DNA of 64,000 nucleotides from Dehalococcoidia bacterium (GTDB lineage: Bacteria > Chloroflexota > Dehalococcoidia > UBA2979), in assembly GCA_965208885.1 (NCBI GenBank), contig CBDBPS010000001.1, positions 297,445-361,444 on the forward strand. The letters are read 5' to 3'. Numbering within the stretch: the first letter of the stretch is position 1; every line of letters starts with the position of its first letter. Under the pieces are notes generated by a model, which had not been told where the DNA came from, made no database searches, and saw only the letters and a program-made list of their open reading frames with translations. The translations under genes were made by a program, and so were the position numbers. Positions 1 through 64,000 of the stretch are shown in pieces.

Positions 1-7
1 GTGGTGC

Positions 8-1147
8 TTACGGCACGAGTTCGGCGGACTGGGCGATACGCAGCAGTTCCTGGACGGTGACGGAGTTGGCTTCCAGGAGGGCCACGACATCGTCGGCCCT
101 CCAGACAAGCCGGACCGTGCCGTTCTCCGACTGCTGGAAGACGTCGCCGAGGTCGGACTCGACGCGCTCCCACGCGCGCACCGTCTGTGGGATGCCGCTG
201 GCGCGGAGTCGCTGGTACAGGAGGATGTACGCCTCATCGGACGACTCGAGCAGTGACCACGTGGCTACGACGCGACAGTCGCCTAGGTGGCTGCCCTGCG
301 AGCCGCCGCTACCGGAGCGATAGCCGGGTGGCGCGTACGAGGGCCGGAGGAAGCCTCGCTCCGAGTGGTAAGCGCCCCCGCCACCGGAGCTCCCCGTGAA
401 GCTGCATCCATCCACGGCTTCAATCTCGCGGGCCCCGGGAGGGGGATCGAACGTGAACCGGCTCACGTCGATGTCGGCGTCGTAGTCGAGTGTCGTGACC
501 TCAGCGTGGAGCGACTGACGCCCAGCCTCCCCGACGGCAGCCCAGCGCATGATGAACATGCGCTCCGGGTCGATGTAGGCACGGACCGAGCCCCCAGGTG
601 GGGAGCGGATCTCAACGACCTCCGTCCTGCGGTCGAGAATCGTCTCCTCACCGGCGCGGACCGCCTCGCGCATCTCGTCAACGTCGCGCCATCGCTCGAT
701 GAACTCGTCAATCGTCGAGACGTTCGCGGGGCCGACGGGCGCGCTGAAGATGGGCGAGAGCACCACTCCGTCCGGTAGCTCCTGGAAGACCCCTCGCTGG
801 TACACGTTGAGTCGATCGTCATGCGACCAGGAGTCGTTACCGTCGGAGACCGTCAGACTCGTCCCGTCGTCGATGATGCTGCCGATGCCTTCGATCTCCC
901 AGCGCCAGCGAACGGGATCGAGCGCGTACCACCAGCGGACCACCACCCGGGCTCCCGTGGGGCGAAGGCGAGTGAGCACATCGTCCCGCGACGGCTCGAC
1001 CTCGACGGCCACCTCGACATAGACGCCGCGTACTCGCGATGAGCCATCCTCGGAGTTGCAGGAAAGCGCCACGGTCGCGAGGAGTGCGAGCACGACGAGG
1101 AGGCCAGCCAGAAGGACGCGCGTGGAGGACGCTCGAACGGCGTTCAT
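8..1147 (-). CDS. Putative secreted lipoprotein (signal peptide with lipobox LSC), possibly a LolA-like fold. It lies within the 575-aa ORF; the first 196 aa of that ORF are low-complexity and were rejected.
   Basis: An internal Met (MNAVRASSTRVLLAGLLVVLALLATVALSC) gives a classic lipoprotein signal, and the 379-aa body downstream is non-repetitive and protein-like. The ATG lies at 1145-1147 on the minus strand. It is divergent from yceD-rpmF. Confidence 0.5.
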   Translation of the reverse strand: MNAVRASSTRVLLAGLLVVLALLATVALSCNSEDGSSRVRGVYVEVAVEVEPSRDDVLTRLRPTGARVVVRWWYALDPVRWRWEIEGIGSIIDDGTSLTVSDGNDSWSHDDRLNVYQRGVFQELPDGVVLSPIFSAPVGPANVSTIDEFIERWRDVDEMREAVRAGEETILDRRTEVVEIRSPPGGSVRAYIDPERMFIMRWAAVGEAGRQSLHAEVTTLDYDADIDVSRFTFDPPPGAREIEAVDGCSFTGSSGGGGAYHSERGFLRPSYAPPGYRSGSGGSQGSHLGDCRVVATWSLLESSDEAYILLYQRLRASGIPQTVRAWERVESDLGDVFQQSENGTVRLVWRADDVVALLEANSVTVQELLRIAQSAELVP

Positions 1148-1217
1148 AGGCACCCAGCCGAAGGTCACGATACATCGGCCCGGCGGTGTTACGATCGAGG
1201 CCCGGCCGGAGGACCAC

Positions 1218-1766
1218 GTGAGCTTCAACGTCGCGACGCTGTTGCAGGAGCCCGTCGGCATTCGCCGGAGGGCGCGACTCGAGGGGGAGGCGATGGCCTC
1301 GCCGGCCGACCGGTGGACAGCCGAGGTGAGCGGCAATGTCGCGATGCTGCGCACCACGAGGGGCGTCCTGGTGCAGGCCACCGTGCGCTGCTCGCCCATC
1401 CTGGAGTGCGCGCGCTGCCTCGACCACTTCCCGAACGAGCTCGAGCTCTCCATCGAGGAGGAGTTCGTGCCCCTCGTCGACCTGGTCACGGGGGAACCCG
1501 TCGAAGCGGCCGAGGACGACCTGCGCATCGACGAGCTGCATATGCTCGACCTCAGCGAGGCCGTGCGGCAGTATGAACAGGCCGCGATCCCGCTGCAGCC
1601 GATCTGCCGAACGGGCTGCGTCGGGCTCTGCCCGCAGTGCGGGACCAATCGCAACGAAGAACGCTGCGATTGCGACGATGGAGCGGCATCGGGGCCGTTT
1701 GCAGCCCTCGCCGGACTCGGCGAACAGCTGCGCACGGAGGAGAGCGATGGCGGTACCGAAGCGTAG
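1218..1766 (+). CDS. yceD: YceD/DUF177 family protein (large-subunit rRNA accumulation protein)
   Basis: Conserved C-terminal CxxC...CxxC motifs (CARC...CPQCG) and a position immediately upstream of, and overlapping, rpmF. The start is uncertain: in-frame GTG at 1218 (VSFNVATLLQEPVG) or ATG at 1056. Confidence 0.7.
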   Translation: MSFNVATLLQEPVGIRRRARLEGEAMASPADRWTAEVSGNVAMLRTTRGVLVQATVRCSPILECARCLDHFPNELELSIEEEFVPLVDLVTGEPVEAAEDDLRIDELHMLDLSEAVRQYEQAAIPLQPICRTGCVGLCPQCGTNRNEERCDCDDGAASGPFAALAGLGEQLRTEESDGGTEA

Positions 1767-1941
1767 AACCCCCAAGGCGAAGCAGCGCTCGCGCCGCGGC
1801 CATCACCGCGTCGCCGTGCCGCAGCTCGTCCGTTGCACCACCTGCCGGGCCGCGCACGTCAACCACGTGCCGTGCCCCGTCTGCGGCACCTACAACGGCC
1901 GCCAGGTCCTCGACCGCGAAGAGGAACCCGTCGAGCAGTAG
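1747..1941 (+). CDS. rpmF: 50S ribosomal protein L32
   Basis: MAVPKRRTPKAKQRSRRGHH... is the canonical L32 N-terminus with a CxxC zinc ribbon. 64 aa, ATG at 1747. Confidence 0.9.
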   Translation: MAVPKRRTPKAKQRSRRGHHRVAVPQLVRCTTCRAAHVNHVPCPVCGTYNGRQVLDREEEPVEQ

Positions 1942-1951
1942 GGACGTCACC

Positions 1952-2437
1952 GTGCCGCTCACCCGAACGCCGAGGCACATCGCGCGGCTGGGGCTGGCTG
2001 TCCTCACCATCCTCGTGCTGCTCTTCACCACCGGCTGCCCGGGCGACGACACAGCCGAGCCCGTCGCGACCCCCGCCCCGACGACAGCGGCGCCCACGAC
2101 GACCACGACGGCCACTCCAACCGCCGAGCCTACTCCGACGCCCGCGCCCGAGCCGCGATTCAGCGGCACCGACGGCCGCTCGCTCTACGGGCAGGCGTGC
2201 TCCGTGTGCCACGGCCAGGCGCTCGAGGGCACCAACGCGGGTCCGACGTTCCTGAACCGCGTCTACGCGCCGGGCCACCACGCCGACATCAGCTTTATGT
2301 TCGCAATCGAGCGCGGCGTGCGGGCGCATCACTGGAACTTCGGCAACATGGCCCCGGTCGAGGGACTGAGCCAGGAGCAGGTGCTCGCGATCATCGCGTT
2401 CATCCGCGAGCAACAGCGCGAGGCGGGCATCGAGTAG
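1952..2437 (+). CDS. Class I c-type cytochrome, lipoprotein-anchored
   Basis: Single CSVCHG heme-binding motif. N-terminal hydrophobic segment ends in TTGC (lipobox), followed by a Pro/Thr/Ala-rich linker. GTG start at 1952, 8 nt after the rpmF stop. Confidence 0.65.
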   Translation: MPLTRTPRHIARLGLAVLTILVLLFTTGCPGDDTAEPVATPAPTTAAPTTTTTATPTAEPTPTPAPEPRFSGTDGRSLYGQACSVCHGQALEGTNAGPTFLNRVYAPGHHADISFMFAIERGVRAHHWNFGNMAPVEGLSQEQVLAIIAFIREQQREAGIE

Positions 2438-2465
2438 CCCTCGGCGCCCGGCCCGCCAACCTGCG

Positions 2466-2990
2466 TCAGCGCTCCATCAGGCCCGCCGCCAGGTCCTGCA
2501 CATCGCGCTCGGTGAGCCACGGATGGAGCGTCGCGGCCAGCTCGAAGGTGACGCCGTCGCGTCGCCAGCGCAGGTAGGCGATGTCGACGCCGGTGCCGGC
2601 CGGCCCGGCGAAGCCCTCGGCGAAGCGTCCGTCGACCTCGACCCGCAGGCGGTGACTGCCCAGCGGGATCGCGAGGAATCGCACCGTCGCCTCGGTCTGG
2701 CTGAGCACGAACGCGTGATCCCCGTCGCGATGCACCGAGAAGTTGACGCGCGGGAACTGCCGGCCCTCCTCTGGGAGCGAGTCCTCGAACACCCGGCCGA
2801 CGGTGAACTCGTCCTCGTGGGCGCACGCCCGCGTGATCGGGAACGCCGAGGAGCGTTCCAGCTCAGCGAGCGACTGTGCCGCCTCGGGCGACAGCTCGAT
2901 GTCGGCACAGGGCCCACGTGCACCGCACGCCGCGGACGCGGCCACGAGCAGGCTCGCGGCCACGACCGCGAGCCACATCGCGGGTCGCAC
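2466..2990 (-). CDS. Hypothetical lipoprotein
   Basis: Signal peptide MRPAMWLAVVAASLLVAASAAC with lipobox. 174 aa, no recognised domain. Confidence 0.45.
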   Translation of the reverse strand: MRPAMWLAVVAASLLVAASAACGARGPCADIELSPEAAQSLAELERSSAFPITRACAHEDEFTVGRVFEDSLPEEGRQFPRVNFSVHRDGDHAFVLSQTEATVRFLAIPLGSHRLRVEVDGRFAEGFAGPAGTGVDIAYLRWRRDGVTFELAATLHPWLTERDVQDLAAGLMER

Positions 2991-3017
2991 TGGCGCCCCG
3001 GCGCAGGCCCGACGCCG

Positions 3018-4301
3018 TCAGGCGATCGCGCCGGACTCCCGCAGCGCCGCGATCTCCGGGTCGGTCACGCCGTGCTCGTGCAGCACCTCGTCGGTGTGCT
3101 TGCCGAGGGGCGGCGAGTTGAGCGGCGAGCCCGTGGGTGTCTTCGACATGTTCACGATCGGGCCCACGAGGCGCTCGGGGCCGGTCAACTCGTGCTCCAT
3201 GTCGAGCATGTAGCCCATGGCCTCGACCTGCGGGTCGTCGGCCATCTCCTCCGGGAAGTTGACCTTGGAGCAGGGCGCGCCCTCTGCCTCGAAGAGCTCG
3301 ATCCACTCGTCCATGGTCTTCGTGAGCATGATGCCGCGCACTTTGTCGAGCATCATGTCGACGAGCTTGCGGCTCTCCGGGTCGTTCGAGTCGAAGTCAG
3401 GCGTGTTGGTCGGGTCGTCCTCGATGCCGATCACGCGGCGCATCTGGTCGCGGTTCCGCGGCGTGAGCGCGCCGAGGATGATGCCGCCGTCCTTCACCGC
3501 GTAGCCGCCGTAGAAGAGCCTCGCGGCCGCACGGCCCATCTGGTCGTGGATCCCGCCACGCGCGTCGATCTGCTCCTTGTACGAGCCGCCTGCTGCCTGC
3601 ACCTCGTGCATCTTGCGCAGCGCGATGTCCTGCGTGAACGCGTCGAGGGCGGGTGACTGGCTGACGCGGAAGCCCTGCATGGCCAGACCGGCCATCAGCA
3701 GCGATGTCTCGATCGCCTGTCCCTCGCCGGTCATGGCCCGGTGGAAGAGTGCGGCACAGATTGCCATCGTGCCGGCGAGGCCGGCCTGGAAGTCCGCAGG
3801 CGCGGTCGCCGAGATGATCTCGGGCGCGCCAAACTGGTCGACCTTCCCGTCACCCGCGAGGAGCCCCGAGTACGCCTGCGCGACGGCGTCGGAGCCCGAG
3901 CGGGTCTTGCTGGGGCCGTCGTTGCCGAAGCCGCTGTTCTCCAGGTGGATGATGTCGGGCCGGAACTGGCGCAACGTGTCGTAGTCCACGCGCAGGCGCT
4001 CCGGCACGCCGGGCCGGGCGTTGATCGTGAACACGTCGAAGCCCGGGATGATGCGGTGGACCAGCGCTTGCCCGTCGGGGTGGCTGAGGTCGACGACGAG
4101 CGAGCGCTTGCCGCGGTTGAGGGCGTGGAAGCCCTTGCTCTCGCCCGGCACGACCGCGCCCGCGGCGCGCGATCCCTCGCCGCCCGGCGGTTCGACCTTG
4201 ATCACGTCGGCCCCGAGGTCGGCCAGGTTCAGGCCGCAGTAGGGACCCGCAACGATCTGCGACACCTCGAAGACTTTCACCCCGGCGAGCGGTCCCGGCA
4301 T
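3018..4301 (-). CDS. CoA-transferase family III (CaiB/BaiF-type) protein
   Basis: N-terminal GPLAGVKVFEVSQIVAGPYCG is a CoA-transferase III signature, and length and architecture fit. Start taken at MPGPLAG; the ORF extends to 4370. Confidence 0.8.
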   Translation of the reverse strand: MPGPLAGVKVFEVSQIVAGPYCGLNLADLGADVIKVEPPGGEGSRAAGAVVPGESKGFHALNRGKRSLVVDLSHPDGQALVHRIIPGFDVFTINARPGVPERLRVDYDTLRQFRPDIIHLENSGFGNDGPSKTRSGSDAVAQAYSGLLAGDGKVDQFGAPEIISATAPADFQAGLAGTMAICAALFHRAMTGEGQAIETSLLMAGLAMQGFRVSQSPALDAFTQDIALRKMHEVQAAGGSYKEQIDARGGIHDQMGRAAARLFYGGYAVKDGGIILGALTPRNRDQMRRVIGIEDDPTNTPDFDSNDPESRKLVDMMLDKVRGIMLTKTMDEWIELFEAEGAPCSKVNFPEEMADDPQVEAMGYMLDMEHELTGPERLVGPIVNMSKTPTGSPLNSPPLGKHTDEVLHEHGVTDPEIAALRESGAIA

Positions 4302-4443
4302 CGTCACTCCTCCTTCGATGTGGCTGGCTGTGCCGGCCATCATGAGCGCCTCGCCAAAGCTGTGAGGCACCTCTGGCCGTTATGACCGCTGATAATACGC
4401 CGACGGCGCGGCCGTTTCGCGGGTGGGGCGTGCGAGGCGCGAG

Positions 4444-5847
4444 CTACTCGCCGTGGAGGTCGCGCCGGATCGCCGCGTAACGGGCGAGCGCGTGCATTGC
4501 CCGGGCACTCTCCTCGGGCGTCTCGTACGAGGGGACGTGGTGCTCGCGGAAGACGCGCGACGAGATCTCGTCCGCCATGCGCCGCATCCCGACGCCGACG
4601 ACGGGCTTGCCGGTGCGCTCCGGGATGGTCGCCATGCGCTCGGCCGTCGCCTCCGTACGTTCGTCGCCGCCCGCGCCGCCGGGCCCCGAGACGATGAGCC
4701 CATCGATGTACGGCTGCTCGGCGAGGATGTCCGCGACCTGCGAGAACAGCCGGACGTCGCGAAAGTCGCCCGCGAGGTCGACGGGGTTGCGGGGGCGGGG
4801 CGCGTGCGGCGCGAGCATCGGGATCAGGCGCTGCTGCGTCGCCTCGTCGAGCACGGGCACGTCGAGGCCGAGGAACGCGCAGCTATCCGAGGTGACGACA
4901 CACTGACCGCCGGTCATCGACATGACCGCGACGCGCGGGCCCGCCGGCAGCGGCGCCTCGGAGAGCGCCGAGGCGAGCGTGAACAGGTGCATCGCCTCGT
5001 GCACGCGGATCAGCCCGAACTGGCGGCAGGCGGCGTCGAACACGTCGTCGGGCACCATCAGCGACGCGGTGTGCGAGTGCACGGCGCGCGCGCCGACCGG
5101 GTTGCGGCCCGCCTTGTAGACGAGCACCGGCTTCGTCGCCACCACTCGTCGGGCGGTCTCGAGGAATCGCCGCGGGTCCTTCAGCCCCTCGATGTAGAGG
5201 GCGATGACGTCCGTCTCCGGGTCGTCGCGGAGGTATTCGAGGTAGTCGGCGTCGTTGAGGTCGGCCTGGTTGCCGGTGCTCACGAACCGGCTGACGCCGT
5301 AGCCCTGCCGCGAGGCGGCCTCGATGAGCGAGCCGCCAAACGCGCCGCTCTGCGAGATGAAGGCGATGCGGCCCTTCGCAGGCGGCGTCGGCGAGTGCAG
5401 GCTGAGGCCCGACGACGCGCTCCACATGCCGTTGCAGTTCGGCCCGACGAAGCGGATGCCCGCCTCCCGGGCGGCGCTCACGATGTCGGCCTGGCGCTGC
5501 TCGCCCTCGACGCCGCTCTCGGCGAAGCCGGCGCTGATCACCACGGCGGCGCGGATGCCCTTCGCGCCGCACTCGCGCAGCACCTGCGGCGCCGCGGGCG
5601 CCGGCACGGTCACGACCGCGAGGTCGATCGGGCCGGGGATGTCGAGCACCGAGGGGTAGGCGCGGCGGCCCATGACCTCCTCGGCGGTGGGGTGGACGGG
5701 GATCACGGGGCCGGGGAAGCCGCCCTTGATGGGCCGCTCCACCATCATGTTGCCCCACTTGCCACGCGTGTTTGACGCGCCGATGACCGCGACGGATCGC
5801 GGGTCGAAGAGCGGGCGGAGCTGCTCGCGGAGGTCGGTTGCTGGCAT
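4444..5847 (-). CDS. NDP-forming acyl-CoA synthetase family protein (CoA-binding plus succinyl-CoA-synthetase-like domains)
   Basis: VAVIGASNTRGKWG CoA-binding Rossmann motif, SCS-alpha-like core and ATP-grasp-like C-terminal half. 467 aa. Confidence 0.8.
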   Translation of the reverse strand: MPATDLREQLRPLFDPRSVAVIGASNTRGKWGNMMVERPIKGGFPGPVIPVHPTAEEVMGRRAYPSVLDIPGPIDLAVVTVPAPAAPQVLRECGAKGIRAAVVISAGFAESGVEGEQRQADIVSAAREAGIRFVGPNCNGMWSASSGLSLHSPTPPAKGRIAFISQSGAFGGSLIEAASRQGYGVSRFVSTGNQADLNDADYLEYLRDDPETDVIALYIEGLKDPRRFLETARRVVATKPVLVYKAGRNPVGARAVHSHTASLMVPDDVFDAACRQFGLIRVHEAMHLFTLASALSEAPLPAGPRVAVMSMTGGQCVVTSDSCAFLGLDVPVLDEATQQRLIPMLAPHAPRPRNPVDLAGDFRDVRLFSQVADILAEQPYIDGLIVSGPGGAGGDERTEATAERMATIPERTGKPVVGVGMRRMADEISSRVFREHHVPSYETPEESARAMHALARYAAIRRDLHGE

Positions 5848-5986
5848 GGTGTCCCCGGCGGTCGACTGGCGCGGACGGTATCACGCCGAGGGCTGCCTGC
5901 GGTGGTGCATCGAGGCGCCCGTGTGGTGAGGCGCTATACGTGAGTGTTATAACGCCCTCAACACCCCGGCGATCGAGGAGGGCACG

Positions 5987-7216
5987 ATGGACTGGGCAGA
6001 CAACGAAGAACAGGCAGCATTCCGCACGGAAGTCCACTCCTTCATCGCGGATAGCCTCCCGCAGTACTACCGCGACCGGATCGCCTCGCGCCGCCCCCGC
6101 GGCCTCGAGGGCGACTGGCAGGGCGACATCGCGATCGGCACCGAGGATGCGCAGGCCGCAGCGAGCGAGTGGGCCGATGCGCTGTCGACGAAGGGCTGGG
6201 TCGCTCCACACTGGCCGACGGAATACGGCGGCGGCGGCATGACGCCCATGGAGCAGTTCATCTACAACCAGGAGATGGCCGAGGCCGAGGCCCCGCTGGT
6301 CGGGGGCTCCGGCGTCTCGCTGCTGGGCTCGACGCTGCTCGTCCACGGCAACGAGGAGCAGAAGCAGAAGTTCCTGCGACCGACCCTCGAGGGCGAGTAC
6401 CGCTGGGCTCAGGGCTTCTCCGAGCCGGGCGCCGGCTCCGACCTCGCCTCGCTACAGACGCGCGCCACCCGCGACGGCGACGAGTACGTGATCAACGGTC
6501 AGAAGCTGTGGACCTCGGCGGCGCACAAGTCGAACTGGCTGTTCGGCATGTTCCGCACGAACCCGGATGCGCCCAAGCACCGCGGCATCTCATTCCTCGT
6601 CATGGACATCACGAGCCCCGGCATCAGCGTGCGCCCGATCATCACGATGGGCTGGGAGCACGGCACGAACGAGACGTTCTACGAGAACGTGCGCGTCCCC
6701 GCCGACCAACTCGTCGGCGAGGAGGACCGCGGCTGGTACGTCGGCGTCACGCTGCTCGACTTCGAGCGGTCGAACATCGCGGGCGCGATCCAGATCCGCA
6801 AGAGCATCGACCGGCTGATCGAGAACGTGGGGACGGACGAGGGCCGGCGCATGGTCGAGGCAGGCGGGCTGCGGCGCCAGCGCACCGCAGTCGCCGACCA
6901 CTACATCGAGTCCGAGGTGATGTTCAACTACTCGTTCCGCATCATCTCGATGCAGGCGCGGGGCATCATTCCGAACTACGAAGCCTCGACATCGAAGATG
7001 TTCGCCTCGGAGCTGGTGCTGCGGGTCTCGCGCACGGGCATCAAGGTCTACGGTTTGTACTCGAACGTCTGGGACCCGGACTCTGAGCACTCGCCGCAGA
7101 AGTCCGTCTTCACGCAGTCGAACGTGCACTCCGTGATCGGCACGATCGGCGGCGGATCCTCGGAGATCCAGCGCAACATCATCGCCACGCGCGGCCTCGG
7201 GCTGCCACGCGGCTAG
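5987..7216 (+). CDS. Acyl-CoA dehydrogenase family protein (paralog 1 of 3)
   Basis: ACAD signatures (YRWAQGFSEPGAGSDLASL, GQKLWTSAAH, C-terminal GGSSEIQRNIIA). About 90% aa identity to 8274..9503. RBS gaggagg lies upstream. Confidence 0.9.
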   Translation: MDWADNEEQAAFRTEVHSFIADSLPQYYRDRIASRRPRGLEGDWQGDIAIGTEDAQAAASEWADALSTKGWVAPHWPTEYGGGGMTPMEQFIYNQEMAEAEAPLVGGSGVSLLGSTLLVHGNEEQKQKFLRPTLEGEYRWAQGFSEPGAGSDLASLQTRATRDGDEYVINGQKLWTSAAHKSNWLFGMFRTNPDAPKHRGISFLVMDITSPGISVRPIITMGWEHGTNETFYENVRVPADQLVGEEDRGWYVGVTLLDFERSNIAGAIQIRKSIDRLIENVGTDEGRRMVEAGGLRRQRTAVADHYIESEVMFNYSFRIISMQARGIIPNYEASTSKMFASELVLRVSRTGIKVYGLYSNVWDPDSEHSPQKSVFTQSNVHSVIGTIGGGSSEIQRNIIATRGLGLPRG

Positions 7217-7398
7217 GCCGAGCGACGCCCAACGACGCACACCCGACGGCCCCGGCCCGAGCCGCTGGCTGACGTTCGGAGACGCCTCGGCAGTGTCGAG
7301 AACCGCCTCGACACGATGGACGGCCGCCTCGAGCGCATCGAGGATGCCCCGACCATCCTCGTGAACGGCTGTTCCGAGATGTGGGGAGTGGGGTAGCG

Positions 7399-8034
7399 AT
7401 GAGATCGACCACGATCTGGTTCGCTGCCGTCCTGATCGCACTGTTCGCACTCAGCGCGTCACGCCCCGCGCCGGCTGACGCGTGCTTCCGAGTGCCCGGG
7501 TATTGGGTTGATCATTTCGTCGACGGCGAACTGGAGGCGACGTGGGAACGCCGCGCGCTCGTGTTCTCTGGCGTACTCGAGGAGAGGAGCGTCACCGAAC
7601 GGGTGGCTACGAGCACCACTGTCTTTAGCGTGGATCAGGTATGGAAGGGGCGGATATCGGCCGGGCACAGGATCGTCGCGAAATCGGCTGATAGTCCCTG
7701 GGCACCCTGCCCCAGCCGGGAGCGCAGCGTAGGTGAGCGACACCTCGTGCTCGTCGATGTCCTCACCGCCGAAGATGTCGCGCGAATTGGCAACCCCGAG
7801 TACTGGCAATTGGAGGCGGGAGACCTCACGGGAATCTGGCGGTACCTCGGCCCTTCGGACGAGGGGTATGAAGAACTCCTGGAGACCCTTGACGCGCTGG
7901 CAGAGCGCGACGCAGACCTGCCGCAATACGACCCGTACGACCGGCTCGGCTGGCCAGCGATCGGCGTCCTCGTCGCCATGGGAGTCGCCCTCATCGTCTA
8001 TCAGCGGCGCATTTCGAGGTCCACTCGGGCCTGA
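7399..8034 (+). CDS. Hypothetical secreted protein with C-terminal TM anchor
   Basis: N-terminal signal peptide (MRSTTIWFAAVLIALFALSAS) and C-terminal hydrophobic helix. No recognised domain. Confidence 0.45.
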   Translation: MRSTTIWFAAVLIALFALSASRPAPADACFRVPGYWVDHFVDGELEATWERRALVFSGVLEERSVTERVATSTTVFSVDQVWKGRISAGHRIVAKSADSPWAPCPSRERSVGERHLVLVDVLTAEDVARIGNPEYWQLEAGDLTGIWRYLGPSDEGYEELLETLDALAERDADLPQYDPYDRLGWPAIGVLVAMGVALIVYQRRISRSTRA

Positions 8035-8273
8035 CCGCATGGTCGAACCAGGGCGCTACCCGTCAGGGGCGCGCCATTGCACCTGCCGGAACTGCGAGGC
8101 CGGCTGGTTCGGACACATGACGACGGGCATGAGTGAGCGGGCTCGCCCCTGGGATCGGTGCCGTGACCTCAGTGCCACCTATCGACAACGCTGCCGCGTG
8201 ACAGCCCGCGTGTGGTGAGGCGTGGGCCGAGGTGCTATAAGGCCCGCAAGACACTGCGACTACGGAGGACACG

Positions 8274-9503
8274 ATGGACTGGGCAGACAACGACGAACAG
8301 GCGGCGTTCCGCACCGAGGTGCGCGCGTTCATCCAGGGCAGCCTCCCGCAGTACTACAGAGACGTCATCGCGAGGCGCCGCCCCGGCGGCCTCGAGGGTG
8401 ACTGGCAGGACGATATCTCGATCGGCTCGCCTGAGGCGCAGGCCGCCGCGGGCGAGTGGGCCGAGGCACTCTCGACCAAGGGCTGGGTCGCGCCGCACTG
8501 GCCGACCGAGTACGGCGGCGGCGGCATGACGCCCATGGAGCAGTTCATCTATCGCCAGGAGATGGCCGAAGCCGAGGCCCCCGCGGTCGGCGGCTCGGGC
8601 GTCACCCTGCTCGGCTCGACGCTGCTCGTCCACGGCAGCGAGGAGCAGAAGCAGAAGTTCCTCGCGCCGACGCTGCGCGGCGAGTACCGCTGGGCGCAGG
8701 GCTTCTCCGAGCCGGGCGCCGGCTCCGACCTCGCCTCGCTGCAGACACGCGCCACCCGCGACGGCGATGAGTACGTCATCAACGGCCAGAAGCTGTGGAC
8801 CTCGGCGGCCCACAAGTCGAACTGGCTGTTCGGCATGTTCCGCACCGACCCCGATGCGCCGAAGCACCGCGGCATCTCGTTCCTCGTCATGGACATGACG
8901 AGCCCCGGCATCAGCGTGCGCCCGATCGTCTCGATGGGCTGGGAGCACGCCACCAACGAGACCTTCTACGAGGACGTGCACGTCCCCGCCGACCACCTCG
9001 TCGGCGAGGAGAACCGCGGCTGGTACGTCGGCGTCACGCTGCTCGACTTCGAGCGCTCGAACATCGCGGGCGCGATCGAGATCCGCAAGAGCATCGACTG
9101 GCTGATCGAGAACGTGCAGACGGACGAGGGCCGGCAGATGACCGAGCACGGCGGGCTGCAGCGCCAGCGCACCGCCGTGGCCGACCACTACATCGAGTCC
9201 GAGGTGATGTTCAACTACTCGTTCCGCATCATCTCGATGCAGGCGCGCGGCATCATCCCGAACTACGAGGCGTCGACGTCCAAGATGTTCGCGACCGAGC
9301 TGCTGCAGCGGCTCTCGCGCACGGGCATCAAGCTCTACGGGCTCTACTCGAACGTGTGGGACCCGGACTCGGAGCACTCGCCGCAGAACTCGGTGTTCAC
9401 GCAGACGAACGTACACTCCGTGGTGCGCACCATCGCCGGCGGGTCCTCGGAGATCCAGCGCAACATCATCGCCACGCGCGGGCTCGGCCTGCCGCGCGGC
9501 TAG
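8274..9503 (+). CDS. Acyl-CoA dehydrogenase family protein (paralog 2 of 3)
   Basis: Near-identical paralog of 5987..7216 with the same upstream motif. A perfect 13-bp-stem hairpin follows the stop at 9514..9542. Confidence 0.9.
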   Translation: MDWADNDEQAAFRTEVRAFIQGSLPQYYRDVIARRRPGGLEGDWQDDISIGSPEAQAAAGEWAEALSTKGWVAPHWPTEYGGGGMTPMEQFIYRQEMAEAEAPAVGGSGVTLLGSTLLVHGSEEQKQKFLAPTLRGEYRWAQGFSEPGAGSDLASLQTRATRDGDEYVINGQKLWTSAAHKSNWLFGMFRTDPDAPKHRGISFLVMDMTSPGISVRPIVSMGWEHATNETFYEDVHVPADHLVGEENRGWYVGVTLLDFERSNIAGAIEIRKSIDWLIENVQTDEGRQMTEHGGLQRQRTAVADHYIESEVMFNYSFRIISMQARGIIPNYEASTSKMFATELLQRLSRTGIKLYGLYSNVWDPDSEHSPQNSVFTQTNVHSVVRTIAGGSSEIQRNIIATRGLGLPRG

Positions 9504-9513
9504 GGACGCGACT

Positions 9514-9542
9514 CGTGGGAGCCTCGATGCGAGGCTCCCACG
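9514..9542 (+). terminator. Stem-loop (13-bp perfect stem, 3-nt loop) immediately after the ACAD paralog 2 stop
   Basis: cgtgggagcctcg-atg-cgaggctcccacg. No U-tract, as is common in high-GC genomes. Confidence 0.4.
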
Positions 9543-9666
9543 CGAGCGATTCAACAAGCGCTGGCGCTGCGGCGTCGGATACATCAGACTGCGCACGTGG
9601 GCCGGCTCGCCGGCCTGCATACGCGTGACATATCCACACGCAGAGAACGGCAAGGAAAGGACGCCA

Positions 9667-10992
9667 ATGCCAACCGAAAACGCACCAGCCGATTTCTACC
9701 GCACGCAGGAGAACCCGGGGCTCTGGGAGCACCGCGGCAAGGTCGCTGCGTTCGGCATCGGCCACTCCCCCACCGCCCGCCGCTGGGACGGCCAGGCCGA
9801 GACCAGCATTGGCGCTTGGATGCGCATCGCGATCCGCAACGCCATCGAGGATGCCGGCATCACCGCCGACCAGGTCGACGGCCTTGTACTCGACCCCTCG
9901 ACGACGACGGGCGCGTGGTGGCCCGAGGGCGACCCGCTGCCGGAGGACGTACTCTCGCAGTTCGAGCCCGGTGAGAACCCCATGGACGGGGTCGCCTCGC
10001 TGAGCGCCGACTGGATCGTCAACAACATGCCGGAGCTGACGAACGTCACGTTCCGCATGAACGGCCCGGTCTGCATGTCGAACTCGATCTGCGTCGCCTC
10101 CGAGGCGATCGGCCGCGGCCTGACCAACGTCTGCCTCGTCGTCAAGGCCTGGCACAACTTCCCCGGCCGCTACTACCAGGGCGGGGCGAACGCCAAGGGC
10201 ACCGTCGAGGGCCCGTCCGTGTGGTCGAACCCGTGGGGCGTGAGCGCCGCCACGCCGGACGGCTGGACCTTCCGCGAGTACATGGCCAAGTACAACCAGA
10301 GCCACGACAAGATGGCGCAGTTCATCGTCAACTCGAAGCGCAACGGGCTCATGTTCCCCGAGGGCTTCTTCGCGCAGCACCGCCCCGACGAGGTCACCGT
10401 CGAGGACTACATGAACGCTCGCTGGATCGTCGAGCCGATGAACCTCTTCGACCACGACATGCCCATCCACGTCGCAGTCGCCTACGTGTTCGCCAACACG
10501 GACCGCACCGCCGACATGAAGCAGAAGCCGGTCTACGTGCTCAACCACGCGTCGACGTACCCGAAGTTCGGTGTGACGCAGACGCTGGAGAACGCCGAGG
10601 CTTCGACGGACGCCACGGGCCGGAAGCTCTACCACGGCTCCGGCCTCAACGCCAACGACCTCGACTTCGAGAACATGTACGACGGCTTCACGACCTTCCA
10701 CAACTACTTCATCGAGGGTCTGGGCTTCGCGGGCATCAAGCGTGGTGAGGCGCTGGACCTCTACCAGGAGGACATCAGCATCGAGGGTCCGCACCCGGTC
10801 TCGCCGAGCGGCGGGAACGTGGGCTCCGGCCGCACGCGCATCTGGATGCACACGGACACCATCATGCAGCTCCAGGGCCGCGCCGGTGACCGCCAGGTGA
10901 AGCTCAAGAACGGCCAGCCCGAGGTCGGCGTCTCAGGCGGCCCCATGCCGCAGGTCGGCGACTTCACCATCTGGGGTGTGACCCCCGACTAG
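9667..10992 (+). CDS. Thiolase-like lipid-transfer protein (SCP-x/Ltp-type thiolase family)
   Basis: Thiolase-fold features (active-site Cys region NGPVCMSNSICVAS) with the extended N-terminus typical of actinobacterial Ltp proteins. ATG at 9667 with a ggaaagg RBS. Confidence 0.75.
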   Translation: MPTENAPADFYRTQENPGLWEHRGKVAAFGIGHSPTARRWDGQAETSIGAWMRIAIRNAIEDAGITADQVDGLVLDPSTTTGAWWPEGDPLPEDVLSQFEPGENPMDGVASLSADWIVNNMPELTNVTFRMNGPVCMSNSICVASEAIGRGLTNVCLVVKAWHNFPGRYYQGGANAKGTVEGPSVWSNPWGVSAATPDGWTFREYMAKYNQSHDKMAQFIVNSKRNGLMFPEGFFAQHRPDEVTVEDYMNARWIVEPMNLFDHDMPIHVAVAYVFANTDRTADMKQKPVYVLNHASTYPKFGVTQTLENAEASTDATGRKLYHGSGLNANDLDFENMYDGFTTFHNYFIEGLGFAGIKRGEALDLYQEDISIEGPHPVSPSGGNVGSGRTRIWMHTDTIMQLQGRAGDRQVKLKNGQPEVGVSGGPMPQVGDFTIWGVTPD

Positions 10993-11059
10993 CTCCCGAC
11001 TGCATCGGAAGCTCAATGCCCGCCCCCTCCGGCACCACCGGAGGGGGCGGGTCGCTTAA

Positions 11060-11310
11060 CCGCGGACTCCTCCTCTGATCCCCTCGCACCCATCTACCCG
11101 GGGAGAGGGGGCCGAACCGGCGAGGCGCGAGGGCCTGCTGATCCCCTCGCCCCCCAACGGGGGGAGAGGGCTAGGGTGAGGGGGGCTCCCCCGTCGCCGA
11201 CGCATCGAGGAGGCGGAACCCCCTCACCCCAACCCTCTCCCTCGAGCGAGGGAGAGGGAGAGGGAGAGGGACCGGATCGCCGAGACGCGAGGGCCTGCTG
11301 GTCTCCTACG
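11060..11310. repeat. Cluster of G/C-rich palindromic repeats (REP/MITE-like) in the ltp-acd intergenic region
   Basis: Three copies of cgagggcctgctg(a/g)tc. Two copies of ctgatcccctcgc...ggggagaggg imperfect inverted repeats. A perfect 12-bp palindrome ccctctccctcg-agc-cgagggagaggg is followed by (gaggga)n. Confidence 0.55.
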
Positions 11311-11430
11311 CACCGGAAGGCTCCCGCATTCCCCACGAAGCCCTCGAGGTGCGTATGCTGCGCCGTGCGAACACCGATCGAGGCGCTGGCCGGGCGAGGC
11401 ATCGTCGGGCCTGCAGCAGAGGAGACACAC

Positions 11431-12651
<1,221 letters not shown>

Positions 12652-12679
12652 CCTCGACCCCAACGAGGACTCGATGAGC

Positions 12680-12702
12680 GAGGGGCGGCTCTGCCGCCCC
12701 TC
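12680..12702 (+). terminator. Perfect 9-bp stem hairpin 29 nt after the ACAD paralog 3 stop
   Basis: gaggggcgg-ctctg-ccgcccctc. Confidence 0.4.
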
Positions 12703-12744
12703 GCCGTCTCCCCAGCACGGGACTGCGCGATGGCAACGCGACCG

Positions 12745-12850
12745 GCCGGCTCGTCCACACGTCCGATGTCGACGGGAGATCCCGCGCTCGGCGCTTCGAC
12801 GCGCTGAACGTCGGCGACCGCTTCGACAGCCGACATCGCCCGCAGTCTCT
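12745..12850 (+). pseudogene. Decayed fragment of the repeat module found twice in the downstream 753-aa protein
   Basis: Translates to LVHTSDVDGRSRARRFDALNVGDRFDS, which matches LLVHTADVDGTSHSATFDSVRAGDRFEW, and shows nucleotide-level similarity to 14437..14520. It has no start codon and is truncated by a stop. Confidence 0.4.
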
Positions 12851-13019
12851 TCGAGCGCCCCAACCCGCCGTGAGCATAGCTAGCCCGGAGACACGCACCG
12901 TACGATGACTCGCATGGTGCCAGGGGACCGCGGCCGACCGCGCCAGTTCGCCGTCCCGACAACAGTGTGCGAGGGGCGGCAGAGCCGCCATTCGCCATCT
13001 CCCCGGCCCGGACAGCCAC

Positions 13020-15281
13020 ATGCGTAACGCCGTCTACGCCGCGATCTCGATGGTCGTCGCGACCGTGGCGGTGGTGCTCGCGCTGCGCCAGGATGGCGAG
13101 CCCTCCCCCAGCACCGTGGTGACGACGGCCACCACGACCAGCGCACCCGACCCACGGCCCTCGATCCCGACGAGCACCTCGACGCCGGCTCGGCGGGCGA
13201 CGGCCGCGCCGTCCGCTACCCCGACGGCACCACCTCCCGCGACACCCACGCCGCCATCGCCCGGCATCCTCACGCTGACTCCATCGTCGGGCGTGGCGGT
13301 CCCCACAGCTACGCCCACCGCGTCCGGAGCACCATCGATCCCCTACGGGCGCATCGACGTCGTCGGGGAGACCTCGACGCCCGGCAGCTACACCTTCCTC
13401 ATGCCCACCGACGACACGACTCGCGCCGTCATGACGTACGAGGAACTGCGCACCGCTTCGACGGCCGCTCGGTTCAACGTCGTCGACGCCGACGGCGCCT
13501 CGCGTGCGGAGCGGTTCGATGCGATCACCGTCGGCGACCTGTTTGAATGGCGTCAGGCCGAGGACTGCTGGACGCGCTACGAGGTGACCTCGACGCCCAC
13601 ACCTGAGGCAGGCGCCGCGACGAGGGAGTTCGGCGTGCGCTGGATGACCTACGCATTCACCGGCTGCGGCGGACCCATTCAGGCCGACGCCGACGCGACA
13701 CTGACGTTCGGGCCTCTCCCGGACCTCGGCAACCCGAGCCTGACCTACCCCATTCGGCACGGACCGTGGCAGCTCGTGCCGGAGGACTGGAGCGGAGCCA
13801 TCGAGGCCGTGGAGCGTGGCCATCCGCCGTGGCGGTCCGACCGGAACCCGCTCCCCACGACGACGCTGTTCAAGGCCCGCCAGATGACCTACTGGCGTGA
13901 TCCGGTGGTGCCGCTGGGCTGGACGTTGCAGCAGGCGGAGCGCAGATCGGCCTCGCCCTACTGGTGGGGGTACCAGGCCACCTACGGGACCACGACGGGA
14001 CTGTCCGCGTTCACGGTGAGCGCGTCGACAGCGTTCCTGAGTGGCGACCTCACGCCGATGCAGTGCGCCACTGTCTGCTACGAGACGCGCGTCATCGCGG
14101 GGCGACCGGCACGCGTCGCGTACACCCCTCCCGGCCCATTCGTCCCGAGCGTCACCCTCGCGACCGTGTGGGTCTACGACGCGGAGTACGAGGCCGAGTA
14201 CGTCGTCCGCGAGACCGAGCACCGGTTCTTCGGCGGACGCATCCGCGAGGCCATCGAGGTGGCGCGCAGCCTCTTCCAGCCGACGCTCCAGCGGCCCGGC
14301 GTCGTGCGCTACGGCCTCGTCGATACATCGGGCGCGGCCGACGAGCCCGGTAGCTATGCGCTTATGTCCGGCACGGACACCGCGGCGGCCGCCGTCGCCA
14401 CCTTTGAGGAGCTGCGCGACGGCTCCGCAGCGGCACTGCTGGTCCACACCGCAGACGTCGACGGCACCTCGCACAGCGCGACGTTCGACTCGGTGCGGGC
14501 CGGCGACCGCTTCGAGTGGCGGCGAGCGGACGACTGCTGGGTGCGATACCGCGTCACGGACGTGCTGCCCGATCCTGCCGGCGCCTCACCTCGCAAGCTG
14601 TTCGGCGTGGAGTGGGAAACGCACGCCTTCACCGGCTGCTACGGCGAGATGCCGACGAATGCGTACACCACATTCGACTTCAACCCGCTGCCGGACCTCG
14701 GCGGGACCAGCCTGGCGGCGCCGGTGGTGCATGGGCCGTGGCAGCTCGTGCCCGAGGGCTGGGATGGTGTCCTCGGAATCAGGTCGAGCGACGAGGGCTC
14801 TCCCGGTCAGTCGCACGACTCGGTACGAGCGGGCTCGAGCGACCTCGCCGCGGCCCGGGCGGGGCCAAACTGGCGAGCACCGACGCTCCCCTCGGACTGG
14901 GTGTTCGCGGGTTCGTTCAGCGGCCCGCTCACCAGCACGACCTCGGGTTACTGCGCATCCTGGAACAACCCCGGCGCGAGCCGGGCCGTGGAGATCTGCG
15001 GAGCGTCAGGCACCTCGGCGTACGCGGCCCTCGACGCATCCTGGGACGACGGCGCGGGGGTTCGCGAGTTCCGCATCATCGGCGACCGCCCGGCGCTGGC
15101 GACGTACAGCCCTCCCGGGCCCGGCCACTCCGAGGACTTCCTGATCGAGGTATCGGTCTACGATGCCGCCACGAACACTGCGTACACCATCGTCGGGCAC
15201 GACCCCACGCTCTCGGGCAGCAACGTCGACGCAATGATCGAGATCGCCGGGAGCCTCTTCGAGCCTCCGAACCTGCCATGA
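13020..15281 (+). CDS. Membrane-anchored secreted protein with a Pro/Thr-rich linker and two copies of an uncharacterised module of about 140 aa
   Basis: N-terminal TM helix, a low-complexity TTATTTSAPDP...PTPPSP linker, and internal repeats at about 13380..13790 and 14350..14765 sharing GDxFEWR..DCWxRY.VT, AFTGCxG and PLPDLG...HGPWQLVPExW. Confidence 0.65.
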   Translation: MRNAVYAAISMVVATVAVVLALRQDGEPSPSTVVTTATTTSAPDPRPSIPTSTSTPARRATAAPSATPTAPPPATPTPPSPGILTLTPSSGVAVPTATPTASGAPSIPYGRIDVVGETSTPGSYTFLMPTDDTTRAVMTYEELRTASTAARFNVVDADGASRAERFDAITVGDLFEWRQAEDCWTRYEVTSTPTPEAGAATREFGVRWMTYAFTGCGGPIQADADATLTFGPLPDLGNPSLTYPIRHGPWQLVPEDWSGAIEAVERGHPPWRSDRNPLPTTTLFKARQMTYWRDPVVPLGWTLQQAERRSASPYWWGYQATYGTTTGLSAFTVSASTAFLSGDLTPMQCATVCYETRVIAGRPARVAYTPPGPFVPSVTLATVWVYDAEYEAEYVVRETEHRFFGGRIREAIEVARSLFQPTLQRPGVVRYGLVDTSGAADEPGSYALMSGTDTAAAAVATFEELRDGSAAALLVHTADVDGTSHSATFDSVRAGDRFEWRRADDCWVRYRVTDVLPDPAGASPRKLFGVEWETHAFTGCYGEMPTNAYTTFDFNPLPDLGGTSLAAPVVHGPWQLVPEGWDGVLGIRSSDEGSPGQSHDSVRAGSSDLAAARAGPNWRAPTLPSDWVFAGSFSGPLTSTTSGYCASWNNPGASRAVEICGASGTSAYAALDASWDDGAGVREFRIIGDRPALATYSPPGPGHSEDFLIEVSVYDAATNTAYTIVGHDPTLSGSNVDAMIEIAGSLFEPPNLP

Positions 15282-15438
15282 GCCGACGGGGTAGCCCCAG
15301 GGCCGGATGGGTGGGCGGATCGGGTGCCTCGGATCACTCGATGACGCCCCCCGCAACCCGGCGGTGCGGCCCATCTCGCCACCCCGACCGCTCACGCTGG
15401 ACGAGTGCAGCGGGCCCGCTCACGAAGGGTGGTTGGTC

Positions 15439-17010
15439 TCAGGGACTCAGATCGTGCTCGGCGGTCGGGGTCATCCGCTCCGTCGTACCGCCGATGCGAA
15501 GGTGCGCGATCCCCTCCTGAGCGTCGAACAAGGAGTTCGAGTTCAGCATTGCGCGGCCCTCGTCATCGTCGTACGGGTAGTACGTGCGCAACCTCACGGG
15601 CGGGACGCCGTCGGCAAGGGGGGCGCTGATGGTCACGTACCACTCCGGCGTATCGATGGGGCGAGTGGGAAGGCCGTAGAGCTCGAGCGTCGAATATGAG
15701 ATTGCGTTGATCGCTCCCGCACCGTCGATGAGGGGGAACTTCAAAGATCCGATCCAGGTCGTCTCATTCGTGTCGCGGTTCGTGATCCAGACGCTGTACC
15801 ACTCTCCGTCGGCCTCCAGGCCGTCAGGTGCGATCCTCGCGTGATACCTCCCTGCACCCCAATCGTAGGCGCGCCGGACACCGATGAAGTCGCCTTCATA
15901 CCCCGCCGACTGTGACCATCCGTCCGGGGCGACCCGTGCATTACCGAGGTCCCGCGTGTCCCACCTGGAGAAGATCACACCCTTGACGCGCGGAGCTCCA
16001 GCATGGCTGATGGCGGTCTGGAAGCCGAAATAGAACGTGACATCGGAGATTCTCCCGTTCAACAGCATGAGGTAGAAGCCATTGCGAGGTGAGAAGTCGT
16101 AAACGTTGTTATGGACAGTGAAATCGACGGTCATCTCCCTGATCGGGTCCAGCTCGCGATCCCAGTACCACTGGACCGAGGCGGCATGGACGGGCGGCCT
16201 AATCTGCTCGTACAGGTCGTCGCGGCCAGATATGCGCGCGAGCGTGGTCACGCGGGCAGCCTTCGAATCGGGGCTCCTGCCTTCGTTGTTGATGGCCCTG
16301 AGCGTGTACACGTACTGGACACTGTCGAGCGTGCCGCTGTCGAAGTACTGTGTCTCGGCGCTCCCCGTCTGCACGACATACGCTGCGGCGATCTGCACGT
16401 CGAACGCTCGCACGAGCTCATAGCTGACGATGGTGTCGTCCGCCGGGTCGTCCCACCGCAGCATCACGCCGCGGGGGGTCGCGACCGCGGTCACGCCCGT
16501 GGGTGCGAGCGGCGGCGCGATCACCCTCACCCTCACCGTGCGGCTCCACGGCCCGTTCCGGATCGAGTCCGCGTCCGCCGCGTCCCCATGGCGCGCCCGG
16601 ACACGCACCTTGTAGATGGCGCCGGCATCGAGGCCAGTCACGATGTGCGAAGTCAGGGTCGGATACGCGTTACTCCCAATGTCGGACGGCGCGGGCCAGT
16701 CCTCATCTGCCCTCGCCCAGGTCAAGTGGTAGTCCGCCGGCGCGTACTCCGCAGCGTTCCAGTTGACGCGCATCAGGCCGCGAACGGGGCTCGTCAGCCT
16801 CAGCTGGTCGACCTCCCCGACGGGGGCCTCGGCCGGTGGAGGAGTAAGGGTCTGCGTCGGACTCGCTGCAACCTCGGTGTTGGAGTTCTGGGTGGCCAGG
16901 GCCAGATCCGCCTCGGCCGCCGGCGAAGGGCCCGGCTCATCGGAGCACGCGGCCAGGACCACGGCAGCGACCGCGACGAGCACGGCCAACCAGCGTGCGA
17001 CCCTCCTCAC
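15439..17010 (-). CDS. Lipoprotein with two fibronectin type III-like domains and an uncharacterised C-terminal domain
   Basis: Signal peptide plus lipobox (VLAAC). FN3-like segments (LTWARADEDW...YKVRVRA and SYELVRA...YVYTLRAINNEG). About 250 aa at the C-terminus is unassigned. Confidence 0.65.
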   Translation of the reverse strand: MRRVARWLAVLVAVAAVVLAACSDEPGPSPAAEADLALATQNSNTEVAASPTQTLTPPPAEAPVGEVDQLRLTSPVRGLMRVNWNAAEYAPADYHLTWARADEDWPAPSDIGSNAYPTLTSHIVTGLDAGAIYKVRVRARHGDAADADSIRNGPWSRTVRVRVIAPPLAPTGVTAVATPRGVMLRWDDPADDTIVSYELVRAFDVQIAAAYVVQTGSAETQYFDSGTLDSVQYVYTLRAINNEGRSPDSKAARVTTLARISGRDDLYEQIRPPVHAASVQWYWDRELDPIREMTVDFTVHNNVYDFSPRNGFYLMLLNGRISDVTFYFGFQTAISHAGAPRVKGVIFSRWDTRDLGNARVAPDGWSQSAGYEGDFIGVRRAYDWGAGRYHARIAPDGLEADGEWYSVWITNRDTNETTWIGSLKFPLIDGAGAINAISYSTLELYGLPTRPIDTPEWYVTISAPLADGVPPVRLRTYYPYDDDEGRAMLNSNSLFDAQEGIAHLRIGGTTERMTPTAEHDLSP

Positions 17011-17407
17011 CGCACGGTCCGGAGCTGCGGCGGGTCGGCAGCCGGTACCTGCAGCATGGTCCGGCTCACACCCGCAGCGCTGGCCGGGTACAGCGTGATC
17101 GGAGCCACCAGCAGCGTCGCGACAGGGGATAATTCCGCCTCGGTCACATTACGGCCTCTCAGTAGCGGTTATTCTGCCACTTCAGATACCGGGATGGCCT
17201 TCGTCACACATGGCTGCTCATCATACGCAGTCATATCGCAATATCAATTCGTACTTGAGACTGTGCGCACTATCACGAATCATGCGCCGACCCGGACCGG
17301 TCACCTCTGGACTGAGCGGGCAGGTAGCGCCGCTGCACGCCGCGCGCCATACTGCCCCCGGCGCTCCGCGCCCCCAACTCGGACCCACCTGAACCGATGG
17401 AGTACGC

Positions 17408-18364
17408 ATGTCCCCCGTCACCATCCCCGACCTCCCCATCGCCGCCGATCAGGCCTGGCTCTTCCCCGGCCAGGGCGCCCAGCACGTCGGCATGGGCAAG
17501 GACCTCCATGACGAGATCCCCGCCGCCCGCGCCGTCTTCGAGGCGGCCGATGAGGCACTCGGCTTCTCGCTCTCCAGGCTCTGCTTCGAGGGTCCCGAGG
17601 ACGAGCTGACGCGCACCGTGAACACGCAGCCCGCGCTCGTCGCGCACGGCATCGCCGCACTCGTCGCGGCCATCGACGCCGGCACGGTCACGAGCCGCCC
17701 GGCGGTCGTCGCGGGACACTCGCTCGGCGAGTACGCGGCGCTAATCGCGGCGGGCGCCGTGAGCTTCGAGGACGGTATCCGCCTCGTGCGGCGTCGCGGG
17801 GAGCTCATGCAGGAGGCGTGCGACGCCGAACCAGGCACGATGGCCGCGGTGCTCGGCCTCGAGCGCGGTCAGGTCGAAGAGATCTGTGCGGCAAACGGCG
17901 CAGCCGTCTGCAACGAGAATGCGCCGGGTAACGTCAGCATTGGCGGGACCGTCGCGGCCGTCGAGGCATCGACAGCGGCGGCCGAGGAGGCCGGCGCATC
18001 GCGTATCGTCCCGCTCGCCGTCGCCGGCGCGTTCCACACCCCACTCATGCAGAGCGCGCAGGACGGCATGGCGAGCGAGCTCGCCAACGCGGCGTTCTCC
18101 GACCCCGGCATCCCGGTGGTCTCGAACGTGACGGGGCAGAACCTCACCTCGGCCGGCGAGCTGGCCGGCGAGCTGACCTCGCAGATCACCAGCCCGGTGC
18201 TCTGGGTCGACGGCGTGCGGGCGATGCTCGCGGCGGGCGTGACCTCGTTCACCGAGTTCGGGCCGGGACGCGTGCTGACCGGCGCGCTACGCCGCACCGA
18301 ACGCTCCGCCGAGGGGCGCAACGTCGCGACGGCCGCGGACGCCCGCGGCGAAGAAGCCGAGTAG
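17408..18364 (+). CDS. fabD: Malonyl CoA-ACP transacylase
   Basis: GHSLGEYAAL active-site motif and FabD length. Confidence 0.9.
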   Translation: MSPVTIPDLPIAADQAWLFPGQGAQHVGMGKDLHDEIPAARAVFEAADEALGFSLSRLCFEGPEDELTRTVNTQPALVAHGIAALVAAIDAGTVTSRPAVVAGHSLGEYAALIAAGAVSFEDGIRLVRRRGELMQEACDAEPGTMAAVLGLERGQVEEICAANGAAVCNENAPGNVSIGGTVAAVEASTAAAEEAGASRIVPLAVAGAFHTPLMQSAQDGMASELANAAFSDPGIPVVSNVTGQNLTSAGELAGELTSQITSPVLWVDGVRAMLAAGVTSFTEFGPGRVLTGALRRTERSAEGRNVATAADARGEEAE

Positions 18365-18369
18365 CCCCG

Positions 18370-19128
18370 ATGAGCCCACAGGAGAACCTCTCCGGGAAGA
18401 CGGCCGTCGTCACCGGCGGCGCGCGCGGCATCGGCCGGGCGATCGCCATGGAGCTCGGACGCCAGGGCGCGCGCGTGATCATCACCTACCGCAGCGAGGA
18501 GCTGCTCGCAAACGCCGTCGCCGGCGACCTGCGCAACATCGGCACTGACTCCTCGACCGTGCGCGTCGACGTGCGCAACACCGAGGACCTGGAGCAGCTC
18601 TTCCAGGAGGTGCGGCAGGCGCACGGGGGCGTCGACATCCTCGTCAACAACGCGGGCGTCACCGACGACGGCCTCGTGATGCGGATGACAGACGAGTCGT
18701 GGACGAAGGTCGTCGAGACGAACCTGACCGGCACCTTCCACGCGACCCGGCTGGCGCTGCGTCAGATGACGCGGGCGCGCTGGGGCCGGGTGATCAACAT
18801 CACCTCGGTGGTGGCTGCCATGGGCAACGCCGGGCAGGCGAACTACTCCGCCGCCAAGGCCGGCATCATCGGCTTCACACGCTCCGTCGCGCGCGAGGTC
18901 GCCTCGCGCAACGTGACAGTCAACTCGGTGGCGCCGGGATTCGTCGAGACGGACATGACGGCGCACCTGACCGAGGACCAGCGGAGCGCCATCCTCAACA
19001 TGGTCCCGATGGGCCGTCACGCAACGCCGGAAGACATCGCGCCGATGGTCGCGTTCCTCGCCTCCGAGGGTGCGGCGTACATCACGGGCCAGACGTTGCA
19101 CGTCGACGGCGGGCTCGTGATGCGATGA
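18370..19128 (+). CDS. fabG: 3-oxoacyl-ACP reductase
   Basis: SDR fold TGGARGIGRAIA, NNAG and YSAAKAG catalytic motifs. Immediately downstream of fabD. Confidence 0.85.
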   Translation: MSPQENLSGKTAVVTGGARGIGRAIAMELGRQGARVIITYRSEELLANAVAGDLRNIGTDSSTVRVDVRNTEDLEQLFQEVRQAHGGVDILVNNAGVTDDGLVMRMTDESWTKVVETNLTGTFHATRLALRQMTRARWGRVINITSVVAAMGNAGQANYSAAKAGIIGFTRSVAREVASRNVTVNSVAPGFVETDMTAHLTEDQRSAILNMVPMGRHATPEDIAPMVAFLASEGAAYITGQTLHVDGGLVMR

Positions 19129-19162
19129 CGGTGTCGGGCGCCGGAACGGGCCGGTAGCGGCC

Positions 19163-19612
19163 GTGCCGACCGGATCGCGTCGCCGTTCGCGCATCATCGC
19201 CTTCCAGGCGCTGTACGAGGCCGACCAGTCCGGCCACGAAACCGCCGAGGTACTCGAACGCCATCTCGACGAGACCGGACTCTCCGAGGAGGCGTCTGGC
19301 TTCGTCCGCGAACTCGTGGATGGCGTGGGCGAGCACCGTACCGAGATCGACGGAATGATCGGGGAACGCGCACCGGCGTTCCCGCTGAGTGAGATGGCGC
19401 CCGTCGACCGCAACGTGCTGCGCCTTGCCATCTTCGAGATCTGCTTTGATAATCGGCCCGCTCCGCTGGCGGTCGTGATCAACGAGGCGGTGGAGCTCGC
19501 CAAGGGCTACGGCTCTGAGTCGTCCGGCCGGTTCGTGCACGGTGTGCTGGGATCGGTCGCGGGAGCACGGCGGGCTCAGCCGGAGGCCGCCCAGGGGCAG
19601 ACCCCGGAGTGA
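19163..19612 (+). CDS. nusB: Transcription antitermination factor NusB
   Basis: RIIAFQALYEAD N-terminus and the VDRNVLRLAIFEICF motif are typical of NusB. Unusually, the gene sits between fabG and acpP. Confidence 0.65.
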   Translation: MPTGSRRRSRIIAFQALYEADQSGHETAEVLERHLDETGLSEEASGFVRELVDGVGEHRTEIDGMIGERAPAFPLSEMAPVDRNVLRLAIFEICFDNRPAPLAVVINEAVELAKGYGSESSGRFVHGVLGSVAGARRAQPEAAQGQTPE

Positions 19613-19671
19613 GACTCGGATAACCTGAATTCGTTGCGGCCGAGGGCAGCCGCGCGCGAGAGGATGAGACA

Positions 19672-19929
19672 GTGGCAACCACCTACGAGCGCGTGCGCGC
19701 GATGATCGTCGAGCAACTGGGTGTGGACGAGTCCGACGTGACGCCGAACGCGTCATTCGTCGACGACCTCAACGCCGACTCGCTGGACCTGGTCGAGCTC
19801 ATTATGTCGCTCGAAGAAGAGTTCTCGGGCGGGGGCAACGACATCGAGATCTCCGACGAGGACGCCGAGAAGATCCAGACCGTGCAGGACGCCATCGACT
19901 TCCTGCACGACCTCGGCATCGAGGACTAG
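19672..19929 (+). CDS. acpP: Acyl carrier protein
   Basis: [19 protein letters not shown] phosphopantetheine attachment motif. 85 aa. Confidence 0.9.
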
Positions 19930-20023
19930 CTCCCGGCGGCGACGCCGTCTCGGGCGTCCTGCCGCTCGGGCATGCGCCCGGACGCGATCCAATGACGCGC
20001 GCCGGGCGTATCATCAACACAAC

Positions 20024-20503
20024 ATGGAACTGCTAGGCGTCGGGGCTGCCGAAGCGCTCGTGGTCTTCGTGATCACGCTCATCGTCGTGGGCCCGCAGCG
20101 CTTTCCCGAAATCGCCCGCCAGGGCGGGCGCTACTACCGCATGGCCCGGCGCTACGCGACCGAGGTCACCAACGATGTGCGCGGCGCCATCCAGGAGCTC
20201 GAAGCCGAGGTCGAGGCGCAGAAGGACGAGCTCGAGGCCGTCGGCACCGAGCTGAGCCAGGGCATCCAGAACACCGTCGCCGAGACGCGCAGCGAGCTGC
20301 GCGACATCGGCCGCTCGACGGGCGAGGCGGTCTCGCGCGCGGAGCCCGCGCAGCGGCCCTCGACGCCGCGGAATGGCCAGGCCGCGGCGCCCGCGCCGGC
20401 GGAGACGCCCCCGGCGCCCAGCTCCGCACTGCAGACCCCTCGCGAGTTGCCCGCGGGCGACGAGGATGAACCCCCGACTGAGCGCCGCACCGGCGACGAG
20501 TAG
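20024..20503 (+). CDS. tatB: Sec-independent protein translocase, TatA/TatB family (TatB-like)
   Basis: N-terminal TM helix followed by GPQRFPEIAR, an amphipathic helix and an acidic/Pro-rich tail. Immediately upstream of tatC. Confidence 0.65.
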   Translation: MELLGVGAAEALVVFVITLIVVGPQRFPEIARQGGRYYRMARRYATEVTNDVRGAIQELEAEVEAQKDELEAVGTELSQGIQNTVAETRSELRDIGRSTGEAVSRAEPAQRPSTPRNGQAAAPAPAETPPAPSSALQTPRELPAGDEDEPPTERRTGDE

Positions 20504-20508
20504 CCTCG

Positions 20509-21288
20509 ATGGCCACGTCCGTCGATTCCGACCCACCTGCCGAGCCGCCCGAACTGCCGCCGGAGGACGACGGCGGGCAGATGACGCTCCTGGACCATCT
20601 CCTGGAGCTCCGCACCCGCGTCACCTGGATGACCGGCGCGATCGTCGTCGGGATGGGCATCTTCTTCGCGCCCCCCATCAACTTCGCGGTCTGGGAAATC
20701 CTCATCGTGCCGGGGGAGCGCGTCTCCGATTTCAGACTCACCCAGGTCGACCCGCTGGAGAACCTCGGCGTCTACTTCCGCATCGCCCTGGCTTGCGGCA
20801 CTGCCGTGGCGATGCCGGTGCTGGTCTTCCAGACGATGCGCTTCGTCGCCCCGGCGCTCACGCCACAGGAGAAGCGCTGGCTCTATCCGATCGCCCTGGG
20901 GGCCTCCCTGGCATTCGTGTCTGGCCTCGCCTTCTGCTACTTCGTCGTGTTGCCCGCGGCCTACGGCTTCCTGTTCGAGTTCGGGAGCGACCTTGCCGCG
21001 CCGGAGCCGAGGGTCAGCAGCTACATGGACCTGACCCTGCGCCTGCTCGTGCTCCTCGGATTCGTCTTCGAGATGCCGATCCTGATCATGGGACTCGCGA
21101 GGATCCGCGTCGTGCACTGGCGGAAACTGCTCGGCTGGTGGCGCATCGCCATCATCGGCGCCTTCGTCGTCTCGGCGATCGCAACCCCGACGATCGACCC
21201 GGTCACGCAGTCGCTAGTCGCGGGACCGATGATCGTGCTCTACGCCATCGGGATCGGGCTCGCCTGGATCGTGCGGCCGCGCGGGTAG
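20509..21288 (+). CDS. tatC: Twin-arginine translocase subunit TatC
   Basis: Six-TM TatC architecture and a conserved LLDHLLELRTR N-terminal motif. Confidence 0.85.
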   Translation: MATSVDSDPPAEPPELPPEDDGGQMTLLDHLLELRTRVTWMTGAIVVGMGIFFAPPINFAVWEILIVPGERVSDFRLTQVDPLENLGVYFRIALACGTAVAMPVLVFQTMRFVAPALTPQEKRWLYPIALGASLAFVSGLAFCYFVVLPAAYGFLFEFGSDLAAPEPRVSSYMDLTLRLLVLLGFVFEMPILIMGLARIRVVHWRKLLGWWRIAIIGAFVVSAIATPTIDPVTQSLVAGPMIVLYAIGIGLAWIVRPRG

Positions 21289-21367
21289 TCGCTCCACTGA
21301 GCGCTGCGATCATCTGCATACGCAATAGCACCGTTGATAGCACCGGACGTGCTAGGATGACGCCGGA

Positions 21368-22084
21368 ATGACCGAGCCGAATCCGGACGCCGCCTACGCC
21401 TCGCCCGCTATCGAGGGTGCCCACCGCACGGGGACGCCCGAGCTCGTCGAGCTCTACGAGGAGATCGCGGACTGTCCGGCCTGCGGCCTCGCACGCACGC
21501 GCACTCAGACGGTGCCCGGTTCCGGCCCCGCGCCCGCCGAGGTGATGTGTATCGGCGAGGCGCCCGGCGCCCGCGAGGACGAACAAGGCCTCCCCTTCGT
21601 GGGCGCGGCCGGGCGGTTCCTCGACGAGCTGCTCGCCGGCATCAGCATGTCGCGCGAGACGGTGCACATCGCCAACGTCGTGAAGTGCCGTCCGCCCGGC
21701 AACCGCGACCCGCAGCCCGAGGAGACCGCCGCCTGCCAGCCTTACCTCGATCGACAGATCGCCCTCGTCGACCCGCTGCTCATCGTCACGCTCGGACGCT
21801 TCTCGATGGCGCGCTGGTTCGCGGGCACGACGATCAGCCGCATCCACGGCCAGCCGAAGCGCTTCGGCAACCGCCTCGTGATGCCGATGTTCCACCCGGC
21901 TGCCGCGCTCCGGCGCGGCGACCTGCGCGCCGTCATCGCGGCCGACTTCGCGCGCATCCCCGCACTCCTCGACGAGGCTCGAACCATCCGCGCCGAGGAA
22001 CCCTCGGACGCCCATCCCGATGCCGACGCGCCGGTCGCCGCTGCGGCGTCGCTCCCGGCGTCCGAGCAGCGCGCACTGCTGTGA
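21368..22084 (+). CDS. Uracil-DNA glycosylase, family 4
   Basis: CPACGL Fe-S motif, GEAPGAREDEQGLPFVG active-site motif and HPAA motif. Confidence 0.8.
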   Translation: MTEPNPDAAYASPAIEGAHRTGTPELVELYEEIADCPACGLARTRTQTVPGSGPAPAEVMCIGEAPGAREDEQGLPFVGAAGRFLDELLAGISMSRETVHIANVVKCRPPGNRDPQPEETAACQPYLDRQIALVDPLLIVTLGRFSMARWFAGTTISRIHGQPKRFGNRLVMPMFHPAAALRRGDLRAVIAADFARIPALLDEARTIRAEEPSDAHPDADAPVAAAASLPASEQRALL

Positions 22085-22100
22085 AGCGAGCGAACGCACG

Positions 22101-23762
<1,662 letters not shown>

Positions 23763-23866
23763 CGCGGGCGACTACGCCCGCCGAGGGAGGCGAACGACGG
23801 AGGTGTAGTCCAGCCTCGAAGGTACCGGCGTCGCTGGCGGGGGACGGCCGGACCGGGAGCATCACC

Positions 23867-26344
23867 ATGGCCCGAACCAAGACCCGCCCATCCACGCGCC
23901 CGCCGGGCGCCCGGACCGCTCGCGGCAGCACCCCGCGGACCCGACGCCTCCGACCACTCGCGCGCCCGGAGACCGTCGGCGGCGCACTCGTCGTGATCGC
24001 CGCAGGGATCCTGATCTACCTCCTGCCCCTCGACGCCGTCCCCGTCGCCGACGTGCTCGCGCAGGCGCGCGACGGGTTCGTCGAGGTGTTCGGCGTCCAC
24101 GTCTTCACGCTCGTCGCGCTGCTCGCGGCCCTCGGCGCGCTCGTCGCGACGCGACGCGTGCGCCTCCTACGCCATCACGGGCGCCACGCGCTCGGCGCTA
24201 CGCTGCTCCTCGTCTTCAGCAGCGGCGTCCTCGGCCTCTGGCGGCCCGACATCGTCATCGGCGGCGTCGGGCTCGACGCCGCCTCGGCAGGCGGCGAGGT
24301 CGGCAGCTGGCTGAGCGGGAGTGCCCTCGTTGGCCTGGGCTGGGTGCTCACCGGGCTCGGGGGCTTCACCCTGCTGTGGCCCCGCACGTCGGCGCGGATC
24401 GCCCGCGCGACGCCCGGGGCGAGCATCCGCGCGAGCGTGTGGGTGTGGCAGCACGGACCGCGGCAGGCCCTCGCGGCTATCGTCGCGCGCGCGAAGCGGC
24501 TCGGCGAGTCCGACGTCCCGAACGCGGCCGAGATCAACGCGCTGCGAGCGCGCCGTGCCGGAGCCGACGCGAATGGCGCCGCACCGATCCCCGCCGCCCG
24601 TACGGAAGCCACCACGGCCGAGGCCCCGGCGCCGGCCGACCTCGACACCGCCGAGGAGGGCGACGAGCCGGAGGACGACGACAACGAACGCCCGGCCGTG
24701 CAGATCCCGATGGACATGGAGCACGAAGCGGCGGCCTGGCGGCACTCCAGCGACGGCTGGCAGTTGCCACCCATGGACCTGCTCCAGCGCGCCGAGCCGG
24801 CCAAGTCCGCCTTGCAAAGCAACGAACATCGCGCGCAGCTGATCGTCGACACCCTCGCCTCGTTCGGCGTCGACGCCAGCGTGACGCAGATCAACGAGGG
24901 CCCTGCCGTGACGCAGTTCGGCGTCGAGCCGGGCTGGAACGTGCGCACCAAGACCGTCGAGGAGCGCGACGCCGACGGCAAACCGATCCTCGATGACGAC
25001 GGTCAGCCGCGCACGAAGGAGATCGAGATCTCGCGGACGCGCGTGCGCGTGAGCCGCATCACCTCGCTCCAGCATGACCTCGCGCTGGCGCTGGCCGCGC
25101 CCGCGCTGCGCATCGAGGCACCCGTGCCGGGCAAGTCCGTGGTTGGGATCGAGGTGCCGAACGGTCACACCTCGGTCGTGTCGCTGCGCTCCATGCTGGA
25201 GTCGCCGGAGTTCGAAAAGGCAACCGAGAAGTACCACCTGCCGATCGCGCTCGGCTCAGGCGTCGCGGGCGCCGAGGCGGTCACGGACCTCGCCGACATG
25301 CCGCACCTGCTCATCGCCGGCGCGACCGGGTCGGGCAAGTCGGTGTGCCTCAACTCGATCATCGCGTGTCTGCTCATGAACTACTCGCCGGAGCAACTCC
25401 GGCTTGTCCTCGTCGACCCCAAGCGCGTCGAACTGACCGCGTTCGCGGACATCCCGCACCTGGCGTTCAGCGACATCGTCGTCGACATGGACAAGGTAGT
25501 CGGGACATTGCAGGCAGTGATCCAGGAGATGGAGACGCGCTACCGCGCCTTCGCGAAGGTCGGCGTACGCAACCTCGAGGCCTACAACGAGCGCGACGAG
25601 GAGCACGCGCTGCCCTACTGGGTCGTGGTCATCGACGAGCTCGCCGACCTGATGCTGGCAGCGCCGTACCAGGTCGAGCACCAGCTCGTGCGCCTCGCGC
25701 AGCTTGCCCGGGCGACCGGCATCCACCTCGTCGTGGCGACGCAGCGGCCGTCCGTCGACGTGGTCACCGGGCTGATCAAGGCGAACTTCCCGACGCGAAT
25801 CGCCTTCGCCGTCTCCTCGCAGGTGGACTCGCGCACGATCCTCGACAGCGGCGGCGCGGAGAAGCTGCTCGGCAAGGGCGACATGCTCTACCAGCCCAAG
25901 GACCAGGGGAAGCCGACGCGCCTGCAGGGCGTCTACGTCTCCGACGAGGAGATCGAGTCCGTCGTCGGCTTCTGGACGGCGGGCCGCTTCGAGTCGCTCC
26001 GACCCCCTCGCTTCGACGACCTGCTCGCCGAGGCGGAGGAGGCGGCCGCCGACCTCGTGCCCGGCGGGCCGCCGCCCGATGTGGACCCGATGGTGACCGA
26101 GGCCCTCCAACTCGCCCGCGACCACACCCAGCTCTCCACCTCGATGCTCCAGCGCCGCCTGCGCATCGGCTACCCGCGCGCCGCCCGCGTCATGGACGAG
26201 CTCGAGGAGCGCGGCATCGTCGGCGCACCCGAGGGCGGCAGCGGCTCCCGCCCCGTCCTCCTCGACGGGGACGAGGATGGCGACGGGACCACGGAGTCAG
26301 CGGCTGCCCCGGTAGCGGGGGTGGGGCGTGAGGGCGACGGGTAG
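23867..26344 (+). CDS. ftsK: DNA translocase FtsK/SpoIIIE
   Basis: N-terminal TM segments, a Pro/Ala-rich linker, Walker A GATGSGKSV and a C-terminal winged-helix gamma domain. Confidence 0.9.
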   Translation: MARTKTRPSTRPPGARTARGSTPRTRRLRPLARPETVGGALVVIAAGILIYLLPLDAVPVADVLAQARDGFVEVFGVHVFTLVALLAALGALVATRRVRLLRHHGRHALGATLLLVFSSGVLGLWRPDIVIGGVGLDAASAGGEVGSWLSGSALVGLGWVLTGLGGFTLLWPRTSARIARATPGASIRASVWVWQHGPRQALAAIVARAKRLGESDVPNAAEINALRARRAGADANGAAPIPAARTEATTAEAPAPADLDTAEEGDEPEDDDNERPAVQIPMDMEHEAAAWRHSSDGWQLPPMDLLQRAEPAKSALQSNEHRAQLIVDTLASFGVDASVTQINEGPAVTQFGVEPGWNVRTKTVEERDADGKPILDDDGQPRTKEIEISRTRVRVSRITSLQHDLALALAAPALRIEAPVPGKSVVGIEVPNGHTSVVSLRSMLESPEFEKATEKYHLPIALGSGVAGAEAVTDLADMPHLLIAGATGSGKSVCLNSIIACLLMNYSPEQLRLVLVDPKRVELTAFADIPHLAFSDIVVDMDKVVGTLQAVIQEMETRYRAFAKVGVRNLEAYNERDEEHALPYWVVVIDELADLMLAAPYQVEHQLVRLAQLARATGIHLVVATQRPSVDVVTGLIKANFPTRIAFAVSSQVDSRTILDSGGAEKLLGKGDMLYQPKDQGKPTRLQGVYVSDEEIESVVGFWTAGRFESLRPPRFDDLLAEAEEAAADLVPGGPPPDVDPMVTEALQLARDHTQLSTSMLQRRLRIGYPRAARVMDELEERGIVGAPEGGSGSRPVLLDGDEDGDGTTESAAAPVAGVGREGDG

Positions 26345-26353
26345 TCGACTTCA

Positions 26354-26653
26354 GTGAGTACGGTGACGCACGTGAGGTTGGCGAACGAGGGAGTGGCGTT
26401 CGCGACCCGCCCGCGGGCCCGGTCGATCGTCAAGCGACTTGCGGGGGAGGGCGACGCAGACCGGATCGAACTCGACCTCAATGGTGTTGAGGCAGCGAGT
26501 CCGGGATTCCTCGACGAACTCTTCGCCCGACTCGCGGAGAACTACACGACCGTCACGATCTCCGGCGCTCAACCTGCATTGCACCCGCTCATCGACCGCG
26601 TGATTGCGCGTCGAGGGCTGGAGTCGCGATTCAAGGTGACCGCTGAGGCCTGA
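26354..26653 (+). CDS. STAS-like domain protein (DUF4325-like)
   Basis: 99 aa. The SPGFLDELF motif region resembles the DUF4325/STAS-like family. Confidence 0.4.
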   Translation: MSTVTHVRLANEGVAFATRPRARSIVKRLAGEGDADRIELDLNGVEAASPGFLDELFARLAENYTTVTISGAQPALHPLIDRVIARRGLESRFKVTAEA

Positions 26654-26667
26654 CTTCCTCGGCAGCG

Positions 26668-28761
26668 CTAGCGCCGCCGCGTCCGACCCCCCCGACCACG
26701 CCCACCCCCACCATTCGCCCGCTGCGGGCGGCGCGAGGGGGCGTCGAAGGCGCGGAGGCCTTCGGGGGTGTCGCCGACGAGTTCGCGGCGCAGCTCGGTG
26801 ATCTGGTCGCGGAGCTGGGCGGCGTGCTCGAATTCCAGCTCGCGGGCGGCCGTCTTCATCTTGCCTTCGAGCTCCTTGACCATCCGCAGTAGCTCGTCGC
26901 GCGGCAGCTCCGAGGCGTCGACACCGTACGTGGCCGGCTCCTCGGCGACGCGGAGGCGGTCTGTGATGTCGCGGATCTCCTTGCGGATGCCCACCGGCTC
27001 GACGCCGTGCGCCTCGTTGTATGCGGTCTGGATGCCGCGACGGCGCTCCGTCTCGTCCAGGGCGTGTTGCATCGAGTCTGTGATGTAGTCGGCGTACATG
27101 ATCACGCGGCCGTCGGGGTGGCGCGCCGCGCGACCCATAGTCTGGATGAGCGACCCGCCCGACCGGAGGTAGCCCTCCTTGTCGGCGTCGAGGATGCAGA
27201 CGAGCGACACCTCGGGCAGGTCGAGGCCCTCGCGCAGCAGGTTGATGCCGACCACGACGTCGTACACGCCCTGCCGGAGGTCGCGCAGGATCTCGATCCG
27301 TTCGAGGGTGTCGATCTCCGAGTGCAGGTAGTGGGCCTTCACGCCCATCTCAAGCAGGTAGTCGGTCAGATCCTCGGCCATCTTCTTCGTGAGCGTCGTC
27401 ACCAGGACGCGCTCGCTGCGCTCGGCTCGCTCGTTGATCTCTGCCAGCAGGTCGTCGATCTGACCTTGCGTCTCACGCACCTCGACGACGGGGTCGACGA
27501 TGCCCGTGGGGCGGATCACCTGCTCGACGACCTGGAACGAGTGCTCCAGCTCGTATGGCCCAGGCGTGGCTGAGACGAAGACGACCTGGTTCAGGTGCGA
27601 CTCGAACTCGTCGAAGCTCAGCGGGCGGTTGTCGAGCGCGGAGGGCAACCGGAAGCCGAAGTCGACCAGGGTCTTCTTGCGCGCGACGTCGCCGAAGTAC
27701 ATCCCTCGTGCCTGCGGCAACGCGATGTGGGACTCGTCCACGAACACCAGCCAGTCGTCCGGGAAGTAGTCGAGGAGCGTCCACGGCGTTGAGCCGGGGG
27801 CGCGGGCTGCCAGGTGGCGCGAGTAGTTCTCGATCCCCGAGCAGTAGCCGCTCTCGCGGAGCATCTCGAGGTCGTACCGAGTGCGCTCCTCGAGCCTGGT
27901 TGCCTCGAGGATCCGCCCTTCGGAGCGCATCTTCGTACTCTGCTCGCGGAGCTCCTCCTCGATCGTCACGATCGCGGCTTCGAGCCGGTTCTCGGATGTC
28001 ACGAAGTGCTTGGCCGGGTAGATGCCGAAGCGCTCCTGCTCCGACAGCAACTCGCCGGAAAGGGGATCGACGGTGACGATGCGCTCGATCTCGTCGCCCC
28101 AGAAGTCGACACGCAGCGCGAGGTCCTCGTAGGCCGGGAAGACGGTGAGCGTGTCACCGCGCACGCGGAACGTGCCGCGCACGAGGTTCATGTCGTTGCG
28201 TTCGTACTGCATCGCGACGAGCTGACGGACGAGCGAGTTGCGGTTCACGTGCCGACCCACGCGCAGGTCGGCGACGAACGACTGATACTCGCCCGGCTCG
28301 CCCAGGCCATAGATGCACGACACGGATGCGACGATGACCACATCTCGCCGCTCGAAGAGCGCGCGCGTGGCGGAGTGCCGCATCTTGTCGATCTCGTCGT
28401 TGATGTCGGCGTCCTTGGCGATGTAGGTGTCGGTGCGGGGCAGGTACGCCTCGGGCTGGTAGTAGTCGTAGTAGGAGACGAAGTACTCGACGGAGTTGTC
28501 GGGGAACACATCGCGGAACTCCGCGGTGAGCTGCGCGGCGAGGGTGCGGTTGGGGGCGAGCACGAGCGTCGGGCGCTGGTAGCGCTCGATGATGTTCGCC
28601 ATGGTGAAGGTCTTGCCGGAGCCCGTGGCGCCGAGCATCGTCTGCATGCGGAAGCCTGCCTCAAGGCCCTCGACGAGCTGGTCGATGGCCTGGGGCTGGT
28701 CGCCGGTGGGCTGGAAGTCGCTGTCGATGCGGAAGGGCCGCCCGACCTCGGTCGTGGTCAT
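26668..28761 (-). CDS. uvrB: Excinuclease ABC subunit B
   Basis: [12 protein letters not shown] Walker A, helicase motifs and the conserved UvrB N-terminus [15 protein letters not shown]. The basic C-terminal tail is atypical. Confidence 0.9.
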
Positions 28762-28817
28762 GGGACCATTGTACGCTGAGGTCGGGAAACAGACGGCCTC
28801 GGCCACATTGTGCTATC

Positions 28818-29198
28818 GTGCACGAACCCCAAACGTCCGCTCCCACCTCGGACGGGGAGACCGGAATATTGACGTCTGACAGCAGTCTGACCGATGCGCT
28901 GCGGATCGCGATTCGCGAAGAGATCGCACCGCTCAAAGAACAGATCGGCTCGCTCACGGAGCGCGTAGATACGCTCACCGGGCGCGTAGACACGCTCACC
29001 GACCGCGTGGACGGGCTTACCGACCGGGTGGATCACCTGACTGAGGAGGTCGCCACGCTTCGGCCTCTCCCCGACCAGGTACGCGTCCTATCTGCCCAAG
29101 TCGGCACCCTCGCCAGCCTTATCGAGGTGGGGTTCGGGGCGATGCGCGAAGACATTGGAGAGTTGCGCCAGCGAGTCACCGCGCTGGAACGCCCCTAG
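28818..29198 (+). CDS. Hypothetical coiled-coil protein encoded partly by four 21-bp tandem repeats
   Basis: GC3-biased ORF divergent from uvrB. Four near-identical 21-bp units at 28953..29036 encode LTERVDT/LTGRVDT/LTDRVDG/LTDRVDH heptads. The start is uncertain: GTG at 28818, or a downstream TTG preceded by ggggaga. Confidence 0.4.
   Translation: MHEPQTSAPTSDGETGILTSDSSLTDALRIAIREEIAPLKEQIGSLTERVDTLTGRVDTLTDRVDGLTDRVDHLTEEVATLRPLPDQVRVLSAQVGTLASLIEVGFGAMREDIGELRQRVTALERP
28953..29036 (+). repeat. 21-bp x4 tandem direct repeat inside the coiled-coil ORF
   Basis: ctcacggagcgcgtagatacg / ctcaccgggcgcgtagacacg / ctcaccgaccgcgtggacggg / cttaccgaccgggtggatcac. Confidence 0.7.
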
Positions 29199-29219
29199 CA
29201 AGAAGGGCGAGCCGCCGCT

Positions 29220-29846
29220 TCAGCCCCCTCCACCCCGCCGCTCCAGCACGTAGCGCAACACCTCCTCCAGCGTCACCAACGCCGGCTCCTCCGTCAGCGC
29301 GGCGGCCACCACGCGCTGTGCTTCGCGGCGCGGGTACTGGAGGGCGACGAGGGCATCGATGGCATCGTCGCGGACATCGGCGGCAGGCCCAGCGCCGTCA
29401 GCGTCGATGGCGTCACGGAGCAGCGCCTCCTGCACGAGCTTCCCGTGGAGGTGCGCGATGATCGTCTGTGAGAGACGCTCGCCGATGCCCGGCAGTTGCC
29501 GGAGCGAGTGCTGGTCCTCGGCCTCGATCCAGCCGGCAATCTCCGAGATCGGGTACGTGAGCGCCCTCACCGCCTTGGCCGGCCCCATGTCGGGCACGTC
29601 GATGAACTTGCGGAAGAACTCGCGCTCGGCGAGGTGGGTGAAGCCGTAGAGCGTCGGCACGGGCTGGCGCTCGGTGGCGTGGTGGTAGGTGAAGACCTGT
29701 ACCGCCTCGCCCTCGGCGTGCGAGGCGGCCCACTCGGCCGCGAAGGCGGGCATGTAGACCTCGTAGGTGACGCCGGCGGCGTCGATCCAGAGCGTCGAGC
29801 GCTCGGGGTCCCAGCGCACCAGCAGGCCGCGCAGCGCGACGATCAC
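29220..29846 (-). CDS. ruvA: Holliday junction branch migration protein RuvA
   Basis: RuvA domain order (OB fold, HhH LRQLPGIGERLSQTI, C-terminal domain III). Overlaps ruvC by 4 bp. Confidence 0.85.
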   Translation of the reverse strand: MIVALRGLLVRWDPERSTLWIDAAGVTYEVYMPAFAAEWAASHAEGEAVQVFTYHHATERQPVPTLYGFTHLAEREFFRKFIDVPDMGPAKAVRALTYPISEIAGWIEAEDQHSLRQLPGIGERLSQTIIAHLHGKLVQEALLRDAIDADGAGPAADVRDDAIDALVALQYPRREAQRVVAAALTEEPALVTLEEVLRYVLERRGGGG

Positions 29847-30355
29847 GGCCGGCCCGCCATGCGCGACTCCAGCGCCGCCTCAGCCAGCCGTGTCAGCGCG
29901 AGCGCGAGCGCGTCCGCCGCGTCCAGGGGTTCGGGCGGCACGTCGAGGCCGAGCTGCATCGCCACCATCGCCTGCACCTGCTCCTTCGGTGCGCCCCCGT
30001 GACCGGCGACGGCCGCCTTCACGGCCGTCGACTGGTATTGAAAGACGCCGATGCCGTGCGCAGCCGCGGCGATCATCGCTGCGGCGCGCGCCTCGCCGAT
30101 CGCGAAGGCAGAGCGCACGTTTGCCGCGACGTATGGCTCCTCGATCGCCAGCTCGTCCGGCCGGTGCTCGGCTATCAGCTCGCTGACCTGCTCGTGAATG
30201 GCGTGGAGGCGCTCCGCACGCGGTCGAGGACTGCGCGTGCGGATAACACCGTACGTGAGGACCTGTGCATTGCGCGCGTCCCCCGCCACGACGCCGTAAC
30301 CGGTCGCAGCGAGGCCAGGGTCGATGCCGATCACGCAGTGCGCTGCTTCGCTCAT
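29843..30355 (-). CDS. ruvC: Crossover junction endodeoxyribonuclease RuvC
   Basis: IGIDPGLAATGYGVV N-terminus with the catalytic Asp. Confidence 0.85.
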   Translation of the reverse strand: MSEAAHCVIGIDPGLAATGYGVVAGDARNAQVLTYGVIRTRSPRPRAERLHAIHEQVSELIAEHRPDELAIEEPYVAANVRSAFAIGEARAAAMIAAAAHGIGVFQYQSTAVKAAVAGHGGAPKEQVQAMVAMQLGLDVPPEPLDAADALALALTRLAEAALESRMAGRP

Positions 30356-30367
30356 CGGGGGCGGGTG

Positions 30368-31120
30368 CTACCCGGCCAGCCCGCCCGCAGCCAGCACCTC
30401 GTCGGTGAAGTCGACGTTCGAATACACGCGCGACACGTCGTCGAGTTCGTCGAGCGCGTCGAGGAGGCGAAGCGCCTGACCGGCCACCTGGTCGGTGGGG
30501 GTAATCACGTTCTTGGGGACCTGGGCGATCTCGGAGCTGGTGACGGTGTAGCCCGCCTCAGACAGTGCCTCGCGCACGGCCTCGAGGTCGCCCGGGTCCG
30601 TGATCGCCTCGACGGTGTCGTTGTCGGCTGAGACATCCTCGGCGCCCGCCTCGATGGCCACGAGCTGGACCTCATCCGGGTCGTCGTTGCCGATCTCGAC
30701 CGCGATGACGCCGCGCAGGTCGAAGAGCCACGCGACGGAGCCGCTGTCGGCCATCGCGCCGCCGCCCCGGGTGAGCGTGGTGCGGATCTCCGCGACGGTG
30801 CGGTTGCGGTTGTCCGTCACTGCCTGGATCAGCACAGCGGCGCCACCGGGGGCGTAGCCCTCGTACGTGATCTCCTCGAGCATGGCGCCGTCGCCGCCGC
30901 CGACCGCGCGCTGGATGGCGCGATCGATGTTGGCGTTCGGCATGTTGCTGTCGCGGGCCTTCTGGATGGCGAGACGGAGTGAGGGATTCATCTCGGCGTC
31001 GGCGCCGCCGCGTGCCGCCATGGTCACGTCGCGGGCGAGCTTGGTGAACAGCTTGCCGCGCTTCTGGTCGGTCGCCGCCTTCTTGTGCTTGATCGACGAC
31101 CACTTGGAGTGACCGGACAT
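30368..31120 (-). CDS. yebC: YebC/PmpR family DNA-binding transcriptional regulator
   Basis: MSGHSKWSSIKHKKAATDQKRGKLFTKL is the canonical YebC N-terminus. Confidence 0.9.
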   Translation of the reverse strand: MSGHSKWSSIKHKKAATDQKRGKLFTKLARDVTMAARGGADAEMNPSLRLAIQKARDSNMPNANIDRAIQRAVGGGDGAMLEEITYEGYAPGGAAVLIQAVTDNRNRTVAEIRTTLTRGGGAMADSGSVAWLFDLRGVIAVEIGNDDPDEVQLVAIEAGAEDVSADNDTVEAITDPGDLEAVREALSEAGYTVTSSEIAQVPKNVITPTDQVAGQALRLLDALDELDDVSRVYSNVDFTDEVLAAGGLAG

Positions 31121-31214
31121 GTGCCGCCTCCCCGTGGGCTATGCAGGACGTGCGAACGCCATGTTAGCGCGCCGCCGGACTCCCGGCAGCCGCCGACGAG
31201 GCCTCGACGAGCCG

Positions 31215-32054
31215 TTACGGCTCCAGCGCGACGTTGTCGATGAGCGTCGCGCCTGAGAACCGCACCGCGAGCGACAGCATCGCGGTACGCTCCACCACGC
31301 CTTCGAGTTCGTCGAGGGTCTCCGAGTCGGCCAGCGAGACGTAGCTGATATCGGCGAGCGGCTGCGACTCGATGCGTTCGCGCACCATCGCACGCAGCCG
31401 CCCCGCATCGCGCTCGCCACCCTCGAAGGCGTCCGACGCGGCCCGCAGCCCCGCGGACAGCGAGAGTGCCTGCGCGCGCTCCTCGGGAGTCAGGTAGACG
31501 TTGCGCGAGGAGAGCGCGAGCCCGTCCGGCTCGCGCACCGTTGGGCACGCGACGATCTCGATTGGCAGCAGCAGGTCGCGCGTCATGCGACGGATCACGC
31601 GGAGCTGCTGTCCATCCTTCTCGCCGAAGTACGCGCGGTCCGGCTGCACCATCCCGAAGAGCTTCGCGACCACCGTCGTGACGCCCTCGAAGTGGCCGGG
31701 ACGCCGAGCCCCTTCCTGTCCATCGGTGATCCCGTCGACGCGCACGCGCGTCGCGTCGCCCGGCGGGTACATCTCGTCGATGGGTGGCAGCAGCACGAGG
31801 TCCGTGCCGGCGGCCTCCAGCAGAGCGAGGTCGCGATCCTCGTCGCGCGGGTAGCGCTCGAAGTCCTCGTTCGGGCCGAACTGGGTCGGGTTCACGAAGA
31901 TCGACGCCGCCACGGTGGCGCACTCCGCGCGTGCCGCGTCAACGAGCGCGAGGTGCCCCTCGTGGAGGTAACCCATGGTCGGGACGAGGCCGAGCGGCGC
32001 GGGCACACCCTCGCGCGCCGCGCGGAACTCGGCGAGCGTGCGCGCGACGATCAT
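31215..32054 (-). CDS. panC: Pantoate--beta-alanine ligase
   Basis: PTMGYLHEGHLAL HIGH-type motif. Start at MIVARTLAEF (ATG 32052-32054); the 5-prime ORF extension is low-complexity. Confidence 0.85.
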   Translation of the reverse strand: MIVARTLAEFRAAREGVPAPLGLVPTMGYLHEGHLALVDAARAECATVAASIFVNPTQFGPNEDFERYPRDEDRDLALLEAAGTDLVLLPPIDEMYPPGDATRVRVDGITDGQEGARRPGHFEGVTTVVAKLFGMVQPDRAYFGEKDGQQLRVIRRMTRDLLLPIEIVACPTVREPDGLALSSRNVYLTPEERAQALSLSAGLRAASDAFEGGERDAGRLRAMVRERIESQPLADISYVSLADSETLDELEGVVERTAMLSLAVRFSGATLIDNVALEP

Positions 32055-32079
32055 CGGGCTGTCCGCTCCGTGGCGAGGA

Positions 32080-33015
32080 CTAAAGCGTTTCGGGCTCGCC
32101 CTCGGCGCTGAGTATCGCGACCTCGGCGTCAACGCCCTCGTGCGCCGCGTCGACCGTGTGCTGCGCGATGCGGGCTTCGACCCGCGCACGCTTGGCGGCG
32201 TCGAGGAAGAACGACTCGTCCTCGTTCGGGAACGTGCGCGCCTCGACGGCCTCGCGGTACGCCACAAGCGCGTTGCGAATGACCGAGGCGCCCTCCAGGA
32301 AGCGGCGTGCGTGCTTCGGCGTGAAGTCGTCATCCATCGCGAGCATGTCGTGCACGACCTGTACCTGCCCGCTGCAGAAGGGCCCGGCGCCGATACCGAT
32401 GGTCGGGATCGCGAGCTTCTCCGTGATCCCCGCGGCGACCCCGGCCGGGACCACCTCGAGCACGACCGCGTACGCCCCGGCCTCTTCCAGGGCCTTCGCG
32501 TCGTTGATCACGCGGACCGCGTCACGTGGCGTGCGGCCCTGGATCTTGTACCCGCCAAGGGCGTTCACCGACTGCGGCGTCAGGCCGACGTGGCCCATCA
32601 CGGGAATGCCCGCGCTCACGAGGTACTCGACGGTGGCTGCCGAGCGCATACCGCCCTCGAGCTTCACGGAGCCGCAGCCCGTCTCCTGCATGATGCGGAC
32701 GGCGTTGCGGAGCGCGTCCTCCTTCGTCGTCTGGTAAGAGCCGAAGGGCATGTCGACGACGACGTGAGCGCGCCTCGCTCCGCGGACGACTGCTGCGCCG
32801 TGGTGCACCATGTCGTCGACCGTCACCGGCAGGGTCGACTCGTAGCCGAGGACGACCATGCCGAGCGAGTCACCGACAAGGATGATGGGGATCCCCGCCT
32901 GATCGACGAGCCGCGCCATAGGGTAGTCGTACGCGGTGATCATCGTGATCGGCTCGCGCCGCTTCCGCATGCGCTGCAGGTCGGCGGTCGTGATGCGCCG
33001 GGCTGCCCCAGTCAT
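32080..33015 (-). CDS. panB: 3-methyl-2-oxobutanoate hydroxymethyltransferase
   Basis: ITAYDYPMA and GDSLGMVVLGY motifs. Confidence 0.9.
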   Translation of the reverse strand: MTGAARRITTADLQRMRKRREPITMITAYDYPMARLVDQAGIPIILVGDSLGMVVLGYESTLPVTVDDMVHHGAAVVRGARRAHVVVDMPFGSYQTTKEDALRNAVRIMQETGCGSVKLEGGMRSAATVEYLVSAGIPVMGHVGLTPQSVNALGGYKIQGRTPRDAVRVINDAKALEEAGAYAVVLEVVPAGVAAGITEKLAIPTIGIGAGPFCSGQVQVVHDMLAMDDDFTPKHARRFLEGASVIRNALVAYREAVEARTFPNEDESFFLDAAKRARVEARIAQHTVDAAHEGVDAEVAILSAEGEPETL

Positions 33016-33030
33016 CGCCTTGCCCCTCCC

Positions 33031-33396
33031 CTAGCCCGCCAGAGCGGGCTCCACGACGCGGTTGTGCTCATCGACGAGCACGACGCGTGGCTGGTGCTCG
33101 TGTACCTGCTCCTCGGGCACTCCGACGTACGACATGATGATGATCAGGTCGCCGGGATGCACGAGATGCGCCGCCGCTCCGTTGATCTGGATCTCCCCCG
33201 AACCGCGCGGCGCCTCGATCACGTAGGTCTCCAGGCGCGCCCCATTGGTGACATCGACGACGTGCACCTGCTCGTGCTCGACGATGTCCACGGCGTCCAT
33301 GAGGTCGCGGTCGATGCTGATCGACCCCTCGTAATGGAGGTCGGCCTCGGTCACCGTGGCGCGGTGGATCTTCGCATTGAGGAGATTGCGAATCAT
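33031..33396 (-). CDS. panD: Aspartate 1-decarboxylase
   Basis: [29 protein letters not shown], with the self-cleavage Gly-Ser site. Confidence 0.9.
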
Positions 33397-33644
33397 CGGG
33401 CAACCCCTGTGCTCGCAAGCCCGGAGGTGGCCGCATCGAGGCGCTGAGCGCGCCTGCTGCTGCGGGCGGCAGCGGGGAGATGGTGCATCACTGCTCCGTT
33501 CGAGTGCTACTCGAATCGAACGCTATCGCTAGCCGGATGCCGCACCGATCGCCTCGTGAGCGTGGCCGGTGCGATTGGCGGACAGTATATGCACGGATGC
33601 AAGCCTTGAGGCGGTCAGTCGGAAAGACACCGGAAAGTCGTGCG

Positions 33645-34679
33645 TTATGAAGCGCTCTGCGCCTGCCACTCGCCCGCCGACGGCACTCCGGCGAGACCCG
33701 TCGCGCGGCGCACGCCGCGTAGCACGGCACGCTCCACGGCCCTCGTGGCCATCGCCTCGAGGGCACTGTAGGCGTAGGCATCGACCTCCACCTCGCCGGT
33801 CGCGAGGGTGAAGATCGCGTCGCCGTCTCCGCGGCAGTGCGCGGGCCAGATGGTGCGCGCGAAACCGTCCTGGCACACCGTGGCCAGCCGGTTCGCCTGC
33901 TCCCGCGAGAGCTTCGCGTTGGTCGCGACGACGGCGAGCGTGGTATTCGTCGGGGTCTCGGGGCCTGGCTCGGCTCCCTCGCCCTCCCCGTCCTCGTCCT
34001 CGACGAGTTCCGGCCAGGCTCGGCCGGTGCGGAGATGGGCGTCGATGTCAACGAAGCCCCCGTCGTCGGCGCGCGGGGCCGCCACCACCTCGCCCGTACG
34101 CGGGTCGCGGATCGCGCCGACGGCGTTCACCGCCGCGACGGCGCCCACCACCACGCCTACGTCGAGGTGCTCGCTCGCCGTGCCGAGGCCGCCCTTGAGC
34201 AGGCGATCGGGGCCCGCCATCTTCGCCACGGTCGCGCCGGTCCCGGCGCCGACGGAGCCCTCCTCGACGCGTCCCCGGGTCGCGCGGCTGGCGGCGCGGT
34301 AGCCCGCGTCGGCGTCCGGGGCGCGCTTCGTGCCGACGCCGAGGTCGAAGAGGATCGCGCCCGGGACGATCGGGATGACGTTGCCGCCGAAGGCCAGCCC
34401 GTGACCCTCCTCGACGAGGTAGCGCATCACCCCGTCGGCGGCCGCGAGCCCGAAGGCCGAGCCACCGGACAGCAGCACCCCGTGCACCTGGTCGACGAGG
34501 TTCCCGGGGCGCAGCAGGTCCGTCTCACGCGTGCCGGGTGCGGCCCCACGCACGTCGACGCCTCCGACGGCGCCCGCCGGGGAGAGCACGACCGTGCAGC
34601 CGGTCGCGCCTCGTCGGTACGTCCAGTGGCCGACACGGATGCCGGGTACGTCGGTGATGGCGTCGCGGAGTGTGGCCAC
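33645..34679 (-). CDS. P1 family peptidase (DmpA/S58 aminopeptidase-like)
   Basis: GIRVGHWT N-terminal motif and an autoprocessing-site region consistent with the S58/DmpA family. Confidence 0.7.
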   Translation of the reverse strand: MATLRDAITDVPGIRVGHWTYRRGATGCTVVLSPAGAVGGVDVRGAAPGTRETDLLRPGNLVDQVHGVLLSGGSAFGLAAADGVMRYLVEEGHGLAFGGNVIPIVPGAILFDLGVGTKRAPDADAGYRAASRATRGRVEEGSVGAGTGATVAKMAGPDRLLKGGLGTASEHLDVGVVVGAVAAVNAVGAIRDPRTGEVVAAPRADDGGFVDIDAHLRTGRAWPELVEDEDGEGEGAEPGPETPTNTTLAVVATNAKLSREQANRLATVCQDGFARTIWPAHCRGDGDAIFTLATGEVEVDAYAYSALEAMATRAVERAVLRGVRRATGLAGVPSAGEWQAQSAS

Positions 34680-34708
34680 GGGCTGCCGCGTGTCGCGCGC
34701 GGTCCGCG

Positions 34709-35617
34709 TCAGACCGCTTGCGCGGTCGGTACGCGCGCGGGGATCGCGTCGTTGATAGACTGCAGGGCACGCTGCATGTAGTCGGGCGGGTTGGCGCGAT
34801 ACGCTCCGCAGTGCCCGCCCTCGTAGTGCGTCCAGATCTCGTCCGCCTCGTTCAGCGAGGCTGCGGCGAGGTTCAGCGTGTGCTCGATCGGCACGTCGCG
34901 GTTGTCCTCGCAGTGGACGAAGAGCACCTGCGTCCCGTTGAGCCGTTGCATGCAGCGCACGGGTGCGACGGCGTCTACGTCCGCACCGTACCGCCAGCGC
35001 GCAACGAGCGACGCGAGGGCGAACAGGTGCGCCGGGGCGCGACGGTGCCTCGCTCGCACGTAGGCGCGCATCGACGCGACTGGTGAGTCGGCGATGACCG
35101 CTCCGACCCCCTCCTCGTGCGCCGCTGCCTCGAGTGCGAGTGAAGCGCCGGTACCGAACCCGTGCAGTACGACCGGCGCGCCGCTGCGGTGTCGCGCGAA
35201 CTTCACCGCTCCCAGCACATCGGCGAGCTCGCCCGCGCCCAGCTGGTCTCGCAGCCCGCTCGATTCGCCGCGCCCGCGCAGGTCGAAGCTCAGCACGTTG
35301 AGGCCGGCGCGCGAGTAGTCACGCTGCAGCTCGATGAGCCCGACGGCCGGATCGGACCGCATCCCGCCGTTATCGTGCACGATCACGACCGATGCCCGCG
35401 CTCCGGGGGACTCCAGGTACCACCCGTAGAGCGCCACTCCATCCGCGGCGGCGAACACGACGTCCTCGTACTCGAGGTGCACGTCGGCCGGGCTGCCGGT
35501 CACGCGCACGCGCTTCGGCCGCGTCATCTGACGTGCAAGCAGGTACGCGCCGATGGCATGCGCGACCAGCGCCGCAACGACGGCGATCACCACCAGGCCG
35601 AGGACGACCGTGGTCAT
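34709..35617 (-). CDS. Alpha/beta hydrolase with N-terminal TM anchor
   Basis: N-terminal TM helix, HGFGTGAS nucleophile-elbow-like motif and C-terminal His. Start at MTTVVLGL. Confidence 0.65.
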   Translation of the reverse strand: MTTVVLGLVVIAVVAALVAHAIGAYLLARQMTRPKRVRVTGSPADVHLEYEDVVFAAADGVALYGWYLESPGARASVVIVHDNGGMRSDPAVGLIELQRDYSRAGLNVLSFDLRGRGESSGLRDQLGAGELADVLGAVKFARHRSGAPVVLHGFGTGASLALEAAAHEEGVGAVIADSPVASMRAYVRARHRRAPAHLFALASLVARWRYGADVDAVAPVRCMQRLNGTQVLFVHCEDNRDVPIEHTLNLAAASLNEADEIWTHYEGGHCGAYRANPPDYMQRALQSINDAIPARVPTAQAV

Positions 35618-35823
35618 AAGCACCCCACCGTGTCGGCCAACGCCGACACGCCTCTGCGGCAAGGTACCAGCGAGCACGTCGAGCCGCCAATCGCAGCCTA
35701 CACGATATGTAAAGCACTCTCGTTACGTCGTGAACTGGCGACAGGAGGGCTCGCACTGCCGGATCCGTGCTGTTCTGTCTTGTAACTGGCCGATTGGAGC
35801 GCCGTATCAGCATCTTACGTCTA

Positions 35824-36654
35824 CTACGGGCGCTGACAGCTCCCGCAATAGTGGGTCGCTCGACCGCCGATGCGCGTGCGCGTGATCCGCCGGCCACGGC
35901 AACGCGGCCGCTCGCACGGCTCACCGTCGCGGCGGAACACGTGGACGCGCAGGTGGTGCCCCCCGCTCTTCCCGAACGCGTCCCGGTACCGGTCGAACGA
36001 GCTGCCGCGATCGTCGAGACCGTCGAGGAGCGCCTCCTGCACTGTGCCGTGCAGCCGCCGCACGCGTCTCGGTCCGATGCTGTTCGCGGCCGTGCGTGGG
36101 TCGATGCCCGCCAGCCACAGCGCCTCGTCGGCGTAGATATTGCCCACGCCGGCCGCGACACGCTGGTCGAGCAGCGCCGTCTTCACCGGCACGCTGCGGC
36201 GCTCCAGCGCGCCGCGCAGCCAGGCAACCGTGAAGTCCTCGGAGAGCGCGTCCGGCCCGGCCCGCGGGAACGCCTCGCGCGGGTCGTCCACGAGGTGCCA
36301 CGTGCCGAACTTGCGGGAGTCCTCGAACCGCAGCCCCGTGCCGTCGTCGAAGTCGATGCGTGCCCGCTCGAACCGCCCCGACGCCGCGAGGTGCGGGCGC
36401 ACCAGCAGCAAGCCGGTCATACGCAGGTGCACCACCCACGTGCGCTCATCGTCGAGGTGCACGAGCAGGTACTTGCCGTGCCGCCCGAGGCCCTCGATGC
36501 GCAGGCCGCGCAGCTGCTCCTCGAGTTGGCGTGGCGAGTGCGTGATCGCGACGCGCTCGGCGCCCGCATGGATCCGCACGTCCTCGATGCGCCTGCCAAT
36601 GACGACCGGCTCGAGGTCACGGCGGATGGTCTCGACTTCGGGAAGCTCAGGCAT
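35824..36654 (-). CDS. mutM: Formamidopyrimidine-DNA glycosylase
   Basis: MPELPEVE N-terminus (catalytic Pro2 and Glu3) and a C-terminal zinc finger CxxC...CxxC. Confidence 0.85.
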   Translation of the reverse strand: MPELPEVETIRRDLEPVVIGRRIEDVRIHAGAERVAITHSPRQLEEQLRGLRIEGLGRHGKYLLVHLDDERTWVVHLRMTGLLLVRPHLAASGRFERARIDFDDGTGLRFEDSRKFGTWHLVDDPREAFPRAGPDALSEDFTVAWLRGALERRSVPVKTALLDQRVAAGVGNIYADEALWLAGIDPRTAANSIGPRRVRRLHGTVQEALLDGLDDRGSSFDRYRDAFGKSGGHHLRVHVFRRDGEPCERPRCRGRRITRTRIGGRATHYCGSCQRP

Positions 36655-36682
36655 CGCGCTCAGGCCCGCACGATCGGCGGGC

Positions 36683-39529
36683 TCACTCCATCTCGCCCCA
36701 CGAGCGGCCCGACTTCTCGTCGAGGTCGAGCGGCACGGCGAGCTCGATCGAGGGCATGAGTCGCGTCGCCATCTCGCGGATGGGATCCAGCTCGGCGCGA
36801 GGCAGCTCGAAGAGCAACTCGTCGTGGACCTGCAGCACCATGTGCGCGAGGCCGCCGCGCTTGCGGTGCTCGATCAGCTCGGCGTCGATGCCGTTCATCG
36901 CGATCTTGATGATGTCGGCGGCGGTGCCCTGGATCGGCATGTTGATCGCGATCCGCTCCGCGGCCATGCGCCGGTTGCGGTTGCGCGAGCGCAGCTCCGG
37001 GATGTAACGACGACGCCCGGTGAGCGTCTCGGCGTAGCCGCGGTCGCGCGCCTCGGTGACCACGTCGTCGCGCCACTGGGCGACGGATGGGTAGGCCTCG
37101 AAGTACGCGCGGATGAACTCCTCGGCCTCGTCGCGCGGGATGCCCTCGCGCTGCGAGAGCCCGAAGGCCGTCAGGCCGTAGAGCACCCCGAAGTTGAACA
37201 CCTTCGCGCGGCGCCGCATCTCGGCGTCGACGTCACCTTCACCCACGCCGAACACCCGCGAGGCCGTCGCACGGTGGATGTCCTCGCCGTTGCGGAACGC
37301 CGTGCGCAGATCCTCGTCGCCCGAGACGTGCGCGAGGATGCGCAGCTCGATCTGCGAGTAGTCGAACGACAGCAACAGCGGGTCGTCGCCGCAGTCGCGA
37401 GCGACAAACGCGCTGCGCACTGCGTTACCGACCTCGGTGCGTACGGGGATGTTCTGCAGGTTCGGGTCGTTCGAGGAGAGCCGGCCCGTGGCCGCGACAG
37501 TCTGTGAGAACACGGTGTGCACGCGCCCCGTGTGCGGGTTCACCTGCAACGGCAGCGTGTCGACGTACGTCGACTTGATCTTGGTCAGTTCGCGCCACTT
37601 CAGCACCGCCGCGACCGCATCGTGCGAGCCGCGCAGCGGTTCGAGGGCGTTAGCATCGGTCGTCCAGCCGGTCGCGGTCTTGCGCGTCTTCGGCAGCTCG
37701 AGCTCCTCGAACAGGATGTGCGAGAGCTGCTGCGGAGATCCGATCTGGAACTCGTGGCCCACGGCTTCGTAGACCTCGCCCTCGGCCGTGGCGACCTCCT
37801 CGGCCAGCTCGGCGCCGAGGATGCCAAGCGCCTCGCGGTCGACGGCGAGGCCGCGCTGCTCCATGCGCGCGAGCACGGGAATGTGCGGGATGTCGATCTC
37901 GGTGAACACGCGGTCGAGCTCGGTCGCCTCCAGTTCCGGGGTCAGGTCGTCGGCGAGGCGCAGCGCGGCGTCGGCGTTGCCGGCGGCGTAGTCGCGGGCG
38001 TCCCCGGGTTCGGTGCGCGAGAACGGGATGGCCTTGCGGCCGGTGCCGAGCAGCGTCTTCTCCTCGACCAGCTCGTGCCCGAGCCGCTCGAAGGCGAGCC
38101 CGCGCACCTCGACGCTGCGCTCACCGAGCACGTAGCCGGCGATCGAGGTGTCGAAGTCGATGCCGGCCGTCCAGAAGCCGCCCGGCGCAGAGCCCAGCGC
38201 GAGCATGTGGTTCTTGCCCTGGTGCGCGACCCGCTCGATGCCCGGGTGCGTGAACAGCGGAGCGAGGGCCGCGAGCGCGGCGTCGCGCGGGAGCTGGTCC
38301 AGCGCTGGCAGCGGCTCACTGCCGTTGGTGGCGTCGAGGTTGAACTCCTGCTGGCCCTCGCTCGGCGGTGGCGGCTCCAGGGTATGCCCGAACGGCACGT
38401 ACCAGCCCTTCCCCGTCTCGGTGCTCAGCGCGATGCCCACGAGCCCGAACGCGGCGCGCATCGGGTGCTCGTCGTCGGCGACGACATCGAAGCCGAAGCG
38501 CCCGGCGCTACGCACCTCCTCGACCACCTCGGCGAGGCGGTCCAGCGTCGTGACGAGCTCGTAGTCGCCGCCGCGCGTGATCGCGCCCTCGGCCTGCTCG
38601 GCGCCGTCCGGCGCGTCGGCCATGTCGGCGTGCTGCGGGAGGCGGCTGACGAGCGAGCGGAACTCGAGCTCCTGGAACAGCTTCAGCACTGCCGCGCGGT
38701 CGTAGTCGTGCACCTGCGATGCGCCGAGGTCGAGTGTGACGCCCGGCGCCTCGGTCACGATGGTGGCCATGTGCTTGTAGTGGCGCGCCTCGTCCTGCTG
38801 GGCGGTGAGCGCCTTCTGCGCGCGCGGCGGCTTGAGCTCGTCGAGGTGCTCGATCATTTCCTCGATCGTGCCCCACTGCTCGATCAGCGCCTTCGCGCCC
38901 TTCTCGCCGATGCCCTTCACGCCCGCGATGTTGTCCGTCGCGTCGCCGACCAGCGCCTTGTAGTCCGTGATCTGCGTGGGCGCGAAGCCCCAGCGCTCGC
39001 GCACGCGCTCCTCGTCGTAGAGCACGTAGTCGCGCTGGTAGGGGCGGTACATCAGCACCTTCACGCCTGGCTGCACCAACTGGACCATGTCGTTGTCGAG
39101 TGTGACGAGGACCGTCTCGATGCCCGCGGCAACCGCCTGCTTGGCCAGCGTGCCGAGCACGTCGTCGGCCTCGTAGCCGGGCGCCTCGACGACCGGGATG
39201 CGGAACGCGTCCAGCACGTCACGGACGCGGCTCACCTGTGGCTTGAGGTCGTCTGGCATCGGCTGGCGGGTCGCCTTGTAGTCGGCGTCGGCCTCGTGGC
39301 GGAAGGTCGGCCCGGGGCCGTCCCACGCGGCGATGATGTGCGTCGGGTGCAACTCGTCCAGCACGTAGAGCAGGGAGTTGGCGTAGCCGTAGACGGCCCA
39401 CACCGGCTCACCGGTGCGCCGCACCGTGCTCGCGAAGCTGTCACGCAGCGCGAAGTACGACCGGTAGATGATCCCGTGCGAGTCGAGGATGACTAGCAGG
39501 TTGGGGCGGCCGGAGACATCGAGAGGCAC
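36683..39529 (-). CDS. polA: DNA polymerase I
   Basis: 5-prime nuclease LLVILDSHGIIYRSYFAL, a 3-5 exonuclease-like middle domain and polymerase motifs (RRRAKVFNFGVLYG, HDELLFE). Start taken at the GTG at 39527-39529, because the upstream small CDS ends at 39550. The ORF continues to 39646 as Arg-rich low-complexity sequence. Confidence 0.85.
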   Translation of the reverse strand: MPLDVSGRPNLLVILDSHGIIYRSYFALRDSFASTVRRTGEPVWAVYGYANSLLYVLDELHPTHIIAAWDGPGPTFRHEADADYKATRQPMPDDLKPQVSRVRDVLDAFRIPVVEAPGYEADDVLGTLAKQAVAAGIETVLVTLDNDMVQLVQPGVKVLMYRPYQRDYVLYDEERVRERWGFAPTQITDYKALVGDATDNIAGVKGIGEKGAKALIEQWGTIEEMIEHLDELKPPRAQKALTAQQDEARHYKHMATIVTEAPGVTLDLGASQVHDYDRAAVLKLFQELEFRSLVSRLPQHADMADAPDGAEQAEGAITRGGDYELVTTLDRLAEVVEEVRSAGRFGFDVVADDEHPMRAAFGLVGIALSTETGKGWYVPFGHTLEPPPPSEGQQEFNLDATNGSEPLPALDQLPRDAALAALAPLFTHPGIERVAHQGKNHMLALGSAPGGFWTAGIDFDTSIAGYVLGERSVEVRGLAFERLGHELVEEKTLLGTGRKAIPFSRTEPGDARDYAAGNADAALRLADDLTPELEATELDRVFTEIDIPHIPVLARMEQRGLAVDREALGILGAELAEEVATAEGEVYEAVGHEFQIGSPQQLSHILFEELELPKTRKTATGWTTDANALEPLRGSHDAVAAVLKWRELTKIKSTYVDTLPLQVNPHTGRVHTVFSQTVAATGRLSSNDPNLQNIPVRTEVGNAVRSAFVARDCGDDPLLLSFDYSQIELRILAHVSGDEDLRTAFRNGEDIHRATASRVFGVGEGDVDAEMRRRAKVFNFGVLYGLTAFGLSQREGIPRDEAEEFIRAYFEAYPSVAQWRDDVVTEARDRGYAETLTGRRRYIPELRSRNRNRRMAAERIAINMPIQGTAADIIKIAMNGIDAELIEHRKRGGLAHMVLQVHDELLFELPRAELDPIREMATRLMPSIELAVPLDLDEKSGRSWGEME

Positions 39530-39549
39530 GACCGCAGTATAGCGCCGGT

Positions 39550-39843
39550 TCAGACCTCGGCGGGCGTGCGTTCGGCCTGTTCGAGGGCCTCTCGCACGTC
39601 GGCGAGCAGGCCGGGCGGGATGCCGTCTGCGTTGCAGCGCGGGCACGTCGGTGTCTCAGGCGCGCCCATGTCGAAGAGCCGCACGCGGCGCGGCCGGTCC
39701 GAGATCAGGATCCCGCACACGGTGTCGACGCGACCCGTGAGGAAGAGGCGGGGCTCCAGTTCCTCGGCGCCGCGCAGCATCACCCAGTGCCAGTCGTCGG
39801 CGAGATCGTCCATCGCCTTGCCCACAAAGCGCACATCCGCCAT
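39550..39843 (-). CDS. Hypothetical small protein immediately upstream of polA
   Basis: 97 aa, ends 20 nt before the polA GTG. CPRC plus a distal Cys hint at a zinc-binding element. No family assigned. Confidence 0.4.
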   Translation of the reverse strand: MADVRFVGKAMDDLADDWHWVMLRGAEELEPRLFLTGRVDTVCGILISDRPRRVRLFDMGAPETPTCPRCNADGIPPGLLADVREALEQAERTPAEV

Positions 39844-39862
39844 CGCGCCGCCCGATCTTCGC

Positions 39863-39885
39863 GCGAGCCGCCCGAGGCGGCTCGC
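39863..39885. promoter_or_regulatory. Perfect 10-bp inverted repeat (gcgagccgcc-cga-ggcggctcgc) in a divergent intergenic region
   Basis: Lies between the small ORF / polA operon (minus strand) and the MFS transporter (plus strand). Candidate operator. Confidence 0.3.
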
Positions 39886-40016
39886 CGCGCATTCTATGGC
39901 GTCGACGCCGCACGGGATGCCGAGGGCTCCCGTGCCGCCATCATCACCTACACTGGCCCCGTGCCCCGACCACCTACATCGAGCGACCCGGGCCGCGGCG
40001 TGAGCGGTAACCCCTC

Positions 40017-41378
40017 GTGACCACCTCGCCCATCCAGGTCGCGGAGTACACGCACGCCGGGATCGCCGAAGCCGTCCGCCCGGAACCCGCTGCGCCGGTG
40101 GCGCCCGGCGCGACTCGCACTGAGAACGGCGCGGGCGGCGGACCCGAGGGCGGACGCCCCGGACGGTTCCAGCTGCGTACCTTCGAGTCGCTGAATGACC
40201 GTGACTTCAGGTGGTTCTACCTCGCCCTGCTCGGGCAGATGGCCGCAATGAACATGCAGATGCTCGCGCGCGGCTACCTCGCGTTCGAACTCACCGGCAG
40301 CTTCGCGGCCCTCGGCCTCATCGGGCTCGCGAACGCCATTCCCATGCTCGCGCTCTCGCTCTACGGCGGCGTCATCGCCGACCGGCTCCCGAAGAAGAGC
40401 GTGCTACAGGTCGGCCAGGCGGTCAGTGCGCTGATCGCGCTCTTCGTCGCGATCCTCCTCGTCGCCGACTTGCTCACGTTCGCGGCCTTGCTCGCTTCGG
40501 GGGCGGTGCAGGGCGTCGTGATGGCGCTCATGATGCCGTCGAGGCAGTCGATCCTGCCCGAGGTGGTCGGCATGGACCGGCTCATGAACGCGGTCTCGCT
40601 GCAGGCCGCCGGCATGAACCTCATGCGGCTCTCGGGCCCTGCCGCCGGGGGCTTCCTGATCGCGTGGGTTGGCGCGGAGTCCCTGTACTTCATCATGACC
40701 GCGATGTACCTCGTCGCCGTCGCGGCGCTGATGCCCGTGCGACTGCGTCACGAGGGTGGCGCACGCCCCGGACGTCAGCGAGGGGGCGACGGGGGGCTCA
40801 TCGACGGCCTGCGCTACATCCGCAACGACTCCACGATCTTCATCCTGCTCGTGATGACCTTCGTGATCTCGATCCTCGCGATGCCGTACCTGCTCATGCT
40901 GCCCGGCTTCGTCGACGAGATCTTCGGCGGCGGCCCGGAGGAGCTGGGCATCCTCATCGCGGTGGGCGGGGTCGGTTCGCTCATCGGCGCGCTCACGCTC
41001 GCCTCGCTGCCGCCGAAGCGCCGAGGGCTCATGCTGGTAGGCAGCGGGCTGCTCATGGGCGTCGCGCTGATGGGCTTCTCGTCCTCGCCCACGATCTGGA
41101 TCGGCGGGGTGTTCATGTTCTTCGTCGGCGTCGGCAGCGCGGGGCGCCAGGCGCTCGGCAACGTGCTCCTGCAGTCCTACACCGAGAACGCCTACCGAGG
41201 GCGCGTGATGTCGATCTACATGACGCAGATCAGCCTCATGTCGCTCGGCGCGTTCTTCATCGGCATCATCGCCGAGGCCGTCGGGGCGGAGTGGGCGCTC
41301 GGCGGGATGGCGGCACTGCTGGTCGTAATGAGCGTCGGCTTCTTCGCCTTCTCGCCGCTGCTGCGCCGCCTCGACTGA
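40017..41378 (+). CDS. MFS transporter
   Basis: 12-TM organisation and the GGVIADRLPKKSVL (MFS motif A-like) region. GTG start at 40017. Confidence 0.8.
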   Translation: MTTSPIQVAEYTHAGIAEAVRPEPAAPVAPGATRTENGAGGGPEGGRPGRFQLRTFESLNDRDFRWFYLALLGQMAAMNMQMLARGYLAFELTGSFAALGLIGLANAIPMLALSLYGGVIADRLPKKSVLQVGQAVSALIALFVAILLVADLLTFAALLASGAVQGVVMALMMPSRQSILPEVVGMDRLMNAVSLQAAGMNLMRLSGPAAGGFLIAWVGAESLYFIMTAMYLVAVAALMPVRLRHEGGARPGRQRGGDGGLIDGLRYIRNDSTIFILLVMTFVISILAMPYLLMLPGFVDEIFGGGPEELGILIAVGGVGSLIGALTLASLPPKRRGLMLVGSGLLMGVALMGFSSSPTIWIGGVFMFFVGVGSAGRQALGNVLLQSYTENAYRGRVMSIYMTQISLMSLGAFFIGIIAEAVGAEWALGGMAALLVVMSVGFFAFSPLLRRLD

Positions 41379-41400
41379 GCCGCGAGGTCGCCCCTCGCTG

Positions 41401-42141
41401 CTACTGCGCCGTGTACCCGCCGTCGACGGGCAGCGCGACGCCGGTGATGAACGAGGCGTCCTCGCTCACCAGAAACAGGATCGCGTTCGCGATCTCCTCG
41501 GGCTGACCGAGCCGCCCGATGGGATGGCGCGCCGTCGTCGACTCGAGGCGGTTCGGGTCGTCCCACAGCGGCGCCGTGAGCGGCGTCTCGACGAAGCCGG
41601 GGTTCACGCAGTTCACGCGCACCCCTCGGCTCGCGTAGTTCAGTGCGTACGCTCGGGTCAGGCCGACCACGCCATGCTTCGACGCCGTGTACCCGATCCC
41701 GTCGTCGCTCGCGCCGGGAATGCCGATCAGCCCGAGGATCGACGAGAGGCTGACGATGGAGCCGCCCCCGAACGCCTCGATCAGCGGCGCGCCGTGCTTG
41801 AGGCCGTAGTAGACGCCGTTGAGGTTGACCTCGATGAGGTCGTCCCACGTGTGGTCGCGGCCGCCGATGCCGGCGTTGTTGACGAGGATGTGCAGCGCGC
41901 CGAGCTGGGTGGCGGTGGCCTCCAGCGCGTCGCGCACGTCGTCCTCGTCACGGACGTTGAGCGAGCGCGCGACGGCCTGCCCATCCGCTGCGTCGATGGC
42001 CTCGACGGTCTCACGGGCGCCATCGCGGTTGAGGTCGGCGCACATCACTGCGGCGCCCTCGCGCGCGAGTGCCAAGGCGGTCGCGCGGCCGATGCCCGAG
42101 CCCGCGCCGGTTACCAGCGCCACCTTGCCTTCGAGTCGCAT
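41401..42141 (-). CDS. SDR family oxidoreductase
   Basis: TGAGSGIGRA, NNAGIGG and YTASKHG motifs. Start at MRLEGKVALVTGAG (ATG 42139-42141). Confidence 0.8.
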   Translation of the reverse strand: MRLEGKVALVTGAGSGIGRATALALAREGAAVMCADLNRDGARETVEAIDAADGQAVARSLNVRDEDDVRDALEATATQLGALHILVNNAGIGGRDHTWDDLIEVNLNGVYYGLKHGAPLIEAFGGGSIVSLSSILGLIGIPGASDDGIGYTASKHGVVGLTRAYALNYASRGVRVNCVNPGFVETPLTAPLWDDPNRLESTTARHPIGRLGQPEEIANAILFLVSEDASFITGVALPVDGGYTAQ

Positions 42142-42193
42142 CGCCGCCACCTTTCGCACATCGAGGGTTGCTGGGTGAGGATAGCCTGACGAC

Positions 42194-42850
42194 ATGAGCC
42201 CGAGCACGAAGCCAGACACCCCGCCCCTCGAGCTACTGCGCGACGGGCCGCCCGATGCCTCTCACGCGCTGGTGCTCGCGCACGGCGCGGGCCTGGCGAT
42301 GGATGCGCCGTTCATGACCGGCATGGCGGAGCGCGTCGCCGCCACGGGTATCGAGGTCGTACGCTTCGACTTCCCGTACATGCGCGTGCAGCGCGCGACC
42401 GGCCGCAAACGAGCGCCCAACGCCCCTCGCATCCTGCTCGAGACGTGGTGGGAGGTGATCGCAACGCTCGGCGACCCCTCGCGACTGGTCATCGGCGGCA
42501 AGTCGATGGGCGGGCGGGTGGCCAGCGCCGTCGCGGACGACGCGAGCGTGGCAGGGCTCGTCGTGCTCGGCTACCCGTTCGAGCCGCCGAGGAGCTCGTC
42601 GGGGCCGCGCACCGGACACCTCGCCGAGCTACGCACGCCGATGCTGATCTGCCAGGGCGAGCGCGACCGCTTCGGAGGCCGCGAGGAGGTCGCCGGGTAC
42701 GACCTCGCGCCGACCGTGGAGTTCCACTGGGTTCCCGACGGCGACCACTCGTTCGTGCCGCGCAAGCGCTCCGGCCACACGCTCGATGAGAACCTTGACG
42801 GTGCAGCGGAGGCCGTCGTGCGGTTCATCGAGGGCCTGCGGTCAGGCTGA
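42194..42850 (+). CDS. Alpha/beta-fold hydrolase family protein (dienelactone hydrolase-like)
   Basis: GKSMGGRV nucleophile elbow, and Asp and His (PDGDHSF) in the expected order. Confidence 0.6.
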   Translation: MSPSTKPDTPPLELLRDGPPDASHALVLAHGAGLAMDAPFMTGMAERVAATGIEVVRFDFPYMRVQRATGRKRAPNAPRILLETWWEVIATLGDPSRLVIGGKSMGGRVASAVADDASVAGLVVLGYPFEPPRSSSGPRTGHLAELRTPMLICQGERDRFGGREEVAGYDLAPTVEFHWVPDGDHSFVPRKRSGHTLDENLDGAAEAVVRFIEGLRSG

Positions 42851-43537
42851 GCCGGCGGACGAGTCCTCGACCAGCTCGCGGGCGCGTGCGAAGACCGCGT
42901 CGAACATTGGCTCGGTGAGGCGGCCCGTGAACGTGTTCTGCTGGCTCGGGTGGTACGAGCACAGCACCACGCGGCCGTCCGGCAGCTCGAACTCCGCGCC
43001 GTGCCCGAACTTCGGGCGCGGTCGCATCCCCTCGACGGATGCGAGCACGCCCAGCGCCCACCCGCCAAGGGCGAGTAGCACGCGCTGGCTCGACAGCAAC
43101 GCCAGCTCGCGCTCGAGGAACGGCCGGCAGCGGTCGCGCTCCTCGGTGGTCGGGCGGTTCTGTGGCGGTGGGCAGCGCACTGCGGCGAGCACGTAGGCGT
43201 CGAGCAGCGTGAGCCCGTCGTCGCGATGCGCGGCGGTGGGCTGGTTGGCGAAGCCCGCGCGGTGCATCGCGCCGAACAGCCAGTCGCCCGAGCGGTCGCC
43301 GGTGAAGACGCGCCCCGTGCGGTTCGCCCCGTGCGCGGCGGGCGCGAGGCCGACGATGACGAGCCGTGCCGCCGGGTCGCCGAAGCCGGGGACGGGCCGG
43401 CCCCAGTAGTCCCAATCGCGGTACGCCGCACGCTTCTCGCGCGCGACCTCCTCGCGCCACTCGACGAGGCGCGGGCAGGCCCGGCACGCGACGATTTCGT
43501 CGTGTAGCGCGGTCAGCGAGTCCTGCGGGTCCGGCAT
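42842..43537 (-). CDS. Uracil-DNA glycosylase superfamily protein (second UDG-like gene in the window)
   Basis: CRACPRL Fe-S motif, GEAPGA-equivalent GLAPAAHGANRTG region and a YHPS end motif. Start at MPDPQDSLTAL. Confidence 0.65.
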   Translation of the reverse strand: MPDPQDSLTALHDEIVACRACPRLVEWREEVAREKRAAYRDWDYWGRPVPGFGDPAARLVIVGLAPAAHGANRTGRVFTGDRSGDWLFGAMHRAGFANQPTAAHRDDGLTLLDAYVLAAVRCPPPQNRPTTEERDRCRPFLERELALLSSQRVLLALGGWALGVLASVEGMRPRPKFGHGAEFELPDGRVVLCSYHPSQQNTFTGRLTEPMFDAVFARARELVEDSSAGSA

Positions 43538-43612
43538 GAGCCGCCCTCCTGCATCGCGTTCTATCACAGGCGCGTCGCGCTATCCTCGCTGTGCGGCCGC
43601 CTGGAGGGCGTC

Positions 43613-44245
43613 ATGCGCTTCCGCATTCCCAACTCGGTCGCCGGCATCGTGCTCGCGGGTGGCGGGTCGCGGCGGATGGGCGCCGACAAGTGCGCGCTGG
43701 AGCTCGACGGCCGCGCGCTCGTGCAGCGCGCCGTCGACGCGCTCAACGCCGTCGCCGACGAGGTGGTCACCGTGACGGCTCCCGGCCGCCCGCCACCGCT
43801 CGTGCAGTCCACGCGATCGCTGTACCACGCCGTCGACTCGATCGCCGAGGGTGGCCCGCTCGTGGCCGTCCTCGCGGGCCTCGAGGCGACCTCGGCGCCC
43901 GTCGCCGTCACCGTGGCGTGCGACCTGCCATTCGTGCGGCCGGAGCTGCTCGAACTGCTCGTCGAGCGCGCCCGGGCGGGGGCAAGCTTCGTGGTGCCGG
44001 TGCACGAGGGACAGCCGCAACTGCTGTGCTCGGCGTGGCGCGGCGAGACCTCGCCGCTGGTCCGCGAGCGCGTCGAGGCGGGCGACCGTGCCGTGCACAC
44101 CATGCTCGACGTCCTCGACGCCGAGTTGCTGCGGCCCGAGGTGTGGCGCGAAGCGGATCCGGACGGGCGCTCGTTCGTGAACCTCAACACGCCCGAGGAG
44201 CTCACGCGTGCGCTGGCCAGCCTCGACACGTCGGACGATGCTTAG
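43613..44245 (+). CDS. mobA: Molybdenum cofactor guanylyltransferase
   Basis: GIVLAGGGSRRMG N-terminal nucleotide-binding motif. Confidence 0.8.
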   Translation: MRFRIPNSVAGIVLAGGGSRRMGADKCALELDGRALVQRAVDALNAVADEVVTVTAPGRPPPLVQSTRSLYHAVDSIAEGGPLVAVLAGLEATSAPVAVTVACDLPFVRPELLELLVERARAGASFVVPVHEGQPQLLCSAWRGETSPLVRERVEAGDRAVHTMLDVLDAELLRPEVWREADPDGRSFVNLNTPEELTRALASLDTSDDA

Positions 44246-46509
44246 CCGTCGTCGCCGTCCGGGAGCGGGATGAGCTCGCAGACAGCGTTGTAGTCCGGCT
44301 CGCCCGACTCGGGGTCGAGGACCCCATGGGGGAGCAGCGCGTTGCCCTCGGGCCAGTGGACCTGCAGCGTACCCACGCGCAAGCGTGCGATGCGCGCGCG
44401 GCCGCGCAGCTCGCCGGTCTCGGAGCGCAGCAGCACCGGGTCTCCGCGCTCGATGCCGTGGGCGCTTGCGTCGTCCTCGGAGATGAAGACCTGGTCGCGG
44501 CGTGCGCCGGTGAGCGCGTCGTGGTCGTCCCACACCATGCTGTTGAACTGCTTGCCGCGTCGCGTGGACACGAGGAAGCGGCCTTCCGGGGCCTGGCCGT
44601 CCGGGATGCTCGGCGGGACGAAGCGCGCGCGGCCGTCCGGCGTGTTGAACACGCCGTCGACGCAGAGACGCTCGCCGCCCCACTGGAACTCGTCGCCCTT
44701 CTCGCTGAGGCCGGCGATGGCCTCGTAGGGCGGGATTGTGCGCGCGATCTCGCGGCGGATTGCCTCGGTGTCCTCGAAGTGGATGAGGTCGCGGCGGGCG
44801 GGGTCGGCGCGCCTCGCGATCTCGGTGGCGATCTCCCACTCGGCGCGCGCCTCGCCGACGCGGCGACCGGGGATCTCCGGGCTGAAGATGACGCGTCGCT
44901 CCATGCTCGTCTCGGTCACGCCGCCCGGTGTCTCATAGCGCGTCGCGGCGGGGAGGATGATCGACACGTCGGTCGGTTCGAGGAGCATCATCGGGTTCGC
45001 CACGATGTCCTGGAAGATGCGCACCGGCACCCGCTCGAGCGCTTCGCGCACGAACTCCGGGTCCGGCATCGTCTCGAGGAAGTCGCCGCCGAGCGCGTAC
45101 AACACGTCGATGCGTCCTTCGTGCATCGCGTCCAGCGAGGTGGAGACGCTGAGGCCGGGGCCGCGAGGGACCTCGAAGCCCCACGCCTCCGAGATGTCGG
45201 CAGCGGCGCTGTCGTCGTAGACCTTCATCCCGAGGCCGAGCGATGTCGGGACGGCGCCCATCTCGGCTCCGCCCTGCACGCCCGAGTGGCCGCGGATCGG
45301 GTTGAGGCCGCTGCCCGGCCGCCCGACGCGGCCCATCGCCAGCGCGAGGTTGGAGATGGCGTAGACGTTCTGCGTGCCGTGGGCGTGCTGCGTCACGCCC
45401 ATACTCCACGCCGTGATCGATGTGCGCGCCTCGGCGTAGCGGTCGGCGAAGCGGCGCACCTCGGCCTCGGGCACTCCGGCGCCAGCCTCGAGTTCCGCCC
45501 AGTCGAGGTACCCGATGTACGCGCGCAGCTCGTCGAAGCCCTCGGTGTGGGCGTGAATGAAGTCGTGGTCGACTCGGTCGGTCTCGATGAGGTGCTTGAG
45601 CGCCGCGGTGAAGAAGGCGGCGTCGCCGCCGATCTGCACCTCGAAGTGATCGTCGAGGATCTTCGTGCCGAACAGCGCGCTCTCCGGTGACGAGGGCACC
45701 CAGTACCGCTCGAGGCCCTCCTCGAGGTACGGGTTCACGCTGACGACCTGTGTACCGGCCTTCTTGGCCATGTAGAGGTACTTCATCGCGACCGGCTGGT
45801 TGTTCGCGAGGTTCGTGCCGGCGAGGACGATGAGGTCGCTGCCGATCCAGTCGGCGTAGCTGTTCGTCGTCGCGCCGTAGCCGATGGTCTGCTCGAGGGC
45901 CATCGTGCTCGGCGCGTGGCAGATGCGCGCCGAGTTGTCGATGTTGTTGGTGCCGAGGAACCTCGCGACCTTCTGCACCGCGTAGTACGTCTCGTTGGTG
46001 ATGCCGCGTGACGTCATGAAGATGTCGAGGCGGTCCGGGTCGCGCGCGACCGTCTCGCCGATGCGTTCCGCGGCGAGGTCGAGCGCCTCGTCCCACGAGA
46101 CGCGCGTGTAGCCGGGCTCGCCCTTCCGCCACACCATCGGATACGGCAGCCGGCCGAGCTCGCGCAGTTCGCGCGAGCTCCGCTCGGCCAGCGTGGCTGG
46201 GTCCTCGAACAACTCGTGGTCGAGCGCGCCCATGGTGTTCATGTGCAGCAGGTTGAGCCGCACCACGCAGAGGTGCGTCCCGTCCATCGTCCAGTCGCTC
46301 ATCCCGCTCGTGCCGAGGGCGCAGCCGTCGCAGCAGCCGTCCTTGAGGATGCGCCACGCGAACGGCAGCTCGCGGCGGTTCGCCCACGCCACCTTCGCCA
46401 TCTCGAGGTAGTGATTCGGCTTCGTCGAACCGATGCCATTGGGGACGAGGCCCGCCCAGCTGCGCGGGCCGAGCAGCCGCTTGCCGCGGCGCACCCCGCG
46501 CTTAGCCAT
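44242..46509 (-). CDS. FdhF/YdeP family molybdopterin oxidoreductase
   Basis: N-terminus HYLEMAKVAWANRRELPFAWRILKDGCCDGCALG is diagnostic of the YdeP family. Molybdopterin-binding and dinucleotide-binding domains follow. ATG at 46507-46509. Confidence 0.8.
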   Translation of the reverse strand: MAKRGVRRGKRLLGPRSWAGLVPNGIGSTKPNHYLEMAKVAWANRRELPFAWRILKDGCCDGCALGTSGMSDWTMDGTHLCVVRLNLLHMNTMGALDHELFEDPATLAERSSRELRELGRLPYPMVWRKGEPGYTRVSWDEALDLAAERIGETVARDPDRLDIFMTSRGITNETYYAVQKVARFLGTNNIDNSARICHAPSTMALEQTIGYGATTNSYADWIGSDLIVLAGTNLANNQPVAMKYLYMAKKAGTQVVSVNPYLEEGLERYWVPSSPESALFGTKILDDHFEVQIGGDAAFFTAALKHLIETDRVDHDFIHAHTEGFDELRAYIGYLDWAELEAGAGVPEAEVRRFADRYAEARTSITAWSMGVTQHAHGTQNVYAISNLALAMGRVGRPGSGLNPIRGHSGVQGGAEMGAVPTSLGLGMKVYDDSAAADISEAWGFEVPRGPGLSVSTSLDAMHEGRIDVLYALGGDFLETMPDPEFVREALERVPVRIFQDIVANPMMLLEPTDVSIILPAATRYETPGGVTETSMERRVIFSPEIPGRRVGEARAEWEIATEIARRADPARRDLIHFEDTEAIRREIARTIPPYEAIAGLSEKGDEFQWGGERLCVDGVFNTPDGRARFVPPSIPDGQAPEGRFLVSTRRGKQFNSMVWDDHDALTGARRDQVFISEDDASAHGIERGDPVLLRSETGELRGRARIARLRVGTLQVHWPEGNALLPHGVLDPESGEPDYNAVCELIPLPDGDDG

Positions 46510-47326
46510 CGAGGCGATCCGCGCCGGCATAGACGTTGAACCGGTTGCCACGCGCGAAGCCCGCGAGCAGCAGCCCGAGCTGCTGCGCGAGCTCCACGGC
46601 AAGCGAGGACGGCGCCGAGACGCCGACGACGCCGCCGAGCCGTGCCATGGCCGCCTTCTGCACGATCTCGAAGCTCTGCCTGCCCGACACTACGAGGAGC
46701 GCCGGTGGCAGTGGCCAGACCTCGGTACTCAGCGCGCCGATTACCTTGTCCACGGCGTTATGACGCCCGATGTCCTCGCGCACCACAAGCGCACGGCCGT
46801 CGAGGTCGAAGATGCCCGCGGCGTGGAGGCCGCCGGTCTCGTCGAACGTCGGTTGTAGCTCGCTGAGCTGCTCCGTCAGCCCCGCGACGACCTCGGGGCG
46901 CACCTCGAACTCCGGCGCGCGAGGTGCGAGCAGTTCGACCGCCTCGATCGTGGCCTTCCCGCAGACGCCGCAGGAGCTGGACACGAACATGTTGCGGCTG
47001 AACTGCTCGATGTCGACTTCGACGCCGTTGGCGAGCCGCGCGTCGGCGATCGCGTCATCGCCGAACTCGACCGTCTGAACCTCGGACGGGCGCAGCACGA
47101 CTCCCTCGGTGAGGAGGAAGCCACGCACGAGGTCCGCGTCATCGCCGGGCGTGCGCATCACGACGGCGAGCGAGTGTCCGTCGAGGCGGATCTCGAGCGG
47201 ATCCTCGACGGCCACGGCGTCAACGTCGCCCTGCCCGGGCGCGCCTGAAGAGACGCGGTGGACGTGGACTGCTGCGGATCGTTGGTCTGTGGTCACGAGT
47301 TGATGTGGTGTGTTCCGGTCCGGCAC
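46502..47326 (-). CDS. fdhD: Formate dehydrogenase accessory sulfurtransferase FdhD
   Basis: SSCGVCGK cysteine motif and length. Its stop overlaps the start region of the YdeP-family gene. Confidence 0.85.
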   Translation of the reverse strand: MPDRNTPHQLVTTDQRSAAVHVHRVSSGAPGQGDVDAVAVEDPLEIRLDGHSLAVVMRTPGDDADLVRGFLLTEGVVLRPSEVQTVEFGDDAIADARLANGVEVDIEQFSRNMFVSSSCGVCGKATIEAVELLAPRAPEFEVRPEVVAGLTEQLSELQPTFDETGGLHAAGIFDLDGRALVVREDIGRHNAVDKVIGALSTEVWPLPPALLVVSGRQSFEIVQKAAMARLGGVVGVSAPSSLAVELAQQLGLLLAGFARGNRFNVYAGADRLDG

Positions 47327-47436
47327 GTGCCGGCGTTGGTGTTTGTGAAGCAGGGTACCATCTCGCGCGGCCCCAACCGCTCGCGCTGATCCACAGCCCC
47401 AACGAGGCAGTGCGCGAGGCGTGTTCGAGCTCGTAC

Positions 47437-48216
47437 TCAGCCGGCGTTCACAAGCCGCACGGCATCACCGCGTCGCAGCGCGAGGGCCTCGGCAGCGCTC
47501 TCCTCGCGGACCGCGACCTCGACGTACCCGCTGCTCCCGATGAGTGCGAGCGCCTCGCCCAACTCGGCGTCGGCGTAGGTGCGCAGCAAGGCGAGGTCGC
47601 GGCCCGCGGCGTGGACGCGAGCCTCGCCCGCCTCCGGCAGCATCGAGGCGTGGATGTTGGTGATGGCGTTGCCGAAGCGGTCTACGTGCACCACCTCGCC
47701 TCGCACGCCGTCCTCACCGGCCGCGGGCTCCGGCCACGCGAGCTGCAGCGGCTCGGCCGTGGGCGGCCCGAGGTCGGCGAGTGCACCGCCGCAGGCGAGG
47801 TGGGCCGCCGCGGGCGCGAACACGTCGCGCCCCTCGAACGTCGCACTCGGCGGCTCGCGCCGGAACCGCGGGTTGGTCAGCTCGTGCACAGCATCGATCG
47901 GGTGAGAGCGTGCGAGGAGCGTGAGCAGCCCGTTGTCCGGGCACACCACCCGCTGCCCGGCCACCTCGACGGCGAGCGCGCGGCGTGCGCCGCCGACCCC
48001 GGGGTCGACAACCGCGAGATGGACGGTGCCCGGCGGGAATGTTGGCACGGCGGCGGCGAGGAACAGCGCGCCCTCGACGACGTCGTGCGCCGCGATCTCG
48101 TGCGTGAGGTCATGGACGCGCAGGTCGGGGCACCGCGTCAGCAGCACGCCCCTGACCTGCCCGACGTACGAGTCGCGCGTCCCGAAGTCAGTCGTCAGCG
48201 TGACTATCCCCGGCAC
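47437..48216 (-). CDS. SAM hydroxide adenosyltransferase (DUF62) family protein
   Basis: TDFG..DSYVG and DRFGNAITNI motifs. Start taken at the in-frame GTG (VPGIVTLTTDFG); the ORF extends to 48444 as Arg-rich low-complexity sequence. Confidence 0.65.
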   Translation of the reverse strand: MPGIVTLTTDFGTRDSYVGQVRGVLLTRCPDLRVHDLTHEIAAHDVVEGALFLAAAVPTFPPGTVHLAVVDPGVGGARRALAVEVAGQRVVCPDNGLLTLLARSHPIDAVHELTNPRFRREPPSATFEGRDVFAPAAAHLACGGALADLGPPTAEPLQLAWPEPAAGEDGVRGEVVHVDRFGNAITNIHASMLPEAGEARVHAAGRDLALLRTYADAELGEALALIGSSGYVEVAVREESAAEALALRRGDAVRLVNAG

Positions 48217-48239
48217 GCTGACGACCGCGCCGGCGGGGG

Positions 48240-49274
48240 TTAGCTCGCCTCGGGCCAACCGGCGGGCGTCTCGCCGTCCTCCAGCGCCTGGCGGATGGCC
48301 GTGGCTGCATCCTCGCTGACCCAGGTGCTCCAGACATCCTCGTTGCCGTTGAGCCACCACAGCGCGGCGTCGTTGACGTTGGCGCCCTCGGTGTCGTTGA
48401 GCCACTGGGCCACAACCCGGTACTTGTCCGCGTCGAACGTCCACTCGCGCAGCAGCGCAACCACGTCCGGGGCGCCGGCGACGACATCAGGGTGCACGGC
48501 GATGAGGACCGTCGCGTCCTCGTAGGCGCAGGCCTTCGTGGTGAACCAGCACTCGTCGGTGTACGCGGGCTCCTCGAGCCGTACGAGGTCCAGCACCAGC
48601 GCGGGCTCGTTCGTGCCCCACTGGTAGCCGAGCCACGCCTCACCCTTCTGGTAGGCGCCGTAGAGGTCGGCGTTCGCGGCTGCACCGTCACCGGGGTTGA
48701 TGATCTCGACGTGATCGGAGAGGCCGTAACCCGCGATCTGGGCCGCGTTGACTTCCTCGCAGGCCCAGCCGATGACGCACGACACCAGACGTGCCTTGCC
48801 GCCGGTCTCGGCCGTTGCGAAGAGTTCCTTGAACTTGTCGTCCTTGAGGTCCTCGATGCTGTCGAGGTCCGGGTATTCCTCCTGCAGGTAGGCCGGAATG
48901 ACGAACGAGGACTGCCAGTCGCTGCCGAGGCTGGGGCCGAGCGGGATCACCTCGCCGGCGGACAGTGCTTCGGCCCACGCCTCGTCCTGGTTCGGCAGCC
49001 AGATCTCCATCGTCACGTGGGTGTCGCCGCGGCGCAGGCCCTGGAACAGGGGCAGGGTCGCACCCAGCACTACGTCTGTCGGGTACTCGTATCCCATCTC
49101 GACGAGGTACTGCGCGATGCGATTCTGGATCTGCGCGCTGTCCCAGTTCAGGTCGCTGAAGACGAGCGTCTGCTTCTCGACCTCGTCCCCGTCATCGGAG
49201 TCACCGCATGCGGCAGCAACTCCAAGAGCCACGACGGCCAGGAGTGTGAGGCCGATTCTGAGATACCTCCGCAT
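48240..49274 (-). CDS. proX: Glycine betaine/proline ABC transporter substrate-binding lipoprotein
   Basis: Signal peptide with lipobox (VAAAC) and the OpuAC/ProX fold region. Start at MRRYLRIGL. Coordinates are +/-1 nt because of the reading inconsistency noted in the summary. Confidence 0.75.
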   Translation of the reverse strand: MRRYLRIGLTLLAVVALGVAAACGDSDDGDEVEKQTLVFSDLNWDSAQIQNRIAQYLVEMGYEYPTDVVLGATLPLFQGLRRGDTHVTMEIWLPNQDEAWAEALSAGEVIPLGPSLGSDWQSSFVIPAYLQEEYPDLDSIEDLKDDKFKELFATAETGGKARLVSCVIGWACEEVNAAQIAGYGLSDHVEIINPGDGAAANADLYGAYQKGEAWLGYQWGTNEPALVLDLVRLEEPAYTDECWFTTKACAYEDATVLIAVHPDVVAGAPDVVALLREWTFDADKYRVVAQWLNDTEGANVNDAALWWLNGNEDVWSTWVSEDAATAIRQALEDGETPAGWPEAS

Positions 49275-49343
49275 GACCCTATCCTCTCTCGTTCCCAATG
49301 GTGATAGTGAGGGTATCAGCCTGCGAAGCGCCCGGTCCACTCA

Positions 49344-50417
49344 TTAGCCGGCGCTGCGGCGCTCGTTGTTGTCGGCAGCGATGGCCTGTGTCAGGCGGTC
49401 GATGATGATGGCGAGGAACACGATCGCAAGTCCGGCGATCACGCCGTTGCCGGACTGGTTCTTCTGCAGCGCCCGCAGCACGTCGTCGCCGAGGCCGCCC
49501 GCCGCCACCATGCTCGCGATGGTGACCATGGCCAGCGCCATCAGCGTGGTCTGGTTGATGCCTGCCATGATCGTGGGCAGCGCCATCGGGATCTGCACCT
49601 TCGTCAGCACCTGCCACGGCGACGACCCAAACGCCTGCGCGGCCTCGACCACCTCGGGCGAGACCTGGCGGATGCCGAGGTTGGTGAGGCGGATGACGGG
49701 CGGCACCGCGTAGATGACGGTCGCGAAGATGCCCGCCGGCTTGCCGAGGCCGAAGAACAGGATGCCCGGGAGCAGATACACGAAGCTCGGCATCGTCTGC
49801 ATGCCATCGAGGACCGGGCGCATCAGGCCGTCGGCGATGCGACTGCGGGCGCCCAGCACACCGAGTGGGAACCCGGCTGCGAGCGCGATACCCACCGCGA
49901 CCACCATCAGCGCGATGGTGTCGATGGCGTTGTTCCACAGCCCCATGAAGCCGATGTACAGGAGAGCTGCCGACGTGAAGGCGGTCAGCCTCCAGCGCCC
50001 GACCGCGAACGAGAGCACCGCCAGTCCTGCGATGGCAGCAGGCCAGGGCACCCACCTGAGGACATCCTCGATGGTCACGAGCGCGTGCGTGACCGCGTCG
50101 CTCATGCTGTTGAAGAGCCAGGCGCCTTCTCCGGTCAGCCACTCGACGCCATCGTCGATGGCATCTCCAGTAACTTCCCTGACCGTGCGATCGAGGGTGA
50201 CGGTCCGCGTCCCTGTCGTGGGCGCCTCGGACTGCGATATCGTGGTCGGGAACTCCATCCCTGGGCCCCACACGACCAGGCTGACCACCAGCACGACGAG
50301 CACCGCCATCGCACCAGGCAGCCAGACGTAGCGGGCGCGCAGACTTCCGATCGCGCCACGCTGCGACGGAGCACTCGCCCCGTCAGGACCCTGTCCGGCT
50401 TCGCCGGCGCCCGCCAT
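49344..50417 (-). CDS. proW: Glycine betaine/proline ABC transporter permease
   Basis: BPD-transporter permease signature (EAAQAFGSSPWQVLTKVQIPMALP). Confidence 0.85.
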   Translation of the reverse strand: MAGAGEAGQGPDGASAPSQRGAIGSLRARYVWLPGAMAVLVVLVVSLVVWGPGMEFPTTISQSEAPTTGTRTVTLDRTVREVTGDAIDDGVEWLTGEGAWLFNSMSDAVTHALVTIEDVLRWVPWPAAIAGLAVLSFAVGRWRLTAFTSAALLYIGFMGLWNNAIDTIALMVVAVGIALAAGFPLGVLGARSRIADGLMRPVLDGMQTMPSFVYLLPGILFFGLGKPAGIFATVIYAVPPVIRLTNLGIRQVSPEVVEAAQAFGSSPWQVLTKVQIPMALPTIMAGINQTTLMALAMVTIASMVAAGGLGDDVLRALQKNQSGNGVIAGLAIVFLAIIIDRLTQAIAADNNERRSAG

Positions 50418-51274
50418 CAGCTCGCCTCCGCCGGGGCTGCTCGTAACTCGGCGACGCTCGCCACGTCCTGCACGAAGTCGGCCACGTAGTCGTCGGCAGG
50501 GCGGGTCACGATCTCCTCGGGCGGGCCTTCCTGCACGATGATGCCGTCGCGCATGATCGCGATGCGGTCTCCGAGCTTGATCGCCTCATTGAGGTCGTGC
50601 GTGATGAAGACGATGGTCTTGTGTAGCTGCTTCTGGAGCGTCAGCAGCTCGTCCTGCATCCGCCTTCGGATGAGCGGATCGAGGCCGCTGAACGGCTCGT
50701 CCATGATCAGCACCTCGGGGTCGACGGCGAGCGCGCGCGCGATGCCGACGCGCTGCTGCATGCCGCCGCTCATCTCGCTCGGGTAGTAGTCCTCCCAGCC
50801 CTCGAGCCCGACGGTCTCGATCGCCTCCGCGGCGGCACGGTACCGAGCCTGCTCGTCCACACCCTGGATCTCGAGGCCGTACGCCACGTTGTCGAGCACG
50901 CGGCGATGGGGGAGCAGTCCGTAGTGCTGGAACACCATCGCGATCTTGCTCCGCCGGAACTCGGTCAGCTCCTTCGCGGAGTAGTCCCGGATGTCCTTGC
51001 CATCAAACCGAATCGCACCGCGTGTCGGCTCTACGAGCCGGATCAGGCACCGCGCGAGGGTGGACTTGCCGCTGCCGGACAGTCCCATGACCACAAAGAC
51101 GTGGCCCGCTTCGACCTCGAACGCGACATCACGGAGACCGACCACCGCGCCGAGCTCGTCCTGGATGTCGGCCCTGCTCTTGTCGATATAGGCGGGGTCG
51201 AAGACACGGCTGACGTTGTCGCCGAATACCTTCCACAGGTGCTCGACCTGGATCTGCGGTCGGTCGGGGCTCAT
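50417..51274 (-). CDS. proV: Glycine betaine/proline ABC transporter ATP-binding protein
   Basis: Walker [19 protein letters not shown] signature and Walker B. Start at [18 protein letters not shown] (ATG 51272-51274). The upstream 330-aa ORF extension was rejected. No CBS domains. Confidence 0.85.
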
Positions 51275-51481
51275 GTCGCTCCCACTACACGCGCCGTCCT
51301 GCGCGGACATCCCGCCCTGCCCGGCAATCGACATGCGGTATCGAGTTCCTGCACAGGGTATACCACCGCCGGGGTGTCGCTGCCCCTGTAACGCCACCCG
51401 CGGAGGGCCTCCGGTACGCAGGTTCGCTATCCTCCGCCCGTGCCCCGCACCCACGCAGCCGGGGCCGGATGGAGGACTCAC

Positions 51482-52363
51482 ATGCGCCACTCGACCGCCC
51501 TGCGGAACCGGCTCGGCGGGCCGGGGATCATCGTCCTGCCCGGCGCCTACGACGCGCTCTCGGCGCGGCTCGCGCAGCGCGCCGGATTCGACGCCATGTT
51601 CACCACCGGCTTCGGCTTCTCGGCCGCAGCCCTTGGCGTGCCCGACTACGGACTGCTCACTGCCTCCGAGGTGCTCGACCGCGTCCGCCCCATCGTCGCG
51701 GCCATCGACGTCCCCCTCGTCGCGGACATGGACACCGGATACGGCAACCCGCTGAACGTCGTGCGCACCGTCCGTGAGTGCGTGCAGGCAGACGTGGCCG
51801 GGATCATCCTCGAGGACCAGGAGTGGCCGAAGAAGTGCGGGCACTTCGAGGGCAAGCGTGTCATCCCCGCCGACGAGCACGCACAGAAGATCCGCGCCGC
51901 CGCCGACGCGCGCGGCGACGACGACCTCGTGATCATCGGCCGTACCGACGCCCGCGCCCCGCTCGGCCTCGACGAGGCGATCCGCCGCGGCCGCCTCTAC
52001 CACGAGTCCGGTGCCGACGTCGTGTTCGTCGAGGCCCCACAGTCCATCGACGAGCTCAAGGCCGTGCGTGAGGCGATCCCGGACGCTCCGCTGTTCGCGA
52101 ACATGATCGAGGGCGGCAAGACACCGCTGCTCTCCTCGGCGGAGCTGCAGGACCTCGGCTACTCGATGGTGGTGTTCCCGCTGGCGGCGCTGTTCACGGC
52201 AGCACAGGCGATCGCGGAGACGTACCGCGCACTCTTCGAGGCGAAGACCACGGCCGGCCGCACCGACGCCATGGTCGACTTCCACGAGTTCGAGGAGATC
52301 GTCGGGGTCCCGGACTGGCAGGAGCTGGAGGGCCGCTACGGCATCGGGGAGGACGTGGCCTGA
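51482..52363 (+). CDS. Isocitrate lyase/PEP mutase family protein (2-methylisocitrate lyase / oxaloacetate decarboxylase-like)
   Basis: [17 protein letters not shown] and [13 protein letters not shown] motifs. ATG at 51482. Confidence 0.8.
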
Positions 52364-52375
52364 GTCGTCGGGCGG

Positions 52376-52648
52376 TCAGCTCAGGTTGATGAGCACGAGC
52401 GCCGTGCCGACCACCACGGAACCGATCGTGGCGAGGCCGGTAAGCACACCGACGATCCACATGCCCTGCACCCGCAGTGCCCGGTGCATCTCGGCGGTCA
52501 GCTGCGCCACGGCGAGCTCCAGGTCGGCCTTCGTGACAAGGTCGCTGTGCGCGCCACCGACGACCTCGACGACCGCCTCAGCGGGCGCTTCATCCATGCC
52601 GGCGGCAGTCAGCCGTCCGAATGCCTGGTGCGTGTCGAAGGTGGCCAC
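52376..52648 (-). CDS. DUF1640-like small coiled-coil protein with C-terminal TM helix
   Basis: 90 aa, TKADLELAVAQL...MWIVGVLTGL...TM. A paralog occurs at 62714..62938. Confidence 0.5.
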   Translation of the reverse strand: MATFDTHQAFGRLTAAGMDEAPAEAVVEVVGGAHSDLVTKADLELAVAQLTAEMHRALRVQGMWIVGVLTGLATIGSVVVGTALVLINLS

Positions 52649-52861
52649 GTGCTCACCTCAGGTGCGGCACCATCTTCTTCGATATGTGGAGATACTTGCA
52701 ACATACAATACGGATTCCGGCACGTTATACCCTGCGTGAGGTAACCACGGCCGGAGGGCACCCATGAGCATCCGGCGCGCGACGGGCCGCGGGCTGGGCA
52801 AGCTCTTCAAGTAGCGAGCGCTCAGAGCGCTCGGACCCACGTGCCTCCGGCGTCGGTCAGA

Positions 52862-53101
52862 TCACGCGCCCGTCTTTCGACCGTCCGTCCTCTCAGACGA
52901 CCAGTCCTCGGGCACCAGGCCGTCGCCTACGGTCACGTCCCAGACTCCGCCACCGTTCGCGACCCATTCGTCCCAAGCCGCCTCGTAGGCAGCGCCGAGC
53001 GACCGCTCCTCGGCGCACGCGGGCTCACGGCGTGGGGTCACAGCGTCGGTTGCATCGACTTGACTGGAGCAGCCGTCGTCGATGGATCGTCCGGAAGACA
53101 T
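52862..53101 (-). CDS. Hypothetical small protein
   Basis: 79-aa ORF with strong GC3 bias and non-repetitive composition. No homology recognised. Confidence 0.3.
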   Translation of the reverse strand: MSSGRSIDDGCSSQVDATDAVTPRREPACAEERSLGAAYEAAWDEWVANGGGVWDVTVGDGLVPEDWSSERTDGRKTGA

Positions 53102-53111
53102 GGGGACGAGT

Positions 53112-53600
53112 CTACTGCGACCCCAGGCCGCTGCCCTCCTCCACGTCCGGGGGCACCACCAGCATCGACGCGACGACGCCGTCGACCAGCCGCACCACCA
53201 CTACGTCGCCGACCTCGACCCCGTCGACAGGCGTAATCGCGAACAGGCGGGCCGGGGCGCGGTAGTCGACCGTCGTCGTCGCGTCGTCCGAGGTGATGAC
53301 GAGGCGGCCGGGTGATGACTCGACGACTCGAGCGGCGCGCCAGACCTCGCCCGGCAGCGCGGGCAGGCCGCCGAAGCCGCTGAAGCCGCCTTCCGACAGC
53401 CAACCCTCGGCGGCATCCGCGGCCGACAAGGCAGGGTCGACGATCATCACCTCGATGACCTCAGGCTCGCTCGCCCGCTCCCCGGCCCAGCGGCCGAGCA
53501 CGAGGCCGCCGAGGGCGGCCGCCACGAGCGCGGCGATGGTCACCGCGGCAACCAGCATCCACGGCGCACGCTGCGTCGATTGCTCCGGTCGCGCGCTCAT
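53112..53600 (-). CDS. Hypothetical membrane-anchored protein (N-terminal TM plus extracytoplasmic domain)
   Basis: Hydrophobic N-terminus WMLVAAVTIAALVAAALGGLVLG. Its start overlaps the stop of the upstream gene by 4 bp. Last gene of the permease operon. Confidence 0.5.
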   Translation of the reverse strand: MSARPEQSTQRAPWMLVAAVTIAALVAAALGGLVLGRWAGERASEPEVIEVMIVDPALSAADAAEGWLSEGGFSGFGGLPALPGEVWRAARVVESSPGRLVITSDDATTTVDYRAPARLFAITPVDGVEVGDVVVVRLVDGVVASMLVVPPDVEEGSGLGSQ

Positions 53601-53998
53601 CGCGACGCCTCCGCATTGTTCGCCGGTTCCACCGCGACCACCCCGGTGAGGACGATGCCGAAATCGCCTTGCTCGCCGCCGAGGTTGACAGCGTCGCCGG
53701 GTACGAAGCGTGCATCTGTGACTCGGATCAGTTCCTCGATGCTCATGCCCGGGCCGAGGTCCAGTCCGACGACCCCGCCGAGCGTCTGCAACTCGATGCG
53801 CCCATCGCCCGCCTGCGTGACTTCGCCGGCGATGCGTGTCTCGGTGGGCGGAGGCTGGAGCGGGTGAGTGATGGAGATGTGCCGGTCGTCAGGCGCCGGC
53901 TCGTGTTCGAGCAGGAAGCCCACGACGAGGCCCGTCGCGAAGACGGCGGCGAGGACGAGCGAGGTCGTCGCCACGGAACGCCAGCTCCACACCAACAT
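53597..53998 (-). CDS. Hypothetical membrane-anchored protein (N-terminal TM plus extracytoplasmic domain)
   Basis: Hydrophobic N-terminus SLVLAAVFATGLVVGFLL. Lies 36 nt downstream of the giant permease stop. Confidence 0.5.
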   Translation of the reverse strand: MLVWSWRSVATTSLVLAAVFATGLVVGFLLEHEPAPDDRHISITHPLQPPPTETRIAGEVTQAGDGRIELQTLGGVVGLDLGPGMSIEELIRVTDARFVPGDAVNLGGEQGDFGIVLTGVVAVEPANNAEASR

Positions 53999-54034
53999 CG
54001 CGCCGTCCTTCTCCCTCGATGCTCCCGTAGCGCC

Positions 54035-57000
54035 CTACTGCGTCAGGCGGAGCGAGTCCGGGACATCGCGGCGTAGCACCGCACGCCACGCCGTCCAGAG
54101 CGTGGCGGCAGCCGCGAGGGCGAGCAAGGCGATGCCCGTCGACAGCAAGCGCCACTCGGTCTCGACCGCGAACGCCGGCACCACCGGGTCGCCCGTCTCG
54201 GTCACCTCGAGGAACTGCAACATGAGCCGAGAAATCCAGCGGCCCAGCAGTACCCCGATCACAGAACCGAAGAGCAGCACCACGCCCCACTCGAAGATGA
54301 GCGCGCGGAGCAGCCCCCGGCTCGACGCACCCAGGGACCGGAGCACGGCCAACTCCACCGTCCGACCTTGCAGCGTGATCGCAAGCGAGACGACGAAGCC
54401 GAGCACCGCCGCCCCCATTGCCCCGGCGAACGCGAGCAGCAGGATGCCACTTCCGGACGCCTGCACCGTCGGGTCCGACGCGATCTCGTCGAGGCGCTCT
54501 GCCAGCAGCAGCGGCGCCCCGACTTCGAAGGGCAGCCAACCTCCTTCGCGTGACTGGTCCGCGATCGCCTGCTGCGTCACGAGCGGCACTCCCTCGTCGA
54601 AGTCGACCCAGAGCTCGGTCGGTCTCTGCTGGTCGCGGGACCCGATGGCCCCGGCAACCGCGCGGAGCTGCTCGTAGTCGAGCAGGACGAAGCCCTGGGC
54701 GGGGTCGAGCGTCGGGAACGCCTCGGCGGTACCACGCACGACGAGCGGCACCGCGTAGTCGTCGCCCAGCAGACCGAACGCGCGCTCGCCCGGCTGCACG
54801 CCGAAGCGCGCCAGCGCGTTCTCGCTCAGGATGGCATTCAGCGGCACGTTCGGTCCCTCGGGTGCGATAACGCGCGCGCGGTCGATGATCTCGCGCGTCC
54901 ACGTCCAGCGCGCGGACGTCGTGCCGGATCGGGCTCGCTCGCCCGATGGTCCGAAGGTCTCGGCCGCGCCGGCCTGCGAGTACATCGCCCAGCCGAACCG
55001 GTCCTCGAAGTGTTCGACCACCTCGGGCACGCCGTTCGCGCGCAGTGCAGTCAGATCATCGAAGAAGATCGCGCCGTCGCCGTGGACCAGCACGCGGCGG
55101 TCCTGGAAGCGCAGGCCCGCGAGGGCGAGTGGTGGCGTGAGTCCCGGCGGGAGGTCCGTCCGGAGCTCCGTCCATACCCCCGTCTCCAGCCCGCTGAAGA
55201 TCACGTCGTGGTAGTCGCCGTTGCCGTCGCGGACAGAACCGCGCAGCCGCGCGATCCGCGGCGACTGCTCGGTGTATGCGTAGATGGCGAGCGCCACGGT
55301 GTCGTCGGGCAGCGCGACGCCGCTATCGAGCGGCACGCCGAGGTCGAGGTGGGCGAGCAACTGGTCCGCCGGGACGTCGGCGAAGTCCTCGCGGAAGGAG
55401 AGCATCGAGGCGGCCGACCCACCATGCTGGATCGCGAGCAGCGGCACCGAGCCGCCGCGGGGCACACCGATCGACCCTCGGTGCACCACGACCGCCTGCT
55501 CGACGCCGTCCGTGGCGCGCAGCTGGTCCAGCCCTTCGTGGCCCGACGGGAGGTCGAAGTTCGCGATCGCGGCCCGCAGGTCGACCCCATGCTCGTAGTG
55601 GGCGCGGTCCTCGAACGACCGTGCGACGGTCGGGGCGTACGAGGCGGCGAATGCGCCGACGGCGATGGCGGTGAGCACCAGGAGCAGCAGGCGCGCCCCC
55701 GCGGCCGGGTCGCGGCCCGCGCGGCCGATGCCGAGCGTGACCGCTGTGCCGCGCAGCGGGCTCAAGAGCCAGGCGGCCAGGCGCAGCAATGGAGAGTAGA
55801 CCCGCAACACCATCGCTGCCGCGGCAGCGGTCATCACGAGGGGTGACAGCAGCAGCAGCGGGTCCGCCTGCCAGCCCCCCACGGACTGCGGGTCGAAGAC
55901 CGCGCCGCGACGGTCGAGTTGCCAGAAGAGCAGCGCCGCCAGCGCCACGAGCGCGAGGTCGAGGTAGTAGCGGCGGATCCAGCCGTGTCCGGCCGGGCGA
56001 GCCTGCTCCCGCTTGGCGTCGACGACCGCGCGGCGTACCGCTCCGATGGTCGGGAGCAGCATCGCCGCGAGGGCCAGCGCGGCGCCGCCCGCGGCGAGCA
56101 GGAAGGCATCCTCGTTCACCGACGCCCGCAGCGGCTCGCCGCCGGTGATATCCGAGAAGGCCGGCGTGTAGCCCAGCGCTCCGACGGCGAGCCTCGCGAG
56201 GAGCGGGCCGAGGAGTGCAGCCGGCACGGCGATGAGCAGGCCCTCGGCGAGGTTCAGCCCGAGCAGCTGCGATGTGCTGGCGCCTCGGCTGCGGTAGACC
56301 GCGACCTCCGCGGCTTGCCGCTCACGCGCCAGCGAGGTCACCACGACCAGGTAGAAGCCGACGACGCCTGCCACCTGCAGGAGCAGCAACAGCAACGGCA
56401 CCTGCGAGAACGTACTCGCGTTGCGGAACCGCCCGAGCGCTGTAGCGAACTCGATGCGTCCACCCGCCTCGAGTCCGAGCCCGTCGCGCACGTCGCGCGG
56501 CCAGGCGCCGAGGTCGTCGAGGGCGCGGGGCACGTCGCGCACGGCGAGGCCACCGAGGTCCGCCACGAGACCCACGCGGTAGCGCGACCGCAACTCGGGG
56601 AGCTGCGCTGTGAGCGCGCCGTTGAAGTACGCACCGGAGGTGAGCAGCGGCATGAACTGCGGGCCGTCGTCGGGCTGGCCAGGGCCGCCGGGGACGACCT
56701 CACGATCCTCGAACACCTGCCAGCGCAGGTCTGCCGGGTCGCTCGGTCGCACGAACCCCACAACCTCTGCCTCGATGCTCGAGCGCACGAAGGTGGTGGG
56801 TTGGCACCGCACCTCCTCGGCAGCGACGTTCTCGTCCTCGGAGGCCGGCACACGCCGGCAGTCGTTGAACGACCGGGCGGTCAGTTGCACCCGCTCGCCG
56901 AGGGTGGCTACGCCCCGGAAGCCATCGAGCAGCACCACCTCCGCGGACGTGGCATCGGGCGCCGGGAGGCGGCCGTCGACTACCTCGACGTGCTGCTCGT

Positions 57001-57406
57001 AATCGCCGACGTGGATGAGGCGGGCACTCCACTGCTCCCGCTCGGAGCTGCCCGAGGCGAATCGGAGCGTCAGCGGGTCGGTGCGCTGTTCCGCCAGTAC
57101 CTCGTTGCCGAGCCAGCCAATGCGAGCCTTGGTCACTGCCTCGAATGCGTGCGCCTGTGCGAGCTGCACCGGGTCGGCAAGTCGCAGGCCGTCCACGTAG
57201 AGGTTGGGCACGCGCTTCGCCGGGTCGTCGAGTTCGCGGTCGAGGCGGAAGCGCAGGCCGATGTCGGACATCGCGTCGGTGTAGATGGGCGCCGTGGCGA
57301 GCAGCGTGGTCGCCAACAGCGCGCCGACGGCGAGCAGCAGCATGAGCGCCCAGTTCGACGCGAAGCGTCGCAACGCGAACTGCCAGACGGAGAAGAGCTC
57401 ACCCAC
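54035..57406 (-). CDS. ABC transporter permease, FtsX/MacB-type, giant (1123 aa; two FtsX four-helix domains plus large extracytoplasmic regions)
   Basis: N-terminal TM after NWALMLLLAVGALLATTLLA. An internal FtsX region (VPLLLLLLQVAGVVGFYLVVVTSLARERQAAEVAVYRSRGAS) and a C-terminal FtsX region (AVLRSLGASSRGLLRALIFEWGVVLLFGSVIGVLLG). Confidence 0.85.
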   Translation of the reverse strand: MGELFSVWQFALRRFASNWALMLLLAVGALLATTLLATAPIYTDAMSDIGLRFRLDRELDDPAKRVPNLYVDGLRLADPVQLAQAHAFEAVTKARIGWLGNEVLAEQRTDPLTLRFASGSSEREQWSARLIHVGDYEQHVEVVDGRLPAPDATSAEVVLLDGFRGVATLGERVQLTARSFNDCRRVPASEDENVAAEEVRCQPTTFVRSSIEAEVVGFVRPSDPADLRWQVFEDREVVPGGPGQPDDGPQFMPLLTSGAYFNGALTAQLPELRSRYRVGLVADLGGLAVRDVPRALDDLGAWPRDVRDGLGLEAGGRIEFATALGRFRNASTFSQVPLLLLLLQVAGVVGFYLVVVTSLARERQAAEVAVYRSRGASTSQLLGLNLAEGLLIAVPAALLGPLLARLAVGALGYTPAFSDITGGEPLRASVNEDAFLLAAGGAALALAAMLLPTIGAVRRAVVDAKREQARPAGHGWIRRYYLDLALVALAALLFWQLDRRGAVFDPQSVGGWQADPLLLLSPLVMTAAAAAMVLRVYSPLLRLAAWLLSPLRGTAVTLGIGRAGRDPAAGARLLLLVLTAIAVGAFAASYAPTVARSFEDRAHYEHGVDLRAAIANFDLPSGHEGLDQLRATDGVEQAVVVHRGSIGVPRGGSVPLLAIQHGGSAASMLSFREDFADVPADQLLAHLDLGVPLDSGVALPDDTVALAIYAYTEQSPRIARLRGSVRDGNGDYHDVIFSGLETGVWTELRTDLPPGLTPPLALAGLRFQDRRVLVHGDGAIFFDDLTALRANGVPEVVEHFEDRFGWAMYSQAGAAETFGPSGERARSGTTSARWTWTREIIDRARVIAPEGPNVPLNAILSENALARFGVQPGERAFGLLGDDYAVPLVVRGTAEAFPTLDPAQGFVLLDYEQLRAVAGAIGSRDQQRPTELWVDFDEGVPLVTQQAIADQSREGGWLPFEVGAPLLLAERLDEIASDPTVQASGSGILLLAFAGAMGAAVLGFVVSLAITLQGRTVELAVLRSLGASSRGLLRALIFEWGVVLLFGSVIGVLLGRWISRLMLQFLEVTETGDPVVPAFAVETEWRLLSTGIALLALAAAATLWTAWRAVLRRDVPDSLRLTQ

Positions 57407-57500
57407 GACGATAGTCTAGGCACGCAGGCGCGCCACGGGCACGGGCGCCTTCATGCCGCCGGTGCAGCGGTCGAGTCGATCCGCCCGTAGAATCACCGAC

Positions 57501-60500
57501 GTGCGGCACTTCCGTTCGCTCCCGGTGATCGTCATCCGCCGCATGCTCGGCAACTGGCGCCTGCTCGCCAGCGTCATCATTGGCACGCTCATAGCCGGCG
57601 CGATCCTCGCCTCCACGGTCATCTACGCCGACGCCATTCGAGACCTCGGCCTCTCCCATGCACTCGAGGCCGAGTCCGCTCACGACCTCGATGTGCGCGT
57701 ATCGCAGACCAACATCGCGATCCGGGGACCGCTCTACGAGCAGTCTCGGGCGCGTATCGACCGGATGGTCGATGCATCGCTCGGCGAGGCGCGCGGCGCC
57801 GCGGTGCGCCAGGGCACGACAGCCACCTTCTACCCGAGCGCCCCGGGTGGCGCACCGGACCTGGATAACGACGCGCGCCCGCGCGCCAATCTGCGCTTCC
57901 GCTCTGAGCTCCTCGATCACGTCACGCTGGCTGCCGGCGCTATCCCGTCGGCGCGCGGCACGGCCCCCGACGGCGCGATCGAGGCGCTGCTGGGCGCCGA
58001 GACTGCTCGCGCGAACAGCATCGGGCTCGGAGACCGCTTCCACCTCCACGCGTCGTGGAGCGCAGATATCCCGCCGCTGACCGTCGAGGTGGTCGGCCTG
58101 ATCGAGCCGAACGATCTGCGGGCACGCTATTGGGGCGGTCGCACGGACCTGCTCGACTCGCAGACGGCTTCGTGGCCGACATACCTGTTCTACGTGTCCG
58201 ACGAGACGTTCTTCGGCACTCCGGCCCAGGCAGTGCCCTCGATGACCGCACGCTACCTCGATGTCTACCAGGTCGAGCGGGAGCTCCTGAACTCACGGGT
58301 TGCCGAGGGCGTGGCCGTAACGCTCGAGCGCATCGAGGGACGGCTCGGCGCAACCGAGACGCTGCTGCGCGTGGAGACAGACCTGCCGCGTGTACTCAAC
58401 GACTTCGACGACAAGCTGTTCTTTGTGCGCATCCCGCTGTTCGTGCTGCTGCTGCAGATCGGCGGCGTCGTGGCCTACTACCTCCTCGTCGTCTCGACGA
58501 TGCTGCTGGAGCGGCAGGCCGAGGAGATCGCGACGCTACGCAGCCGCGGCGCGACCACGGCGCAGCTGCTGACGCAGTACGGCATCGAGGGAGCACTCCT
58601 CGCCACCCTTGCCGTCGCGGCGGGGCCACCGATCGCTGCGACCGCAATCGCGGCGCTCGGACCGACGCCGGCGTTTTCCGACCTGTCAGGCGGCGCACCC
58701 CTCGACGTCCACCTGTCGGGGCTGTCCTTCCTGCTCGCGGGCGGCGGCGGGCTGCTCGCATTCGTCTCGTTCATGGTTCCGGCGTGGCAGGCGACACGCG
58801 AGACGGTCGTGGGCTTCAAGCGCAACGCCGCGCGGCCCAGCCGGCAGTCGTTGTTCCTCCGCTACTACCTCGACGTCGCGCTCGTCGTGGTGCTCGGCAT
58901 CGTGTTCTGGCGACTGCGGCGCGAGGACAACCTCTTCGATGAGCCGCTGTTCGGCGATCCACACGCCGATCCGTTCCTGCTCGCGACGCCGGCGGTGGCG
59001 ATGCTGACGGTCGGGATCGTCTTCCTCCGGCTGTTCCCGATCGTGCTCCGCCTCGTCGCGTGGCTCGTCGCGCGCGGCGCCGGCGTCGCGCTGCTCGTCG
59101 GCACACGCGCGCTGGCGCGCAATCCGACGCACTACGCGCGGCTGATCCTCATGTTGATGCTCGCCACGGGCGTCGGCATGTTCGGCGCGACGTTCTCTGC
59201 CACGCTCGACCGCTCCTACGACGATCGCACCTACTACACGGTGGGCGCGGACATCCGCGCGAGCGAACTGCGCGCCCTCGCCCGCCAGGGGGACGACGCG
59301 TTCGTCGCAGCCCTCGGCACGGTCCCCGCGCAGGTCGCGAGCCCCGTCATCCGCGAGGGCGGCTCCATCAGCGCGAACGGCGGGAATGCCCGCCTCGAGG
59401 TGCTCGGTGTGGAACCCGACACCTTCGGCAAGGTGGCATGGTTCCGCTCCGACTTCGCCGATGGCTCCCTCGACGCGATGCTCGAGGACCTCGCGGGGAA
59501 CGCCACGACGGTGGAGTACGCGACGCTCCCGGTCGACGCTCGCCAGTTCGGGATGTGGGCGAAGCTGGAGGATGTCCGGGCGCGGATGGACCTGCTCGCC
59601 GTCTTCCAGGACGCGCGCGGCCAGATCGTAACGGGCTGGCTCGGCTCGGTGAGTCCCACCGACGAGGCAACCGAGGAGTGGCGCTTCTTCTCCATCGACC
59701 TCCAGCAACTGCGAGGACGCACGGGCCGCTCGCTGGCTGCGCAAGTCGATCCGCCCATCGCGCTGCAGTCGGTCATCGTCTACACGCGGAGCACGATCGG
59801 AGCGCAGCGAGGCGTGATGCTGCTCGGCCCGGCGATGACCTCATCACTGCCACCCGCGCGGCCGTTCGAGCGTGGCCGGCCGGCGCACGCCGACGCACCG
59901 TTCGATGGCGCGACCCTCGTCCACGTGTTCACCGAGCCGGGCTTCGAGGTGCTGCAGGGCACCCTCCAGCGCCGCGTCGACGATCGCATCAGGGCGGACG
60001 GCGACGCCCCGCCGGGCTTCGCCTCCTCGCTGCGCTACGAGTGGCTCGACGAAGTGCAGCCGACTTCACGTCGTGGGATACGGCAGGCGATCCCGGAGGG
60101 CCGCACACTCGTCTACCTCTCGAGCGATACCGCGCGACGGCTGGCGGTCGAGCCGGGTGACGACGCCGTCCTCAACGTCAGCGGCACGCACATCGAGGCC
60201 ACGTACGGCGGTTCGTTCGACCTCTTCCCGACGTTCGACGCGAACAGCAGCACGGGCTTCGCGATCGTGCACGCAAGCCGCCTCCAGGTGGACGCAAACG
60301 CTTCGCTCCCGAACACCACGCTGGCGTACAACGGCGCCTGGGTTGCCTCGGACGACCTGCCCGCCAGCCGCACGGCGCTGGCGGCGTACGATCCACGTGT
60401 GCTCCTGGACATCGAGGGGGAGCGAGCGCGACAGGAGGAGGACCCGCTGATCGCAGCGGGCTGGGAAGGGATCCTCGCGATCTCGTTCGCGGCGGTGTTG

Positions 60501-60884
60501 CTGCTATCCGCGATCGGGTTCCTGATCTACTCGTACCTGACGGCACAGCAACGACGCCTCGAGTTTGCGGTGCTGCGTACGCTGGGCTTCTCGCGCGTCC
60601 AGATCTTCGGGGTGGTGCTGCTGGAGCACCTCTTCGTGGTCCTGGCGGGGATGGGGCTCGGGACCGTTGTCGGCTTGCAGGTGGGACGGCTCATGATGGA
60701 CTTCTTCAGCGTCGACGAGACGGGCGCCGAGGTGCTCCCGCCGTTCGCCCTCGCCGTGTCGCAGTGGGAGGTGGTACTGGTGTGGGGCATCCTGGGAGCT
60801 GTGTTCGTGCTGACCGTGCTCGCCGTCGTGCTGCTCTACGCGCGCCTCGCGCTGCACCGTGCGCTGCGGGTGGGTGACGCGTGA
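57501..60884 (+). CDS. ABC transporter permease, FtsX/MacB-type, giant (paralog of 54035..57406)
   Basis: Same architecture (IPLFVLLLQIGGVVAYYLLVVSTMLLERQAEEIATLRSRGAT ... AVLRTLGFSRVQIFGVVLLEHLFVVLAGMGLG). GTG start at 57501, chosen by alignment to the paralog N-terminus. Its stop overlaps the ATPase start. Confidence 0.85.
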   Translation: MRHFRSLPVIVIRRMLGNWRLLASVIIGTLIAGAILASTVIYADAIRDLGLSHALEAESAHDLDVRVSQTNIAIRGPLYEQSRARIDRMVDASLGEARGAAVRQGTTATFYPSAPGGAPDLDNDARPRANLRFRSELLDHVTLAAGAIPSARGTAPDGAIEALLGAETARANSIGLGDRFHLHASWSADIPPLTVEVVGLIEPNDLRARYWGGRTDLLDSQTASWPTYLFYVSDETFFGTPAQAVPSMTARYLDVYQVERELLNSRVAEGVAVTLERIEGRLGATETLLRVETDLPRVLNDFDDKLFFVRIPLFVLLLQIGGVVAYYLLVVSTMLLERQAEEIATLRSRGATTAQLLTQYGIEGALLATLAVAAGPPIAATAIAALGPTPAFSDLSGGAPLDVHLSGLSFLLAGGGGLLAFVSFMVPAWQATRETVVGFKRNAARPSRQSLFLRYYLDVALVVVLGIVFWRLRREDNLFDEPLFGDPHADPFLLATPAVAMLTVGIVFLRLFPIVLRLVAWLVARGAGVALLVGTRALARNPTHYARLILMLMLATGVGMFGATFSATLDRSYDDRTYYTVGADIRASELRALARQGDDAFVAALGTVPAQVASPVIREGGSISANGGNARLEVLGVEPDTFGKVAWFRSDFADGSLDAMLEDLAGNATTVEYATLPVDARQFGMWAKLEDVRARMDLLAVFQDARGQIVTGWLGSVSPTDEATEEWRFFSIDLQQLRGRTGRSLAAQVDPPIALQSVIVYTRSTIGAQRGVMLLGPAMTSSLPPARPFERGRPAHADAPFDGATLVHVFTEPGFEVLQGTLQRRVDDRIRADGDAPPGFASSLRYEWLDEVQPTSRRGIRQAIPEGRTLVYLSSDTARRLAVEPGDDAVLNVSGTHIEATYGGSFDLFPTFDANSSTGFAIVHASRLQVDANASLPNTTLAYNGAWVASDDLPASRTALAAYDPRVLLDIEGERARQEEDPLIAAGWEGILAISFAAVLLLSAIGFLIYSYLTAQQRRLEFAVLRTLGFSRVQIFGVVLLEHLFVVLAGMGLGTVVGLQVGRLMMDFFSVDETGAEVLPPFALAVSQWEVVLVWGILGAVFVLTVLAVVLLYARLALHRALRVGDA

Positions 60885-61861
60885 CACTCGATCGCCCCGA
60901 CCCGCGTATCAGCGACGACGAGCAGCCCTACATCCGCTGCGAGGACGTATTCAAGATCTACAAATCCGATGAGCTCGAGGTCGTGGCTCTACGCGGGCTC
61001 GACCTCGAGGTCTACCGCGGCGAGATGATGGCGCTCGTCGGAGCATCCGGCTCCGGCAAGAGCACGCTGCTCAACATCTTCGCCGGCCTCGATCAGGCCT
61101 CGGCAGGGCACGTCGAGGTCGGCGGTCGCGACCTGCTCACCACCCCGACCGAGGAGCTGGTCGACTACCGCCGCACCGAGGTGGGCTTCGTCTGGCAGCA
61201 GACCGGCCGCAACCTCATCCCCTACCTCGGCGCCCGCGAGAACATCGAGTTACCAATGCTGATCGAGGGCGTCTCGCGGGGCGCCGCGCGCGACCGCGCC
61301 CGCGAGCTGCTCGGACGTGTCGGTCTGGCCGACAAGGAGCGCAACCGCCCAGACCAGCTCTCGGGCGGCGAGCAGCAGCGCGTCGCCATCGGCGTCGCGC
61401 TCGCCAACGACCCACCGCTGCTCCTGGCCGACGAGCCCACGGGCGAACTCGACAACGCCACGGCCGCCGAGGTCTTCGATGTCTTCGAGGAGCTGAACGA
61501 GCAGATCGGCGTCACGATCGTGATCGTCACCCACGACGCCTCGATCATCGACCGGGTGCACCGCATCGTCGCGTTCCGCGACGGCAAGACGAGCGCTGAG
61601 ATCGTCCGCCGCTCCCGCTTCACTCGTGACCACGACCAGGATGTCGATGAGTATGCGATCGTCGACCGCAGCGGGCGGCTGCAAGTCCCGCGTGAGATCG
61701 CCGAGCACCTCGGGCTCGGCATGCGAGCACGCGTCGCCCTCGTCGACGACCACATCGAGGTACGCGCCGACGAGGGCGCGCTACTGGGTCCGCCGATCCC
61801 CGGGCTGTCGGATGAGACGCCGCCGGAGCCGCCGCGCGCGCCACTGCGAGGCGCCCCGTGA
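60881..61861 (+). CDS. ABC transporter ATP-binding protein (MacB/LolD-like) with a C-terminal extension of about 100 aa
   Basis: Walker [26 protein letters not shown] and Walker B LLLADEPTGELD. The GTG start overlaps the permease stop. Confidence 0.85.
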   Translation: MTLDRPDPRISDDEQPYIRCEDVFKIYKSDELEVVALRGLDLEVYRGEMMALVGASGSGKSTLLNIFAGLDQASAGHVEVGGRDLLTTPTEELVDYRRTEVGFVWQQTGRNLIPYLGARENIELPMLIEGVSRGAARDRARELLGRVGLADKERNRPDQLSGGEQQRVAIGVALANDPPLLLADEPTGELDNATAAEVFDVFEELNEQIGVTIVIVTHDASIIDRVHRIVAFRDGKTSAEIVRRSRFTRDHDQDVDEYAIVDRSGRLQVPREIAEHLGLGMRARVALVDDHIEVRADEGALLGPPIPGLSDETPPEPPRAPLRGAP

Positions 61862-62583
61862 CGCCCGCGCTCGTCGAGGTGCGCGACGTCAATCGCAGCT
61901 TCGAGCTGAGCGGCACCGTCGTACGCGCCGTCCGCAACGTCACGCTCGACATCGACCGCGGCGAGTTCGTGGCGCTGCGCGGCCGTTCGGGCTCCGGGAA
62001 GACCACGCTGCTCAACCTCATCGCCGGCCTCGACCGCCCCGACAGCGGCACCGTGCACCTCGCGGGCGAAGAGGTCTCGGCAGCGAGTGAGTCACGACTC
62101 ACCGATCTGCGCCGCCACAGCATCGGCTTTGTGTTCCAGTCGTTCGCCCTGCTCCCGCTCTTCTCGGCGCGCGAGAACGTGGGGCTGGCGCTGCGCATCG
62201 CGGGGGTACACGGTCGCGCCGCGCTGGAGCGCGCAGGCGAGCTCATCGAGCTCGTCGGGCTCGGGCCACGCGCCGACCACCGCCCGTACGAGCTGTCGGG
62301 CGGCGAGCAGCAGCGCGTCGCGATCGCGCGCGCGATCGCGAATGACCCACCGCTGCTCATCGCCGACGAGCCGACGGGCGAGCTGGACTCGGCGACCGGC
62401 GCGCAGATCTTCGAGCTGTTGCAGTCGATCAGTGCCGGGGGCACCACGGTCATCGCCGCCACCCACGACCCGCTGATGATCGAGCACGTCGGACGCATCC
62501 TCGAGATGGCGGATGGCGAGCTGGTGTCCGAGACCGCGGGCACGCCCGAGGAGTGGGACCGGCCGGGACCGCGATCCGGATAG
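61858..62583 (+). CDS. ABC transporter ATP-binding protein (second, tandem)
   Basis: Walker A GRSGSGKTTL, LSGGEQQRVAIARAI and LLIADEPTGELD. Overlaps the upstream ATPase by 4 bp. Confidence 0.85.
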   Translation: MTPALVEVRDVNRSFELSGTVVRAVRNVTLDIDRGEFVALRGRSGSGKTTLLNLIAGLDRPDSGTVHLAGEEVSAASESRLTDLRRHSIGFVFQSFALLPLFSARENVGLALRIAGVHGRAALERAGELIELVGLGPRADHRPYELSGGEQQRVAIARAIANDPPLLIADEPTGELDSATGAQIFELLQSISAGGTTVIAATHDPLMIEHVGRILEMADGELVSETAGTPEEWDRPGPRSG

Positions 62584-62660
62584 CAGCCCCTCTGCCTCAC
62601 GATTCCCATCGCGCGTTCGCGGGCCGAACTATCCGATTCTTTATATTCAGCGAATTACTA

Positions 62661-62696
62661 TTGACACGCGCACCTCTGCGAAGCACATTGTGAGTG
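62661..62696 (+). promoter_or_regulatory. Candidate sigma70-type promoter (TTGACA-17 bp-CACATT) in an AT-rich spacer
   Basis: TTGACA at 62661-62666 and CACATT at 62684-62689. A gaaggga RBS at 62698-62704 precedes the GTG at 62714. Confidence 0.35.
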
Positions 62697-62713
62697 CCGA
62701 AGGGACACGGCTC

Positions 62714-62938
62714 GTGACTTCGCAGACGCGGCGCTTGTTGAACGCGGACTTCAGCGACGTACAGGCTGAAGCCATTGACGATTCCATCACTGACGCCACA
62801 CGCCATCTCGCGACAAAGGCTGACCTATTCGCCGTACGGGCGGACCTGTATCGCGCGATGTGGTTGATGGGGCTCAGCAGTATTGCGATCAACGCCGCGA
62901 TGCTGAGCGCCGCAGTCGCGGTCATCCAGTTGACCTAG
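62714..62938 (+). CDS. DUF1640-like small coiled-coil protein with C-terminal TM helix (paralog of 52376..52648)
   Basis: TKADLFAVRADLYRAMWLMGLSSIAINAAMLSAAVAV parallels the other copy. GTG at 62714 after the RBS; the upstream ORF extension is low-complexity. Confidence 0.45.
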   Translation: MTSQTRRLLNADFSDVQAEAIDDSITDATRHLATKADLFAVRADLYRAMWLMGLSSIAINAAMLSAAVAVIQLT

Positions 62939-63000
62939 TACTCCCCTCGAGACCGCTGCGCCTGGCGCGTCCACGCACGCGGACGAGCGAACATCTCGGG

Positions 63001-63957
63001 CTACGCGCCGTCACCATCCCCGCGATGCACTACCGGCAACACCTCTTCGATCAAGCGCCGTGTCTGCTCCATCAGCGCATCGTCGCCCTCCGCGATGGGG
63101 CGCACGACGAACTTGGTGACGCCGACGGCCACGTACTCCTCGACGCGACGGACGATGTCGGACGCGTCGCCGACCGCGAAGTGGTCCCTGGGGTCGGGGC
63201 GGTCCTGGACTGCCAGGCGGCCGAAGGCCGACGTGGCGCGCTCGACCTCGGGCTCGTCCCAGGAGCCGAAACGGTACGTGATGTTCGCGCCGTAGTGGTC
63301 GTCAGGGATGCGCTTGCCCTGCCGCGCCGCCTCCTCGCGGATCGACGCGACGACGGGCGCGACCTGCGCCGGCGTCTGCAGACCGCCCAGCCAGCCGTTG
63401 CCGTAGCGCACCGTGCGGCGGATCGCCGCCCGGCTGGAGCCGCCGATCCACAGCGGCATCGGCTGCTGCACCGGCGTCGGGGCGACCGAGGCGTGGGCGA
63501 CGCGGTAGTGATCGCCCTCGAACGTCACGCGCTCGCCGCGCCACAGCGCGGTCATGATCTCCAGCGCCTCGTTCGACCGCGAGCCACGCCCGCTCGCCTC
63601 GCGGCCGGTCGCGGCCCACGCCGGTGAGGCGTTGCCGCCGACGCCGAAGGCCGGGAGCAGCCGACCGCCGCTGAGGAAGTCGATCGTCGCGCACTCGGCG
63701 GCCAGTGCAATCGGGTCTCGCAGCGGCAGCACGACGACGTTCATACCGAACTTGAGCCGCTCCGTGGCCCCGGCGAGCGCGGCCATGAGACTCATCGTCT
63801 CCAGTTGCGGGCGCGGCGAGGCATCACTGGCCAGCAGCCGGTCCGACTGCCACAGGGAGTCGACGCCGCCGTCCTCGCACAGCTCGACCCAGCGCCAGAA
63901 CGCACGCGTCGAGGAGAACGGAAACGCGGCCATCCCAAGCCCGACACGCACGCTCAC
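63001..63957 (-). CDS. LLM class (luciferase-like) flavin/F420-dependent oxidoreductase
   Basis: TIM-barrel LLM features, a glycine-rich FGVGGN region and length of about 320 aa. Confidence 0.75.
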   Translation of the reverse strand: MSVRVGLGMAAFPFSSTRAFWRWVELCEDGGVDSLWQSDRLLASDASPRPQLETMSLMAALAGATERLKFGMNVVVLPLRDPIALAAECATIDFLSGGRLLPAFGVGGNASPAWAATGREASGRGSRSNEALEIMTALWRGERVTFEGDHYRVAHASVAPTPVQQPMPLWIGGSSRAAIRRTVRYGNGWLGGLQTPAQVAPVVASIREEAARQGKRIPDDHYGANITYRFGSWDEPEVERATSAFGRLAVQDRPDPRDHFAVGDASDIVRRVEEYVAVGVTKFVVRPIAEGDDALMEQTRRLIEEVLPVVHRGDGDGA

Positions 63958-64000
63958 AGTGTCCTCCTCGATGGCCCCGGTTGGGTCAGAGAGGCAGCGT

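Follow-up and report, generated by a model that had tools for sequence, protein, structure and literature searches.

The window, that is the whole stretch of 64,000 nucleotides that was analysed, stems from a Chloroflexota (Dehalococcoidia-type) bacterium and encodes a surface protein with two copies of an undescribed module of about 320 residues. The gene of this 753-aa protein lies between an acyl-CoA dehydrogenase gene and a FabD-type malonyl-CoA:ACP transacylase gene. Upstream of it, two short coding fragments of a lost paralog, an intergenic spacer and two copies of a leader sequence were found (Table 1).

Table 1. Features of the locus (positions are those of the window, if not indicated otherwise)
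Feature	Position	Strand	Basis
Acyl-CoA dehydrogenase gene, upstream anchor	11431-12651	+	92% aa identity to the L002 gene with Pfam Acyl-CoA_dh_N/M/1; stop codon ends at 12651
Leader copy 1: GC-rich hairpin (stem 12678-12704), GCCGTCTCCCC, then ATG (12730-12732) of the lost paralog	12675-12732	+	direct repeat; fold; relatives
Relic fragment 1: part of the lost paralog's unit 2 (N-terminal subdomain), GRLVHTSDVDGRSRARRFDALNVGDRFD	12723-12826	+	frame 2; blastn and family HMM
Relic fragment 2: last 13 codons of the lost paralog, DIARSLFERPNPP, and stop codon	12831-12873	+	frame 3; matches the 3′ end of the gene, 15239-15283
Spacer, orthologous to the paralog-to-gene spacer	12874-12965	+	alignment with L002, L006 and L007
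Leader copy 2: weakened hairpin (12969-12995) and start region of the live gene	12966-13022	+	direct and inverted repeats
Live gene, 753 aa	13020-15281	+	ORF; start ATG at 13020; full-length homologs at 63-86% identity
Signal-anchor helix	aa ~6-22 of the 753-aa protein	+	N-terminal hydrophobic helix in the ORF translation
Pro/Thr/Ala-rich linker	aa ~27-108 of the 753-aa protein	+	between the anchor helix and the two units
Unit 1	13344-14309 (aa 109-430)	+	self-alignment; N-terminal subdomain is module 1 of the earlier note
Unit 2	14310-15278 (aa 431-753)	+	self-alignment; N-terminal subdomain is module 2 of the earlier note; modelled with AlphaFold
FabD-type malonyl-CoA:ACP transacylase gene, downstream anchor	17408-18364	+	93-99% aa identity to PF00698 genes in L001, L002, L004, L005 and L006

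The first relic fragment was aligned by blastn with nucleotides 1393-1496 of the downstream gene (14412-14515 of the window) with 74.5% identity over 106 nt (E 2e-11), and its frame-2 translation was matched by the family HMM (E 2.5e-11). A repeat search linked the part from 12795 to 12826 to both units of the gene, and in two-unit relatives the fragment always aligned to residues ~474-499. The second fragment had been missed in the earlier note. It is 79-80% identical to the 3′-terminal 43 nt of the gene, including the stop codon, is in a different frame than the first fragment, and is collinear with the 3′ ends and stop codons of the paralogs of the loci L002, L006 and L007. Thus, it was verified that a frame-disrupted remnant with similarity to unit 2, as described in the earlier note, is present upstream of the gene, that its nucleotide similarity to the modules is above chance, and that it is not part of a real upstream gene, as the dehydrogenase gene ends before it. 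The view that the remnant is a decayed third module was not borne out. The start codon, a piece of unit 2, and the gene end with its stop codon are retained in gene order, and therefore a whole two-unit gene must be considered. About 145 nt of about 2,300 nt are left, and homology, a disrupted frame and the loss of most of the length characterize the relic as a pseudogene. It has thus largely been shown that the relic is a true pseudogene and the remnant of a tandem paralog. In every relative, the fragments resemble the paralog about as much as the gene, and pieces of 26 aa and 43 nt are too short for an assignment to either clade. Therefore, the orthology of the relic to the upstream paralog is based on its position and on the collinear spacer.

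The comparison with related loci yielded two different arrangements. In L002, L006 and L007 the order is dehydrogenase, paralog, gene and fabD, and an intact paralog of about 766 aa is present at the position of the relic. In L001, L004 and L005 the order is dehydrogenase, gene and fabD, with a single leader and no paralog, and the gaps have a length of about 80 nt. In the two-gene loci, the region 12831-13031 of the window has a collinear counterpart that runs from the 3′ end of the paralog with its stop codon through the spacer to the start of the gene. The spacer region yielded a blastn match of 186 nt (E 2e-12) to positions 7825-8000 of L002, and the spacer contains a conserved block, CCGTACGATG..GCATG, at 12898-12916. 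A remnant of the original duplication was searched for by comparing 12874-13019 with the region after the stop codon of the gene, but no similarity was found. The paralog and gene proteins are 48-52% identical, and orthologs share 63-86% identity. At the DNA level the relic is 74-80% identical to the gene (20-25% divergence), while the orthologs of the window and L001 are 86.8% identical (13% divergence). Because the divergence between relic and gene exceeds that between the orthologs of the window and L001, the duplication is old, in contrast to the recent decay. The earlier proposal of a recent duplication and decay thus holds for the decay, but not for the duplication, as the two proteins share only about 50% of their residues.

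The direct repeats around the relic are real, but they are longer than the 35 bp originally reported. The repeat search revealed 46 nt with 80% identity (12675-12720 versus 12966-13011). Each repeat contains a GC-rich palindrome, which has five matches in the 64 kb versus 0.81 expected from shuffled sequences, and four of the five are located at these two sites. The RNA fold of copy 1 has a predicted energy of -46.8 kcal/mol (z -4.6), and the z value of copy 2 is -1.06. A strong GC stem of 12 bp directly follows the stop codon of the dehydrogenase gene; it has no T-run, and a scan with a terminator consensus found no hit. Terminators of high-GC bacteria often lack a U-tract. The leader is located directly after the dehydrogenase stop codon in L001, L002, L004, L005 and L007, and one copy is present per paralog, 20-30 nt before the start codon. 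The repeats had been interpreted as a mark of module duplication and decay. Instead, they represent a 5′ leader that precedes each paralog and comprises a terminator-like hairpin and the start region. The leader of L001, the closest relative, is chimeric, its 5′ part resembling copy 1 and its 3′ part resembling copy 2, and such a structure would be expected after the repeats had recombined.

The surviving gene has dN/dS values of 0.21 and 0.38, and therefore it is live and under purifying selection. It evolves faster than the neighbouring genes, and its product is a fairly fast-evolving and in all probability functional protein. The N-terminal helix and the 39% identity of the two halves (320 aa, E 1e-70) confirmed that the gene encodes a secreted membrane-anchored protein with an internal duplication. 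The duplication had been described as two modules of 140 aa; it is real, but the size of the module is about 322 aa, and it comprises two subdomains. The previously delimited regions (13380-13790 and 14350-14765) cover only the well-conserved N-terminal beta-barrel halves. The sequence motifs reported to be shared, i.e., GDxFEWR..DCWxRY.VT, AFTGCxG and PLPDLG..HGPWQLVPE, as well as two conserved cysteines, were indeed present in both units. The first 60 residues of the protein are devoid of cysteine, and thus it has no lipobox, while a lipobox-like motif is present in 45 of 120 relatives and signal peptides in others. The protein is therefore predicted to be helix-anchored and not to be a lipoprotein. 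It is probably tethered outside the membrane by the N-terminal helix and a Pro/Thr-rich stalk, on which the two modules would be displayed.

The module of about 322 aa matched no family in Pfam, NCBIfam, PHROGs or among the PDB sequences, and single-sequence as well as profile searches of the PDB by sequence yielded only low-complexity noise. This agrees with the earlier statement that the module is not recognizable as a known domain; a well-described Pfam domain was looked for and was absent. Unit boundaries were mapped in 120 relatives, which contain one to four units per protein, and there are several copies per genome. Nearly all relatives are from metagenome-assembled genomes of Dehalococcoidia/Chloroflexota, and several of the bins have names that match those of studies on sponges or corals. 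A census of representatives (clusters at 50% identity) yielded at most 13,221 matches to the family profile at E<=1e-3, at most 5,902 at E<=1e-10, and at most 1,015 at E<=1e-30; these numbers are upper bounds only, because the profile also contained linker and other-domain columns and matches of the fn3/LRR type inflate the counts. In the N-terminal subdomain, charged and aromatic residues form an invariant cluster (R36, D49, E69, W70, R79), and two cysteines (C76 and C110) are likewise invariant and probably form a disulfide. Cys110 is conserved in 99% and His46 in 91% of the units; unit 1 of the window protein and its subfamily has Asn in place of His46. The many invariant charged residues together with the cysteine and the histidine would also fit an enzyme.

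In the relatives the module is combined with LRR, InlB B-repeat, fn3, SH3_3, RCC1, GEVED and GerE domains, and never with an enzyme. In most multidomain relatives it is the last domain, following arrays of LRR, B-repeats or fn3. Some relatives have a cytoplasmic LuxR-type HTH, followed by a transmembrane segment, a linker and the module. Among 76 family loci no conserved neighbourhood was found that would hint at a pathway, and the recurrent neighbour clusters turned out to be antisense ORFs of the family itself. In addition, a small number of unrelated genes recur near family loci, i.e., those for another B-repeat/fn3 surface protein, an alpha/beta hydrolase, a ketoacyl synthase and a DUF3179 protein.

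Structure prediction with AlphaFold yielded confident models of unit 2 (pLDDT 81) and of the N-terminal subdomain (pLDDT 85, pTM 0.78). In the models, a compact beta-barrel N-terminal subdomain is followed by a beta-rich second subdomain. Foldseek searches with both models revealed no significant PDB fold, and therefore, in addition to a family match, a structural counterpart of the module was lacking in the PDB. In the BFVD, 15 matches with E<=1e-3 were found (best E 2.7e-6, probability up to 1.00), and all of them are predicted phage tail-fibre or collagen-repeat proteins. The TM-scores were 0.26-0.31 over the whole unit, mostly with very large rmsd values, and a few matches aligned about 130-146 columns at 3.6-5.9 Å rmsd. 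Most of the BFVD alignments may be driven by coil regions.

Binding is favoured over catalysis, because the partner domains are never enzymes, no curated family matches the module, HTH-TM-module architectures exist, and the only structural matches are of the phage type. We infer that the module is an extracytoplasmic binding or sensing module and not an enzyme. It might bind an external ligand, e.g., host or environmental polymers or another component of the cell surface. The window protein could thus be a surface recognition or adhesion device. In relatives the module is combined with LRR, InlB B-repeats or fn3, and in others it may form the external sensor part of membrane-bound LuxR-type regulators. 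With regard to the history of the locus, it has largely been shown that an ancestral hairpin leader and two-unit gene were duplicated in tandem between the dehydrogenase gene and fabD, and both genes are still present in some Dehalococcoidia-type lineages. In the window, the upstream copy was reduced by two internal deletions of about 1.4 kb and about 0.7 kb plus a frameshift. What is left of it is the ATG, a stretch of unit 2 of about 100 nt, and the final 13 codons plus stop codon, followed by the downstream spacer. In three other relatives the upstream copy seems to have been cleanly lost, with one leader kept. Taken together, the explanation that is probably correct is that the relic is a deleted tandem paralog bracketed by leaders, and that the live gene encodes surface binding or recognition modules.

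Four other explanations were weighed against this one. The module could be a domain for the attachment to the cell envelope (cell wall or S-layer), similar to GW/SH3 or SLH modules. Its place at the end of most multidomain relatives is that of the anchoring modules in internalin-like proteins. However, the window protein and many relatives have their own N-terminal membrane anchor or lipobox, in the LuxR-type HTH-TM-module proteins it is located where a sensor domain is usually situated, and in a few relatives (P0103, P0108 and P0112) it is located N-terminal to RCC1 or B-repeats. An attachment function is thus regarded as improbable, and a binding or sensing function is preferred.

A lower probability is assigned to the version of the earlier note, i.e., that a single module of the downstream gene had recently been copied upstream and had then decayed, with the 35-bp repeats marking the duplication. 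The nucleotide similarity of the relic to unit 2 of the adjacent gene would be in accordance with such an event, and the relic sequence is no closer to the paralogs of other genomes than to the gene. Against it stand the remains of both ends of a gene in the correct order, the alignment of the spacer with the paralog-to-gene spacers of L002, L006 and L007, the intact paralog in these three relatives, and the divergence of 20-25% between relic and gene versus 13% between the window and L001. A single-module copy is therefore very improbable, and the loss of a whole tandem paralog is the preferred explanation of the relic.

Only slightly less credit is given to the possibility that the N-terminal subdomain is a highly diverged member of the sortase-like Cys/His transpeptidases or proteases, which would make the protein an extracellular enzyme. 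The window protein scored 13.9 bits (E 0.045) with PF04203, P0016 reached 22.3 bits over four units, and the class GN sortase model TIGR03784 yielded an E value of 0.14. Sortase was the most frequent Pfam family among the relatives (8 of 58 at E<=1), and a GD-x-F-x-W ... Y-x-V hairpin has a local motif resemblance. The spacing of 64 residues between the conserved His and Cys equals that between His120 and Cys184 of SrtA of Staphylococcus aureus; the SrtA sequence was confirmed with 1ija, and 38 distinct PDB sequences matched it by sequence. However, all scores were below the Pfam gathering threshold of 26.6 bits, and the clearly unrelated families AvrM-A (7 of 58) and ITAM (5 of 58) were similarly frequent, with comparable E values. 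An hhalign comparison of 163 N-terminal subdomains with SrtA gave a probability of 0.3%. No sortase was among the top 50 PDB matches of the two models in Foldseek, although the PDB contains many sortases, and the eight-stranded sortase beta-barrel was not recovered. In addition, a conserved Arg downstream of the Cys is missing, unit 1 has Asn instead of the His, and no member is fused to or encoded beside sortase substrates. Membership in the Sortase family was rejected on the basis of the sub-threshold scores, the number of matching relatives, which did not exceed that of the noise families, the hhalign result and the Foldseek searches. A sortase-like enzyme is highly improbable, and a non-enzymatic recognition module is the preferred reading.

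The least probable explanation, that a small mobile element of the MITE/REP type gave rise to the direct repeats as its ends or target duplications, with the relic as its cargo or debris, would be in accordance with palindromic, GC-rich repeats flanking a non-coding segment and with the abundance of GC-rich palindromes in the nearby intergenic region 10993-11430, but it is opposed by the presence of only two copies in 64 kb instead of many dispersed ones, by their constant place in relatives with one copy per paralog, by the absence of a transposase, and by the extension of the repeat into the start codon and the first codons of the family genes.

The evolutionary part of the deletion scenario is routine, being ordinary gene loss in an uncharacterised family. 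Nevertheless, the locus is a tidy documented case, because relatives exhibit both genes, the relic and the clean deletion, and a duplicated leader can drive the loss of a copy. The module of about 320 aa merits the definition of a family, as it is a large extracytoplasmic module with strong conservation and a probable disulfide that has no counterpart in Pfam, NCBIfam or the PDB. It recurs in combination with LRR and fn3 repeats, which studies of sponge symbionts have tied to host interaction. If it were a ligand-recognition domain, it would offer a handle on the way in which these symbionts, which are abundant and uncultured, perceive their environment or adhere to it.

Besides the sortases, three known systems were compared with the locus and its protein. 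The distal domains of phage tail-fibre and collagen-triple-helix-repeat proteins in the BFVD are the sole library entries with statistically supported structural matches to the module. Such tail-fibre domains are receptor-recognition devices. However, the sequence identity is only 11-18%, no PHROG matches the module, and the targets are themselves predictions. It is tempting to speculate that the module is an undescribed recognition domain with a fold common to the distal parts of tail fibres of marine phages and to surface proteins of Dehalococcoidia that are associated with sponge or coral hosts, and that the changes in copy number (one to four units, gain and loss of tandem genes) reflect selection by hosts or phages, but this extended scenario is regarded as rather unlikely.

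Internalin-like and other multi-module surface proteins with LRR, InlB B-repeats and a terminal module are likewise secreted, lipid- or membrane-anchored, and have low-complexity stalks, and relatives of the window protein combine the module with LRR, InlB B-repeats and fn3. 'Eukaryotic-like repeat proteins' are enriched in sponge symbionts (PMC8163846). The window protein differs in that it is devoid of those repeats, and its globular content consists only of the module of about 320 aa. Fast evolution and several copies per genome are common to both groups, and a host interaction of the module is putative. The history of the locus matches the textbook pattern of birth and death of tandem paralogs, with relics and repeat-mediated deletion, and the repeats are situated at the deletion boundaries. 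The only particular feature in comparison to that pattern is that the repeats are a duplicated leader, which includes the terminator-like hairpin of the upstream gene.

Three traces of a family gene, arranged in the order of an intact gene, lie between the stop codon of the acyl-CoA dehydrogenase gene (12651) and the start of the live gene (13020; see table). The middle trace, which reads GRLVHTSDVDGRSRARRFDALNVGDRFD in frame 2, was recognized by the family HMM with an E-value of 2.5e-11, and it aligns at about residues 474-499 in every two-unit relative. The HMM match, the two different frames and the lack of any ORF connecting the three traces bore out an earlier note, in which the fragment had been taken for a relic. 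Judged by its sequence, it is a pseudogene in which two internal deletions have removed about 94% of the original length. The first (about 1.4 kb) lies between the start region and the piece of unit 2, the second (about 0.7 kb) between this piece and the 3′ end.

Features at and near the surface-protein locus (positions in the window)
Feature	Position	Strand	Remarks
Intergenic palindromes and repeats		10993-11430		5′ of the dehydrogenase gene; dense, GC-rich
Hairpin	~11018-11053		near-perfect
40-nt direct repeat	11108-11147 / 11268-11307		83%, 160 nt apart
Inverted repeats	11162-11270		GGGAGAGGG type
Antisense ORF	12648-14474	-	608 aa
Leader copy 1	12675-12720		right behind the dehydrogenase stop; 12-bp stem, z -4.6
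Relic trace 1, start codon	12730	+	surrounding leader similar to that of the live gene
Relic trace 2	12723-12826	+	74.5% over 106 nt to unit-2 DNA for LVHT.DVDG...GDRFEW, E 2e-11
Relic trace 3	12831-12873	+	frame 3, DIARSLFERPNPP and stop; 79-80% to the last 43-45 nt of the live gene, stop codon included
Spacer block	12898-12916		CCGTACGATG(5 nt)GCATG
Leader copy 2	12966-13011		z -1.1
Live gene	13020-15281	+	ORF, 753 aa
Lipoprotein gene	15439-17010	-	523 aa; between the live gene and fabD

The syntenic locus was compared across relatives by tblastn, and three states were found. In the related locus L002 the ortholog of the live gene (65% amino acid identity) has the same neighbours (thiolase-like, acyl-CoA dehydrogenase, X, FabD, FabG, NusB, ACP), with X made up of two family genes in tandem: first P0021, a paralog of 766 aa, and then the ortholog (750 aa). 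L006 and L007 likewise have both genes. L001 (86% ortholog), L004 and L005 have the downstream one alone, about 80 nt past the dehydrogenase stop, and the window is intermediate between these two states. In L002, L006 and L007, positions 12831-13031 have a collinear counterpart, which runs from the last codons and the stop of the paralog through the spacer into the start of the downstream gene; therefore, the relic occupies the position of the upstream paralog. Its coding pieces are too short to be assigned by sequence alone to the paralog or the gene clade. An alignment of the four genomes with a present or former upstream paralog revealed an invariant spacer block, which includes a TACGAT hexamer about 105-120 nt ahead of the start codon and is absent from one-gene loci; it could be a promoter or operator of the downstream gene.

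The direct repeats described in the earlier note do exist, and they extend over 46 nt with 80% identity, by eye even up to the start codons. They are, however, the duplicated leaders of two genes and not marks of a recent module duplication. One leader is present in one-gene loci and one ahead of each gene in two-gene loci, and thus the ancestral duplicated segment comprised hairpin, leader and gene. A mobile element was rejected, as the 64 kb contain no copies other than these two. In L001, the single leader follows copy 1 of the window through ...CTCGCCGTCTCCCC and then the copy 2 pattern (GACCCGGGCAGCCACGTGCGTAACGC against GGCCCGGACAGCCACATGCGTAACGC), and by this pattern it is the chimera expected of a crossover between the repeats with removal of the intervening DNA. 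Both copies contain a GC-rich palindrome. The elements of L001 and L002 equivalent to copy 1 fold equally well (z -3.4 and -3.1), and the second copies, ahead of the downstream gene, are degraded (L002: z -0.5). The hairpin has no T-run, and consensus scans yielded 0 terminators and 0 sigma-70 promoters, so that its role as a terminator or 3′ stabiliser is one that we infer.

The paralog and the gene share 48-52% identity, compared to 63-86% among orthologs. At the DNA level, divergence is 20-25% between the relic and the adjacent gene, compared to 13% between the window and L001 orthologs. The duplication is therefore old, and the relic is what remains of an old tandem paralog and not, as had been proposed, of a recently duplicated module. 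We regard this reconstruction of the locus as highly probable; as a gene loss it is ordinary. The intergenic repeats 5′ of the dehydrogenase gene are candidates for regulatory, REP-like or decayed elements. The 523-aa predicted lipoprotein has a LAAC lipobox-like N-terminus and an fn3 domain (PF00041, E 2.6e-11), and its long C-terminal part is without Pfam match. Its gene is not at that position in L001, L002, L004, L005 and L006, whereas L003 has a counterpart of 71% amino acid identity next to the ortholog of the live gene. At this locus it looks like another surface-protein insertion, and a lineage-specific one.

The live protein starts with one hydrophobic helix with Arg on both sides (MRNAVYAAISMVVATVAVVLALRQDG), followed by a Pro/Thr/Ala/Ser-rich segment up to about residue 108. 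When it was cut at residue 430, residues 109-430 and 431-753 formed a single collinear alignment (39% identity, E 1e-70), and thus the repeat comprises about 322 aa. The two 140-aa modules noticed earlier are real, with the quoted motifs and two Cys each, but they are the better-conserved N-terminal part of each unit and not the whole repeat. The dN/dS values of the live gene were 0.21 against L001 and 0.38 against L002 (amino acid identities 85.5% and 64.5%), those of fabD 0.011 and 0.09 (99.4% and 94.9%), and those of the dehydrogenase gene were intermediate (0.21, C-terminal 289 codons only, and 0.16). This indicates that the live gene is functional, evolves faster than fabD and is under far weaker purifying selection. 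Long antisense ORFs over the live gene are artefacts of 69.5% G+C, and in the locus survey those of family genes were grouped as a false "conserved neighbour".

A first search yielded 131 relatives (E<=0.001). The 120 listed have 1-4 units and sometimes separate half-units. A second scan of one genome per species gave 74 loci, almost all in Dehalococcoidia, Tepidiformaceae and other Chloroflexota MAGs, often several per genome, and no conserved gene neighbourhood was found across the loci surveyed. The contigs of L003 (JAPOOQ010000494.1), L040 (VYDD01000423.1) and L074 (JAAXGM010000142.1), of 1.9-4.2 kb, are in Gemmatimonadetes or Gammaproteobacteria bins; because all other loci are from Chloroflexota, they may be binning errors rather than lateral transfers. 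Several bins are named with the prefix APA, COS3 or IRC3, in keeping with three sponges that were sampled in PMC8163846: Aplysina aerophoba, Coscinoderma matthewsi and Ircinia ramosa.

Relatives carry signal peptides, signal anchors or lipobox-like motifs (the latter in 45/120), and these targeting signals, together with the linkers of the family, show that the module is displayed outside the cytoplasm. Its fusion partners are LRR, InlB B-repeat, fn3, SH3_3, RCC1 and GEVED, without any enzyme domain. In several relatives the module comes after a cytoplasmic LuxR/GerE HTH, from which it is separated by a transmembrane helix and then a linker. The HTH is N-terminal in P0078, P0101, P0119 and P0120, and in the sequences of P0078, P0101 and P0120 a transmembrane segment comes next, then a Pro/Thr linker and finally a single module; these four proteins look like membrane-bound one-component regulators with the module as external sensor.

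Over 163 units, R36, D49, G65, E69, W70, C76, R79, G109, C110, G142, P148, W151 and E253 are 98-100% conserved. Unit 1 of the window protein has Asn instead of His46 (91% conserved), as does unit 1 of most listed orthologs and of P0021, which points to a functional divergence of the two units in this subfamily. The two invariant Cys would form a structural disulfide, and the invariant Arg/Asp/Glu/Trp cluster on the barrel would be a ligand site. The module would recognise an external ligand. In a protein such as that of the window it would be a head for adhesion or recognition, and in the HTH regulators the sensor. We give this functional reading as a whole an even chance.

Searches of Pfam, NCBIfam, PHROGs and PDB sequences gave no family match for the window protein or its relatives, in agreement with the earlier note, in which the module was not recognised as a known domain. 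The unit is shown to be modularly reused, under purifying selection and absent from known families. We count it among the uncharacterised surface domains; it is lineage-restricted and of moderate interest. The AlphaFold2 models of unit 2 (pLDDT 81) and of its N-terminal 166 aa (pLDDT 85, pTM 0.78) are confident. They have a compact barrel of beta strands as first subdomain, and a poorly ordered linker connects it to another beta-rich subdomain, which lies between short helices. Foldseek found no PDB match below E 0.03; HerA and V/F-type ATPases come closest in shape with their small N-terminal barrels, and PsbP/LpqN/Apa-type sandwiches weakly so. Predicted viral structures gave 15 matches (E<=1e-3, best 2.7e-6). 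Almost all of these are tail-fibre or collagen-triple-helix-repeat proteins of phages, with low TM-scores and few compact alignments (3.6-5.9 A over ~130-146 columns). Sortase membership was rejected, as HMM matches were no commoner than those of unrelated families, hhalign gave 0.3%, and no sortase was among the structural matches; the likeness to sortases consists of a motif, a 64-residue His-to-Cys spacing and sub-threshold HMM matches.

Follow-up and report, generated by a model that had tools for sequence, protein, structure and literature searches.

A conserved double-permease ABC locus of uncultured Dehalococcoidia is a relative of the YbbAP type VII transporter

Genes and features of the locus

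The window, i.e., the whole 64,000 nt stretch of contig CBDBPS010000001.1 (Dehalococcoidia bacterium, Chloroflexota) that was analysed, contains two divergently transcribed permease genes, two ABC ATPase genes, two genes for small anchored proteins and a small flanking gene on either side (Table 1). A sequence-only reading had described this region before, and on rechecking the coordinates all of its gene positions were borne out. The locus encodes a genuine membrane machine that is conserved in uncultured Dehalococcoidia and is a relative of the recently solved Escherichia coli YbbAP "type VII" ABC transporter, an architecture that has precedent. What the analysis establishes is which genes the locus has and which of them are paralogs, the topology and fold class of the products, and how the genes are conserved and linked.

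Table 1. Positions of the genes and features of the locus within the window.
Feature	Position	Strand	Description
DUFa	52376-52648	-	90 aa, tail-anchored, possibly CCDC90-like (DUF1640-like)
smB	53112-53600	-	162 aa, single-pass, TM helix 12-43
smA	53597-53998	-	133 aa, single-pass, N-in anchor residues 8-33
PermA	54035-57406	-	1123 aa, fused type VII ABC permease, 10 TM helices
Divergent spacer	57407-57500		94 bp, two conserved -10-like boxes
PermB	57501-60884	+	1127 aa, fused type VII ABC permease, 10 TM helices, two ectodomains
ATP1	60881-61861	+	326 aa, LolD/MacB/FtsE-type ABC ATPase with C-terminal extension
ATP1 C-terminal domain	61646-61765	+	Residues 256-295, probably AbrB/MazE/MraZ-like (swapped-hairpin type)
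ATP2	61858-62583	+	241 aa, LolD/MacB/FtsE-type ABC ATPase, no extension
DUFb	62690-62938	+	~82 aa from GTG 62690, shortened tail-anchored paralog of DUFa

PermA and PermB align from end to end with 28% identity (E 2e-74), and Pfam places two FtsX stretches in each, as expected from the earlier description of two paralogous permeases of about 1120-1140 aa. The open reading frame of PermB spans 57453-60884 on the plus strand, but the alignment with its homologues begins at the GTG at 57501, which sets both the length of the protein and the extent of the spacer from which the two genes are, as had been proposed, divergently transcribed. Hydropathy and an AlphaFold2 (AF2) model agree on 10 TM helices per permease, with ectodomains of ~275-290 aa between TM1 and TM2 and of ~380-415 aa between TM7 and TM8; these enlarged ectodomains had no match in Pfam. 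In the PermA model (pLDDT 85, pTM 0.76), the first ectodomain (ECD1) comprises approximately residues 44-318, with invariant Cys183 and Cys201, and the second (ECD2) approximately residues 607-985, including an all-beta insertion at ~697-861. The two coupling helices of each permease differ from one another, and their motifs are common to both proteins: ERQAxExAxxRSRGA (PermA 362, PermB 337) and RxxExAVLRxLG (PermA 1015, PermB 1018). Most of their residues are invariant inside each permease family, in the case of PermA over 60 homologues down to 32% identity. The asymmetry between the two helices, common to PermA and PermB, could predate the duplication that gave rise to them.

The spacer holds one box for each permease gene, TAGACT on the minus strand (57413-57418), 6 nt upstream of the PermA GTG, and TAGAAT (57488-57493), 7 nt upstream of the PermB GTG. 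In an alignment of the spacers of 12 loci, TAGAAT was found in all 12 and TAGACT in 10, with TAAACT replacing it in two; the remaining spacer was variable. The short distance between box and start codon suggests that PermA and PermB have leaderless transcripts. A generic sigma-70 scan of the spacer gave no match.

The end of PermB overlaps ATP1 by 4 bp and ATP1 overlaps ATP2 by another 4 bp, in line with the tandem, translationally coupled ATPases noted earlier. The two proteins are 45% identical, and all catalytic motifs are intact in both and conserved over 65-68 orthologues (68 for ATP1). Their best NCBIfam matches are LolD, MacB, FtsE and YbbA (E 1e-55 to 1e-65), all under the equivalog cutoffs. 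Further LolD-type ATPases may be encoded elsewhere in the genome. The C-terminal extension of ATP1, previously put at about 100 aa and called unexplained, is present at ~85 aa and missing from ATP2, but a probable identity can be offered for it. Within it, residues 256-295, with the consensus DEYAVVDRSGRLQIPREYL..L.I..RARV.L..DHVEVR (in the window DEYAIVDRSGRLQVPREIAEHLGLGMRARVALVDDHIEVR), are conserved in all loci with ATP1. Pfam searches with 20 orthologous tails matched MraZ in 16 (best E 1e-4) and MazE_antitoxin in 12 (best E 2.5e-4), all below threshold, and hhalign gave 93.8% (E 1.7e-7) against a hand-assembled set of seven AbrB/Abh/SpoVT/MazE/Kis/MraZ sequences; searching PDB sequences with a profile gave no match. 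By sequence, the tail is probably an AbrB/MazE/MraZ-like domain.

Downstream of PermA, the genes for smA and smB overlap by 4 bp and encode, as previously noticed, small proteins with an N-terminal anchor. They are distant paralogs (hhalign 94.6%, E 6.7e-8), each consisting of an N-in anchor and a small beta-barrel outside, the barrel being modelled for smB and probable for smA. smA carries a conserved HEPxxD right behind its TM helix and the C-terminal motif VNVG..FG..LTGVV. In the AF2 model of smB (pLDDT 71.5), a low-confidence loop at ~62-83 with a near-invariant GGFTGFGG precedes a 5-stranded barrel of residues 91-149. The MacA-like or LolA-like folds for which a check had been suggested did not appear in the smB model, which had no Foldseek match in the PDB below E 0.5, the best being SH3-like barrels; neither protein has a Pfam or NCBIfam domain. 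smA also has no relatives among PDB sequences.

Two separately conserved modules and their neighbours

We compared ~85 Dehalococcoidia loci, among them 78 genome loci, of which 68 extend past PermB. In all of these 68, PermB is followed by ATP1 with its tail and by ATP2; the two ATPase genes always adjoin each other and PermB and are usually overlapping or close-set. PermA, smA and smB lie beside the PermB operon in ~22 loci, in two gene arrangements; at the 7 further sites examined, which show 5 distinct arrangements, they form an unlinked unit that has no ATPase gene of its own. Wherever PermA was examined (~29 loci, with PermA identities as low as 32%), smA and smB were with it, which supports their suspected association with the permease. 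The PermA module is usually unlinked from the PermB operon and lies ~85 kb away from it in one contig. The permease pair is nevertheless co-conserved at the genome level, and at least ~20 contigs, paired by their matching lengths, carry both permeases (L037 and L081 lie on one contig). In no lineage examined did PermA have an ATPase gene of its own. The system is kept throughout the Dehalococcoidia lineages sampled, in core-genome contexts and at PermB identities as low as 37%. Hence, there are two separately conserved modules, PermB-ATP1-ATP2 and PermA-smA-smB, which the lineage of the window has joined back to back. That these genes form a functional unit, as first supposed, is supported, and the tandem ATPases with the ATP1 extension are universal.

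The flanking genes are a different matter. DUFa and DUFb were said to be small inverted DUF1640 paralogs that may mark the locus as a cassette, and part of this holds: both are small, with a TM helix at the end of each, inversely oriented, and they share 34% identity across 79 aa (E 1e-6). A DUF1640 likeness was seen directly only for DUFa, which matches PF07798 (DUF1640, now CCDC90-like) with 19.5 bits (E 9e-4), below the cutoff of 33.5; of 9 aligned orthologues, 5 also match (best E 6e-7). DUFb had no PF07798 match and is tied to DUF1640 only via its identity to DUFa. Its annotated 141-aa form, which overlaps ATP2, is probably too long; an alternative start lies at 62705.

If the locus were a mobile or exchangeable unit bounded by these genes, their inverted paralogy and the presence of the same flanks in the three or four closest relatives would fit. 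However, of the 78 genome loci only 4 have DUFa (L002, L003, L009 and L010) and only 3 have DUFb (L002, L003 and L010), all among the closest relatives, whereas relatives at 72-74% PermB identity keep an identical core without the flanks. The borders carry no terminal DNA repeats, GC is uniform without deviation, and the locus showed no sign of an integrase, a transposase or a defence function. Both modules have housekeeping neighbours in other lineages, for instance polA, hflX and queD-like genes, and DUFb has its own AT-rich promoter-like stretch upstream. We therefore give the cassette very little credence; DUFa and DUFb are neighbours only, outside the conserved system.

Proposed mechanism and its alternatives

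Both permeases belong to the type VII superfamily (MacB/FtsX fold, ABC3). FtsX (PF02687) scored 54.5 bits in PermA and 73.7 bits in PermB (cutoff 25.5), each 4-TM unit has a large extracytoplasmic domain of MacB/LolC-like (Porter/Sabre) fold between its first two helices, and the cognate ATPases are of the LolD/MacB/FtsE subfamily. The double-FtsX permeases had been thought to match no characterised system, yet E. coli YbbP is likewise a single chain of 10 TM helices that has its ectodomains between TM1-2 and TM7-8 (PMC12646458). YbbP was also the top Foldseek match of the PermA model (9ge6/9ge7, E 1.4e-15 and 9e-14, ~1140 aligned columns), followed by BceB, MacB and LolC/E. Neither permease exceeds the NCBIfam cutoffs for YbbP, ADOP or LolCE; with NF041854 (ABC_perm_YbbP), which has a cutoff of 999 bits, PermA scored 19.4 and PermB 14.6, and with TIGR03434 (ADOP; cutoff 622 bits) the scores were only 32.4 and 38.5. 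Other features of known systems are missing as well. Instead of the single ATPase gene of YbbAP, all loci with downstream DNA have two distinct ones; Pfam and neighbourhood checks revealed no SGNH hydrolase or TesA-like gene within or beside the locus, and there was no TesA-like, MacA-like or LolA-like partner in or around it.

We consider it more likely than not that the locus encodes a mechanotransmission ABC system similar to YbbAP, with one ATP1/ATP2 heterodimer for both permeases and with smA and smB as the outside partners of PermA. What we infer here concerns the heterodimer of nucleotide-binding domains (NBDs) and its sharing, smA and smB as partners, what the ATP1 tail does and the class of substrate. 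The system would be a Dehalococcoidia-specific relative of the YbbAP-type type VII (MacB-fold, mechanotransmission) systems, assembled from two anciently separate modules. In one module, the pseudo-dimeric 10-TM PermB would dock, through its two coupling helices, a heterodimer of ATP1 and ATP2, both catalytically competent by their motifs, while the probably AbrB/MazE-like tail may regulate or dimerise the complex. In the other, PermA may borrow ATP1 and ATP2, because it has no ATPase genes of its own yet carries the same invariant coupling-helix motifs as PermB. Other type VII systems use the partners MacA, LolA, EnvC or TesA, and by analogy smA and smB would be the extracytoplasmic partners of PermA. 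Gene linkage is what suggests the ties between PermA and ATP1/ATP2 and between smA/smB and PermA. ATP binding and hydrolysis would drive large motions of the enlarged ectodomains. Instead of pumping a solute across the membrane, these motions would pull a substrate that is hydrophobic or associated with the envelope out of the outer leaflet, or would actuate the partners.

Two permeases and two ATPases, both fully competent by motifs, could also make two independent transporters, with an ATP1 homodimer for PermB and an ATP2 homodimer for PermA, or the reverse. This would match the single-ATPase pattern of YbbA2-YbbP and BceA2-BceB, and the ATPase is homodimeric in all solved fused type VII systems (PMC12646458; BceAB entries). 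Nevertheless, we regard it as unlikely: ATP1-ATP2 adjoin PermB even where ~85 kb separate it from PermA, PermA never comes with an ATPase gene of its own, and two non-identical coupling helices per permease fit a heterodimer. More doubtful is that PermA works without any ATPase, as an orphan that serves as scaffold or receptor together with smA and smB, has no functional relation to PermB-ATP1-ATP2 and adjoins them in this lineage only incidentally. PermA is indeed unlinked from any ATPase in most lineages, and the ADOP "orphan" duplicated FtsX permeases are a precedent (weak TIGR03434 match), but its mostly invariant coupling-helix residues are hard to explain without an NBD partner, and the modules stand side by side in ~22 loci in two different arrangements.

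A BceAB-like or MacAB-like exporter conferring resistance to antimicrobial peptides or drugs appears less probable still, even though BceB and MacB are significant structural matches and some sources label homologues "antimicrobial peptide transport system permease". The locus and its flanks contain neither a histidine kinase nor a response regulator, which leaves the system without a BceRS-type pair nearby, and Pfam and NCBIfam revealed no MacA/HlyD-family adaptor nearby. The two large ectodomains contrast with the single one of BceB, and conservation of the system to 37% PermB identity in core-genome contexts is unlike that of accessory resistance genes.

Comparison with known systems

The general expectation that FtsX permeases are typically 300-650 aa long with a single FtsX domain is incorrect; BceB and the ADOP family are duplicated FtsX permeases as well. 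ADOP permeases (TIGR03434) often have no adjacent ATPase, as is the case for PermA; to our knowledge, however, paired small anchored proteins are not known from that family. In BceAB of Bacillus subtilis (bacitracin sensing and resistance; PDB 7tcg/7tch), BceB has a single ectodomain (TM7-8), the ATPase is a BceA homodimer and the BceRS two-component system is associated; none of this applies here. With LolCDE, MacAB and FtsEX the locus shares the FtsX-domain fold, the ATPase subfamily and, if smA and smB act as proposed, the dependence on an extracytoplasmic partner. These systems differ in their separate 4-TM chains, which form homo- or heterodimers, and in their one ATPase gene, and their partners LolA, MacA and EnvC are unrelated to smA and smB.

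Closest is YbbAP-TesA (PDB 9ge6/9ge7; PMC12646458), with the same single fused 10-TM permease and placement of ectodomains, coupling helices between TM2-3 and TM8-9 and a LolD/MacB-type ATPase, although sequence identity to YbbP in the structural alignment is only ~13%. The permeases described here are ~320 aa longer than YbbP, with enlarged ectodomains and a beta insertion of ~160 aa in ECD2. Whereas YbbA is a homodimer, two different ATPase genes are present here, one with a probably AbrB-like tail, alongside a second, ATPase-less paralogous permease; and where YbbAP has the hydrolase TesA, the proposed partners are a pair of small anchored beta-barrel proteins.

Locus layout and divergent spacer

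The region contains exactly the genes listed in the sequence-only reading, and the coordinates bear out its three 4-bp overlaps and its 94-bp spacer. PermA and PermB, the two giant permeases with two FtsX domains each, align from end to end at 28% identity (E 2e-74); ATP1 and ATP2, the coupled ABC ATPases downstream of PermB, share 45% identity, and the DUF1640-like genes at the left and right flanks, DUFa and DUFb, 34% over 79 aa (E 1e-6). The Pfam scan recognized two FtsX stretches per permease and ABC_tran in both ATPases, and assigned no domain to smA or smB, the small single-pass anchored proteins accompanying PermA. The permeases are named "FtsX-like permease family protein" or "ABC transporter permease" at NCBI. 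The PermB reading frame opens at 57453, and alignments of its homologues begin at the GTG at 57501. GC content is uniform (68-72%) across the window. Both neighbors are unrelated to the locus: a ProV/OpuA-type ABC importer ATPase on the left (50417-52285, minus strand; only the C-terminal ~290 aa of this 622-aa ORF look real), and a luciferase-like, probably F420-dependent oxidoreductase on the right (63001-63957, minus strand).

Coordinates and strands of the locus genes (window positions) and of two additional genes found at homologous loci (L-numbers) in other Dehalococcoidia
Feature	Position	Strand	Length
DUFa	52376-52648	-	90 aa
smB	53112-53600	-	162 aa
smA	53597-53998	-	133 aa
PermA	54035-57406	-	1123 aa
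PermB	57501-60884	+	1127 aa
ATP1	60881-61861	+	326 aa
ATP2	61858-62583	+	241 aa
DUFb	conserved part from about 62690-62705 to 62938	+	about 82 aa
Fourth gene after ATP2	L084:12093-12662; L085:12038-12649; ~45 other loci	+	~190-200 aa
181-aa protein	L079:12395-12940; L081:12333-12878; L082:12346-12891; L086:10612-11157	-	181 aa

Compared across 12 loci, the divergent spacer is variable except for two -10-like boxes. The PermA GTG is preceded, at a distance of 6 nt, by TAGACT (minus strand, 57413-57418) in 10 of the 12 loci and by TAAACT in the other two; in all 12, TAGAAT (plus strand, 57488-57493) precedes the PermB GTG by 7 nt. A generic scan for sigma-70 promoters and terminators found nothing. 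Because the boxes are only 6-7 nt from the GTG starts, they suggest back-to-back promoters that may give rise to leaderless mRNAs in this Chloroflexota lineage.

Conservation and linkage of the two modules

Hundreds of PermB homologues (1107-1159 aa) were found, and every one comes from a Dehalococcoidia or Chloroflexota metagenome. Scanning species-representative genomes for PermB yielded 78 loci, which were then searched by tblastn with the window proteins. PermB-ATP1-ATP2, including the C-terminal tail of ATP1, was present in every locus extending past PermB, down to a PermB identity of 37%. Where PermB identity is 72% or higher, PermA, smA and smB show the window arrangement. Seven loci at ~52% PermB identity (L016, L018, L020, L036, L041, L044 and L047) also have PermA divergent from PermB, and in these smA followed by smB is encoded on the opposite strand and converges with PermA. 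Of the other loci, roughly 40 include several kb of upstream DNA, and none of these has PermA nearby. Searching with PermA recovered homologues (40-46% identity) from the contigs or MAGs that carry those PermB loci; they are followed by a convergent operon encoding a 181-aa protein, smA (119-126 aa) and smB (148-170 aa), with no ATPase within 8 kb; on contig JAWLHV010000002.1, the PermB and PermA modules (L037 and L081) are ~85 kb apart. PermA relatives of only 32-35% identity show the same arrangement with the convergent operon. In none of the loci examined did PermA occur with a private ATPase, or smA/smB apart from PermA. Since PermB, ATP1 and ATP2 are always together while PermA with smA/smB often lies elsewhere, these are, judged by gene neighborhood, two ancient modules. 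Judged by the conditions that the sequence-only reading set for its own refutation, co-conservation of the permeases and their association with the small proteins both survive.

Several further observations concern these loci. In lineages with unlinked PermA, a single nucleotide separates ATP2 from a fourth gene without Pfam match; neither the window nor any PermA-adjacent locus has this gene downstream of ATP2. The 181-aa cytoplasmic protein directly upstream of smA in unlinked PermA loci is highly conserved (54-78% identity between lineages), carries the zinc-ribbon-like motif CPRCG...CPRG.(D/E)CD...C(E/D)(S/A/E)CA, belongs to no Pfam family and has no homologue in the window. In one database protein (P0155, 1611 aa, a JGI gene call), a "putative transcriptional regulator" region (PF02622) is joined to a PermA homologue (84% coverage), through either a genuine fusion or an error in gene calling. 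Double-FtsX permeases of >1000 aa also occur at low identity beyond Dehalococcoidia, in Thermomicrobiales (P0232, 1100 aa) and Micromonospora (P0239, 1061 aa); therefore, giant size alone is not unique to the clade.

Predicted structure of the permeases, ATPases and small proteins

Hydropathy analysis gave 10 TM helices in PermA and PermB alike, and in both permeases ectodomains of ~290 aa (TM1-2) and ~390-415 aa (TM7-8). This is the topology of Escherichia coli YbbP, which was described in 2025 with 10 TM helices; its periplasmic domains lie at TM1-2 and TM7-8 and its coupling helices at TM2-3 and TM8-9, and the stoichiometry of YbbA2:YbbP:TesA is 2:1:1 (PMC12646458). An AlphaFold2 model of PermA (60 homologues in the alignment) reached a mean pLDDT of 85.1 and a pTM of 0.76, and Foldseek against the PDB ranked YbbP at the top (9ge6_A, E 1.4e-15; 9ge7_A, 9e-14; ~1140 columns aligned). 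Because the YbbP topology is shared, the PermA model is confident and YbbP is its best match, we regard the predicted fold class as settled: a fused, YbbP-like permease of the type VII (MacB-fold) ABC superfamily. The premise of the sequence-only reading that FtsX permeases have 300-650 aa and a single FtsX domain is wrong, as YbbP, BceB and the ADOP family permeases are all duplicated.

Compared with YbbP, the Dehalococcoidia permeases differ in size and sequence and their ectodomains are enlarged, with a beta insertion at PermA residues ~697-861. The ectodomains had no Pfam match, and the permeases scored far under the cutoffs of the NCBIfam YbbP, ADOP and LolCE models. Within ECD1, the TM1-2 ectodomain of PermA, Cys183 and Cys201 (window 56804-56860, minus strand) are invariant in 60 homologues down to 32% identity and probably form an extracytoplasmic disulfide.

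NCBIfam places both ATPases in the LolD/MacB/FtsE/YbbA subfamily. Walker A, Q-loop, LSGGEQQR, the Walker B catalytic Glu and the H-loop are kept in ATP1 and ATP2 (65-68 orthologues), by which neither catalytic site is degenerate. The extension of ATP1 has a strongly conserved core, DEYAVVDRSGRLQIPREYL..L.I..RARV.L..DHVEVR. When 20 tails were scanned singly, 16 matched Pfam MraZ (best E 1e-4) and 12 MazE_antitoxin (SpoVT-AbrB; best E 2.5e-4), all sub-threshold; hhalign against manually entered AbrB, Abh, SpoVT, MazE, Kis, Sso7c4 and MraZ sequences gave 93.8% probability (E 1.7e-7). A PDB sequence-profile search had no match, and phmmer against 1.84 billion representatives returned only 65 matches, mostly short fragments, which neither tie the tail to canonical AbrB proteins nor point to a wider spread. 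An AbrB-like domain is probable, not proven. Since AbrB-like domains dimerize obligately and ATP1 alone carries one, a regulatory or complex-bridging role is attractive as speculation. The literature, searched for ABC ATPases with AbrB-type domains, yielded nothing relevant. The tail motif matched six separate stretches of one 702-aa protein (P0384) and two each of P0392 and P0400, which may be repeat proteins of the same AbrB/MraZ-like unit.

Each small protein has one N-terminal TM helix; positive residues precede it, so the bulk of smA and smB should face outward. The two are distant paralogs (hhalign 94.6%, E 6.7e-8): smA has HEPxxD immediately after the TM helix, and smB differs by an extra inserted loop with a near-invariant GGFTGFGG motif. 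All 178 matches of the smB family are "hypothetical protein" without Pfam domain. The AlphaFold2 model of smB (pLDDT 71.5) places a small five-stranded barrel after a long TM helix and a loop of low confidence; its Foldseek search against the PDB gave nothing below E 0.5, the nearest being SH3-like barrels, and MacA, LolA and NfeD were dropped as candidates. PDB sequence-profile searches gave nothing meaningful for either protein, the dTor matches of smA being designed repeat proteins. With no Pfam domain and no significant PDB match for the smB model, the MacA- or LolA-like folds contemplated earlier were not borne out.

Mechanism, alternatives and comparison with known systems

The locus encodes two YbbP-like permeases; two competent LolD-type ATPases are always encoded with PermB, and PermA is always accompanied by smA/smB and never by its own ATPase. 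We propose that an ATP1/ATP2 heterodimer docks onto the two non-identical halves of the permease, that the same heterodimer would power PermA, and that smA/smB may bind the PermA ectodomains as partners. The system would perform mechanical work on the envelope side and, in the manner of other type VII systems, would extract or handle a component that is hydrophobic or belongs to the envelope. The main rival, one homodimeric ATPase for each permease, we judge unlikely but the most serious; in its favor, both ATPases keep their catalytic motifs, and against it, both stay with PermB. That PermA works independently of any ATPase is a lesser rival: in its favor, the unlinked PermA loci lack a neighboring ATPase, and against it, the coupling-helix motifs ERQAxExAxxRSRGA and RxxExAVLRxLG are common to PermA and PermB, with most residues invariant per family. 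A BceAB/MacAB-type resistance pump is also a lesser alternative; after YbbP, the next Foldseek matches of the PermA model were BceB, MacB, Spr0695, LolC/E, YtrF and HrtB.

A mobile cassette is likewise a lesser rival, and we reject the cassette idea, which the sequence-only reading had raised as a possibility from the DUF1640-like flanks. DUFa-type genes are confined to four loci and DUFb-type genes to three, and these loci all belong to the closest relatives; relatives at 72-74% PermB identity have an identical core without these flanks. The borders lack inverted repeats besides those from the paralogous DUFa/DUFb coding sequence, composition does not shift, and PADLOC gave generic ABC-ATPase cross-matches only, with no defence or mobility signal. 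Further evidence against a cassette is an AT-rich, promoter-like stretch (62620-62692), unusual in a 70% GC genome, that belongs to DUFb itself: its TTGACA (62662-62667) is just upstream of the likely DUFb GTG start at 62690. The longer 141-aa ORF form of DUFb, which overlaps ATP2, is probably not the true gene. DUFa orthologues match CCDC90-like (former DUF1640) up to E 6e-7, the window copy falling under the cutoff; DUFb has no such match.

A more ambitious joint reading strikes us as improbable in its entirety. In it, the PermA and PermB complexes would form one envelope machine powered by a single type of ATP1/ATP2 heterodimer and tied together by the obligately dimeric AbrB-like half-barrel on ATP1; smA/smB would constitute a novel type of extracytoplasmic partner, the GGFTGF loop acting as plug or substrate-handling element, in Dehalococcoidia-specific envelope building or maintenance. 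If ATPase sharing is true, a single motor would, unusually, drive two transducers.

Dehalococcoidia have an unusual cell envelope, and the envelope biology of their uncultured members is poorly known. Type VII ABC systems work mechanically in the envelope: they release lipoproteins, extract lipids and activate the cell-wall amidases needed for the separation of dividing cells. With each one newly characterized, another partner and another task have come to light. The double-FtsX architecture, taken for uncharacterised in the sequence-only reading, is already known from YbbAP and BceAB, and the locus offers no substrate clue; its significance is therefore below that first estimate. The locus is real, conserved across a large group of uncultured Dehalococcoidia, and offers testable questions to type VII ABC specialists; our literature search found no paper on FtsX-type permeases in Dehalococcoidia. 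The kind of system, type VII and YbbAP-like, is already known, and what is new is the combination. In comparison with known type VII systems, a putatively heterodimeric ATPase pair here serves a fused permease, an ABC ATPase carries a probable AbrB-like tail, a paralogous permease is ATPase-less, and two small anchored paralogs of no known family may act as its partners, alongside the enlarged ectodomains with their beta insertion.
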